A DNA stretch of 64,000 nucleotides. It comes from Euprymna scolopes (Eukaryota). The first letter of the stretch is position 1; every line of letters begins with the position of its first letter. Positions 1-64,000 of the stretch are shown here, in pieces. Below the pieces are notes generated by a model. That model did not search any database, was not told where the DNA came from, and saw only the letters and a list, made by a program, of their open reading frames with translations. The position numbers were made by a program, and so were the translations under genes. The DNA is taken from NCBI GenBank assembly GCA_053919585.1, contig CM132813.1; one strand, given 5' to 3'.

Positions 1-253
1 TCTTTTTATTTATGCCCATATCCAATTAAACTTTAAACCCAAAATGGTCCTCAATCTAAGTACTATAATTACGAATATCTGTAAATATTACATGCCACTA
101 ATACGAAATTAAAATTAACCGTAACGTTATTGCAAAGTTCTTACGGCCATACTATAAATATAGAAATAAAAAATTTAAAAAAAAAAATTTAATAAAAATT
201 AAATTATTGGGAAATATAGAAACAGCGTGATCTAACGTAGAAACTCAACGAAT

Positions 254-257
<4 letters not shown>

Positions 258-310
<53 letters not shown>
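258..310. repeat. (TA)n microsatellite, representative of >20 tracts in the window
   Basis: Seen directly; others at ~679, 9438, 17531, 18556, 19245, 22962, 23869, 30532, 31300, 41752, 42120, 45686, 47661, 48030, 52790, 53305, 54900, 55755, 57919 and 60903. Confidence 0.97.
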
Positions 311-313
<3 letters not shown>

Positions 314-579
314 TAAAATGGCTTAGGGGTTTCTGTGAAAACTTCTCATAACTCTGTTCTTAAATAAGGATACGAAAATTAGGCGATATATGGATATTTA
401 AATGAGCTTTTCTGTAACTACAGCAAAGGTAAATGTTTCTCATATGCTTTTCCCGTTAAGGGAATTTTTTTCATTTTTTTTCTTTCTCTTCAAAAATGCT
501 CTATTGTAAAAAGTGTGTTTATTCATAAAGCCTGAAGAAATGCTGGTTTTGGAAAATTTTCAAGCGACATAATGTTTGA

Positions 580-677
580 AATTGTTCGACTGGACATAGA
601 AACAATTGTAACGTAAAATGAAATACACCTTTTGTTGCCATCAACACCCTTTTTGAAGTCTTGATTTTGCTTTCATA

Positions 678-680
<3 letters not shown>
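580..680. repeat. Dispersed repeat end abutting (TA)n; second copy at ~54801-54900
   Basis: aattgttcgactgg..aaacaattgtaac.taaaatgaaatacac..tgttgc.atcaa..tttt.gaagtcttg.ttttg is shared by both loci, and each is followed directly by a (TA)n tract. Confidence 0.75.
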
Positions 681-728
<48 letters not shown>

Positions 729-1140
729 CGGTATTACAAAACAAACGTTTAAATGCAAAAAATGGTCCACCGTTGGCGTTCGTGATTCTGAAAACTGATG
801 GCCATGAAAAAACAACTAATCCAGTAGTATCGCTGAATACGGAATAATGTTGGGAATTATTGTATTTTAAGTAATTACGAGAACAATTGTTGATGCATAT
901 GCATTTAGTGTAATCGGTTAGCCGATTTAAGTTTACCACCGCTAAATATAAAATGCAATTTCTACACGAAATAATTGATGTTTTTTAATGTTCCGAGAAT
1001 CCAGCATTTCTAATTCTGCCAAGTTTGTGTGTGTATGATGCCTATGACAGCATTTTTTACATACATACAAACAGGCACACATAAAAACATACAAACAGAC
1101 ACATACACAAACATACACAAATTTTCCATGAATAAAATAG

Positions 1141-1483
1141 ACGAGCTTGCTGGGTCCGGCGTTCTCTGTATGCAGCAAGAAAACCATAAATCAAAACAAC
1201 TTTTTTTTTCAATAAAAAGAGTAAAGAGGTCCTGTCATAACACTGCAAACTAAGTTTTTTTTATTTAAAACTCGTGCGTGACTTGCAAAAATAGAAACGC
1301 AAAAACTGACCCCTATTAAAAAGGGTGGTCCACGTGATCCCCACAGAATGATATTTTAAAAATGTTTCATATTATGTATTCGAGCATGACGCTTAAAGAT
1401 CGTAGAATTTTCCTGCGGATGACAAAGTATAAAGCAACATGCTAACAAACAAACACATGAATATTTGCCCTTTACATTATAGA
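1141..1483 (-). mobile_element. Possible non-autonomous Helitron; a second unit may follow in tandem (~760-1140)
   Basis: Minus strand starts TCTATAATGTAAAGGGCAAATA..gtgtttgtttg and ends gagaacgccggacccagcaagctcgt, resembling the GGGCAACGCCGGGT..CTAG ends at 16131 and 48765. Confidence 0.35.
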
Positions 1484-1699
1484 TAATTTTAATTTATTTT
1501 TGCATCTTCGGTTTCTTGATTACCTTATTTCTAAAGTAATTCCTTACACGTGTTTTTTGTATAGTTTTGCATAATTTATTACGATTAATTGTGGATTAAA
1601 CATAAAACGGTCCAGTTGCTTTAAAATGTTTGCATCAATCTTATTGAATATTATTTTTCTAAAGAGGTCAATGATAAAGTTCGGGTATCTTAATTATGT

Positions 1700-2440
1700 A
1701 GAAAATCTGATGTATATTTAATGTAAACGCCGTTAACTTCAATCACCGCCTCGAAACCGGTCCGGAACTGAAAGCATGCTTTTTCCACAGGCGCCGGTGG
1801 AGGTCGGCGAATAATTAGCGGATGGCGGCGATAGGGCTGTCTTTGGTATTGTAGGAAGTCATATGAACGATGTACTCGACGTATGACCGAACGAAGTAAT
1901 CAGTGAGTTCTTGTCGTAGGAGGAGGGAGCCAATGAAAGAAGAGTACAAATTCATAGCACGCTTCCTGAAGCCAGGCTCGTTTCTCGTTGGAATTGTGAA
2001 CCGGCGCCGAGCCCTGCTGCAATACCTAGGTCTGTAGACGTCGATTTGATTGCACCACGGAATCACAATAATTTTCAGCACATTCAAGTACATTCGATGT
2101 TAAATTTCAAGCCAACTTTGAAGATATAAAGTGATATGATGTGGCTCTTACTTGACAATTCACCAAAGACCATAGCCGTAGCTGAAACTTCGTGGAGATG
2201 TGGCCTCAAGTGTTGAATTATCCAGATTCGTATTTTGATGGTGCTAGCAATAGTACGGTGTTTATAACACTGAATAGTAGAGAGCATGAGTAGTACGGCG
2301 GCGCATCTCCGATCTCGCTCGCTCAACATTGTCTTACGTGTAGACATGTGAGAAGGCTCCTATCATTCTTATGACTTGTAAACAACCGGTGTTCATCAAA
2401 CAAATATGGAATCATTTCGCCTGTTCTTAGGCGAAAATTT
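1700..2440 (-). mobile_element. Decayed Tc1/mariner transposon, DD37D (maT)-like transposase remnant
   Basis: Minus-strand fragments VIPWCNQ, a degenerate WPPSSPDLNPLDY(F)VW-like stretch and C-terminal KACFQFRTGFEAVIEVNGVYIK; homologous to 39650-40450. Confidence 0.7.
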
Positions 2441-3621
2441 TATCAATTCATCTCCAATGTTATGTGTTTATGGTATTGCACATGATTATGCACATTAACT
2501 TTAAGTGCACGCCTATACATGATTATATAACGTCTGTATAAATAATATATTGGATTCTCTTGGAAATCTTCGAAACCAGAAATCTTACGTTAGATTTTTA
2601 GCATCGGTCACATTATTTCGACTGTTCTTGTTTTATCAGGGATTATATTTTAATGACTTTACATAATCAACTTAAATGTTAAGACATTTTCTCGGCTATT
2701 CATACCTAATACTTATGTTCCTTCTTATATATTTATGTTTATACAATGTAGACTTTTCCCTTTTTGATATAGGAAGTATATGGTTTGAAAACCCATGTCT
2801 AGGGAATTTTACTATTCTTTTCCTTTTTGTTTATTGATATGATGATGTAATACAGTTCTATATAATTTTAATCAATAATTTGAATGAAGTCATTTGTCTA
2901 TATATGCATATATTGCTATAAGTTTACGTGAGTAAATAATTATCCAATAAATAATAATTTTCTGAATGCATTTAATGATTTGATTTTATCGATTCAGTAA
3001 TCCTTTATATAATATGTTGATTGCAGGAAATCTCCTCCCAATCACAGTGTGTAATAACAGATGTCACATACTAATTCCTTACGTCTAGCATATTAACCAT
3101 TATTTTGTGTAATTTGCGACCACTATTTTCGACACATTAGTAGTTGAAATAATATGCTACATTGCGTCTTAGGAGGAACACAATCACAATCGCGACATCT
3201 CTGGAGAAAGTAGTCCCTATTCTTCTCTATAAATATTTAATCCTTCCACTTCTACCAGTTGATAACGTGATCTATTCTACATATTCCTACGATACTTACA
3301 TTGCATCCATCGTAACTGGGTATTAGATTCATAACATGTATTTTCCATTACTCGCTAAGCAAATAAAAACTTATCCCTTCTTAAAATCCACCCCATCGGA
3401 TTTGCTGGGACCAAACTTATCGCGTTAACCGCTCAGAACCGTTACACGATGCTTTTTTTTGTTTTTATATTTTTTGGTGACAGACAAAAAATTAAAAAAT
3501 ATATATTAATATGAAACACATTTTTAGACACAAACGATGAAATACAACAATAAAACTATTTCATTTACATTATTCTTTCATCATGTATATTAAAATAAAT
3601 TTACATTTGTAATATTGCAGT

Positions 3622-4906
3622 TTAGAGGGGGAGTTGGAGAGGGATTTTTCTGCCTGAAGTTCTGGGTTTGTAAATAACTCCTGCACGCGGATATCCCCTC
3701 CTCAGTGGAATATTCGAGTAGAGAGAGGAAACATTAATCGTGAGGTGTATTTTTTGGTAAGTTACGATGTCGTGTAAGATCTGTAGGAAGTGTGTCTTGT
3801 CTTCAATATAACTTGGTATGTTTGGCAGCAATGGGTTTAGGATATTGTCAATGTATCTCAAGGTCTTCTCTGTGAGGGTCCCGATGACCGAAACGATAGC
3901 TCTGTCAGGTGGATGGATCTGGAGAGCCTTAGTATATGTCTGTGAGTTCGGTAATCGAAGCCTCGGTGTTTCCTGTGTATTCAAATGGGAGGTATACGAG
4001 TATAATGCTGACTATATACGGGAGTTTATGACGTTTGGGGAGAGTGTAAAATACAGCCAGGTTGTGGTGTGCTGGTACTAATTTCTCAACCGTTCTCTAA
4101 TGGGTTGATCTAGACTGCTGAGTATAGTGTTGAGTTCGGATTTAACTGTGCTGTTGGGATCACTGGCCAGTGGATTGCAGAATTATCTGTTCGCTAGCTA
4201 TGTGTTTATTTCTGTTATGTAATCATGTGTGTTCATGATGCCGATTGAGCCTCCTTTGTTTGCTGCTTTTATGGTGATGAGATTATTATTCTGTAATGAT
4301 TCTATGGCATGTTGTGCGTCCTTTGTTATAGTATGATGGGGTTTTCTGTGCAGTTTAGCTATGATGAACTGATCTAAATGTTTTTTATTGTGTTGTTTTA
4401 GGCGTCTATGTTTAGATTAGGTCCATAAAAAGGTGTTCAATGTTTAGTTTTTTAATCATTTGCACGTTTATTTGTGGAGGAATGATGGCTACTTGTTGGT
4501 TGTTATTATGGAGGGATTCCTTTAATTTAAGTCTTCTGATAAAGTATCCCATGTCATAGCACAAGTTTTATTTGTGGGCAGAATGAGAGTTCTTTAGCTA
4601 ATAGCGTAATTTCGTTTTCTGAAAGTCGGTGGTCCGATAAGTTTGCAATATAGGTGTACTGTGATTTTTAGGGGATGCATTGCGTGTTATTATTTTTTAG
4701 AAGTCTACTGATGGCGTATGGTTTTGTTGGTTTAGATATGATTGAACACTTCAATTTTGTTGATTAATGTGCTAGGTCTCCGTTGTTTTAACTGTAAAAA
4801 TTGAAAGAGATGTTTATAGGAGATTGTGTTTTCGTAAATGTTGTATAGGTAAGAGAATACTGGACACGGTGTCTGTTTCTGTCACATGTGTTCGAGAGTG
4901 TTCTTG
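3622..4906 (-). mobile_element. Penelope-like element remnant (N-terminal region plus first RT motifs), pseudogenised
   Basis: Minus-strand motifs NLSDHRLSENEITLLAKELSFCP, FIRRLKLKE, IKAANKGGSIGIMN (DKG motif), RAIVSVIGTLTE, PSYIEDKTHFL and NVSSLYSNIP, with stops and frameshifts. Confidence 0.85.
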
Positions 4907-5455
4907 TGTTAAAGAGCATCTCTCCCCCCCTCTCTGGCTTTCTTACTCTTTCTATTTTCTCTCTGTGTGTCTCTATTAGAGAATAGAGAAAGGGAGAGGG
5001 AGAGAGAGAGAGAGAGAGAGGTGAATAACGTGGACAGTGGACACGTTTGCAAAAGAAGGGTCAGCTGACCAGATGACGTGGTATCATGTGATGAGGTTAG
5101 CTGATTCTTTCTTGGCAGTTGGGTTTTCGGGTGTTGAATAAGACAGACGGCTTTTCAGCTGTCCCCCCCCTGGGCTGGGGAGGACGCTGACGTGTATCAT
5201 CAAACAAGCAAGGTTCACCTCCATTCTGTGTCGACCTTTGGAAGGTGAATAAAAACATAAAAACCTTAATTGTCATCTTGGAGTGAATTCTTCATCCAAC
5301 AGGCCAGCTCCCCTCCAAGAGACAATGAAAACCAGAGGAACAACAGACGACACCTGAATAAAGGTATGTTAAAAAAATACATGTCCACAAACACACACCC
5401 ACGACACGAATCTCCTTGACAAAATCTCCTTTATGACACCCCCGAATATATAACA
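4907..5455 (+). repeat. 5' LTR (549 bp)
   Basis: TG...CA ends; AATAAA at ~5248; by eye identical to the 3' LTR except for two extra AG units. Confidence 0.95.
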
Positions 5456-5464
5456 TATTCGTTT

Positions 5465-5478
5465 TGGTGCTCGTGACT
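5465..5478 (+). promoter_or_regulatory. Primer-binding site, tRNA-His-like
   Basis: TGGTGC(T)CGTGACT lies 9 nt after the 5' LTR and matches the complement of the tRNA-His 3' end (TGGTGCCGTGAC) with a 1-nt insertion. Confidence 0.6.
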
Positions 5479-5553
5479 AAGTCGCATCACCGATGCGATA
5501 ATCGAACCTGTGTTTAAGAAAATACAACGTGGAAGCATGGAGATTTAGTGTCA

Positions 5554-5691
5554 NNNNNNNNNNNNNNNNNNNNNNNNNNNNNNNNNNNNNNNNNNNNNNN
5601 NNNNNNNNNNNNNNNNNNNNNNNNNNNNNNNNNNNNNNNNNNNNNNNNNNNNNNNNNNNNNNNNNNNNNNNNNNNNNNNNNNNNNNNNNNN
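5554..5691. other. Assembly gap (N run); others at 9076-9220, 18011-18183, 37662-37837, 38534-38675 and 45870-46020
   Basis: Runs of n. Confidence 0.99.
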
Positions 5692-8020
5692 GGGTCCATT
5701 AAAACACTAGGCGAATTAGAAAAATAATTAAGAAAAAAAAAAAGAAAAAAAAGAAAAGCAATACACACGTACAACCTTTTCACGAAGAAAGAAAAGGAAG
5801 ACATACAGACACACAGATGTAAAACTTTATATATAGAAAATAGTTAAAAAAAATATTTATCGTATTGGGAATTAACTCGTTATGAACGAAGAAAAATATC
5901 ACTTAATGTCAAAATTAGAAGGGAAAACGAAAAATGACCTTATTTTGTAAATTTTTAACAACGGCCAGTGAGAAAACCAAAAAGAAACGAGCCTTACCAC
6001 AAAGATAAACATGTCAATCAAAAATATGTGTTATGAATATTTCGTGTCATTTTTAAATTGTGAACTAAATGTAACTTTTAATGAAAAACGATATGTACTT
6101 TTGATGAAAAACAATGGATAGGTTCTGAAATGTGATTTTTTTTTTCCTTTTTTTCACTAATTGAACGATTTTATTTCTTAGGAATTTTTTTTTTTTCTTA
6201 CATGGACAATTTTAGTTCCATCGAGTTGTCTGAGACTTTATAAGTGAGTCGTTTTATTTTATTTTAGAAACGACTGTATTTTAATTGTAAATGTCTAGGT
6301 ATTTTTTTGTAAACGACTGTGGTTTTTCTTTAATTTTGAATTCTGTGGAATGGTAAAAGATGATGCACTATGCAGCCGACCTACTTGCTGACGTGGACAA
6401 AATTTTGTTGTTTGGATTTTTGTTATTGCTAAGATGGGACTTTGTGATTGCTTATAGGATTTTTTGTATTTTTTTAATTTATTATTTTTATGTAATTGAT
6501 GTGTTGTCAAACGGTATTGGCAGAATTTTCTTGTTCTTTGACATGTATTTTTTTTCGCAGAATGGTGAGGTGAAATCTTTGCTTGTGGGGTCTATTGAAA
6601 GAATGATTAATAAAAGAAAGAACGTGCTGTTAATTAATAATCATAACAGTAATAATAAAATAGGGAAAAAGAGAAAGAAATAAGATTTAAACAGTGTAAT
6701 AAATGATTTAAAAAAAAAAAAAAAAAAAGTTTCGGAAGAGTCAAAGGTTCAGTCGGTATTAATTTCAATTTTTCTCGGGAAATGATTCGAATTTTATTTT
6801 TTTTTTATCGTGATTTCTGTTGATTTCGAGTAGAATCAACATGGAGCAAGTTTGAGTACTTCATGTGTGGAAATCCGATGTTTTCCGTGAAGCTATGTGT
6901 CTTCAAGGCAGGTTGCGCTTACCGACTTTGGAAAAAAAAAAAGAAAGTTTTTTCTGACATAGCAGTGAACGGAATGTATTCTGTCCAGCGTGAGCGGATC
7001 TAGTTGTAATCAACTTCAGGGAGCAAATGAAATGCCCTCTGACATGGTGTAAGGGGCAGAGGGGGTGCAATGGCTGACGTGGCCATTATGTTACGAATCG
7101 CTCAAGAGAAGATGAATGAAATATGTATGCAAGTACTTAGGAAAATAAAATGTTACCATATTGTGAATTAAAGGTACCAAAATTAAAAAAAAAACCATGC
7201 TGGGTGAATTTAATTGGTATTATTAAATTAAATTATTTTGGAATAGATTTGGTTGGTTTAGTTATATTTTAGGGACGTTTAGCGCGTAGTTGCATTTTTT
7301 TTCATGAGAATTACAAGGCGATTAGGCTGTAGAAAGCAGTTTTTTCTGTTGTTTTATTTTTTTTTTATAAGCCACGGTATTGTCACAAATTAGAAAATTT
7401 GGCAGGGGAAATACTATTTTAGAGTAATGAGAACCCTGTTAAAACAATACTAGTGGTTCCAGTGAGTTGGAAGATGCCACGTAGGCCCAAGCAACGGCAA
7501 TAAGTCTTGTCCAACAAAAGTCTGGCGTGCGAGGTCGCGATAATTCCTCAGGGTACGGAGCGACTGGACAGTCGGTACCAAGCCTAATCACGGGGAGATA
7601 GAAGAAAAGGAAAGATGCAGATTACGTAAGGGACAAGATAGAGCCTTATTATTTTTTATTTTTTTAGAGGAATGTGTGAGGGATATCTGGGTTGGAATCT
7701 TGGGACTTGCTGGGAATGCGGAAAAATCACAAAGGGAAAACTACTTAGTTAGAAATCGATGGCGCATTAGTTAGGGAGTGATGATTCCGTATCTTGTCGG
7801 GTTCCAGGAACTCAAACAGGCTCCGAGTGAATCAGTGTGAAGGCGTATCTTGACTTAGACCAACCAAGGGAGTTAGTAGAAGAGCTTTGTGAAGTCCCGA
7901 AGTAGTAGATTGAATAGAACAAAGCTCCAGTAATAGGACCACTCAGAGAAAGACGTCAGGGCATTACAGTAAAGGAAAAAAAAACTGGGACTTAGGCCTA
8001 TGCTGAAAGTCGAGAACGCG

Positions 8021-8093
8021 AGTGGGATGGTTGAGTCGGTAGAGCATCAGACTTTTAATCTGAGGGTCTGGGGTTCGAGTCCCCATGCGATAA
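8021..8093 (+). pseudogene. tRNA-Lys(UUU)-derived sequence (pseudo-tRNA or SINE head) inside the LTR element
   Basis: AGTCGGTAGAGCATCAGACTTTTAATCTGAGGGTC matches the metazoan tRNA-Lys(UUU) core; anticodon arm TCAGA/TCTGA and T arm TGGGG/CCCCA pair; B box GGTTCGAGTCC; the acceptor stem does not pair. Confidence 0.85.
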
Positions 8094-8492
8094 AGCTACC
8101 ACCAACATGGAGCATCCGACGTTCTGGTCGTAATTGCGATATGCTGGCCCCATTTCGAAAAAGTGATCGAAAATGGAGTCTCCATTTGTTTGGCCAAGTG
8201 GTCCAAATAAAGAGCAGAGTCAGTGGAAAATATCCAACAATGCGACCGCCTAGACAAGATGTATATCTGCAAAGCTGTATCTTTGTCTAACTTGGAAGCA
8301 AGTTAATGTCTAGGAGGGACTTTTGAGAAGCAGCAGAAGGGTTGATAGTGTTGTAGAAGAGTACTGGTGCCTGATCTTTCTTGGAAAAGGGGTGAGTCCG
8401 GAAAGTGAAAAAAATAAAGATGTACTTCGGACATAATTATTTTTTTTAGTTAGTTAGTTATTAAAAATGTATGGCTTGCCATACATTTTGAT

Positions 8493-8510
8493 AAAAAAGG
8501 GGTGGAGGAA
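8493..8510 (+). promoter_or_regulatory. Polypurine tract
   Basis: AAAAAAGGGGTGGAGGAA immediately precedes the 3' LTR. Confidence 0.9.
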
Positions 8511-9055
8511 TGTTAAAGAGCATCTCTCCCCCCCTCTCTGGCTTTCTTACTCTTTCTATTTTCTCTCTGTGTGTCTCTATTAGAGAATAGAGAAAGGGAG
8601 AGGGAGAGAGAGAGAGAGAGGTGAATAACGTGGACAGTGGACACGTTTGCAAAAGAAGGGTCAGCTGACCAGATGACGTGGTATCATGTGATGAGGTTAG
8701 CTGATTCTTTCTTGGCAGTTGGGTTTTCGGGTGTTGAATAAGACAGACGGCTTTTCAGCTGTCCCCCCCCTGGGCTGGGGAGGACGCTGACGTGTATCAT
8801 CAAACAAGCAAGGTTCACCTCCATTCTGTGTCGACCTTTGGAAGGTGAATAAAAACATAAAAACCTTAATTGTCATCTTGGAGTGAATTCTTCATCCAAC
8901 AGGCCAGCTCCCCTCCAAGAGACAATGAAAACCAGAGGAACAACAGACGACACCTGAATAAAGGTATGTTAAAAAAATACATGTCCACAAACACACACCC
9001 ACGACACGAATCTCCTTGACAAAATCTCCTTTATGACACCCCCGAATATATAACA
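8511..9055 (+). repeat. 3' LTR (545 bp)
   Basis: Direct repeat of 4907-5455, followed by TSD CTTG. Confidence 0.95.
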
Positions 9056-9436
9056 CTTGGTTTTGCATGAAATGCNNNNNNNNNNNNNNNNNNNNNNNNN
9101 NNNNNNNNNNNNNNNNNNNNNNNNNNNNNNNNNNNNNNNNNNNNNNNNNNNNNNNNNNNNNNNNNNNNNNNNNNNNNNNNNNNNNNNNNNNNNNNNNNNN
9201 NNNNNNNNNNNNNNNNNNNNNAAACTAACGCGGAACTGCCGAATATTATATAAACAAATGAAAGCAAATTTAGGCATATTTTATTGGTTTGAAAATATAC
9301 GTCCTTTTTATTTTAATTATTATAGCATATAAAAAATAGATTGGTATTATAATCTTCAAAAAGTCCGCAGATTTTCATGTAGTTTCGACCCGTAGAATCA
9401 AAGATATGATCATTTAAATATTCAGTTTAACTACGA

Positions 9437-9471
<35 letters not shown>

Positions 9472-9476
<5 letters not shown>

Positions 9477-11106
9477 CAAGCAAAGTAAAATCCTGCATTT
9501 GTAATTGTTTTCAGAAACTTCAAATTTAAGCTAAATGTAATGTAACTGTTTAAACATCCAATATCTTATTTTGTTTGCCTTTTATTCCCCTATAATTTTA
9601 CCCGCCATTGTTTGACTTTTAATAAAAACTATTCTAGTGTTTACGTATTTTAAAGAAATAACTTTAAATTGAGGAAGCAAAAGAAAGTCCGAAGCAACAA
9701 TTTCGCTTCAAGCCAGCTTACATTATTGCTTCTAAATAAGCTTAAATATCAACCAACAGGCAACAAAGCATCTCTAATCGTAATTATTGATGTTCAATGT
9801 TATGCGACGTAGCAGTTAGCCCACATGCCAAGACTGTCTCTTAGTGATCGTCAGAAGCTCATTAATCTCCACATTTCTTGTTTATCCAATCGAGAAATCG
9901 GCCGCAAATTGAAATGTGATCAGAACACGGTACGAAAAAATGTACAAAAGCACCAACACACCGGCAGTGTTCTTGATGCCTCCAAATCTGGTCATACTAG
10001 AGTTACTTCTAAAAGGGAAGGCAATGCTATCAAGATCCGCAGCCTAAGAAACAGATTTGAAACGGCTCCCCGCATCCAACAACAGTGCAATTTTATTAAA
10101 AAGTGATCTCTTTCTACTGTCAAGATAAATTTAAAGGAATTTCATTTGCGAGGATATGTTGCAAGACGCAAGTCAATGATTTCTGTAAAGAATAGAAAGC
10201 GCCGTCTGGATTCCATCCGATGCAATGAAATCCATGACTCTTCATATTTGTCAAAGGTGTTTATTAGCGACGAAAGCCAGTTCAATAGGCTATACAGTGT
10301 TGGTATGGAGTACGTACGTCGTAGAAAAGACGAAGAATGTAATCGTATTGCTCAGTTTCAAAGCTGCGAGGATGTTCAGTTTTGATGTGGGACATTATTA
10401 GTACCAATAGTCGTCAGGCTTATGTAAGCTTGAAAGGTCGAATAATTCGACCAAGTACATTAATACGTTGACTGAGCATTTTCTACCCTTCTTTGGTCGG
10501 AATTTGGATGATAATCCCATCTTCATGCAGGATAATGCTCTAAGCCACACAGCTGGTAATGTCAAGATGTTCCTTGAAGAGCATGCTATTCTGTGCTTAG
10601 TTGGCTGGCAAAATTTCCAAACCTCAATCCTATCAAAAACGTATGGCATTACATCAAGCAACATGAATTTCAAACTTTGGAAGAGCTTTTGACAAAAATG
10701 AAAGAAACGTTGGATGCCCTTTCCCCGGAGTATTTCTGCAGTTTGATTCAAGGAATTCCATAACAATTGCAGTCTGTAAAATTGCAGAAGGGATATGCTA
10801 CTTTATATGGACTATTTCATTGTGATCTTGTTTTATTTGTGTTGCATTGATACCCTTAAGTTACATTTAAATAACAATTTTCCATTATGCGGACTTTCTT
10901 TTTGTCACCTAAATTTGAAGTTTTTTTTTAAATTACGTGAACACCAGAATATTTCAATTAAAAGTCAAACATGTACAAATAAAATAATAGAAGAATAAAC
11001 GTCCAATCAAATAAGGTATAGTTTGTTTAAACAGTTACATTTAATTTAGCTCAAATTTGCAGTGTTTAAAACATTACAAGTGCGGACTTTCTTTTTACAG
11101 AATGTG
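9472..11106 (+). mobile_element. Full-length decayed Tc1 element with long IR/DR-type TIRs (~220 bp)
   Basis: TIRs ~9472-9695 and ~10885-11106, with the AAAGAAAGTCCG motif repeated at inner and outer ends; flanked by TA; interrupted transposase inside. Confidence 0.9.
9825..10810 (+). pseudogene. Tc1 transposase pseudogene
   Basis: HTH N-terminus MPRLSLSDRQKLINLH..., then ARRK, VFISDESQFN, FMQDNALSH and a degenerate WP.QSPDLNP, with stops and frameshifts. Confidence 0.9.
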
Positions 11107-11601
11107 TATATATAAGAGCAAGGCAGAGATACCACATTTTGAAATTTTATGTTTAAAATGTCTGTTGCTATTTACCATGATTTAACAAAGGGAGACTCAT
11201 TGACAATCTAATGACCTTGGTTTTGTGGAGGGATATGTAACATTTGCTCTTAAGGTCTAACATTATTGTTTAGACAAGTAGGGGATAACTTTCCAATAAT
11301 TATTTAAACTAATATTAGCACCCATTTTATGGTCACATTTGATATAAATTGGTGTTTATTTTATATTAAATTAATATAGAAAAGTGATCCATCACATATT
11401 AAAACTATAATTTATTTTTATCATTCCCTGGGATTTAACTGTTGTTTTCGTATTCGGCACTTTTGAAAAACTATGATAGTGGTAATTTAAAACAAAACAG
11501 CTTCTTAAAAAAATAGAAAGATACATCATCTTTACCAATATTTTAATCAGAATTCTTTTGCTTTCCTAGTTTGCTTCGCATGAATTACAAACTATATGAT
11601 A

Positions 11602-11932
11602 TTCCCCAAAAATTGATGGCCTTGATAGAGGGACGACTTAAACTTGTTGCTAATGGTTCGAATAATTGATAATAATAAGAAAGGGAGACTTTATTTCACA
11701 TATTTCTCATATGTCATTTCTCCTCTCTTTGATTTTTATACATAAAGTACATTGCACATTGTATAAAGACCATTGCCTACTGGGGATATTCATAATCGTA
11801 CCCAAGAGATGTGGTATATAGAACATTAGAAATAATTGGACCCACGTTTCCCTTTGCCGTTATTTCAAATCATTTGAAACCATAGCAACAGGTGTAAGCC
11901 TCCCCTCTATCAAGGTCAGCAGTTTCGGGGAA
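11602..11932. mobile_element. MITE with ~70-90 bp TIRs, TA-flanked
   Basis: ttccccaaaaattgatggccttgatagaggga.. is an inverted match of ..cccctctatcaaggtcagcagtttcggggaa; TA on both sides. Confidence 0.8.
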
Positions 11933-12399
11933 TATATATATATATATTAGTGTCTAAAAATAAATCGAGTCATTTTGGGTTAGGAACAGCATTACATATA
12001 AAAACGTCGGGGAAAAGAAAATAGAATAATTAAAAATGCACTCATATGTAATATTACACACGCTATTAAAAATGCCATTCGTGTTATCTTTCAACCGACT
12101 TGTTTACAAAAAATAAATCGTTACCGAATATTGTTTACATATATATCATCAACGAAGACTATTGCCAATATCACAAATTCCAGTTTGCAATTGGTGTCAT
12201 ACATGCGTGTAACAGTAAAACTAGGTATATTGGCGAAATATAAACACTTTTTTCTAAGGCTATTTATATAATTAAACTTTATAAAAGGGCACTTGAGCCT
12301 AAAGTGCAAAGGTCTCGGTATTGTTATGCACGAAGCCTCTAAAATATTATTAAAATAAAATGATACGGTAGTGACAATCTTAATACACCTCACTACAAC

Positions 12400-14400
12400 A
12401 TTTATTGTCTAGCAAATCCTGTCCCACTGCAGATTCATGATTAGGTTGCTGCTCAGATCTGCTCTGAAAACAGCCGGATGTATTTTCCCTCCAAATTTAT
12501 ATTCCAAGCGCTGGAAGATTATACTCAGCCTCACAATACATTAAAATTCATAAACTCTTAAAATCTCATCTCGTGTGGCAGGAAAATCTTTCTAAATAGG
12601 AAGGATGCAGTCGAATTACCACAAACGTACAGGCGGTTTTACAGCATAAAACTAGCAGGAGATAGTGGATCTATTCTAATAACATTTACCGATAAATCCA
12701 ATAAAGAGGAGCTACCTATAAAACGGGAATGTATAGGGACCAATTTAAAAGGCACTATTAAATTCCGAATGTTTTTTTCTATTATATACCCTTGGAAAAT
12801 ATCCTCTCTGGGAAACCATTCAACATAAAAAATACCTTTTATCTTTCCTCGTTTAGCTGCTAATTTGCTGGCTTGGCAAATCATCAGGACAACATAAATT
12901 AATGCTATATTAAACTTATTTTTCTATCTATAGACTCCAAAGATTTTCAATGAATATACAAGCCCGTGGATGTCAGTTTTATGTATATCGTGAGAATAAA
13001 AATTCTCATCCGTTTCTACAAAGACATACATAAAAGGGTAAAGAGGCATTATGTTCTTTGATTGTAGTGATGGATGGAGATTATTTAATTTCAAGAAAAT
13101 TTCACTCATTACGTGGCGCTACTGATAAATGGCAAAGTGCTGTCAACATAACACCGATAGCAGAAGTGCATTAGAAAGCAAGTGAATCATAAAGATTCCT
13201 GAAAATCTAGACAAATGTTCGCCAGTATTACATCCAAAGGATTGCCAAGTTAGGTTCCAGAAAAATGTTCTCTGGAAAACAAGGGCAGTGAAGTGATACG
13301 ATAAAGTATCTCATAACATGCATTAATGATTTCATTAGGGAGAACGTTTGTAAATAAGTATGTGACATCAGACGGACATGGAAAGTTCATTTGCGAATTA
13401 AAATTCAGTTCACGTATGACTGATGACAAATTGAAAGAATCCTAAATAAGGTTACACGAAAATTTTCTTAAAACAGAATCAAGGATATCGACCAACCATT
13501 CAATCAGCTCATGTTTGACTCGCCTAATCATAGAAAGAATGTTCCTTTAGAAGACAATCTTTGGGAATTCTCGGTAACTTGTACATAATTATTCTTTGTA
13601 AGTCAGATGCATCCTTACTAATAAATTTCTATGTAACTTAAGAAAACGTTTTGGAAGTTGAACTTCAGTGCTTCGTATCGTGTAGGTTGATATCTTTCGG
13701 AGCATTTAAAATTTTCTTTAATCGTTCAAAATATCCAATATTTTCCCAGTGTAACTATAGAAATTGAGAAAGACTCAAAATTATTATCCCTTCAAGAGAT
13801 TAAAATATCTATTTTTTTTCTTGAGAAGTTTGACAGCTTTATAATGGGTCGTGTTCTTGCAAACCTTTGAGTATTAATAGAATTAGCGAACTTGTGTGAG
13901 AATTCAGCTAATCTTGCCTGCACGCAGAATCTATTCCAATAGGATCATAATTTTTAAACTTGAAATGTTATACCTCGAACTCGACTAAACTATTTTCTTC
14001 AACAAGTCCAGTTACGGGAGTGCATAGCTTCATCAAGCTAATACTAGGTTTCCGCGAGAGAAGAGTGACTCCAGAAAAGTTGGGCACATGTGGTTCAACC
14101 TGCCCACCAGGTCTAGTACGATTAAGCATGACAATGCATTTCTGATGAGAACCCAGGAGTTCCACAGTAATTGTATTTAAACTATCAATGTGGTATTCAA
14201 TAAAAACCTCTAATTAACACTGACTTTGCGACAAAATATTCCAACGGGTAGATATTGCCCAAAACACTAGCAAGGAAACACAGATAGAGTAGGTATCGTA
14301 AAACCTGACAAGTAAACATTTTAAGGACGAGTAATCACCTCTTAAATAAACTTCAAACTTCTGAGTGATTACATTTTAGAAACTACCAACTCACAAGTTG
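12400..14400 (-). mobile_element. Highly decayed Penelope-like element (RT plus GIY-YIG remnants), related to 62260-64000
   Basis: Minus-strand LNNLHPSLQ and IYIKLTSTGLYIH*KS..RKISL (compare VYRNATFTGLYLNWFSF..RKINL in the 62321 ORF), followed by a degenerate VYEF*C..QRL endonuclease motif. Confidence 0.7.
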
Positions 14401-15409
14401 CGCTCCAACGACTGAAAAAAAAGATAATGAAACTGGTAAATTTAAAAAGGGGAAATCCGCAAGAGAATGTTTAATGAATTAAAAATAACGTATCGGTTTT
14501 AGTTTTCCTTGCTCCAAGGGTGTTCACTTATAATTAAATGTTATGACACATAACTTGATTTGAAGTGTGTTTCCTTCGACAGGGAAAAAGTGAAATTTAA
14601 TTGTGTAAAAAGTTTTTGGACTTCAAGACTCACACTCTGTGGTGCGTTTAAAATAAAAAAGAGAAACAGCAACATGTTTTTTTTAAAATATTCTAACCGT
14701 ATGTTTCATACCTTGCTTATTCAGTAAAGAATATAAAAAAGCTGGGTATGGCCTAAAATTTTCTTTAATTAAAATGTATCAATATCAAATGAATTTCCTA
14801 CAACAAATTAATAAAAATACGAAAACCACGAACTCAATTGGACAGAGAAATTTTAATGATGCAGTAGTAAAAAAAACCAAAAAAAAACAAACAAATCAAA
14901 ACAAAGCAAGACAATAAAAATGAAAGAAAGACTACCGAAACGAAAGCATAAAATGGAATAAGAATTTATAAAATGATGTTGGAACAACATGAAAAACCAG
15001 GTATATTACTGTTAATTTTAATTAATAAAAAGGATGTCACAGATAAAAAACATAAACGTTCCCACAAAACTCAGACCAAAACGCAATAGACAATATCATT
15101 TATGCACCAGACGTAGACAAAACTTTTCCCTCCTATTTTATAAGTTATGAAATCCTATTAAACATTGATTGTATCAATTGGACATACCCCAAAATAACCT
15201 GACTATTGCTTCAAAATCTGCGCTCCACAGAACATAACAACTTTGTAGATTGCATTTTACGCGAGAAACTAGTGCCTTATTTTTTTTCTGAACACGAAAA
15301 TCTTCAAACAGAACTGGCATGTAAATAGAACTTAGTATGTTAATTAGATAAGCATTAAATATATGTATTTAATTGCAACGCCTTTATAATTTACTACATT
15401 TTCATAATA

Positions 15410-16131
15410 TCTACACTTGTATGAATACAATGTTGTATGTGTGTGAGCTCGTTCCTTATAACCTCCGAAATTGTCGAAGAGCTTTCTTTCAAGTTTAAAG
15501 AAAATTAGTGGATAAATCTGGAAGTGATCTTAGTTACGTTTTGCCTCAGAATCTCTTTTTGTTTACCGATAATCGTTAATAGGAACTGTTGGTTTAATTT
15601 ATCATCGATAAAGGCCTTTATTTATGGGCATACTAAGCATCAATGATGGAACAACGGGCCGTGAAAATTCTACTGTGGATATTTTCATAGCGTTTTTTTT
15701 TAATTTTATTTATTTTTTTTTGCACAATGTGTTCTGTAGGTAAAAACTTCGCACTAAAATATTTTCATTCTTTTTTTCATTAACTGTAAATAATTTTATA
15801 AAACTTGGAAGTTTTCGTTTTTCTGTTTGTTTGTTTCTTTTTTTGTTTGTTTTTGATTTCTTTCTTTTTGCATCATGTGGTCTGTAGGTTCAAACCCTGC
15901 GCGTAATCTCTTAATAATCTCGAAAGAAGTCTTTATCAAATAATTTAATAAAAGAAACAGTATGTTCTCTAGAGTGCAATGATAGCATATATTTGAGAAT
16001 ATGCTACATCATGGAGGCATTTGAAGCTTCCTCCTGGTCAATTTCGCGGATTTCGATGGTAGTAAATTATAGGAGTTTGAAATATTTGTGATTATCATCT
16101 AATCACGGGCAACGTTGGGTCTCCCTGCTAG
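15410..16131 (+). mobile_element. Non-autonomous Helitron-like element
   Basis: 5' A|TC followed by a gtatgtgtgtg tract; 3' cgggcaacgttgggtctccctgCTAG|T; A/T target without TSD. Confidence 0.6.
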
Positions 16132-17153
16132 TATACTTTTAAAAGGCATGTCTGTGCATTGATCACTGTTTTTAGTTTTATATGTCTTCCACAACAGTTC
16201 AGTTTTGCATACTCTCTTGCTATGGTGGGCAGCACATCACGGGGGGTGGCTCTCTTATTTATTATAAACATCTATTAACCAACTTATTTAAATTTAACTC
16301 ATATAGTACTTCGCAAAATATCAAATCTTCTTCATGAACGAGTTAGTAATGCCTTGACGAAACCTTTCTTATCGCTGACGTATACAAGCATATACAAAAA
16401 AGAGGAATCTGTAAAACAAACAAAAAAATCCATAGATTTCCAGAATGAAGGTACAGCGACTCGTCGTAACCCCGAAAGAAAATTCGGCGTCGTTTCAATT
16501 TTTTTTATATTCCTCATACATTAAGTCATTACTCTGCTCTGCTATCCAGGTTTTCGCGTCTTTAGTGAAATGATCCTAATTTACTCAAGCGAATTCAGTG
16601 TCTTATCAGACCATTTTTTGACCCAGACGAACTCGGATTGTTTGTATTTCTGTATAAAAGAAGAGACGGAATGGCTAGTGTTCCTTTGCATCCCTTCCCA
16701 TGTTACAATTATATACGATCGAAAAACATTTTTCAATGGCAATGCACTATACTTCTAAGCCACTGGAATCAGCATTCTGCTTCACCAAACATGAACGGTA
16801 AATAACCTTTCTCATCCTTCCCCGTTTGCTTATCTACTTCTGATATTCAACGGTTAACTTACTCCGGGAGACTTATCCATCGAACTAAAAAGTCCATGAA
16901 CTCTTATCAAATTGCTTACTACATAACTAAGAAAAGGAATAATAACAGCGTTTTTTTTTCAGACAAGACAATGCTCCTCCAAAAACTGAGCGACGTTTTT
17001 TTTCGTTTCTTTTATAAATTACCAAGCTGCTTTCTCAAATATCAGACTCACGTAATTTTGTACAAAGCGTTAATGTACAAAAACAAGTGCACATACACTA
17101 GAATAAACACACACGCACACATACGAATACATATACATATTTATATATATATG

Positions 17154-17193
<40 letters not shown>

Positions 17194-17512
17194 TGTATAT
17201 ATGTGTAATGTTTTGTGGAAAGAATTTCCGCAAAATGCTCGATCATAGAGAAAAAATAATTCAGTATGAGAGCTTAATATTTATTTATTAACACATTGTA
17301 CAGAAGGTAAGAAAAAAATTGGTACCGACGGATTAAGCTGAGTCAGTTGATTTTTACACAAAATATTAGGCTCCCATCAGCCCATGTTTTCTATTTCTGA
17401 ACCAGACAACAATCGTTACGAGAGCCTAATTTTTTTGCCATTAACAGGTCCCCCTTATATTGTTTTTGAAACTGAGAGTTGCAATGCTTTTATAACCTCT
17501 CTACATTGTTTA

Positions 17513-17584
<72 letters not shown>

Positions 17585-18549
17585 ATAGGCGTTCAAAATA
17601 ATGAATCGCATATTTTATTTAACTAAAATGAGTCAAAGTAAATTAAAAAATGCATCATCATGACTGAACTGCAACACGTGTCATAATCGTGAGTCAGAAG
17701 TAGAGATGTGTAATTGATTGTTTTTTATGCAATAAAACAATGAACTTTTTGACATTAATTGTTGACTGTTGAACATTTGTGAAACTGAAAGATTTGTTGT
17801 AAGTCAAATTTTAATATGTATCAATTGATATAAAAATGACGATAGAGACAAAGTGCGCTGCGACACACCACAACAACTTATTGTTTGCAAAAATACATTA
17901 GAAAAGGGTGGTGAATATATATGAAAAGATAAATTGTGTAGAAAAACGCCGTTCCTTACCAATATCATCGTAAGTCTTGACTCTTTCTTTTCTCATAAAA
18001 AACTATGCACNNNNNNNNNNNNNNNNNNNNNNNNNNNNNNNNNNNNNNNNNNNNNNNNNNNNNNNNNNNNNNNNNNNNNNNNNNNNNNNNNNNNNNNNNN
18101 NNNNNNNNNNNNNNNNNNNNNNNNNNNNNNNNNNNNNNNNNNNNNNNNNNNNNNNNNNNNNNNNNNNNNNNNNNNNNNNNNNNATTTCTCATTTATATTT
18201 ATGTTACGAAGTTATTTTTAGTAATATACACATTGTAAAAAAAATACAAACTTAGATAATGATATGATATGTACAATTCTCATTTTGAAAACTCACTATA
18301 TCTGTCTGTCTTGCTATCTGTCTATTTTTCTCCATTTATCTAAACTGCATCCTATCCCAGGCGGACGGTCGCAGATCGTCGAGTTCAAAGCAATGCATTT
18401 ATTGTTAAGATGTTTTTTACGGTTTTATAAGGATTTAATGGTCTAAAAAAATTAATTGAAGGAAATTGGAGCTTGGCAAACATAAGTAGACTCATGTTCT
18501 TATTGCGCGTATGGGCAAATTTACACACACACACTCACACGCACCCCCC

Positions 18550-18612
<63 letters not shown>

Positions 18613-19243
18613 ATATATATTATTGGCATACGAAAAAGGAAAACTGGGTATATTTATATCGAAGGTAAAAAGAACGCCTGAGGGAAAACAGTTTATAAAG
18701 GTAAAAAATTTTAAAATAAATAAGGGGGTAGAGTTACCTGACTGGGTTTTCGAAGCTAAATCGAACTTCTTTCTATAGCGAACAAAATTCAGACGATGGA
18801 GCGACTAAAATAAAATCCTTGAAAAAAGAGAATACTACTTTAACGGACGTGAACAGTTTCCCAGACCTTCAGATGAAAGAAGGAATGAACGTGGCTTAGA
18901 AACCAAATGACCCATTCTGAAATTCTCCGCACATCGCTGGTTTTAAGCAAAGAGTCTGTTATATCAGAACCATACGTATTGTCGGCACCGTCCGTTGGTC
19001 AGTAGATTCCATTCCTGATTATGCTTGGCACATGTTGTGTGACGTCACCATCTAACCTACGGGGGGTTCCGCCTAACGTGTTTGGCACTGCGACTACCCC
19101 TCTATTTAAAAAAATATATATTTTTTAACTTTCATTAAACGTTTTCCCTATCGTCGTTCTTTTTACTAGGGGTATAAAAAATAAGTCTTCCTGTTTTAAT
19201 ATCACTAATAAATTTGTGTACCCACCCAAAAATAATGAAATGG

Positions 19244-19290
<47 letters not shown>

Positions 19291-19291
<1 letters not shown>

Positions 19292-20051
19292 TAGAAAAAG
19301 TACTCGTCGTTGACTGAGTTAAAAAAAAACAGCCTTCAGAAAATGGGCTCTGATTTATGAAAGTATGATAGGTTATGAAAAGGAAGGGCTGTAAAGACAT
19401 AGCTTCGAATGTGGCGGTATAAAAAAAACAAAACAAAATATGATGAAAGTAGAAAATAAAATAGATAACCTCCATAATTTATTATACCATACCTGTTCAC
19501 ACTGAAACACTTATCACAATATTCTGTGGATCTATATTAAAAACCTTCTAAACTTTGTGACATATTTCCATTCTATAGAGGGAAGGCGCGAACGAACACC
19601 CCATAATTTTATTATACCATATTTCTTCAAACTGAAACATAATTATCAAAGTATACTTACGTAGATAGATATGAAAAGTCTTTATAAAAGTGTTAGCCTA
19701 TGTCCATTCTATGGAGGCCAGGCGCGAACGCAGACCCCACAATTTTATTATACCATACTTATTTAAGTTAAAACATACTTATCAAAGTATTTTTATTTAC
19801 ATCTATATCAAACACACTTGAACACGTATTTTTCTTTTTTTTATTTCCATACTTTGTGAACAAGGACCGTACGCAGACCCCACAATTTTAATGAATCATT
19901 ATTATGCCAGATCAAATATACCCATTTCTGTGTCTTGATACATTTTCTATCATTATATGCAATCAATTTCCTTTAATAGTCAACCATATTGGCGCCTATC
20001 CGTGACCAGACACACACACGGACGTTTAGTTTTACATTCTAATATCACTGA
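19291..20051 (-). mobile_element. Non-autonomous Helitron-like element with internal tandem repeats
   Basis: Minus-strand 3' end ctcagtcaacgacgagtactttttCTAG abuts (TA)n; gtgtgtgtgtc tract near the 5' end. Confidence 0.55.
19465..19900. repeat. Tandem repeat of ~130-140 bp units (3+ copies)
   Basis: ccc(a)caattttattataccata recurs at ~19473, 19602, 19738 and 19880; ggcgcgaacg at ~19585 and 19721. Confidence 0.85.
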
Positions 20052-20744
20052 CATACCACATCAAAATTTTTATATGAAAATAATTATTTTGTTGTGTTAT
20101 TCTTAAATCATATTTTCATATTTTTGTATCTCATTGAATACATAGTCTTACTATTTTATTAAAGATTTAATTTAAAGAGTATACTATTTTATATACCATC
20201 TTTTTCTTTATTTTATTTTACGTACATATTTTACAACCTTCCTGTTATATTATTTGTTATATTTATTATTTATATTTTCATTAATGTCATTTTTACCAAG
20301 TCAATACTTTTATATAAGAATAGAAGTTTTTCCTGAGGAAAAAATTATCTTAATATAATTATAATATTATTCAAGTAATCAGCTTTGCATTCGCACCTGA
20401 AATATATAAAATGGTACGCGTTTTAGTTCCATTCCTCGACGCAAATACCCCCGACAAATTCAATATGACAAGCAGCAAAATAACATATATACACAGTAGA
20501 AATCTTATATGCCGTAAAGCGTTGTACTCTAATTATACCTCTGATATTACTTTTAGACTTTGGAATTTGCTTCCGACTTCCTGCTTACTTAGCAGTTTTA
20601 CATATGGTCTCTGGTTACCTCTCGGTATCACCTCATGCGTTCATAATTGAACAGAAAATCACACTGTACGTAAACTACTTGTAACTGACCTAGTAATAAA
20701 ATGAATCTAAATCGGTATATAGGTCAATTTTGTCTTTTCTATAT

Positions 20745-21849
20745 AGTAGGTTAACAAGAAAGTTCTTGCAGAATTTAAAATGTTGATTTCAAATGATTTA
20801 TTTTCAAATAAGTTTCGCTTATATTACCTTTATATTATATATCCGTTTAAAAGAACATTTACCCCATATCGAATCATTTAAATTACAATCGTTTTTAAAT
20901 AATTATGTCTTCCTTTACGAACGTTGAATAAAGATGTTAAAAAAAAGCTAATTTGATCATTTTTTTAAATTTTAATAGCAACTAGGTCGAAAATCAGCTT
21001 AAAAAGCTCGCGATACAAGGAGGCTTTTTACAAAGGAACAACTTCTAACGAACACATCAATGATGGTTATAGAATTTTTGTGACAACGACGAGAGGAGTA
21101 AAGATAATGAGCGTAGTGGTGGTTATCAGATGTTGATAACGAAAATTAAGAAGCGTAGTAAAAACGAATCCACGCACTACTTCGAGCATTTGAATCTGAA
21201 TCAGACTTATTGTATACGACTATTTCCAACTATTTCAGAGAGATTGGAGAGGCAAAATCCTGATAGAGGAGTGTCTCACAAATTGAATGTAAACTAAAAG
21301 AACTGCTCTCATGAAGTGTCATCCACTATTCTCTCACGCAAGCAAACGACCTGTTCACTGACACTTTCAGCAGCCAAAATTACACAAAAAGAAGGTCATC
21401 CCGCTTGTTTGGTGGTCGAAGACCGGCATTACTCGCTACATTTTTTTAATGCAGGGGATACTATTACGGCGGAGAAGTACTGTCAAAAAAACCCGAATGA
21501 AATGCATTAAAAACTTCGACCACTCACACCCCAACTATTTGTGAAGAGACGACGCCCATTTCTACTACGACAATGCCAGACTTAATTTTGCTAATCCGAC
21601 CTTGCAGAATTTAACAGATTTAGGCTACGGAACTCTGTCTCATCTGCTATACTCTCCAAATCTCTCACCTACCGACCCCTACGTTTTCAAGCCTCCAAAC
21701 AACTTTCTGTGTTACTGGCAAAAACACCTTTATTTTGCGTTAGCAAATGTGTAGTAATGGTGCTTATTTTGTTCAATTCTTTTGTGATCGAAACGTAACA
21801 TATAAGCTTAAATGATATTTAAAATTATAAAGTAACAGACCAACTAATA
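20745..21849 (+). mobile_element. Decayed mariner (DD34D-type) element
   Basis: Left TIR-like tagtaggttaacaagaaagttcttgc; remnants WWSKTGI, NAGDTITAEKYCQ, (H)DNAR and YSPNLSPTD; right end accaactaata. Confidence 0.75.
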
Positions 21850-22084
21850 TGTTGATCCGAATGTGTTATATAATAGGTCGGACACAATAAAGTGTTAGTA
21901 GTTATTGGTATGCCTGTCGATCTATCTATATATGTATTATCGATGTATCTTTCGATCTATCCATTTATCTATAGATGTATAAACGATTTATATCGATAAT
22001 GTTATATTTATATTTCTGTATCTATCCATCTCGATCTATCTATCAAACTGAAGAAATAAAACAAGAGATAGATTTAAAGAATTT

Positions 22085-22741
22085 TGTAAAAATCCTGTCA
22101 AAATATGACAGGGTTGGATTGTAGACAAGTTTACCGGAATATCTGGTTAACTGATATGATCTAAGTGTTTGTTCACACGTGATCAGATTAGCTAGATATT
22201 ACATTGGAGTTGGAATTTGGACGCTGAGCAGAGCAAACGGCTATATAGATCGTCCTCCCTTACCGGGGAGAGGGCTGACGTGTCTCAGAATGTAGACCTT
22301 GAATTAACCACGCACGCAAATATATTCAGTTTCCATTCTTCTAGGATGTGCATCCAGAAAGTGAATAAAAGCTATATAAAACAAACCAGCATGCTTGGAA
22401 GTAAATGAATATTCGTCCAAACAGGTTCTAGCTTCCCCTCCCAGAACAAGAATAATTCTAGGTGCACAAGATCAACGACGCATGAAATCAAGGTATGTCA
22501 AAAATACATGCATCACCAATTCACATACAAACTCGCATATGAACAATTATATATAAATATAAAATAAATAGACAGCAACAACACAACTAATGGTTAAAAT
22601 AGTGAAGAATCAACAATAGATATTTAGGACACGTATACACATTAATATGAACCCTTCGTCCCAAGTACAGATATCCACATACCCCTTTATGGTGCACATT
22701 ACACGACGGGCCCCCTTTTTAGCCACGCACATAATATAACA
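22085..22741 (+). mobile_element. Diverged solo LTR related to the 4907-9055 LTRs (boundaries approximate)
   Basis: Shares blocks gctgacgtgt, gtgaataaaa, tccaa(a)cagg..agct(t)cccctcc and aaggtatgt.aaaaatacatg in the same order, and ends atataaca; no TSD found. Confidence 0.7.
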
Positions 22742-22960
22742 TACCACTTGCTGTTACTCAAAATATAACAAATTGACATGTTTGATAAAGCAAAAATATA
22801 TGTTTGATTTTCTTCTATATCTGATTTTTAGAAATATTTATTCAATAAATTAAATATTACTCCTGTTCAATACCACGTAGTGACGCATTAGTGATTACAT
22901 TATTAATGTCAAGGGGGATCTTAAATGTTATTTACGTTCACCGTATTATTATCTCGGCGA

Positions 22961-23008
<48 letters not shown>

Positions 23009-23824
23009 TATATATATATATATATCATCAAGTCTATGAAAACATATTTGCGAAATAACATGATTCTATTACTTAGGACCGTCCATTTTTTATACAATAC
23101 TGTATTTCAAATACTTTATTTCAAATGAGGAGGTACATTAAAACGTTGTGTTATGAGACCAAAAGCGAATGGGGGGGCAGTCGGGGTTTATCAACTTTCG
23201 CTATTCCCTAAGCTCACCATAACAACAATAAGACACAGGAAATATGCAAGTGTATGAATATATAAGCCATATATATATTTGTATATTTTTACATAGCATC
23301 ACCACTTATCAAGGTCAAGAAGTCACTCGAGGATAAGTGTAAAAGTACAGTAGAAATTGGACAATATAGTAATTATTAGTAATGGAAATTCGATAAATGT
23401 TTTAACTTATATGGGGCGGATCATCAAACACTTGTTTATGTTAGACTTGAAGACACCCATAAAACATAAAAAAACACAACTCAAGTGGGTATGTGTTTTT
23501 TTAATGAAGAAAATCAAATTTTACAATTGTAGCAAATATTAAAATAAAATGGTCCATAAATCTCAGTAGTGGAATTCAGCGGTTGTCATATTAATACGAT
23601 AGTGTGTGTGTTACTTTCTCTGTCATGCGTACATCCGGGTCGTTTAATCGTTCTGTATTTACATTTCTTGTCATAAATAATTTAACCAAGAATACTTCAT
23701 AAGTTTTGCTTTGGGTTTAAATTATAACTGATTTCACTTATATCATCTATTTCTTAATATATGATTTTATAAAGAAGTCTTCATAAGTTTTGGTTTTGAT
23801 TTCTATTATGGCTAGGACCCTAAG

Positions 23825-23908
<84 letters not shown>

Positions 23909-25499
23909 GGGTGTAGGTGTGTGTATATACAATGAAATAAGAATTACAATTAAGTTTACCAACCTAATCTAAAATAGCAAGCTTAAAGTTTATTATAAAT
24001 ATTAAATACTTAACATTTATGAAGTACTCCTAACTAGATATAAAACCTCAGTTAAAACCAAATAGAGTTTATAATAAGAAAAAAGAATTAATAAAACGTG
24101 TTAAACAATCTTAAGAAGAGTTAAGACCATATTTAATTTTAAAGAAAGGAGACACAGATTAAGTGGACTGACCTTAATTTGTGTAGTTCGAAAGAAATAC
24201 TTTACTTCTCATCAGAGGTAGAAATTAGCAGAATGCGGAATCTGAGGCTTCTTGCAAAGTATTTAATGAAACTACAAGTAAGCCATAGAGCGTACTTGTT
24301 AAAAGTTATAAAAAACGTAAAGCAGAGGGAATTGGGGGAAAAAGAAAAATGATTTCACGTGAATGGATGGTCGAGAGAAGAGTAGAATATCCAACAACGG
24401 TAAATTCCAAGAAATGTTGGTAAAATGCCGTTATCCAGAAGTAAAAATCCAAAGGAATTGCATTACTGGAAGATATTTCGATGCCATCCCAAAGGTAAAC
24501 TTCCGTGAAATATTTTACAAATGCGTACAAGGAAAAAGAGTGAGTCCAATATATTATTATAAAACGAAAAATAAATTGTGCGTTGAATAGAGAAATGGAG
24601 ATATTTTAAGACGTTTCTGCCGAAGCCGAGTTTCTAAATACGAATATATAAGCAAAAAACGATGGACGAGGATTGAGGTTTTTTTTTAGGATAGAAAAGT
24701 TAATTTCAGGATTACCAGACAAAATACCAGTATATACAAATATTTTTTCATAATTTATATTTCAGTTCCGATTCAAGCCGATGCACCCAATTCATATATA
24801 GATATTATTTTTTAATTTTTGAAAAGGCTATTTATAATATATGAAAATCGATAGAACGTTATAATATATATACAATCTGCAAGAATTAAACTATCATATT
24901 TAAGCGTACTTTACGAGCGGCTTTTGCCGGTCGTTCGCGGTAGCTTAGATAAATTCTGCTGCAGTTTTAGCAAAAAAGCTATAATAATATCAGAGCCTCA
25001 TCATTTACAATGAACATCTACAGAATTCTAACATCAGTATATTACATACGAATAGATCCCTTGTGGAATTTATACGGGCCCCGCTACATGGTAATTATTA
25101 TTCCATCGTTATTATTCAAAAACTGTTCGATATGCTTGATTTGAAATAAGTGTAAAATTTAAACTTTCTGAAGTCTATTCATAAACTTTATTGGATCTTT
25201 GGGTAATATTAGATGAGATTATTTTGAGTGATAGAATGATGATTTTCATATAAGCCTTAAAATCTATGTATGTTTTTCGTATAAAATAAACATATATATT
25301 CCAAACGAAAACAGTAAAAAAAGTCATACATGATTACTATAGAAAACGTATTTATTTTCAATGGATGCCAAACTTGCCAGTTTCATCCGAATGTCTGCAC
25401 AGAACAATTCCTGACCTTTGTACGAAAGGAAAATACTTTAACAATAATAACGACGTTATCGACAAATATGTTTCTGTTTCATTTAACAGATAGTGTACC

Positions 25500-26380
25500 A
25501 TTTACTGAGCGTACGATGAGGAAAACTTCCCATCTCGGAACATTGACAGTAAACCATCTAATCGATTATGAGCATCGACGATTGCCAGCGTTCTCGTATG
25601 AAGAACTTCCGTTTCTTTTCTACTTGAGTGCCTTTGTAATATAAAATCCATTCAGTAACATATTCGATGTATGAACAAATGTAAAAGACTTTCCTCCAGG
25701 GTTGACCTTTTTTCTATTCCGGGTTCTGCTTATAGAAAATACTGACTGCGATGGTCAATTCGATTAGGTAAACATATACTTACCATTCGGCAACAGGATA
25801 AAAAGTGAATTATGAGAAGAATTATGCGCAAACTCATCGGCATCATCGCCAACAACATCGACAGTTTTATCATAATTCAATCTTTGAACCGAAGTTTTCC
25901 CACCACAAACCTTTCAATTCTCGTGCATTCCACAGATACAAGTACTTCTGTAAGATTTTCCATCCATCTTATATTAGTAATATCATGACTACACATGTTT
26001 AAATATTGCGGTTCCATAACTATCTGAAGGAAAGTTTAAATCACAATTCGAAATTTCAGACAAGTTATGGGGCATTGATTTTCCAAGCTTAAGAAGGTTT
26101 CAATGTCATGGAAGCTTCGGTTTCCATTACTTTAACTTATATTGCGTGATAACTGTATTTAATAATGCCACTTATAGTTATTCGCCAAGTACAACTAGAT
26201 GTTTTAAGTCGTCGTAATAGTGAAAAGCACACTTTGTACTTTTGAATTTGTAAACACTTTGAACATTTTTCATCCAATATATTTCTGTATAATCAGAGTC
26301 TATATTTTGAGTTGTTTCCGCTCTGACGATATTTGAAGTGAAGTTTGATACGTTTACGCATGTAGAATATGTATACCTCT
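25500..26380 (-). mobile_element. Possible very old L1/Tx1-like ORF2 C-terminal remnant
   Basis: Minus-strand fragments ITNIRW..KIL, a CRCC..H region, PWRK and KRKFFIRERW resemble a zf-RVT C-terminus; heavily broken. Confidence 0.3.
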
Positions 26381-29004
26381 TGCTATTTAGTAACGATTAA
26401 GATGAGGAAGTGTAAGGCGTATACAGTATATTAGAGTGCACACAACAAATACATTGAAAATGTAACTCATTCCTGGTATAAATTGAGGCTTGTCAACTGT
26501 CCATCTTTTCTAATACTGCGATTACGACGCTGAATTCGGGGAAATGCTGCCCTCAGGGTCGGGCTTTACCTTGGAGTGCCCACTGCCCCGCCGAATACTG
26601 TCACAAATCAAACATACCTGTGACCTTGTCAAACTCAATGTTTTTCATTTCTCTGACTTTACACAGTACATCTAAGCTTTCGATTTTATCACGGTTCAAC
26701 GTAGTGGTCAAAACTGACAGTCAATCTTAGTTCTAAAAAACACGAATAAACACGATTAGCCTTTAAGGGTAGATAATACATTACCCAAATAAAATTCTTT
26801 CGCCGTTTTAAAATACTCAATCCGCACAAATTTAACATTAGCTCAGCCTAAAACGAATTCTTATAGAAATATAAGGGACGATGAAAAACCAAATATTGTA
26901 GCATGTTAAAATACTTATTCAGCACGAATTTATTATTACGTGAGTGGAAAGAGAAATGTTTATAAATGAATCGTAAGAAATAAACATTTATAAGGTCTAC
27001 ACATTCTCTTTAAGGAACTGGATATTTCTTATTGTTCTTCAAACGGGAACTCGGGCCTGACTGTTTGATTTAAATCATCTGGGAAAAATATCGTAAGTTT
27101 TCGAGTTCACCTTTATTAGAGGGTTATTCATTCTTAAGTAAGTGTACACTTCATAAAAATAAAAACACGCAAAATAACGCACATGAATTTTATTAAATAG
27201 TTCTGTTCACATGAACACGTAAAAAGAAAATCAATCATGAGGCATATATCATTAATTAAATGACATGAGTATAAAATAATGTATCATTCACTGAATGTTA
27301 ATATGTACAACTTCAAATACGCATACATAACATAAATATACAATACGGTCAATACTAGTCATTACCTGATGTGCGTTTTGCCTTTACTAACAGTCATTTT
27401 TATATCTCATCAGAAATTATTATATCATAAATTAAATTAAAGTTAAAATTAAAGTCACCCTTTATCTCTACAGACGGCAACCCGATAATTACGCTCTCAT
27501 TTCTTACTACGCTTCCTCTTCCCAAAATGACTGTGACCATTAAAACCTTTTGATTTATCTTTTTCAAACATTGCCGTCCGTATTTCCCTCATTTAAAAAT
27601 GCATTTAAAGTAGTTTTTTTTTGTTTGTTTTCATTTCTTGAAATAATGATCGCCTTCTCCTCAAAGTCCAACTATTTTCATTGGATATCTGCTTGCGTTT
27701 ATCAGGGGGAAATAATATCTGACACACCTAGAATCGTATTCTTTATTGATCCCCGCATTTCGTTGCTAATACTGTTATTGTTGTTATTTGTATCATCGGT
27801 AATACTTTAGGTGTTACTTTTATTGGTTGAATTATTATTAATATTTCTATTATTTACAGTTTTTGTCAGTATTCTCTTTGCTTGTGTTAAGTGGTGAATG
27901 ATTAATGTACAAAAGAAGGTGCATGTTATTGCATATAATTACTTTTGCAAGAACATCCTGATGCGAAATTATTTGCAGTTTTAAGATGTGATAACATTTT
28001 TTGCTCATGCAGTATATAATTTTAGCTGTTCACAGTTCAACGAATGCTTCTGTAAATGTAAATTCAAGGGGATAAATCCTTCATATGGAAATAACAAGCC
28101 GATCTCTGCTAAGGATTATCTCTGGGACAATGTATTGTTTTAACTTAGCAATCCTTATTATGTATTGGCTTTATGGCGTTAATAACTAAGAAAAATATTA
28201 GCTTTGGTTAAATTTTACGTTGCAGTAGCATCATGTTTCCTGTGTATCAAAGAATTAAATGGAAATTCTTTGGACCATCGATCTGTGAAACTAATTACAA
28301 TCGATCTGTTTCCATGCTGGTTATTTGCAAGTCCAATGTAAACAAAATATTTATTGAGCCATTCTTTTTAAATGATCAAATTAAACCATCAACAAAAATC
28401 CTCATGTCGTCTTGTTGTTCATTTCTTATCCTACAGTGGCCATTTAACATTGATAAGCAGTGCCATTTGTACATGAATCTAATAATCGATCCGTCATTTC
28501 TCTACGTTTATTAACAATAGCTTGACTTTTTACCTTTCTCAAGAGAAACCCTGGGATCCAGATTGATATTTTGTTCGCAATTTCTACATAATTTTTTCGA
28601 TATAAATTGAATATGTTTTATTTTCATTTATTTTACAGTTTTACATAATTAAAACCAGATTGATATCTTGATAGATAGTCCGAGAGATAGTGCGTTTGAT
28701 ATTTACGTTTTGACAGTTGTGCATATATTATAAATACGTTACATTTCTCGTTGTAATGATGGACATAGAAGATGCAGATACACACAGATGATGACGCCCT
28801 TTTCCATATACAGATATGTAAGTTAAACAATTGCAATTCCTTATTTCAATAACATTCTGTATTTATTTTAACTTATGATAGGAATTTTCAATTCCAAATC
28901 TAGTTTCGCAAGTTCGAATCCTTGACTATCCTATTTCATATTTACTTTTAACTAATTCCCTATTTTTTACTTACATGAAAAGGGGGCAGCCCTTTATCAT
29001 GTAA

Positions 29005-29597
29005 CATAGGAACAATTCCGAAAAATTTCGAAAAAGAATGTCAGAAATTGGAATCAGAGGAATAACTGCAAAAGTGCAACGACTAACGATAATGAAAACA
29101 ACTGAAATATTAAGGAAAACCCTTGAATGCGGAGAATAATACAAGAAGGCAATATAACGAATAAGCGTTACAGCGAATGAAGAATACCGAAGCTGTATAT
29201 TTACAAGTTCTACATCCCCATCATGTATCCCCCCCCCGTAGTTCTTCCATCGTTCCTACCGATAAAAAAGTGACACCAAAGTGCTGAGAAGGGTCAACAA
29301 GGACTGAAATACCAAGGAGAGAGTGCCAGCCAGACCTCGGTTGGACAAGCGCAAAGAGAACTGGGACCTTTGGGAGGCTTAATGCCACTCAAATTCCAGT
29401 AGAAACCAATGGACACTGCCGGCGAGAAATCAATGGTAAGAGGCTGTTGGGATGATGCAAATTAATTTGCAAATGCTATCGAAGGAGGAGGAGAAAACTG
29501 GACGTCTGGGAAGACTTGTTGTCACTCAGCCTCCAGAGAACACCACGGGTGTCCAATCAGATCGTTTGTTGACTTGTGTGGAAGCTCCATGTGAGCC

Positions 29598-29653
<56 letters not shown>
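29005..29653 (+). mobile_element. 3' end of a REL-endonuclease non-LTR retrotransposon (R4/Dong-like) with (TAA)n tail
   Basis: GTIPKNF..RMSEIGIRG..VQRLTIMKTTEILRKTLE resembles the R4/Dong C-terminus; duplicated 3'UTR block at ~29361 and ~29498; (AAT)n tail 29598-29653. Confidence 0.65.
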
Positions 29654-29656
<3 letters not shown>

Positions 29657-30527
29657 TGGCAAGATTATCACGGTTGATTTCCTCCGCCTGCGACAAATTC
29701 CACAGCAACATTAAGAGAAATTACTGTTGTAATCAGAGTAATCAAATATAATACAGTTATGTTTATAATGCCGATTATATGCCTAGTAGAAAACGCCGAT
29801 TTCAAAGGATGTTTTGCAATTTAGTTATTTGCATATAATTTTTTTAAGGAGATATGAATTGCATCTTCTCTTTTCTATACTCATGTATAGAAAAATTAGA
29901 AGCAAGGTAACCCGTTTTAATTTGTATTAGATGAAAACTTTACTTTCGAAAAGTTAATTGTCTTTTCCCGATATATGTGAGAAGAAAATACAAAACGAAA
30001 GCTGGAGCGAATGAAAATATTTATGCATTCTTTACTTGCTCTGTAGCTTTGACTTCCGATTATTACGAGGAACAATCAATACATTTCCTGAATACTAAAG
30101 AACATAACACATATCTTACTCTATTTTCCTCTAATAAAACATCCTCCATAGTTTTTATACCCAGTAATATTAGAATGTGACGCCATGCATTAACCATGAA
30201 TACAGTTTTGTCATTTACTTGTACTGTTTGGCTGCTTCTAAAACGATGTTTAATTTCCTCCTTTAATGTCACGTTTATTGTACAAAAAGCATAAAATACC
30301 GAGATATTGTAGTCAGTCCATGAAAAAAACAGATTTGTTGAATATATTGTTTTGCTAAACTCATTCTTAACACTTCACAGACAGTTTACATAATTTATAA
30401 TTGCATAATAGTTGCACAAAAATGTTATAGAACACGAAAACCGCTTTCGATATATATTACTGTATATATTGTTTAGAAAATGTTGCGTCTTAACCTCTTC
30501 TGCCAGTTGTAGATCTACACACATGAC

Positions 30528-30584
<57 letters not shown>

Positions 30585-31296
30585 TTAAAACATCTGCAAA
30601 CCTTTATATTTAGGTTTTAGCCGGAGAAAATCAGTGCAAAACTGTGAAAATTAAAAAAAAATTTTTTAGATGAACGGCGAACGACGACATTACGAATATG
30701 CATGTGTAACGTAATAGCTATCACTCCATGTTTTAATTTTTCGGCCTTGCAGATAACATGTCTTAATAGCTTAGGCAATACGTCAAATGGGAAAATAAAT
30801 CATGAGTTTAACGTTTTGGTTTTTATTCTTGGTTGTGGCGCAATGTGTCATTTTTTATAACTTTTTAAATCAATACTTTCTATATGGTCCAATGTATAGG
30901 AAATGTGCGACTGGGCAAGTCGCCCGGCCTGTAAGTAAATGGTAAAATTGTATGTTTGATGCGCATATGTATGTGATTAATACTGAACAACGATTGATTA
31001 CATTAGCTGCGGCGTAGTTTTTCCCCTTTTGTGTTATTACTGCACGTATTGTCTCGCCTTCCTGTACATTTTCTAGTGAAACGATAATTACAATAAAATT
31101 TAAACAATTCAATCAAATAAGTCTTGTTTATTATTTATACATACTTAACCTTGGTGTGTTTAATGTAATTAGAAATATTTCAAGTCGCGTTAGAACTTTT
31201 ATTTCTTTTTTAAAATTTTACTGTTTTGTTTCCTACGTTTGTTTAAAACTATTTCTTAATTAGATTATCAACTATTTCTACCGGAACATTCAGCAA

Positions 31297-31348
<52 letters not shown>

Positions 31349-34270
31349 TCATTTACTTAATCTGCAACTATGCACGTGGCTATAGTTACATGTATAGTTT
31401 TAATATTCTCCATATGTATTAATGCTGCGAATAGAACAATTAAGGTGATTAAATATATTACACTGCAAATGGTTATATGGTGTTGAATAGTTTATTTTGC
31501 CCAACACGCACCTGCCGTCTTCTCGTTGACATTACATATTAAAGAAATGATCTCTTTTTTACTACACGGATTTTCAGTGGATAGAATTTTATTAAATGTG
31601 AACAAATTTCTTTGAAAATGTTGACGCTTCGAGGAATACCAGCTGCTCTTAGATTCATAAACTTTTGTTTCCTGATTTAGTTCCTCTGCTATGTCTTTGA
31701 AAACCTCATCATATCTCTCGGAAATTTAAACACTCTTTACAAATTCACTAAATTGACTGCTTTTGCTCTTATGATATAAATCTGAGGAATTAAATAAGTT
31801 TAACTTCTCGAGAATATCAGAGATTTATCAGCTGGATATTTACAGAACTATCTGTCGTTCGGGAAACCAACAAATCAAACAGTGTTATGTCTTTAATGAT
31901 CAAATAAATCTTTATATCAGTTAACGAACAGTGCCTATTTCTTATTCTTAGTATGAAAATAAAGACAACAAGTATACCTTATCTTATATTAAACAGTTAT
32001 TTGAATGAACTGAAATGGTATGCAACTAGATATATGAGAGATGTGTCTTCACCTTTTCAGAAGTAATACGAATGAGGACGGACAATTTTCACGGAAAAAA
32101 GATTTGAATGTAGACATTTAATAGGTAAAGAAGTATACGTTATAATAACTAAAAGTATAAGGAGATTAAGTTCAATTTAGTTTAAACTCTATAGATTATA
32201 TTTTCTGGTACTTCGGATTGGTGAAAGAACCATAGACAAATGAATAAAAAGTATCTGGAGATATTGCATTCAATATTGTCTATTATATATAAACAAATGC
32301 ACTCTCTTACACAAATCAAAGAGAGCACAGTCAGAAGCGGATCGGTTACAGTAAGAAAATTATTGATTAACTCAGTCGGCATTAAGTGAATGAATAGTAT
32401 ATAATGTGATGTAGAATATGTAGTATGAATAGAAACTAAATATTTATTCAGAGGAAAAAGATATGAAATATATTGTTTGCTTATTGTAATAAGATGTGAT
32501 ATTAAAATGTAAAAAAAGTGACAAAATACAGTACAGTATATAATACACATGTATATAATAAAAAACACATTATAAATAAGACAATAAACCGGAGCAAATA
32601 CTGTACCCAGGGTTTGGTTAAACACTGTATCCTACATCGTAACCTGCAAAAACCGTACCTGAGTACCACAGTATCTCAGTTTCGACTGTAATGTCAGTGT
32701 GTCGGGGATTGTTTTATGTGCACAGAAGATGAGCAACTAGTTTTAATTTTCTAAGATCACGTTAGTTAGACACAATTTCATGACACAAATCATTTATTAT
32801 AACTTGGACTGCCGTAGTATTTTTGCAAGTGTTGTGTCGGTAAATATACAATGCTACTTATTCAATGAATATTGAAAAGCTTAAAATCAGTCTTTATCAT
32901 AAAACAAATACCTTATCGCTGGATTAAAAAAAACATGAATTCTGCTACTAATTACGGTTAAAATAAACCTTGATTAGTTTGAGCACATGCATTTGCATAT
33001 TTGCAGACATGATTTGTTAAAAATTAGGCAAACGTTAAATAATTATAAACATTAAACTTCATCTAATATTCTGAAGAATCTATCACACATGCAATGGTTA
33101 CTGCATCTCATTAATAAACAAAACTGTTTGGTTTCTCAGAATAAAAGTATATGAGTGAATAAAAACACTTTATACAAGTTGAATTGTTTGTCAGGGTTGG
33201 TGTCAGATAACTGTTTTTATATAAAAAAAAACAATGGTTTAAATTGCCGGACGAAACAGACACATAATAAGAATTCTCGAATTGTATCACCCACACTTGG
33301 TTAAGAATATCTGTTTGTTTTTATCACAATCGAGAAGACACACACATATGAAACTTGTAATTTTCACAACTAAACAAAACAACAAACTTTTAACATCAAA
33401 CCGAAATTAATATATACACATCGAATAAACTGCTAACTTACTTTTAATTGTGAAGGGTTTGTCCAGAGATGAATAATAATTAATTGGGTGTTTATTTTCC
33501 AGCATCATCGTACGGAACTTCAGCGATCTTTCATAAAAAAGCACTTTCTCAGCAAAAAAAAAACAAGCTAGCGAGTAGAAAACTTCCACGAAATTCGCAT
33601 TTAGGCATCCAGTCAATTCGTTTGAGCACAGCAGTCGACAGAAGCTTGAACAGCAGTAATTAAAACAGCTCTACGATGCTGATCATCACACATTACTACG
33701 GAGATTAAAACAGCATTTTCCACAAACAGATGAAAAGTGCACTCTCTACTGTTGTTTACTTCCTGATACTCTATTGTACGTCCAGTGAACTCCGACTAAC
33801 TCCTGAAACTTAAGCGCTTTTTAAAGCCTCAAGTGTTGATGTAGCTTCCAAAAGTTTATGCAGCTTCCAGAATGCACTGGTGTCACGCTACCTCTTTCAG
33901 AGCCTACTGATTCGTATCTACCAGTTTTAGAGCTCATTAACGCGCATCCCCCTGCAGTTGTGCCCATTCGACGTTCAGCCTCCTGGTTCTAAAACTTAAT
34001 TATTTCAACCTATTTGTTCCAAAAACCTAATAACATCTGATTACCGGATCTAGTACCCGTTAGCGTATGGTTGTTGGTTTCACAACTCACTAATGTTCAG
34101 TTATCATTTCCAAAGCTCACTGACGTTCAGCTGCCAGTTTTCAGAGTGCACTGAGGTCCAACCACTTTTTCTTCTGTCCAGTAGTCCCTAGACCTTGTCG
34201 AAATACCCTATGACGTTCAGTTATTGTTTTTTTGCAGGCGATTTCGTCTAGCTCCGACTAATCATAAATA

Positions 34271-35282
34271 CAGGATGTCCATTGGCAATAATTTAACATT
34301 TTGATTTTAGGTTAATTAAAAAAAATCGATATCTATCTTCTCTAACCTATCATAAGTACATGTCAGTATTCTTTGCTATTGTTTTTGTCTTTTGCCTTTG
34401 TGTCTTTTTTTTTATTTATACACTTGATTGACACCTTCACCATTTATTACCCTTTACAACAAGTGGTGACCCTGACGTGATTCTTAGCCACAAGTAAACG
34501 GCGGTAGAAAAGAAAATGAAAAAACAAACATAATACTTGAACGCCAGCAGCAGCAGCTGTTGAGGAAAATTGTATTACATAAATGTTGACCAACCTTCCT
34601 ATCGACCATCTCAAAAAACTTAACCCAGAACAAACCAAAGAAAAGTCGAGTATTTGCTCGTGGTGGAAATCAGGTAATCGCTTTAATCTTAAAAAAATGC
34701 TAACATAAAAATACTCAACTCCAAAAACATGTTTTTATGTAACTTTAAAAGACATATTCATGATATCACACCGAAATCTTCACAAATGAACATTGATGTT
34801 TTGAACAATGTAAATCATAGAGATAATGTTTTCCTGATATTCTGGAATCAGAGGGGTTTCGTCACCATCGAACTGGATAGACAAACATTAGTCTGCAAGA
34901 ATGGTGGCATCCACAAAGCGTTTCATGATACCAAACTTTACGTGAGGTGGAATAAACACAATTTTCGAACGCTCCATCAGAAGAGAAGCCACCCACTGAA
35001 AGATTCAGGTATCAGTCGACTGCGCACAGGCCAATCATTTTTAATCTAATGCTCTGGTTTTGCCCTGCTATCCCAAGAATACAAGAAGCAATAAACATTT
35101 TTTGAAGCAATCTTTTAGCCCGAGAATCGAAACATATGATCTATTGTTAGTATCTGTATAAAGCCTCTTCCAGAACAAATTTGATTTCATCATTATTTTA
35201 TAAGCGCCGCAAAATGGCCTATAAGAACTGATCCATTGTAAAACAAACGAACATAAAATTGCATCTATTTTGGAACACTCTA
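34271..35282 (+). mobile_element. Possible decayed Tc1/mariner-type DNA transposon
   Basis: TA-CAGGATGTCCA... and ...TGGAACACTCTA-TA resemble CAGGGTGT-type TIRs; interior not clearly translatable. Confidence 0.35.
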
Positions 35283-38200
35283 TAAAAAGCCGCCAATCTT
35301 AAGAATACTACTATTCGACAAACAGCTGCCGCAGCAAGCCGGTAACTCGTTGCAATATGCTATATCGTTTTTCTAAGTGAAATATAGCAATAATTAAATA
35401 CGGCGTTTTCTATCAGATGTTATCCGAGTTCCAGAATGAAGTAAATTATATTATTTTCTTATTGAAGATTTTTTAGAACTGTTGAGATCTGTAGTCATAT
35501 TATTAAGTTCTCATTTAGAAAAAGCTGTTAAAGTGAAAAAGGAGAGAATGCTACAGCTGAAATAGTTGCTTTACTAATATCAATAGACAAAACCGAGTAT
35601 TGGTCTTCTTCAAATCAAAGCAATTCACACCCGAGCGAGCCTTTAAACGCTGGAACGATTTTAGTTAGTGTGAAATTGGTCTAATTGAATTTTGAGAAGC
35701 CAAATATTCCTATTCTTCCATTTGATTGCCTTCGTTTTGATTGCTTAGAAATAGCAGTCAACAGAGTGTTTTTGGTTCACTCCAGGCAATTGGAATACAA
35801 AAGCTAAGTGACTTTCTATACTTTTTGTCCACTGCATAAAATATGGGATGCCAATGATTTATCTTGATCAGTCAATATATCATGGACGTAGGCAAGATTA
35901 GCACACTTCATAAATTCACAAATGCTTTTCTTGTTTGATTGCAACGTATATTTCCTGCAAATTAGCTAAAACACATTTGGATTGTTTAAATAACATCCCC
36001 TATGAGATAATGTAGGCTTGCTCAATATTTGTCCTAAAAATCTACAACGAAAGTAAAATAATGTAGCTTATTTATTTCCTGCTGTATTAACATTAAGAGG
36101 ATACACTTAATTTGATCTGAAATCTACAAAAACATGCCACGATCAATAGGCCGATATACTACTCAGTATCCCATCCTTACCAACTATAAACATTATTGTA
36201 TAGTAATTTGACTTTTACTTTATTTTTATGTCATAATCAAGTAACATACGTCGCAATAGCAACCTACCATTGTAATTATGAAGGTACAATGTGTGTACGC
36301 TGCAAAGTCATATAAACCATTCTAAAAATAACGACTCTGAACATTGGAAAATAGTCAACATGTATATTAATTTTGGTCAGGCGCCTTCTGCAATTTTTTG
36401 CGCATTCTGCAGCTTCTAGCAACTTCTTACTCTTTCCACTCCTCTCGCAGTTTACGGTGCCTCCTGCACTTACGGAGCGTACTTAATTCTAGTTACGTGC
36501 TTATGTTTTACCGATCATGAGCAACCAGTTCAGCGGAGCACACCCGCCCCCACACACTTCGAAAATATTAAACTTTTTTAAGGCTTTTAAATCACATAAA
36601 TGAGATAGTAACATATATAGATGAAATGTCAATTTACTGTTATGATTAAAAATAGCCACAAGCATTATAGTAAACTATGTAAAGAAGAAAACAAAGAAAA
36701 TAGCAAATTATATTTTTACAGGATTGCATTTTAAGTGGGGATACTTTAAATAATCCATAATTAAAAAATAAAATAAAAACGGAAAAGTAAACGAGCCGTT
36801 ATCAAATAAATTTAATAAAAAAAGAAAAAGAAAAACACCGCTGACTGTTAGGTACGAGAACAAAAGAAAAGAATGCTAACCGTAAATGTTAATTATGTTT
36901 GTATCAGCGATGTTTTTAAGGAGGGTTAGTTTCGCGGTGACAATATATGTGTATGTAATGTTAAGGGCATTCATACGTAAAATGTAGATATGTGCGGTTA
37001 AGATTTCGTCGTGTAGAGAGAGGTGCAATATTTGTGAAGGTCTGCCGCGTTCGCTTTCTGAATAAGTTGTTTATTCTCGAATAATTTGTCCATCAGCTCT
37101 CGGCCAATGGGAAAAGCCAGAATTATCGAAATAAGAACTTATTATTTTCTGTTCGGTAAGTTAACAGTTAATGGTATGTGTGTATGATTGTATTAATCAG
37201 TTACGAAGGGTGCCAGGAAAATAGTTGCTAGATGTGTATGGAATTCCGTGATGAGTAGAGGCAGCAAGAGGACTACAGATTATTAGGGAACAAATAAGAA
37301 CTAACTCGTCAAAAGATGTTGCGATTGTGACGACGTTTCTCTTCGGATCTAATGTAGGATTTTATTATAACATCGACTTGTGTCTAAAGTAACATAAGAT
37401 AGTTGCTAATTATCTGGACATAATAAATGTGTAAGTGGCCTGTGTTGGTGAACACCTACGATATTTGAGTCCAAAGGGGAATTTCTGAAATTACTTTTTC
37501 ATATAAAAGATATAACTTAGCCTTGATATTGTTTCAAATTTCGTTTTTGCGGTTATAAATTGATGTAAATAACTATTCGATTAAAAATAAATAACAAAAT
37601 TATAACGCAATGCGTATCTATAAAACTGGTTTTGATAAAGGCAAAAAAGAGATGCCCGTGANNNNNNNNNNNNNNNNNNNNNNNNNNNNNNNNNNNNNNN
37701 NNNNNNNNNNNNNNNNNNNNNNNNNNNNNNNNNNNNNNNNNNNNNNNNNNNNNNNNNNNNNNNNNNNNNNNNNNNNNNNNNNNNNNNNNNNNNNNNNNNN
37801 NNNNNNNNNNNNNNNNNNNNNNNNNNNNNNNNNNNNNACAATGTTGTATTACGCTTTACATCATTATACAAATAATTGGCTATGAATTAATGCATTATCG
37901 ATCATTAATGTGTTTGAAATTATTATCTTAATCTCAGTTATGTTTTAAAATGAACATATCTATATAACCCGCGGCAATTACCTTCATAAGTTTAATTCTT
38001 GCAATTAAATGTTATTTATTTTGCACTATTATAATTAGATTAGATGGCAACGACAGTTTACTTAAAACTTTTTTCTTGTATTTTGTTTTACTGTACAAAT
38101 GTATTTTAGCATGGGAAAATGTAATATTATGCTTAGTATGCGTAATAACAAGTATCAGGTAACACTTTATATATTTGCTTACATTGTTCACGACTCACAC

Positions 38201-39649
38201 ATTATGCTTTGTCGCTCGCATTCTGCACTACCATTGTCTTTATTCAAACTCAAATTAATAGAGAACGCGAAACATACATATATAGAATAGCCTATTAAAA
38301 CAAAAATAAATAATAATCTCTTAATACTAATAATAATTATACTAATAATTTCTCAAGACAACTGCCCGCTTGATAAATGTGTATAAGCATTACGTATTTA
38401 AATAGGTATTTAATGAAGTGCATGTAGCCAATAAATACAACTGTATCAAGTGAGGCGGACAACAAAGCAAACTACTTGAATTTGAAAGTAACATACTCGC
38501 GGTGCAGTTATTGAAGTCTCGGGACGTTTTTATNNNNNNNNNNNNNNNNNNNNNNNNNNNNNNNNNNNNNNNNNNNNNNNNNNNNNNNNNNNNNNNNNNN
38601 NNNNNNNNNNNNNNNNNNNNNNNNNNNNNNNNNNNNNNNNNNNNNNNNNNNNNNNNNNNNNNNNNNNNNNNNNNNNGATAATTTTAGAATGCGTACACTT
38701 AGTATTCATGTATACGAATTTAATTGAAGGTAAAAAGATGGTCCTGTGTGCAATGTTGCTTCATGTAATTCAAATGTACTTCCTCAAGGGATTTTCTGTT
38801 TTCACTTAAAAGGGTTATAAAGAAAGACGCGCACTCGGCTACGATTTAGAAAGGCAATTACACTAGGAGAAAATACATAGAAAGCAAGAGTGTGAATACT
38901 TAGCGTAAATACAATGTACTAGCCGCTACGACACACAGAGTGATAACGTCTTAATATTTTCATAACATTACAGAGAACTTATATATTTTGTCTGAGTCTG
39001 TTACCACGACACATTCCTTATTAAAAGATGCAGATGTAAAAGACTATATTTTAAAAATATAGTATGCGTGCCCGTGAATAACATGCATGATGATTATAGT
39101 CTTTCTGTATTATTTATTTATGTTCATAATTATTCGCCAGAAAGAAAAAAAACACCGGAACAGTGACGGAAATGCGTAACTGTGACTGAAATGTTAATTA
39201 AATACTAGAGGCATGAGGTGATCTTAAGTTCAGACTTTTATTACGAGATGATAATCAACATTGTATTTGGATTTCTGCACGATAGTTCCATAAGCGTAAT
39301 ATATGATAGGGAGAGAATTCAACCGTTTGCTGTTAGAGAAAAGACGTTTTGTGAAAAAAACGCATAAGGATATTTAGGGGTTTCTGCAGTAAATATGTAA
39401 AATTTAGCTGACTATATGTACGTATGTAGCATTTATATCGGCAGATTTTTCGTTTTTGCATCTAACTCCTGAAAATATATTGTAGTTTTTTTTTCGAAGA
39501 AAGAACGTAACTGATAAATCATTTGTACGATAGAAAACAGGCCGGCACATTGTACAAGATGAAACGATAAATTTGTCGTATATAATACAACAACCCTCCC
39601 TGCTTAATTTTAAAATATTTATGAAAAAAAAAACAATTCAGAAAATTTG

Positions 39650-40450
39650 GTTATGCAGTAGAGTTGCCATCTTATCAATATAGTTTCATTCAGCCTTAAT
39701 CACTACTTAGCTATGGGTCAAGAACTGAGAGCATGCATTTTCCTACAAGCGCTGTGGGGAGGTCGGTGAATACTCTGCGGATTTTGACGATCAGGTTTGA
39801 TTTGTATTGTAGAAAGTCACGTAGGTGATGTTATCGACATCATGTGTGACCAAACAATGTAGCCCATCGTGTTTATGTCGGAGGAGGAGAAATAGCACAC
39901 CTAAAACCTAGCCTGAGTCATTTTGTACATGTGGGCCGGCGCTGTGTCCTGCTGCCAAACCCAGGGTCTGCAAGCCTCCACCTGATTGGACCAGGGGATC
40001 ACTACACTCTTCATCACAACCAGGTATATTTTGATGTTTACTTTCAGGACGATTTCGCAAATGTAAGCTGGCACGATATATACCTCATTTGAGACTACAC
40101 AAAAGAACATAAACCTGTCAGAAATGTTTTTTTGATCACCCTGGCCACGCATCTATTATTCCTGGCAATATACCGATGCATTTTGCGGGTGCTGGCAATG
40201 AGCCTGTTCTCATAGTTTGGGTCGGTAGATAGCATGAGTTGTACAGCAGCGCTTTTCCGATCTCGCTCGTTGACGTTGTGTCACTGCCGGACAAGATAGA
40301 GGTCTCCTATCGTTCTTAAGATTTCTAACGAAGTGGCCAGTGCTTAGTCAGTCTGCAACAACAAGAAACAAGAAAACAAAAAAATAATAAAAAGAAAACC
40401 GGTTTTCATCAAACATTAATGGAATCATGTACTCTTTTTAGGGCAACACA
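39650..40450 (-). mobile_element. Decayed DD37D (maT)-like transposon, related to 1700-2440
   Basis: ORF 39901-40152 contains VIPWSNQV..RPWVWQQDTAPAH; upstream DNA (ccgatctcgctcg, aaccggt.ttcatcaaaca..atggaatcat) is shared with the first copy. Confidence 0.75.
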
Positions 40451-41748
40451 TTTACATTCCTTCTCTATAGACAGTATAAGGCCTATTACGTTATAACCAC
40501 TTTAAAGGTAATGTGTACATGCCGCCTGTTATAGATATACAGTTCAGATGTCACAAATATTCCTAAAGTATGGCAAACAGTAGCTTGGCATAGATATAGA
40601 ATGCTGACAGGTGTGTTATTTTTCTTGCACGGTATTTTAGCCCAGTTTGTTTTAGAAACTTCATAGGGTTCTTGTGTTTAATTTTTCTAAGTTTGGTTCT
40701 TCTGAATGTTAGAATGGTTAGCATAAATATTAAGTAGCTATGAGCTATGCAATCGGTAGTTATAAAAAAAGTTTTTAGAATCGTCGAGGGCAACAAGGTT
40801 AGGTCTTTGAGGCGTTGAATGTTACCATCCATTTTTGCCATCATTTAAATTTAGACACTTTTTTTCTAAGGATTATGTCATATTGTATTTATTTCCTGTC
40901 TTTTCATCATCCATGATGTATGTTTACTTAATGATACAATCACACACAGAGAGAATATTTCTCAAGTTCTCATAGGTGCTCGGGACGATACAACGATTAA
41001 AAGGCGAAATGCTATTACATCGGCTTAAACATGACGAAAATCGCAACCTGCATAAGCGTATGTACAAACTAGTCTGTATAATCAAAAGAGTTTCTACATA
41101 AGATGCATACACTTGTTTCAGAAAATGTATATTACGTTGTATTTATATAATTCTCTTAGTTTAATAAATGCAAATAACACGCTATACTTATTCTCTTATT
41201 TATTTTTTTTACTGTCCATGCAACACAATTCTGGAGGGCATAACGCATGTATGTATCAGAATACCAAATGCAATATAAATCGACGCACTCTATTTTACAT
41301 ACGATCGTATGCTAGTAATGTCACTTCTAATGATATCAGTTTCATACACTAAATGAAACCTCAAGGAAATAAGATGCTGCTTCTGTCTTTTGGTGGCTGA
41401 ATATGTCCGATCAGATTATGTTGGATGATAACTATTTCTTGTTTAGATGTGTCAGTAAAGATATGATATTCATGAAGTGTTTGTTTACAGATAATATGAG
41501 TAATAAAATAGGACACCTTTTTTTTTTAAATAGGTCGGCTGTAAAATCAGGGTAGTTTGAGGACACAAACGCGTCTGTCATTATATGATTTTTGTTCCAT
41601 GCAACCTCTCTCCCACAGAAGAGACATTACAAGCCTTTCTTTGTTTTATCGTTATTTCCATTGCAGGTGCTCGTCTGAACTCCAATCTCTGGTCCCCCTC
41701 CAATGAATATTTTCGTCATGTTCATCAACGAAATATTCGAATCAATAA

Positions 41749-41794
<46 letters not shown>

Positions 41795-41845
41795 ATGTGT
41801 GTGTGTGTATGTATATATAGCAAGTTATAAAATATATATGGCGAT

Positions 41846-41900
41846 TAAGCTACACTGATATTCCGCATTTCATCCGCTCTAGGACTCTTCAGACTTATGC
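41846..41900 (-). ncRNA. Type I hammerhead ribozyme (left arm of palindrome)
   Basis: Minus strand: taagt CTGAAGA gtcc-tagagc-ggat GAAA tgc..gtg TA gctta; core intact, stems closed with G-U pairs. Confidence 0.7.
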
Positions 41901-41912
41901 ATAAGCTGCTCG

Positions 41913-41968
41913 GCATAAGCCTGAAGTGTCCTACAGTGGAGGAAACGTGTAATATTCGGTGTAGCTTA
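41913..41968 (+). ncRNA. Degenerate type I hammerhead ribozyme (right arm of palindrome)
   Basis: taagc CTGAAGt gtcc-tacagt-ggag GAAA cg..tg TA gctta; stem I perfect, core A9 and the first stem II pair mutated. Confidence 0.6.
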
Positions 41969-42128
41969 ATCGCCATATATATATTATAACTTACTAACTA
42001 GCTCTACCTACGTATGGAGCAATTTTAAAGTAAATACTTAAAGTTTACGCATACATTTATATTTTCGTATATTAATTTTTATGTGAGTAAATGACTATAT
42101 ACATATATACATATATATTATATATATA

Positions 42129-42187
<59 letters not shown>

Positions 42188-42385
42188 GGCTTTGGGTTTT
42201 AGCGATATGTTTTGACTGAATTCAATTATTTACGAAAGTGCATTTTTATCCTAAATGCGAGCTGGGAATAATTTCCCCTTTAACCAATTTGGTAGCCCCA
42301 CATGGGGTGCAATTTAAATATATTAGTTTTTTTTATTTTTTTTTTATTTTTGTGGATATTTACATTTATAAAATAATATGTATAC

Positions 42386-42423
<38 letters not shown>

Positions 42424-42506
42424 AATCGAAACCGTTTTATTAATAAAAAGAACATATACGTTACTTCAATGCTGTACAAGTCTAGATTTTTTTTTAACAT
42501 TTGCAG

Positions 42507-42815
42507 TGTTATTAAATGGGCTGGTAAACAGCAACACAAATAAACCAAATACAATCCGCAAAAGTCCAGCTGGAATTCCTCACTGAACACTTTCTCTCTT
42601 AACTTCCAGCACGTCTCCCCCACTGCTCCTGCTAAAAAACATTTTATCAGAAAACTGACCCCATTCTATTTGCATACATGTGCAGTGGCAGATGAGATCT
42701 CGTGAGATTTCACGAGACTACAGCTTATGAATCCATAACAGCTATCTTTCATTTCTCTTTCTCTCAGATCCCATCCGAAAGTAAGTTTTATGACCGAACG
42801 AGACACCCACACACA

Positions 42816-42874
<59 letters not shown>

Positions 42875-45623
42875 GGGCGCTTTCCTCTTTGATTATTACA
42901 TTCAACTCTACACGCCCCCTTGGTCTTCAGACCACACGCTTGGCATAGCGGACGCGGTCGTTTGTTACGGGCACTCCTACCAAGGGGGATTTGCTGGACC
43001 ACTTCATCTTCATTGGATCTTTCAGAAGATGTGTCGGAATCATTAGCACCAGCGTTAGGGCGTACAGTCATTCCATCAGGCTGAACTTCTTCAGCTTCAT
43101 CGAAGCTCTAAGAGGGGGTGCTGGAACTATCGCCGTCAGCGTTGGGGTTCACAGTTGTAGTATAGCGGGGAATAGGGCGGATCAACAGGTCATCGTTAGG
43201 CGATTCACCATCACTGCTACTCGCCAACTGGTTCGTATTCAGGGCAGGCCGGATATCATTCACATGGCGTCGCATACCATTGACTAGCACGGTTTGCTCA
43301 CTGGTAATGCCAGTGATTCGCCCTCTTTGAAAGCTGCTGGTGCATCGATTATTGTGAGGCTTTACCCAAACAGTGTCCCCTAACTGAAGGGCCTTCGGGT
43401 TTCCTGCCGATCAGGATGACGGGCGTCAATGCCCTTGATGCGCACTCGATAGCAATGGCTCCCATTGGTAAGTGCGCTTGCAGCAGTCATGCCATCCTTT
43501 GGATTTGCATTATATCTATTGATCGCCTTTGTGATCGTGCATTGTTTTCTTGCTGCGATCGTGATCACGCTTTGATGGCACCGCTCTGCTATGCCGTTGT
43601 CACTTAGTACATATGCACATCTGTGTCTGAGCTGGATCCCTCACTCGTCTACGAAACGTCTGGACTCCCCAACTGCAGAAGGCCGTGTCATTGTCTTTGA
43701 TGATCTCTTCAGCCGGCACCCTTTCATAAAATATCGACTGCAATTAACGTATTAAACTGGAGGAATCTTTTCTTATAAACGGGCGCCAGATTGCAAACCT
43801 TGTCGGTCCACAATCGATCAGAGTGAGGAAGTGCTGGTTCCTGGTTTTCCGACACTTCCATGCGGCTGTACAATAAAGTATTGCTGATCAATCTTCAAAG
43901 CAGCACACACTGAAACCTTCTCCTGAAACTGTATCACCCCCGTCTGCGTTATGTGAGCACCACCTCGGGCTCTGATGGCGTCATAGCCTAGGAGCAGGTC
44001 AAAGCTGAGCGGTTTCTCGAGTACTACCAGCGCCCCGATGTTAGCTGAATTTCCAGTTTTAGTGCGAATGTTCACAGTGCCGACCCCGCAACATGTTAGC
44101 GTCGCTCCACTGAGGGTGATTAATCCAGTAGTCTTATTCTTCTAAGTGCAGCAGACGTCCGCACTGACTACGGTGCGAGAACACCCAGAGTCGAAGAGTG
44201 CTGAGCACAGTGTCTCATTGGCATAGACCTGAATGGTCGAAAGCGCGTCATCTAATTTCTGGTTGGGGAAGAGGTCGACGCTGGCACCTTGTTTTCCGAA
44301 CAATCCCGGGCCAAACGACCAGTCTTATTACATCGGTAGCAGCAAATAGCTGTCTGGCGCCGCTGGCAGTTCCTGAAAATGTGTCTCTGGTCATTGCACC
44401 TATAACCTATGACTTCACCGCGAAGGACGGGCCCCTGGGACGGTATATCCTGATTTAATGTGCGCTGTGCATCAGCGACTACCGGCTCTCCCATCTCATA
44501 ATTATTTTTCATGACGGTCCTGGCCCGGTCGACCAGGTCGTTAAGCGACAATGAAGCTATGCTTTAGCTAGCCCGCAGGAGTTGTTTTTCTCCGCTTGGG
44601 AGCCCTGCCAAAAATTTGCATCTCAAGGCCCGTTCAGGCAGCCCACGAAACAACACGGTCAATTTCGTAAACTCGGCCAAATAAACGTCGACAGTTTAAC
44701 CGGGATGCAAAGTTTTTTCCTCAAATTGCTCCCAAAAAGTGGTGGGCTAGATAATGCCGCCTTGATCCTTTCGTAATCCGGTTTTTCCTAAGGACTAAAC
44801 TGTTGATATACTGCAAAAGCCCCACTGGACAGGCGTAGAGGAACCACATGTTCAACGTTCTTCACACTAGAAAACAAGCCAATGCAGTTCCACCTTCTCC
44901 ACCCAGTCAAGTACCACGGTCGAGCCGTCGAATTCCGGTATATTTAAGGTCGAATGTGTCCACTAATAATAACAAATAGCTTGTCGTTAAATGGGCTAGA
45001 CAAAGAAAATAAACCAAATACAATACGCTAATGTCCAGCAACAATCGTCACTGACAACTTTCCCTCTCAACTTCAAGCACGTCTCTCCCCACTGCCTCTG
45101 CCAACAAACATTTTATCAGATAAATGACCCCATTCCATTCGCATAGGAAGATGAGATCTCGTGAGATTCCACAAGACTACACCATATAAATCCATGGCTG
45201 CCATCTTTAATTTCTCTTTATCTACGATCCCATCAGAAAGTAAGTTGTATGGCCGCATGACACACACACACGGTGGCGATTTTCAAGCACGTGTGCCCCC
45301 ACGACGTGAACACCCTCGACAGACCCGACAAGCTGCAAAATCCCACCCCCACACTGTAGAGATCTCTAGATGTAAAAGATCTTTCTACTCTAGTAGTTTC
45401 TTCCCCAGAACTGCTAGACTTTGGAATTCCATTCCAGGTCACTGCTTCCCCAACTGTACTGACATGCATAAGTTCATGTGCAACGTGAACCAACATCTCG
45501 CTGCCCTAATCCCTACATAGTGCCCCAGTAGATGTTTCCCCTGATAGTAGCCCCCTACACCAAAGTGGCAATGTGCCTTGTTTGGGGTGAAAATGTAATA
45601 AAAAAAAAACATTACACTTTACA
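42507..45623 (-). mobile_element. Ty3/Gypsy LTR retrotransposon (Mag-like), internally deleted and old
   Basis: Diverged LTRs 42507-42912 and 44982-45623; PPT aagggggcg next to 42912; TSD TGCAG/CGCAG; gag with two Zn knuckles (YRCNDQRH..NC, CYRCNKTG..ARDC); protease ALFDSGCSRTVV and DLLLGYD; integrase remnants (SNGIAERCHQSV). Confidence 0.88.
45285..45609 (+). mobile_element. 5'-truncated LINE 3' end (CR1/L2/Jockey group) inserted in the Gypsy LTR
   Basis: ORF end RQTR..SHPHTVEISRCKRSFYSSSFFPRTARLWNSIP..FP...NVNQHL, then a short UTR and an A-rich tail at 45600-45609. Confidence 0.85.
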
Positions 45624-45680
45624 CGCAGGCGAATAAACAATGTCCAATTTATAGCTGCACACGAATACACACACGCGCTC

Positions 45681-45730
<50 letters not shown>

Positions 45731-46269
45731 GTTATGTTTTATATTTTATAAGTAGGTTTATATATGACATATATATATAAATATATATATATATAGGTAT
45801 GTTATATATAACATACCTATATATATAAAATGTTATATATATCCCCATATAGATGTATAGATATAACAANNNNNNNNNNNNNNNNNNNNNNNNNNNNNNN
45901 NNNNNNNNNNNNNNNNNNNNNNNNNNNNNNNNNNNNNNNNNNNNNNNNNNNNNNNNNNNNNNNNNNNNNNNNNNNNNNNNNNNNNNNNNNNNNNNNNNNN
46001 NNNNNNNNNNNNNNNNNNNNACTGTAAAATAGAGATTTACAAATAGTTTTCATTATTTGTCAGAATACTCTAAATCTGGTGTTAGTTAATGTTTAATCCG
46101 CGGAGTTTAAAGAATGATAATTCTTTTCATCAGAGGAAAGACTGTTAGCAAAATTATTAGATAGTCATAGTAAATATTAGAATGCATTAGATGAAATTAA
46201 ATGCTTCATGAATTTTCGTCAGAAAACTTTACAAAACAAAATAACATAAATGTAGAAAACAGTTCAGTG

Positions 46270-47658
46270 TTTTAAGCAACTTTATTGCTGGGGACTTTCT
46301 TTTTTCCGCCTCAATTTGGAGTTTTTATTTTAATTGACGTAAACACTAGACTATTTCACTTAAAAGTAAAATATGAACAGGTAGCATTATAAAGGAATAA
46401 AAGGCGACTCCAAATAGGTTAAAAAATTTAAATGTTGCATTAAATTTAGCTTAAATTTGCAGTATTTGAAAAAATTACAAGTGCGGAGTTTCTTTTTGCC
46501 AGCATTGTACATATATAAACACCAACAGTGTTCGTGATGCCTCTAAATCTCGTCATATGAGAATGACTTCTAACAGGGAGGACAATGCTATCACGATCCA
46601 CAGCCTAAGAAACAGACCTGAAACTGCCCCCCAAATCCACCAAAGATGCAATCTTGTTAAAAAGTGATCTCTTTCTACTGTCATAGACAGATTAAAGGAA
46701 TTAAACTTGCGAGAATATGTTGCAAGACGCAAGCCAATGATTTCTGTAAAGAACAGAAAGCGCCATATAGACCCATCAGATGCAATGAAGATCATTGGTC
46801 AAAAGTGGCTTTAGAGACGAAAGCAAGTTCAATAGACTAGGCAGTGGTGGTAAGTAGTAGGCCCGTCGGAAGAAAGAAAAGAAGTTAATCCAAGGTGCTT
46901 AGTTTCAATGATACAAGGTGATGGTATTTCGGTTTTGCTATGGGGCATTATTAGTGTCAATGGTTCAGGGCCTATAGTTCTTTTACAATGTCACATTAAT
47001 TCGACCAAGTACAGTAATATGTTGACTGAGAATTTTTTACCCTACTATGATCGGAATTTGGATTATAATCATATCTTCATGCAGTATAACGCTCCCATTT
47101 ACACAGTTTGCAATGTCAAGAAGTTACTGGAAGAGCATGATATTACGTGTTTCGATTGGCCTGCACAATCTCCAGACCTCAACCCTTTCGTAACGTATGG
47201 CATTACATCAAGCAAGAGCTTCGCAATGGTAACATTTTTTAATTTGAAAGAACTTTAGACAGAAATTAAAGAAAATTGGGATGCCCTTTACCTGGAGTAT
47301 TGCTGCAATCTAATGCAAGGACTTCTCAAAAGATTGCAGGTTGTCAAATTGCAGAAGGGTTATGTTACTAAATATTAACTAGTTAATTGTGTTCCTGTTG
47401 TATTTGTGTTTCCTTACTGTCCTAAAATTACAATTTTACATTGTGCGGACTTTCTTTTTGCCTCCTAAATTTGAAGAATTGTTTTTATTGACGTGAACAC
47501 TAGAATATTTATATTCAAGTCAAATATGAACAGTTAAATGATAGAAGAATAAAAGACTAACCAAATGAGGTATAGTTTGTTTAAACATATTAAATTTAGC
47601 TTAAATTTGCACTTTTTGAAACAATGACAAGCACAGGCTTTGTTTTTGCCGCATATGC
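46270..47658 (+). mobile_element. Second, rearranged copy of the IR/DR Tc1 family
   Basis: Transposase remnant 46520-47375 (LLWGIIS..G.GP, FMQYNAPIY, DWPAQSPDLNP) is similar to 9960-10810; TIR copies at ~46285-46508 and ~47443-47658 lie in the same orientation. Confidence 0.88.
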
Positions 47659-47733
<75 letters not shown>

Positions 47734-48025
47734 AGTGGTATTGCGAAATCCATAATGTGTGCAAACATTAAACATTTTATAATTAATGACTGTTTTTATG
47801 GACATATCATTATATTATATAAAACAGCTGAGTGTTACTTTTTTTCAATTTGATCAACGTATTCTGGCAATTAATATTCTAAGACGTAATGAACTATTCA
47901 TTCCTGGGTATTCCTCATGCAAAATCCACATTCATTTTTATTTTCAATATACATCATTTTTATGTTTTGATCGTGCTCGGGACGTCATATTTAGGTTACT
48001 AGTTGTTAGTATTGTATTATCAATT

Positions 48026-48060
<35 letters not shown>

Positions 48061-48068
<8 letters not shown>

Positions 48069-48765
48069 CGAAAATGGGTGTATGTGTGTATGTATGTTCG
48101 CTCTTTGTGTATGTGTGTAAAAGGCTTTTTTCGCTTGATTCTCGGTCGGCTCGTTCCTTCTTAAAACTTTTTATATCACGTCTAAATGGTAATATCTACG
48201 AGTTAACAACGAGTGTCGCCTGTCTATTTAATTTGCTCGACTTTGAAAAGATAAATAGTCGACATTCCTCGATTGTCGCATGTGAATTAAGCTTTTCCGT
48301 ATAAAAAAAGCGAAACTAATTCTGGCGACATTTTTCCGGATACATCCGAAGCAATCAGTTTTGATCGATGTGGAGTTTCTCCTCATATCAAAGAATTGCT
48401 ATTCAATTTGGGCAACCCCCTTTTTATATGGAGCTGGTTTTCCCCACAATATCTTTGGGAAACAAAAAAAATATCCTATATTGTCCCGCAGTCAAAGCTG
48501 ACATCATTAAACACGGGCACCTCCAGCTTTTTATATTTGAATGAGTTAAAACATACTTCCGTGTATATTTCGTGGTGGTCGCACGTGTACTTTCACACTT
48601 TAATTTCAAATTCCGACTCAAGGGTTCGGGGTCGGTTCTTCATACTTACCTACCGAATATTTTTTTTTATTATTTTACACCCCCGCCGACATAAACACCC
48701 GGGTGTTTTGATTTACTCCCAACAACACGAACCTCCAAACGGGCAACGCCGGGTACCCCCGATAG
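48061..48765 (+). mobile_element. Non-autonomous Helitron-like element
   Basis: Starts in (TA)n with ataaagcgaaaatgggtgtatgtgtgtatgt; ends cgggcaacgccgggtacccccgATAG|T (degenerate CTAG). Confidence 0.6.
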
Positions 48766-50926
48766 TCATTTATAAAGTACAATCTTTTGCAATATTTTCA
48801 ATGTTTTGTTATTATGTTTCCTATTTCGGGTTGAATGTTTATCTGAAACTTTATTACATTTATTTAAAACTTGCAATTTTACACGTGTTTCTCCTATGAT
48901 ATTATCTTGAAATAATTATAGAAAAATTATAGTACAAAATTGAAGGTGAATTTTTATATATTATTGAGTTGGAAAAAATTAATGTCCTTTTGTCTAACAC
49001 AATTTCTTCATCTAGAAGGCTCACAATACTCCATTTAAATCTTTAGAACAATTTGCCAAGTAAACAATTAGATTTTAGATACTTCTTGCAAAAAGTCCTT
49101 TGTTATTTAGAAAATACAAACTAGATTCATTTCTAAGTTACTCACAATTTTATTTGGTACGTGATTCTGCAAAGACCAGAAAAGTAATAGCCAGATCAAG
49201 CATTATCAAGTGAATAAGGCAGATAAAACAACAATTCTCAAGTGCAAATCCTGGCATTTTCCTTAGTTAGGTGCACCGTTATCATATTGAAAAAGTACAT
49301 GTTTTTTTATTGGGTAATGCTACACATTTTATGATGCAGTTCTTAGATCATCTAGATGCGAACACGACTTTCATGCTGTGCTTGTTTGGTTTCGTTCAAG
49401 TAACTCATAATAAATCAGTCCTTTTATCTTTTACCATCGAGTGGGTATACCCTTCTTTGTGAATAGTCCTACTTTTGGAAGAGTGTGTGGATTTCGGTTT
49501 CGGTTTCACCACTGTCTCTGACATTGCGTATTCTAGTAAAGGACCTACTTCCTATCTCCTGTAACTATTCCTTGCCAAAATGCTTCTAGACGATTACTAA
49601 CTTATTATTTAGTTGAGCCTTCGAAATATCTTGGAGAATCTTGGGTTTATCTTAGTATTTTTACTTACTCGTAAATAATGAAATGGTTATAGTATGGAAT
49701 GTATCATATCTGAGGCAGAAGGGTCCTTCGTATTAAATCAACGTTAGGTTTTTGTAAAACAGGAACGCGTTCGAAATTAATATTCATATTTATAGCACGG
49801 TTGAATCGTTATAGATGATTTTGCAATTTACACTTTTATTCATACCATTATGAAGCCCTACTTTTATAAAACCAATAGAGGGTTTGTCGTATGCAATGTA
49901 GACTAAAATGGATTGCGGATTTAGTCACAGCATGTGAAGATTCCTCCGAATGCACCACGGTTGTTCCCTTCTGTTTCATTTAAAAAAGAAATTCAAGAAA
50001 TTATCATCGCACAAGTATGGAGGTCTGGCATCTAAAACGAACACGAGATTATTTGATGTGACAGGTGCGCATTCGTATTGAATGTTTCTATTTCAATCAG
50101 AATTAAACAATGATAATTTATGTTGAATTTTAAACTATACTTCAAGCTATTATCATCGATAAAGCAGATACTCTAAAGAAGCTATCGGTGATTTTAAATG
50201 TCATTATTTTAGTCTTGTTTGGTAATTATATATCTCAACTTCACTTGTAATGTTAGGCTGTGTACGTTGCTTTGGTCAAAATCGCCTTTCCTTCATCAGA
50301 TTATGTAGACCATCGCTTAGCGATAATGTTTTAAAACATTTTGTTCAAAAGCTATGTAAAATCACTCTCCAGAAAGATAGATTTATGTCGTGTGAAATTT
50401 GCTATAAACCAACTCGGCTATATTCATATAGAATACAAATCATTGAATAAAATTAGTCGATGTTATCAGGTTCCAGGTTTGTTGAAAATGTCCTCATGGA
50501 CGGAAAATTCCGAGTCTGTTCAGTAGAACATCCAGTAGAGAATCGTTTGTAACAGGCAATACTACTTTACGAATTGAGAATTTTATATTTATTCTTCCTA
50601 ATTTGGTCTCTTATATATACTCTATTATGTACGTTAGGAATTTTTCAATCCGCTTAATCGACTGTTTCTCTTTTTATATCGTTCTTTTTTCATATCACAT
50701 CAATTTTATTTTTACATATTCCATGTGAAAGCTTGGCTCCTTAGTTGTACTATCAGAAAACAATATTTCATACACTTTAAGCACTTATATTCGTCTACAT
50801 GAAGTACTCTTAAGAGTCTCTTTTAGTTCGTACTATTCTAACTCATAATTTGCATGCTCATCCAGAACTTTATTAATAACCTGTAATACTCACCAGAGTA
50901 GCAAGCGCCCGCGTATTTGTGCATTG

Positions 50927-51262
50927 TGTAGATGTGCGTGCGAGCAGTGGTGTGATGGTGGAGAGGTGGACTTGCCGCAGGGAAGTGCTGGGTGGGAAAA
51001 GAAAAAAGATGGCGCCTGGTGTTTCATAAACTGTGGTTTCGCAAGATCGCGATCATCACGAGAAAAGAGAGGGCACACATGCAAATGAGACAGGGTGAAA
51101 AAACTGCATAAAAAGCAAGCTCGAGTGAGAGGATCGGAGAGTGTCGTTTACATTCACGAGGTTATTGTATTGTGACGATTGAACTTGAATTCCATACACT
51201 ATCCTCTGCACTACCTTCCACAATCTAAACAGAATATAAAAAAAAATTGACCCGCTTCTACA
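50927..51262. mobile_element. Solo LTR (336 bp)
   Basis: TGTAGA...TCTACA inverted termini; flanks ATTG/ATCG form a 4-bp TSD with one transition; GC-richer than its surroundings. Confidence 0.65.
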
Positions 51263-52792
51263 ATCGCCTTAGGTCTGCAGAATAACAATTCTATAGAATT
51301 CATACAAATGTTATGAATTAAATTTTAATATTAAATGACTAGAATTTTATAAGGCAAATTACATAAAAAAGATAAATATTCCTATAAAATACTTCTATCT
51401 AAATAGTTTTTAAAAACTCTAATTTATATTAGTAATAATCATGTTTTAATAATATTGCCTCAGGCACTCAAGCAAGCAATGTTCTTAATGTAAATATTTG
51501 AGATTTTCTATGTTTTTTCTTTATAATTTATAGACTACACATAGGACATTTTTCAATCAATCTCATTATTTCAGCGGTTATTTATTCATTCAAAATGTTA
51601 TCAAATGTTTTTAGTACTTCATAGGTTATCGAATCATGTAGTTTCATTTCTCTCAATTTTAATATTCTCTCCTATAAATTGCCAAATATTATATATATAT
51701 ATATTTCTCTATTTAATTTGAAAAATGTTTATTATATTGGTTTTAATCTAGCCGATAATTTGATTTATTTAAATTTAACTCCATTCTTTGAAATTTTACA
51801 AGTCACATCAAAATTTATAGACAATCGGCACTATTGTTCTATTGTCTCTCTTTCACATACACTTCCTATCCCTCTAACGTTTATCTTTTATCACCGTCAC
51901 CCACACGTTCTACTAAAATAACATCTACTTTGAAGTGATTTTTCTTTCATTTTCCCCCTTCCCATTTATTGAATTTCTTACTCAGATTATAAAGTAGAAC
52001 TTATTTTCCCCTTCTTTTGTATGCTTTATTTTGAGACTTGAAACATTTTCCTATGCCAGTTTTATGAAAAAATAACGTCTCTTTTTCTAGTCCACAATTT
52101 TTATCTTTATTTTTAAACTGCTTTAAAATTAACATATTTAACCTGTTTTCAATTTCAATTGATTTTAACGCGGATAATTTTCATAAACATATCTAACAAC
52201 CACTCATCCTTATTATTTCCAATATTTAATCAAATCTCCCTTATAAAGAAAAGTAATGGTGTGGGAAAAATAGAGAAGGGTAACCGTAAAAACATGCTCA
52301 TTTATCTCTGTTGTGCCGGCTTAGAAGGAAAAACAAAAAGATCGAAGATGATGATCGTGATCTTTTTATGTCTATGATCATTAACAGTTCTCAAAAAATA
52401 GCGTCTCACACGTGATTTTTGAAGTGTTACTGGTACCATAAAATCAGGTTGCTGGGAGGAGTCGGCAGAAGCGTTCAGATCTGTGTGGAGTGAACATCTT
52501 CAGACTTTTCCTTTTCGTCCAGTGGGCTTGAAGACAACGATATTGTAGTCGGTCAAGAAGCAAGTCAGCAGAACAGTGTTGCATAGGCTGCCAGTTCTAA
52601 GAAAAACGCGTTCAGAACTGTATAGATTGAACATCCTGATGCGACACAGATTTTCCGGTTCAGATACGAGATACAGCTACAGTCCCATAATGCTGTCCGC
52701 TTAGAAATTTAAAAACTTAATAATAGTATATTAAATCTATTAGTAAAATACTCTCATCTATCCATCTATCTCTCTATCTATCTATCTATATA

Positions 52793-52839
<47 letters not shown>

Positions 52840-53198
52840 GTGTGTGTGTGAGGGTGTCGGTGTGGGTGTGTGCGCATACATAACTATCTAGAGAAATATG
52901 TGTGTATTTATTATCAGCTTTTTTATCCAAATATTGCACGAGTATTTATCATTAAGAATATATGCATGACTATAATTATGCGTAACACTAAACTAATGAT
53001 GACTATCCCATAAGGAAATGGAAAAACGAAAATGGAATTTGTGAAAACGAATATTAAAAATGTGCAAAATAGCTAGATGTTTTGCAGATAAATGCAACTT
53101 CACGACCGATGTAAACGAAATTGGTATTTTATATTTTTATATATAGAAATTATTTCAATATGAGTATCAATATTCAGAAAAAACAAATTTATAGGAGC

Positions 53199-53234
<36 letters not shown>

Positions 53235-53300
53235 ACTTGTGTTTGTCTGTTTGCATGTATTTATATATAAAAACGATATATATATATGTATATATATATT

Positions 53301-53354
<54 letters not shown>

Positions 53355-53896
53355 AAACTCATCATATCAACGGGTAAGGGGGGCAGAAAATACGTTTAGG
53401 GTTTGCAACAAAATGCCTGTTTATAAGTAATGTTTTCTTAAACGATAACAAACTATAAGCGTAAACGCATTTAATATACGTGTCCTCTCTTTGAAAACTC
53501 GAAAAAACCTGCCAATGTCTCGTTTGGCGAGAACTGACAAGACTTGAGAGTATCAAGGTGACATATACATTCAGAATCACGGTTTTTTATTACAGCAAAT
53601 TGCGATGCTTCTATCATTGATAGGGGAGTCTTTTTACTTTTCTGCGATCGACTCTCAGAAGGTTTAACATTTCCAAGTAAGCATACATTCCCACTAGAAA
53701 AGAAAGAAAATAAAATAAAAACTAAACTAAGAGAAATAATGTAGTTGGCATAGACGGCGGACAAAATTTGTCCACTATTTTATTTTATCTAATATTCGGG
53801 TTTTGCAAGTAACTGACATTTTTCATTGCTTAGGAAAGTGAAACATAAATAACATAAACAAAAGCTGATGAAACCAAAAAAAAAAAAGAGCAAGGA

Positions 53897-53939
<43 letters not shown>

Positions 53940-54898
53940 AACTCCTTATCGATGTCTACCACTTCTCCAGAGGAGAAACTATTTACAATATTTATAACAG
54001 TTTACACCTTATTTGTTAAAATCAGTGAGCCATGGAATTAAAAATTTATTGGGTAATTAAAAGTCATAAAATAAGAGAAGTTAAAGAAAAGGAAAGAAAG
54101 TAAACATCCAAATTGCACGGTAAAATCCGAAGTGAATGTCTTTGAAAGCAGTCTGATAAAATAATATAAACGGTATTTTGGGTAATCCACCTCACAATGT
54201 AATGATCAGAATTGGGCATTTTATTTGAGCAATTTTCCTTTGTTATATAATAGGTCATGTGAAAAAGGGTGTATTATATATAGGTCCGGTGAAGCTGTTT
54301 ATTAATAAAAATATAAATTTATATATTTAATATTTTATACCCATATAACATAAACTTAAAATTCCATTCTAAAATAACTTTCAAATTGTTAATAAAATTA
54401 AAAATTAAAACATTAAAAAAAATAAAGCCGCTTTAGCAGACAGACCAAGAAAAGTGACAGAAACTGAAGTGATACGAAAAAACAAAAATAAAAGAACAGA
54501 AAATGTTTGCGCGTAAAAAACGTAGACACGAAATCCTATATGGTAAAAGAGTTAACATATTTCCAATGTATTCTTTGTCTTACATAGAATAATAAAAGTC
54601 TTTTGATCTGAAATTAAAACATTTCACGTCATAAATTTGTACATTTATTGAATAACTAACATTTAATTCATTTGCTCTATCTTGTATATAGAGCAATTCT
54701 TATTTAATAGGTTAATACTAATAGAATATAAATGCCTATAATATTTTGTAAATCTCATAATCACAGAGTTCCATACCAGTTGATAGCGCCATAATGCTCG
54801 AAATTGTTCGACTGGTATGGAAACAATTGTAACTTAAAATGAAATACACTTTCTGTTGCTATCAATTCATTTTTGGAAGTCTTGGTTTTGTTAATAAA

Positions 54899-54967
<69 letters not shown>

Positions 54968-55751
54968 GTGAAAAAATGTTTACTTGCTCGATATATAATT
55001 AAATAAAATAGAATTGACTTAAGACTGGAAACATATGCGTAGTTTAATACGAATATTAAATGTAGGAAACGTCACGTAATATTTTGCACTTATCACTGAC
55101 GCTAATCAAGTTATTATAGAATTAAAGATTGTGAATCTTAAAACTGATTACTTTAATTTGTATGTAATACGATTATCACGTAAATGGTTGTCACTGCAAC
55201 CTCAAGACTAATGAATTATATGCACTCGAATATTAATTATTCTTATCAAGTCTTAGAAATCAATGACTCTCACGAAACGCGTATTTCCCTAATGTTTTAA
55301 TAATCTGGTAATATTAATGAGATATGGAGATTTTTTTTATTTGCATCACCATTATTAAATGAGTAAAATTAGTTAGATCGTTTCAACTTATTTAAGTTCG
55401 AAAATAATGTCAGCTTTTAATGGACGATTACTAGCTGGGTGAAAGCAAATGCGTGTCATATCTAACAGATTATGATTTATTATACACAAATGATGAATCT
55501 GTTTTCAGCATGTATGTAACATTGTGGTAAAAGAGTTTTGAAGCTCATGCGTTTACCCATCGGACTTAGCGTTTATAAGAATGAAGTCTAAGTATTTACA
55601 TATCCCTTGTCAAGAATGAGATTAAGTCCAACTCGGCTAATTCAAATGCTCACACACATGCAATTAATTCTTCTTCCAGGACGGTTGATAGATTATGACT
55701 GACAAGCTTTTGCATGCTTTCCAATAGATATATATTTTGTTTTTACATTTT

Positions 55752-55795
<44 letters not shown>

Positions 55796-57135
55796 ACAGT
55801 GTCCAATTACGATGTCGATGTTGTAAAATTTCGGCAGTGTGAGGTAAATAAAATGGATGCGATTTAAATGGCGTCGGTGTGTTTTATTTACTGTACATGA
55901 TGTTTCATGTTAAATACAATAAACTACGAATTGCATGTGTCATATGTTACGTATTTTAGACTAATGTTAAGAATTTAATATTTTATCACCATTCAAACAA
56001 TCCTAGGTTTTATATTATCAACATCTCGAGCTATTCAATTGGTATATATTCTAGCATATCTGTTTAATTTAGTAACCGTCAAGTAAAATATAAAATTCTA
56101 AATATCGGTCTGGAATATACCGGAAGTCATTCGTGTTTCATTAATATAATCTGTTTACATTAATTTTAGAAATGTTAAGAGGGAAACAGTGCAATTACAG
56201 TTACTAGTTTATAGTATACGTTATAATTCAGAATATCGTATAATAATATTATATACGATTACGGCTACCCTAACTAACAAAATAAACAACTTTGTATAAT
56301 TTAATTTTGGAATTCGAAATCTCGTTAACCAACTTGAAACTGATATTTTATACATATTCGACCGTGGGTTATGTCGGACGGTAAGTTGTAAATACAAATA
56401 TAATAATACAGATAATATAATATTTCATTTAATGGACTAATATATTCAATTTTTTTTATATTACGGAAATTAAGTCAGTCTTTCCAGAATTATGTTTGAA
56501 AAACATTTTTCCAGTAATCATTAAAATTGATATGAAGATGCACCTTTAAATACGATTGGGTTTGCCACCATCATTTTACCTGGAAAACCTACTGTATTAT
56601 CAATTATCATGTGTTTAATTTTTTGTCAATTCACGTTTTATGTACAATTATTTAAAGAAAAAAGTGGCTGTTAATTTGGAAAAGGCAGGAAATGAGTACA
56701 GATAGTGGTGTCCTCTTGCATTATTAGGCACACCGGGATAACAATTCATTCAACCCTCTATATTGAAACAGTTTTACTATTAATTCACACGCATAACTAA
56801 ATGATGTAACGACGAAAGTTGACAGGCGAGTAGCAAACACCATATTTTCTTTTTTTTATTTTAATTATATGTTAAACAAAAGCGTCAATTTTTTTGTAAT
56901 ACTAAGGGATATCTCATTTTTAGGTATGTTGATGTATATTCAGCCATGCAGTTGTTATTTTATTAAAAACTTCTGCCGTTTTATTTAACTCCCTGCCGGC
57001 AATACGTATTTGATGAAGTAGTTTTTAGTACATCCCACTTCCCCTCCGTTACTTGTGGAAAATGGTTAATAATATAGAGAAGTGTTGCAACCCCTTTGAG
57101 CTAAGGCTTCATAGTTCGTGCATTCATGCTTTTAT

Positions 57136-57360
57136 GAGACTCGTGGCGCAGTGGATAGTGAAATTGAATGTCTACGGTTTCCGGTGAGCATGTCCAACGA
57201 TGGTGGTTCTAATCCTACCCAATACGGCCAGAGAATAAGTTAGCAAAAACAACTATGAACTGCATTAATTACTGGGGACAAGTTACAAACTTTGCTTTCC
57301 TAACTCGCCGATATCCTAGAGAAGGCCGAAAGATATTTTGACCGGAACCTGATGACACAC
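57136..57360 (+). mobile_element. tRNA-derived SINE-like sequence
   Basis: A box TGGCGCAGTGG (57144-57154) and B box-like GGTTCTAATCC (57205-57215); no cloverleaf; 3' boundary uncertain. Confidence 0.5.
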
Positions 57361-57914
57361 CAACAAATATAACAGTCATCAGTAAGAATGTATGCCTAAT
57401 TAATACCGTCAACCAAACATAGTGGCTTATTAAATCGTACGTTTATGATTACGATGAATCTAAATATATTATGATTTAGAGTTAGTGAAGAAAATATCGA
57501 TAAACAATTGTTATTTCACTATTTAGAACGTTTAAAAAATAATTATATCCTAAACACAAGCTCATGATTAATTACATGCACGTACTCGTATGCATACACC
57601 TATTATTTGGCGCACACATTATTCTACGCTCAGTCTTCGTTATTCGAATTGGTTATTCACATAGTTCCCTAATAAAAATTACCGCAGAGTATTGATCAGT
57701 ATCAGGAATTCACGTCTTTTATTCCTGATTTAATAACCCACTTCATAAAAGCGCAATATCTAATAAATAATATGATCTAAAAAGACTTTGATTAACAGGT
57801 CAATAGATATATAATAAATAATATACCGCAATTATAACGAATCTACGAATTCAGAGTTTGTTAATAACTTCTATTTCTAATGCATAATTTGTATTTTAAA
57901 ACGATACAGACTCC

Positions 57915-57998
<84 letters not shown>

Positions 57999-58020
57999 GT
58001 TTTATTTTTATTACCGTAAC

Positions 58021-58099
58021 TATCTGTTAGGTTACATTATTGTTTCAGCTACCCGGCCGTTTTTTGGCCGTCTCTAGCTTCGTCAGAATTTTACAAAAA
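58021..58099 (-). ncRNA. Type I hammerhead ribozyme, stem I partly decayed
   Basis: Minus strand: aatt CTGACGA agcta..ggcc..ggcc..tagct GAAA c aataat g TA acct. Confidence 0.75.
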
Positions 58100-58306
58100 T
58101 GTTTGTTGTTATAAGGTGAAAGAGTGAAAGAGTGAACAGGGGAGGGGTACGTGAAGAGCGGGGGGAAAAGACGGCTGGGTAGCTGAAACAGCATGTCTTG
58201 ACCTGTTGGGTGTTCGCTTAGTTTCGGAGGCGGGGGACTATGATTCGGTTTATGTATTTAGTTTTTATCTGTTGTTAATTGTTTGGAGAGTGTTAGCTAG
58301 CGGCCA

Positions 58307-59290
58307 AGCGCGAGCACACACATGCGCGCGTACATATATATACTTAAAGAAACGTTCACATGCACACATACATTTCCGCCCTGACGTGCAAATATATGAA
58401 CATATGTGCGCATGCATGCATAGATACCCGCGTCGCTCCCGCTTACGTCAAATTTTCCTTAAGGTGCTAAAATTGGGTACGTGTGCGCAAGCATGGATGC
58501 ACTCATACACAGAGACATACACACATCGACGCCACTACCCCCTAAGGGGGGGGCGAACACACGGGTCCATGCGCGCATATTGATTCAGGCTTACCTGCAT
58601 CCCCACGTATACATGCAAGCGCATACGCACACACAGACACCAATACACATACATCGACATATATACACAGCTGCACGCTTTCACACACCCATATGTGGAC
58701 AGCAGGCAGCGGGCAGATATACTCTCACATCCACACTCGTATACGTAGGTACGTGTACATATACATCGGTACCCCATGTACACACGGACGCACACGTGGA
58801 CGCAAACACGTGCGTGTACACACACATATACGCCCAGTTATATAGACAATTATTGATATAGACATATTCGTCTACATAGATTTAAATCTACGTTCATTTG
58901 TGGGTACATAGGTGCAATACCTTCGTTCGATGTAGACATGAGTATACATAAATATGAGCATAAACTCATGTCCAGAGTCAGATACATAATATTTTCATTT
59001 TCACTTGTGTGTTTTCTTTTTTTTATTAGATGTGGGTGCACATGGGAGCGCCAGTGTACTCCTCCGCATACATATACATACCTACAGACATGCATGCATA
59101 CACACATACACATATGCACACACATATGCTCTCGTTATATACATCTGCAAAGATACATACCCACACTTCCTCAAGCACCGATATGTGCGCACGAATATAC
59201 ATACATGTATATAACGTGATATGCCGTAAATGTGGGCACAGGTTTCATCCACATATACTTATATACGCATTAATAAACGCCCACGTCACC
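58307..59290. repeat. Degenerate alternating purine-pyrimidine low-complexity tract (PLE 3' UTR)
   Basis: About 1 kb of mixed CA/TA/CG/TG dinucleotides; source of the spurious H/T/Y/C/V-rich ORFs. Confidence 0.8.
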
Positions 59291-59914
59291 GGGATAGTGG
59301 TCCTAGGAAGCCACGTTTATAGATTTTGGGGAAAAGTTTGAGGTGGTATATATGGGGATTGAGTGCTGTAGTTATTGTTCTAAGTTGGGGTATTTGTTTT
59401 TTTTAGGGTATTATCGATCAGTTTAGGCGGACAGCTATATTGGGATGTCATACTCTAAGGTATGCGTTTATGCACATGAAGCATCGGTTAGTTGTACATT
59501 TCCATGCGTACTTACCTGTGTAGGTGTAAATCAACGTAGTTTTATGTAAACAATTTCCGTGTTAAGTCGTGTAGCATGTAGGGGATGTTAGTGTTGGGCA
59601 GGAGGTTGGTTAGGGCGAGGGGAGTTGAAGCCGATTATTGGGTGGTTATGTCGATGAGGTTATGTGGTGTTTAGAGATGGTGGTGATTGGGGGTATGTGC
59701 TATTTTGTTGAATTTATGGGGATTCTTAGGAGGAGGGGGCAAGGTCGTGTGGTGTGTGGGGGAATTTGTTTAAGTGTTTGGTTGAGTGTATTTCATGGTA
59801 GTTGTGGTGGGTGGTTGTATTGGGTATATAATTTGGGGGATTTATGTGGTGTTGTCTAAGGGGTGTTTTAGAGAGGTGTACAGTTGCTAAGGGGGCGGAA
59901 TTTTAATACTTACA

Positions 59915-60318
59915 GTTTATGGTGGGTTCCTGTTTTTGTTTAATAAGTTGTCTCTGTCTTTAAAATTGGAGATAAGGAGTTCCTCGTTTAGGAAGAAGAG
60001 ACATGGGGAGTTTAGGGATTTAAATGTGTAACGTTTTCTAAGGATTTCGCATGTATTGGTTGGTGTAAGCTTATTTTGGGTTAGATGTAGGTAGTGGGTA
60101 GTTAGTGAGGTTTTGTTGGGGTGGTTAGGGTTTGTGAAGGAGCATTTATGTACTCTGAATCTATCCTTAAATTAGGTGCCGGCTATGCCAGTATAATATT
60201 TTTTTGTCGTTTGGGTTTTCTTTAGGTGCGATTGTGGCTTTTTATACTACTTCTGTTTGTAGGCATTGTTGATTAAGCGGCCATTCGGATTTGTTGTTGT
60301 AGTTGCACTTGTTCTTGG
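59915..60318 (-). pseudogene. GIY-YIG endonuclease domain of a PLE (Naiad/Nematis-like signature)
   Basis: CNYNNKSEWPLNQQCLQTEVV*KATI..YYTGIAGT*FKDRFRVHKCSF..KTSLT..EIL..CLFFLNEELLI..NLLNK, with stops and one frameshift. Confidence 0.85.
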
Positions 60319-60740
60319 TGGCCGCTAGCTTACACTCTCCAAACAATAAAAAACTAAATAAAAAACCAAATCATACCCTCCGCCTCCGGACCTAAGAGAA
60401 CACCCAACAGATCAAGACATACTTATCAAGAAATCATCTCACCAACGAGAAGCCAAAAACTTTATCATTCAGACTCGAATTTTAAAGTAACCCCCTCATC
60501 CTACCCCTATATTCCCCTTCCCCGTCCATGAATCCCTACACCCTCGTCCACACCAGAAATTAACTTCCCAGACGCTCCCCAACAAGTTCCTTAAACGCCA
60601 AAACTAAAACATTACCGACATACCAAGCACCCCCTCCCGCCTTTCCCTCTTGCCACTTCCTCTTTTTCCCCCGCTCTTCTCGCATCCTTCCCCTGTTCAC
60701 TCTTTCACTCTTTCACTCTTTCATCCCATAGCAATGAACA

Positions 60741-60818
60741 TTTCTGTAAAAGTCTGAGGAAGCTACAGACGGCCAAAAACGGCCGGGTAGCTGAAACAAT
60801 AATGTAACTTAACAGAAA
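60741..60818 (+). ncRNA. Type I hammerhead ribozyme, core intact
   Basis: Stem I tttctgt-aa-aagt / actt-a-acagaaa; CTGAGGA 60754-60760; stem II agctac/gtagct plus ggcc/ggcc; GAAA 60793-60796; minimal stem III; GUA cleavage triplet 60804-60806. Confidence 0.88.
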
Positions 60819-60899
60819 GTTACGGTAATAAAAATAAAACGTATATTTGCTCTACAACAGTATTGAGCACTTTCTTCAGTTTTTATTAATTACCATTTC

Positions 60900-60956
<57 letters not shown>

Positions 60957-62320
60957 CTTCACTACAAAATTAATGAGGTATTTGGATTATGAGAAACATT
61001 ATTAACTGAATATAACTATAACGTTAGGTTGGTAGTGGGAGTAGCAGTAATAAAAAAGTAATAGGCGAATATAAATGTCTGAAATGAGTGGCTAAAACAT
61101 ATTCTTCACATATATTTGTTGCGTTTTCTTGGACAACTTATTTCATTTGCATTAATCATATGCTAATCATAAAAAATAGAATATATGTATTATAATGCAA
61201 TGAAAAGAAGCATATATACGTAGCATATATACGTAGCATATATTCTTATAGGGGTTTTTAAATAATGAGCCAATCCGTTATCAAATGTAGAATGCAAAAA
61301 TATATATTCAAGAAGACTGCATATCATTCAATAGTCGAACGTTTATAATGCAATAACATAAAGAACATTTTCTCGTTGCAATCTTTTGTATTTAGTTTAA
61401 TGTAAAAAAAGCTCGGGAGGATTAATAAAATGAAAAAAACAGGTCTTATTTTTTCTCATAATTGCCTCATACATATACATGCATATTTAGTAGACTATTT
61501 TTGTGTTGATGGTCACAAAAACAAAATGGTACACAATTTTTCGGTGTTTCATACTTTTCCGTCTACTTTTGTATTTGAAACAGAAAAAAGTGAATATGTA
61601 ATTCTTGTTCTGTATTCTTTTTCGACGGCAAGCCTGTTTTCAGTTGATATTTACGTGTAAATCGTTTAGTTCTTCGGTACAATATATAGAAAAGATAGCC
61701 GACCCTAAATCTCACAGACAGAGATTGTGTTGGAATAGTTCTCGCTGTGGAGTTTAGTAAAACTTCTTAGGTGTAGACGTACTTATAATTTTCTTAAGTG
61801 ATCATTTTTCGTACAAATAATTTACTGTATCTTGTCAGAAACGACTAAGCGAAGACCTATTAAAAGTAAACCCATTCGTCATAAGGAGTATAGTTGAGCT
61901 TTTAGAAAGTACCATTGCGTATTTCGTTCTGGGCAGGATTTTTAATAAAACTGCAATATTAACGAACGGTTACAAGTGCAAGTTAGGTAGGATTAGTAAA
62001 AACAATTAAGCAAAATCATTTATCCCACTTTCCACTGAAATTAACATGGTTTGAAGTAATATAATGTTGTACCATAAACGGCTTTAAGCAGTGATACATG
62101 CTGATACTATTTTCCTATGACTACGCATTTACGTTAGTTAATGTTGTATTGTATTAAAACGTCCTGGAGGAAAAAGAGGTTCCACTTTTCCTTTTCATTG
62201 ATCATAACCTAAAGAAAAACAGGAAGAAGAAAATAGATCAAATAAGTGGTTGCCACCACAACAGTTGGTAAAACATCCTTACGAAAAGAAGAGAAAAAGG
62301 TTCGAGTTGTGTAAACTACT

Positions 62321-63541
62321 CTAAGCATAGTAGCTGGAAAACAACGTTGAGTAGCAGAAAAAAATCCTTTTAACAATATGAAGGCCAACAGGGCCTAACC
62401 ATGGTAATTTTAAATAAATGGGACAATGTGATGGACCAATACGTTTAACACTATTAAATGTAGCAATTTTACGTTCAATAGTAGTTTTTATTATATTTAT
62501 GGGATATCCATTGCTAAGAAAAATATTTGTGATTTCACCAAGTTCCGCATCAAGACGGTTTGGTGAAGAAATCATAAGTGCACGATGTGTAAGAGCGCTA
62601 ACGAGGTTTATTTTTCTAGACTGAGGGACAAAGGAAAACCAATTAAGATATAGCCCTGTAAATGTAGCGTTTCTGTATACAGAGGTCTCAAACGTAGAAC
62701 CAACTTTAGAAACACGAACATCGAGGAATGGGAGAGAGCCACAGTCCTCGACCTCCATAGTAAATTGTAACGATGGATGCAAGTTGCAAAGAAGACGAAG
62801 AAACTGTTCATCTTCACTCCGTGAGGGAAAGCATACAAAAGTGTCATCAACGTAGCGTGTATAGAATGTTGGCTTAGTAATTTTGGAAAATAATTCGTTT
62901 TCCAAAAATCCAACGAAAATGGTGGCTAGCGAAGGACCAAGAGGGCTACCCATAGATATCCCATCAATATTCCGGTACATAATGTTGTTGAAACAAAAGG
63001 AGACTGATTTAGTAGCAAGTTCCATTAGTTCAACGAAAATTCGCTCAGGAAATTGTGGAGATTTTGAGGGGCCACGATATAGATAGTCAGCACAAATACC
63101 TATGGTTTCATCCAAATGTATATTAGTAAAAAGACTATTAATGTCAAAGGAAGCCAAGAACTCGGTATTTTTAGATAAAGATAATTTTTGTATATGAGAC
63201 ACGAATTGAAAAGAATTCGAGATACAATGGACCGAATAAAAAGAAAGCACAGGTTTAAGAAGATCAATCAACCATTTCCCAAGTTCGTGTTGTGCAAAAC
63301 CCAACATACATAAAATGGGTCGCAAAGGAATGTTAGGTTTATGAACCTTGGGTAAACCATACATTCTAGGCCTTTGAGGGCCAATGGGTCGGATTCTATC
63401 ATAAATCTCCTTAGAAATAAACCCGCTTTTATAAAGTTGAAGAAATCTTTTCTGGATTTTTATTTCCATACGAAAAGTGTCATCATGGCTTAAATCATCC
63501 AACCGGAGAAATTTATTTTTATCGTCCAAGATTTGTAACAT
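62321..63541 (-). pseudogene. PLE reverse transcriptase, 406-aa open segment of a frameshifted ORF
   Basis: YGLPKVHKPNIPLRPI, SFDINSLFTNI, DGISMGSPLGPSLA, RYVDDTF, LPFLDV, VYR..TFTGLY. Confidence 0.93.
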
Positions 63542-63918
63542 TTTGGAGATATAATCCGTTTTGTTAAGTATAACAACGCCCGATCCTTTATCCGGCGAGA
63601 AAGATAAATGTCGGAATTAGACCTAATTAATTTTTCCGCTTCAAAATGTTTTTTCTGCCAAACAAAATCGCTAAATTTAGTATTTATGGCATAAAACCTC
63701 CGACCTAATTCGCCCAACTGAATTTTAACACTAGTTAATTCATCAGTGGAGATAGGCGAATGGTGTTTTAATTGAGTATATAATAATTCAATTTCACTCA
63801 ATATTGAAATTTTATCAACATATAGGGAAGGAATGCAAAATTGTAAGCCAGCAGATAAAACAAATTCTTCCGTATTGGACAAAACATAAGAAGAATAATT
63901 AAATATATATTTATCCAA
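63490..63918 (-). pseudogene. PLE N-terminal region, upstream part of the same ORF
   Basis: IFNYSSYVLSNTEEFVLSAGLQFCIP is a typical PLE N-terminal motif; frameshift at the DKG motif (~63590). Confidence 0.85.
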
Positions 63919-64000
63919 ATTTGTTATAATCCCAAACTTCTTAGTAATTAATTTTTGTTTTAATATTTATGATAAGAAGAAGTACATTTATTGCGGGTAA

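What the first reader, a model, noticed from the sequence alone, without database searches (positions are those of the whole stretch)
4907..9055. Young, protein-less LTR retroelement carrying an internal tRNA-derived Pol III module
Seen: near-identical LTRs (differing only in AG-repeat length by eye), a 4-bp TSD, a tRNA-His-like PBS, a PPT, ~3 kb of non-coding interior, and a tRNA-Lys(UUU)-like unit at 8021-8093 in sense orientation ~420 bp before the PPT. Known: plant Cassandra TRIMs carry a 5S rRNA Pol III module, and LARDs are mobilised in trans. Inference: this may be a recently active animal LARD family that propagates a tRNA-like unit. The unit could act as an internal Pol III promoter or insulator, a packaging signal, or a source of tRNA fragments, rather than being a one-off SINE insertion. 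No TSD or tail marking a recent SINE insertion was obvious around it.
Basis: partly seen in the sequence, partly recalled or inferred. Interest (0 to 1): 0.75.

Follow-up and report, generated by a model that had tools for sequence, protein, structure and literature searches.

The report
Non-coding LTR retrotransposon carrying tRNA-Lys fossil
This is one very young copy of a protein-less LTR retrotransposon family, about 600 copies in a 5.9-Gb mollusc genome, and every copy carries a decayed tRNA-Lys-like segment inside a shared 1.4-kb internal block; that is unusual but has no demonstrated function.

Summary
Window 4907-9055 is a complete non-coding LTR element. Its LTRs (549 and 545 nt) differ only by a 4-nt AG indel. 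It has TG..CA ends, a CTTG target-site duplication, a tRNA-His-like primer site and a polypurine tract. A tRNA-like unit lies at 8027-8086 (Rfam, 43 bits).

The unit is a family feature, not a one-off SINE. All 44 sampled genomic places with its core lie in the same internal block of LTR elements. The core occurs only about 640 times in 5.9 Gb. Ten of ten siblings have perfect 4-bp duplications and nearly identical LTR pairs.

New here: the 1.37-kb block 7143-8510 is almost identical between lineages whose LTRs are 68-90% alike or unalignable. One lineage (B) gained it by recombination; its relatives (B0) lack it and still transposed.

The unit sits in the interior of a 4-kb element, so the Cassandra/Helenus logic of a Pol III promoter in the LTR does not apply. 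It is no better conserved than its surroundings.

The scan noted this unit before on other DNA of this genome.

Most likely it is an inherited passenger.

The parts
4903..4906 (.). left target-site duplication CTTG
   Evidence: the same 4 nt recur at 9056-9059; 10 of 10 siblings also have perfect 4-bp TSDs
4907..5455 (+). 5' LTR (549 nt, TG..CA). The first ~110 nt form a CT/AG-rich hairpin with an (AG)n microsatellite
   Evidence: miRNA-like Rfam hits at 4920-5020 are far below gathering scores
5465..5477 (+). primer-binding site, tRNA-His-like with a one-base bulge
   Evidence: identical in 10 of 11 siblings; the tRNA-His assignment rests on the canonical animal tRNA-His 3' end recalled from memory
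5482..5508 (+). looped-out hairpin (5482-5498), then TCGAACC (5502-5508), which is complementary to a tRNA T-loop; the second half of a split tRNA-His complement
   Evidence: copy L023 keeps the hairpin through changes on both sides; lineages B and B0 have a different hairpin at the same place
5554..5691 (.). assembly gap (138 N) inside the element; not read, not filled
   Evidence: siblings have 126-143 nt between the flanking anchors, in the same order and orientation
5692..7142 (+). AT-rich non-coding 5' interior specific to the A and C lineages. The window copy lacks about 200 nt that siblings have at 6757-6772
7143..8444 (+). shared non-coding 3' block (the 'module') found in all lineages that carry the tRNA-like unit
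   Evidence: only 7-9 fixed substitutions between the A, B and C lineages
8021..8093 (+). tRNA-Lys(UUU)-like unit in sense orientation. The central part is canonical, the acceptor stem is lost, the B box is intact and the A box is degenerate
   Evidence: Rfam 8027-8086, 43 bits; no ARAGORN call; 55 copies compared
8094..8447 (+). body downstream of the unit. T4 at 8321-8324 (A lineage only). An AT hairpin ends in a T8 run at 8440-8447
   Evidence: (fold z = -3.06, 0 of 100 shuffles as stable)
8445..8510 (+). PPT piece: a 10-bp hairpin at 8466-8487 plus the polypurine tract at 8493-8510. It is 100% conserved in nearly all lineages and duplicated in lineage B
8511..9055 (+). 3' LTR (545 nt)
9056..9059 (.). 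right target-site duplication CTTG

Best explanation
The element is one very recent insertion of a non-autonomous, LARD-like LTR retrotransposon family.

How it most likely works (inferred):
- It is transcribed from its LTR and primed by tRNA-His.
- It is copied and integrated, with 4-bp duplications, by the proteins of an autonomous LTR element that was not identified.

The tRNA-Lys-like unit is a fossil of a captured tRNA or SINE head. It lies in a 1.37-kb non-coding block just upstream of the polypurine tract. That block, not the unit alone, is what the lineages share. It has spread between lineages with very different LTRs, by reverse-transcriptase template switching between co-packaged RNAs, anchored on the common 66-nt PPT piece. 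The unit is therefore inherited with every copy as a passenger.

Shown: the anatomy, the family-wide presence of the unit, the absence of a free SINE, and the mosaic structure.
Inferred: trans-mobilisation, the recombination mechanism, and the passenger status of the unit.
For: - Anatomy.
- Recent activity: 10 of 10 A-type siblings have perfect, different 4-bp TSDs, and 9 of 10 have LTR pairs with 0-2 substitutions in about 555 nt. Five B copies have 2-7 substitutions in about 710 nt, with TSDs.
- Unit only in this family: the exact 31-nt core occurs at 515 places and at 640 with up to 3 mismatches, with 0 in the reversed control. The body 8094-8448 gives 660 candidates. All 44 sampled places lie in the block and are followed by the PPT piece and an LTR.
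- Mosaic structure: the block differs by 7-9 fixed substitutions between lineages, while their LTRs are 68-90% identical or unalignable.
- Capture by recombination: B equals B0 plus the block, with the PPT piece duplicated on both sides. Two more B0-type 3' ends were found among single LTRs.
- No special constraint on the unit: 0.78% departures in the unit against 0.65% in the part of the block upstream of it, Fisher p = 0.30, in 21 copies chosen without regard to the unit.
- The A lineage, the most numerous, has a T4 run at 8321-8324 that B and C lack. This argues against selection for one fixed Pol III transcript.
Against: - Decay of the tRNA is uneven. The central part, about 52 nt, is canonical, while both acceptor strands and part of the D stem are scrambled. 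This fits either selection on the centre or a recent partial capture.
- A 1.37-kb non-coding block is far better conserved than the LTRs. Purifying selection on cis-acting functions could also explain that.
- Block-bearing B outnumbers block-less B0 in the sample: 9 pairs against 2 pairs plus 2 single 3' ends.
- The body folds better than shuffles (z = -3.06).
- No RNA data could be obtained, so transcription of the unit is not excluded.
Confidence: 0.6

Rival explanations
1. The unit is a working internal Pol III promoter or TFIIIC site. It would make a 300-430-nt structured non-coding RNA ending at the T runs, or act as a chromatin boundary that keeps copies expressed.
For: - The B box is intact, and the unit is in sense orientation.
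- T7-T9 runs at 8440 are present in all lineages, preceded by a hairpin.
- The body is structured, z = -3.06.
- Twenty runs from 8 studies, of transcriptome-like size, hold over 90% of the words of 7700-8510. None of them is on record as RNA.
Against: - The A box is degenerate in the family, with G at tRNA position 14 in 54 of 54 siblings.
- The T4 run at 8321-8324 is gained or lost between lineages.
- The unit is no better conserved than its flanks.
- No retroposed free copies of such an RNA were found among 44 places.
- Such an RNA lacks R-U5-PBS, so it cannot drive transposition as in Cassandra or Helenus.
Confidence: 0.2
2. The block is a cis-acting fitness cassette. The tRNA-Lys mimic, or neighbouring structure, would help the parasitic RNA enter particles or be reverse-transcribed, so lineages that capture the block proliferate.
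For: - The block is near-identical across at least five LTR types.
- B carries the block as an acquired insert.
- The 5' breakpoint differs between lineages, 7143 against 7179.
- B outnumbers B0 in the sample.
- The anticodon arm, which Pol III does not need, is canonical.
Against: - B0 copies without the block have LTR pairs only slightly more diverged than B: 0.7-1.7% against 0.3-1.0% substitutions. The block is therefore not required.
- The primer site is tRNA-His-like, not Lys.
- The counts are small.
- Recent recombination alone explains the near-identity.
Confidence: 0.12
3. The unit is a one-off or recent insertion of a free-standing, high-copy tRNA-derived SINE.
For: The shape of the unit (tRNA-like head with a lost acceptor stem, a body, then T runs) resembles a SINE.
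Against: - Only 640 cores occur in 5.9 Gb even with 3 mismatches allowed.
- 44 of 44 sampled places are in LTR-element context.
- All 40 best matches to 8000-8300 start at query base 1, upstream of the unit.
- There is no TSD or tail around the unit.
Confidence: 0.02
4. The perfect LTR identity of this copy is an assembly artefact: reads from many near-identical copies collapsed, with gaps beside both LTRs.
For: - Six N runs lie in the 64-kb window, and two of them are next to this element.
- The family has hundreds of copies at 96-100% identity.
Against: - The copy has private features: G to A at 7608 and at 8034, a deletion of about 200 nt at 6757-6772, and an AG indel between its own LTRs.
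- It has matching TSDs.
- Ten siblings on other contigs show the same youth, each with its own TSD.
Confidence: 0.05

Closest known systems
LARD / non-autonomous LTR retrotransposons (plant LARDs, Kalendar et al. 2004, from memory; TRIMs as reviewed in PMC10886601)
   Same: Two LTRs, PBS, PPT and TSD; a conserved non-coding interior; no gag or pol; many young copies, which implies mobilisation in trans.
   Different: The host is an animal (mollusc). Size is intermediate, 3.6-5 kb with 0.55-0.7 kb LTRs. The interior is a mosaic, with one block shared across lineages that have different LTRs. No autonomous partner was identified.
Helenus / TRIMp3, and Cassandra (Kojima 2024, PMC10886601)
   Same: A non-autonomous LTR element with a tRNA-derived sequence that keeps the box B motif but is unlikely to encode a working tRNA. 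It makes 4-bp TSDs, as animal Helenus does, and tRNA-His is among the primers used. An origin by SINE or tRNA capture is proposed for those families too.
   Different: In Helenus, Ajax and Cassandra the small-RNA sequence lies in the LTRs, and the elements are 311-1263 bp long, so Pol III can transcribe the whole template. Here the unit is internal, about 420 nt before the PPT, in a 4-kb element with many T runs. It cannot serve as the promoter of the transposing RNA.
tRNA-Lys-derived SINEs of cephalopods (Ohshima & Okada 1994, cited in PMC10886601; squid SK family and the strong-stop model, Ohshima et al. 1993, from memory, paper not held)
   Same: A tRNA-Lys-derived head with a decayed acceptor stem, followed by an unrelated body, in a cephalopod-like genome.
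   Different: There are no free-standing copies, no LINE-type tail and no TSD around the unit. The sequence after the unit is not the complement of this element's U5 end, as the strong-stop model would predict.

Membership tests
Non-autonomous LTR retrotransposon (LARD-like) | Two direct LTRs with TG..CA ends, flanked by a target-site duplication | tested here: met
   for the window copy; 10 of 10 A-type siblings and 5 B copies.
Non-autonomous LTR retrotransposon (LARD-like) | PBS next to the 5' LTR and PPT next to the 3' LTR | tested here: met
   The PBS is identical in 10 of 11 siblings (one, L010, differs only at a base just upstream of it), and the PPT piece is 100% conserved. The tRNA-His assignment was not checked against this genome's own tRNA-His gene.
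Non-autonomous LTR retrotransposon (LARD-like) | No coding capacity for gag or pol, yet multiple young copies | tested here: met
   The longest ORF is 107 aa. No Pfam match at E <= 0.01. About 600 copies.
Non-autonomous LTR retrotransposon (LARD-like) | An autonomous partner sharing LTR ends, PBS and PPT | tested here: inconclusive
   No LTR pair more than 4.3 kb apart among the first 100 LTR starts. Seven F-type-env Gypsy loci share nothing with the element.
Helenus / TRIMp3 (PMC10886601) | tRNA-derived sequence located in the LTRs | tested here: not met
   The only Rfam tRNA match is internal, at 8027-8086. There is none in either LTR.
Helenus / TRIMp3 (PMC10886601) | Short enough for Pol III (311-1263 bp) | tested here: not met
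   The element is 4149 bp, and siblings have LTR starts 3.35-4.3 kb apart. T4+ runs are frequent.
tRNA-derived SINE | Free-standing dispersed copies with their own TSDs and a LINE-type or A-rich tail | tested here: not met
   44 of 44 sampled copies lie inside LTR elements. Only 640 cores in 5.9 Gb.
Functional tRNA-Lys gene | Complete cloverleaf with a paired acceptor stem | tested here: not met
   ARAGORN finds none. The Rfam alignment covers model positions 7-64 only.
Retrozyme | Hammerhead ribozyme in the terminal repeats | tested here: not met
   No hammerhead match in 4000-10500 at E <= 1.

The most novel reading that the evidence does not exclude
The 1.37-kb block with its tRNA-Lys mimic is a transferable cis-acting cassette. 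Unrelated non-coding LTR lineages capture it repeatedly by recombination because it raises their success, through tRNA mimicry during packaging or reverse transcription, or through Pol III/TFIIIC recruitment. That would be a way of using a small-RNA module different from the LTR-promoter design of Cassandra and Helenus.
Probability: 0.15. Interest if true: 0.7.

Novelty: new variant of a known kind. Interest (0 to 1): 0.4.

Why it matters
Non-autonomous LTR elements with small-RNA-derived parts have so far been described with the module in the LTR, where it can promote Pol III transcription of a short element (PMC10886601). This family is large, very young and from an animal. Its tRNA-derived piece sits in a shared internal block that moves between LTR lineages.

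If the block has a function, it points to a second way in which parasitic retroelements exploit tRNA-like RNA. If it has none, the family still has uses:
- It is a clean natural record of recombination between co-packaged retroelement RNAs.
- It accounts for about 600 false tRNA-Lys-like hits when this genome is annotated.

Tried and rejected
After that, no letters of 8032-8076 went to any database, pattern, genome, paper or findings search, and searches were placed beside them. Local scripts that aligned already fetched loci did still span that stretch.
- Extra conservation of the unit. None was seen within copies. Between lineages there are too few fixed differences to test.
- Autonomous partner.
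- An apparent sibling with an A-type LTR and a different interior (C1:86165150). It is a 3210-nt segmental duplication holding a truncated LTR, not an element.
- 'B0 is old, B is young'. Rejected: their LTR-pair divergences overlap.
- MALAT1-like design (triple helix plus tRNA-like end). An A9 tract lies about 40 nt upstream of the unit, but no U-rich motifs are nearby and the acceptor stem is missing (by eye).
- Strong-stop origin. The sequence after the unit is not the complement of the LTR end.
- Other small-RNA units in the B-specific interior or in the leader. None found.
- Literature on cephalopod LARDs. Nothing relevant was found, and the 1993 squid SINE paper is not held.
Full report
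**1. What is at 4907-9055**

The coordinates hold a complete LTR element.
- The two LTRs (4907-5455 and 8511-9055) align over their whole length with one difference, a 4-nt (AG)2 indel.
- They begin TG and end CA, and are flanked by CTTG on both sides, at 4903-4906 and 9056-9059.
- Ten nt after the 5' LTR lies TGGTGCTCGTGAC (5465-5477). From memory of the canonical animal tRNA-His 3' end, this is a tRNA-His complement with a one-base bulge.
- It is followed by a hairpin (5482-5498) and TCGAACC (5502-5508), which is complementary to a tRNA T-loop.
- Directly before the 3' LTR lies the polypurine tract (8493-8510), preceded by a perfect 10-bp hairpin (8466-8487).
- The longest ORF is 107 aa, and the interior ORFs scanned have no Pfam match.
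- Rfam finds one tRNA match, 43 bits, at 8027-8086 on the element's sense strand. It is the only gathering-level RNA family match in the 64-kb window.
- ARAGORN calls no tRNA, and the Rfam alignment stops at model positions 7 and 64. The acceptor stem is gone, while the anticodon arm, T arm and box B are canonical.

**2. The gaps**

The N run 5554-5691 lies inside the element, 99 nt after the 5' LTR. I did not read or fill it. Sibling copies are collinear with both sides and have 126-143 nt between the same anchors, so the estimated 138 N is consistent and the two sides are most likely continuous. Nothing is coding there, so reading frame is not an issue. A second gap begins at 9076, 20 nt after the element. 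The window has six such runs.

**3. A large, very young family**

- The genome is 5.9 Gb in 925 contigs. Earlier notes and run labels suggest a cephalopod-like mollusc, which I did not verify.
- The LTR query gives 1,216 candidates, with LTR pairs 3.6-3.9 kb apart.
- The first 19 nt of the LTR occur exactly 1,185 times, against 0 in the reversed control.
- Ten of ten A-type siblings have perfect 4-bp TSDs, all different. Seven pairs have no substitution in about 555 nt, two have 1-2 and one has 7.
- Five copies of a second lineage (B; 712-nt LTR, 4.95 kb) have TSDs and 2-7 substitutions per 710 nt.
- Recent retrotransposition is therefore shown for the family and does not rest on this locus alone.
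- The window copy has private features: G to A at 7608 and at 8034, a deletion of about 200 nt at 6757-6772, and A-run lengths. These argue against a collapsed consensus.

**4. The tRNA-like unit belongs to the family and is not a SINE**

- The body 8094-8448 gives 660 candidates.
- Thirty places chosen by similarity to 8000-8300, and fourteen chosen only by the exact core, all lie in the same internal block followed by the PPT piece and an LTR: 44 of 44.
- All 40 best matches to 8000-8300 begin at the first query base, upstream of the unit.
- A high-copy SINE with this head, even at 10% divergence, would give thousands of matches within three mismatches.

**5. The shared block and its spread**

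- Copies fall into lineages that differ mainly in their LTRs:
  - A1 (the window copy);
  - A2 (LTR about 89% identical);
  - C (LTR 68-85%);
  - further types at 76-90% over the first 170-290 nt;
  - B (only the first 110 nt alignable).
- Yet 7143-8510 differs by only 7-9 fixed substitutions between the A, B and C lineages. The 66-nt PPT piece is 100% identical in nearly all copies.
- Lineage B reads: own interior, PPT piece, about 10 nt, 7143-8444, PPT piece, LTR.
- B0 elements are the same without 7143-8444 and without the second PPT piece. Two pairs and two single 3' ends were found.
- This is the footprint of template switching: one homologous switch in the PPT piece and one non-homologous switch back. 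It implies that these RNAs are packaged together.
- Other lineages join the block at 7179.
- B0 pairs are only slightly more diverged than B pairs (0.7-1.7% against 0.3-1.0%). The block is therefore not needed for mobility.

**6. Does the unit do anything?**

- In 21 copies chosen without regard to the unit, departures from the sibling majority are 0.78% in the unit and 0.65% in the part of the block upstream of it (p = 0.30). This measures decay after insertion and is expected to be neutral.
- Between lineages there are too few differences to test.
- In the family, tRNA position 14 is G, not the universal A (54 of 54 siblings), so box A is poor. Box B is perfect.
- The first T4 after the unit (8321-8324) exists only in the A lineage. 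B and C have C at 8324, and all lineages have T7-T9 at 8440 after an AT hairpin.
- The body folds better than shuffles (z = -3.06), while the 340 nt upstream of the unit do not (z = -1.27).
- A Pol III RNA of 300-430 nt is therefore possible but not indicated.
- Such an RNA could not be the transposition template, because it would lack R, U5 and the PBS.
- The uneven decay (canonical centre, scrambled acceptor) is the one feature that a pure passenger does not predict. It fits selection on the centre, or a fairly recent capture of an internal tRNA segment by a reverse transcriptase. Earlier notes on this genome, which I only partly checked, say that this family's reverse transcriptase copies its tRNA-His primer into the leader.

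**7. What could not be done**

- Twenty runs in eight studies, with contig totals typical of transcriptomes, hold over 90% of the words of 7700-8510. None of them is on record as RNA.
- After, no letters of 8032-8076 were sent to any search tool. Local scripts on already fetched loci still spanned them.

**8. Comparison with known kinds**

- The element meets the definition of a non-autonomous LTR retrotransposon of LARD type.
- The closest described relatives in idea are Helenus, Ajax and Cassandra (TRIMp3; PMC10886601). Their defining features are a small-RNA module in the LTR and a length of 311-1263 bp. Both were tested here and are not met.
- It is not a SINE, not a tRNA gene and not a retrozyme.
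- I rate it a new variant of a known kind. The family, the internal position of the tRNA fossil and the block shared across LTR lineages appear undescribed in the literature I could search. The most likely reading is still an inherited passenger.
- Other first readers of this scan noted the same unit on other DNA of this genome (s1-268967, s1-247409).

Noticed in passing
window 5465-5508: The primer site looks split. A tRNA-His-like 13-mer with a one-base bulge is followed by a looped-out hairpin and then TCGAACC, which is complementary to a tRNA T-loop. Copy L023 keeps the hairpin through changes on both sides. Lineages B and B0 have a different hairpin at the same place and the bulge at another position.
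   Followed up: partly
window 8445-8510: A 66-nt piece (10-bp hairpin plus polypurine tract) is 100% identical in nearly all lineages, even where the adjacent LTR is only 68-85% identical. It is probably the real cis-acting signal shared with the unknown helper.
   Followed up: partly
window 6757-6772: Sibling copies carry about 200 nt more here, bounded by a repeated 16-mer. The window copy seems to have lost it between the repeats (a private deletion or an assembly effect).
   Followed up: no
window 7608 and 8034: There are two private G-to-A changes in the window copy against all siblings compared. The one at 8034 restores the universal A14 of tRNAs, which makes this copy look more tRNA-like than its family.
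   Followed up: yes
L072+L069+L074 (G000:C1:86165150-86169200): A 3210-nt direct duplication (98.8% identical) contains the first 330 nt of an A-type LTR together with flanking DNA. It is a segmental or tandem duplication, not an element.
   Followed up: partly
L108 (G000:C1:69513676-69514016, minus strand): An A-type LTR start is preceded by a different polypurine tract (AAAAAAAGGGATAATAA) and an unrelated, apparently non-coding interior. It may be yet another lineage using this LTR.
   Followed up: no
L086-L092 (for example G000:C3:141699752-141703900): Several families of Gypsy-like elements carry baculovirus-F-type env genes: 742 candidates, many with open frames of 668-685 aa and identical scores, so they are young. 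They have no sequence in common with the element studied.
   Followed up: partly
L065 3844-5725: A fragment of an A-type element lies in reverse orientation directly beside the 5' LTR of a B element. The family inserts near or into its own copies.
   Followed up: no
The gathering-level Rfam scan of the whole window listed no hammerhead.
   Followed up: no
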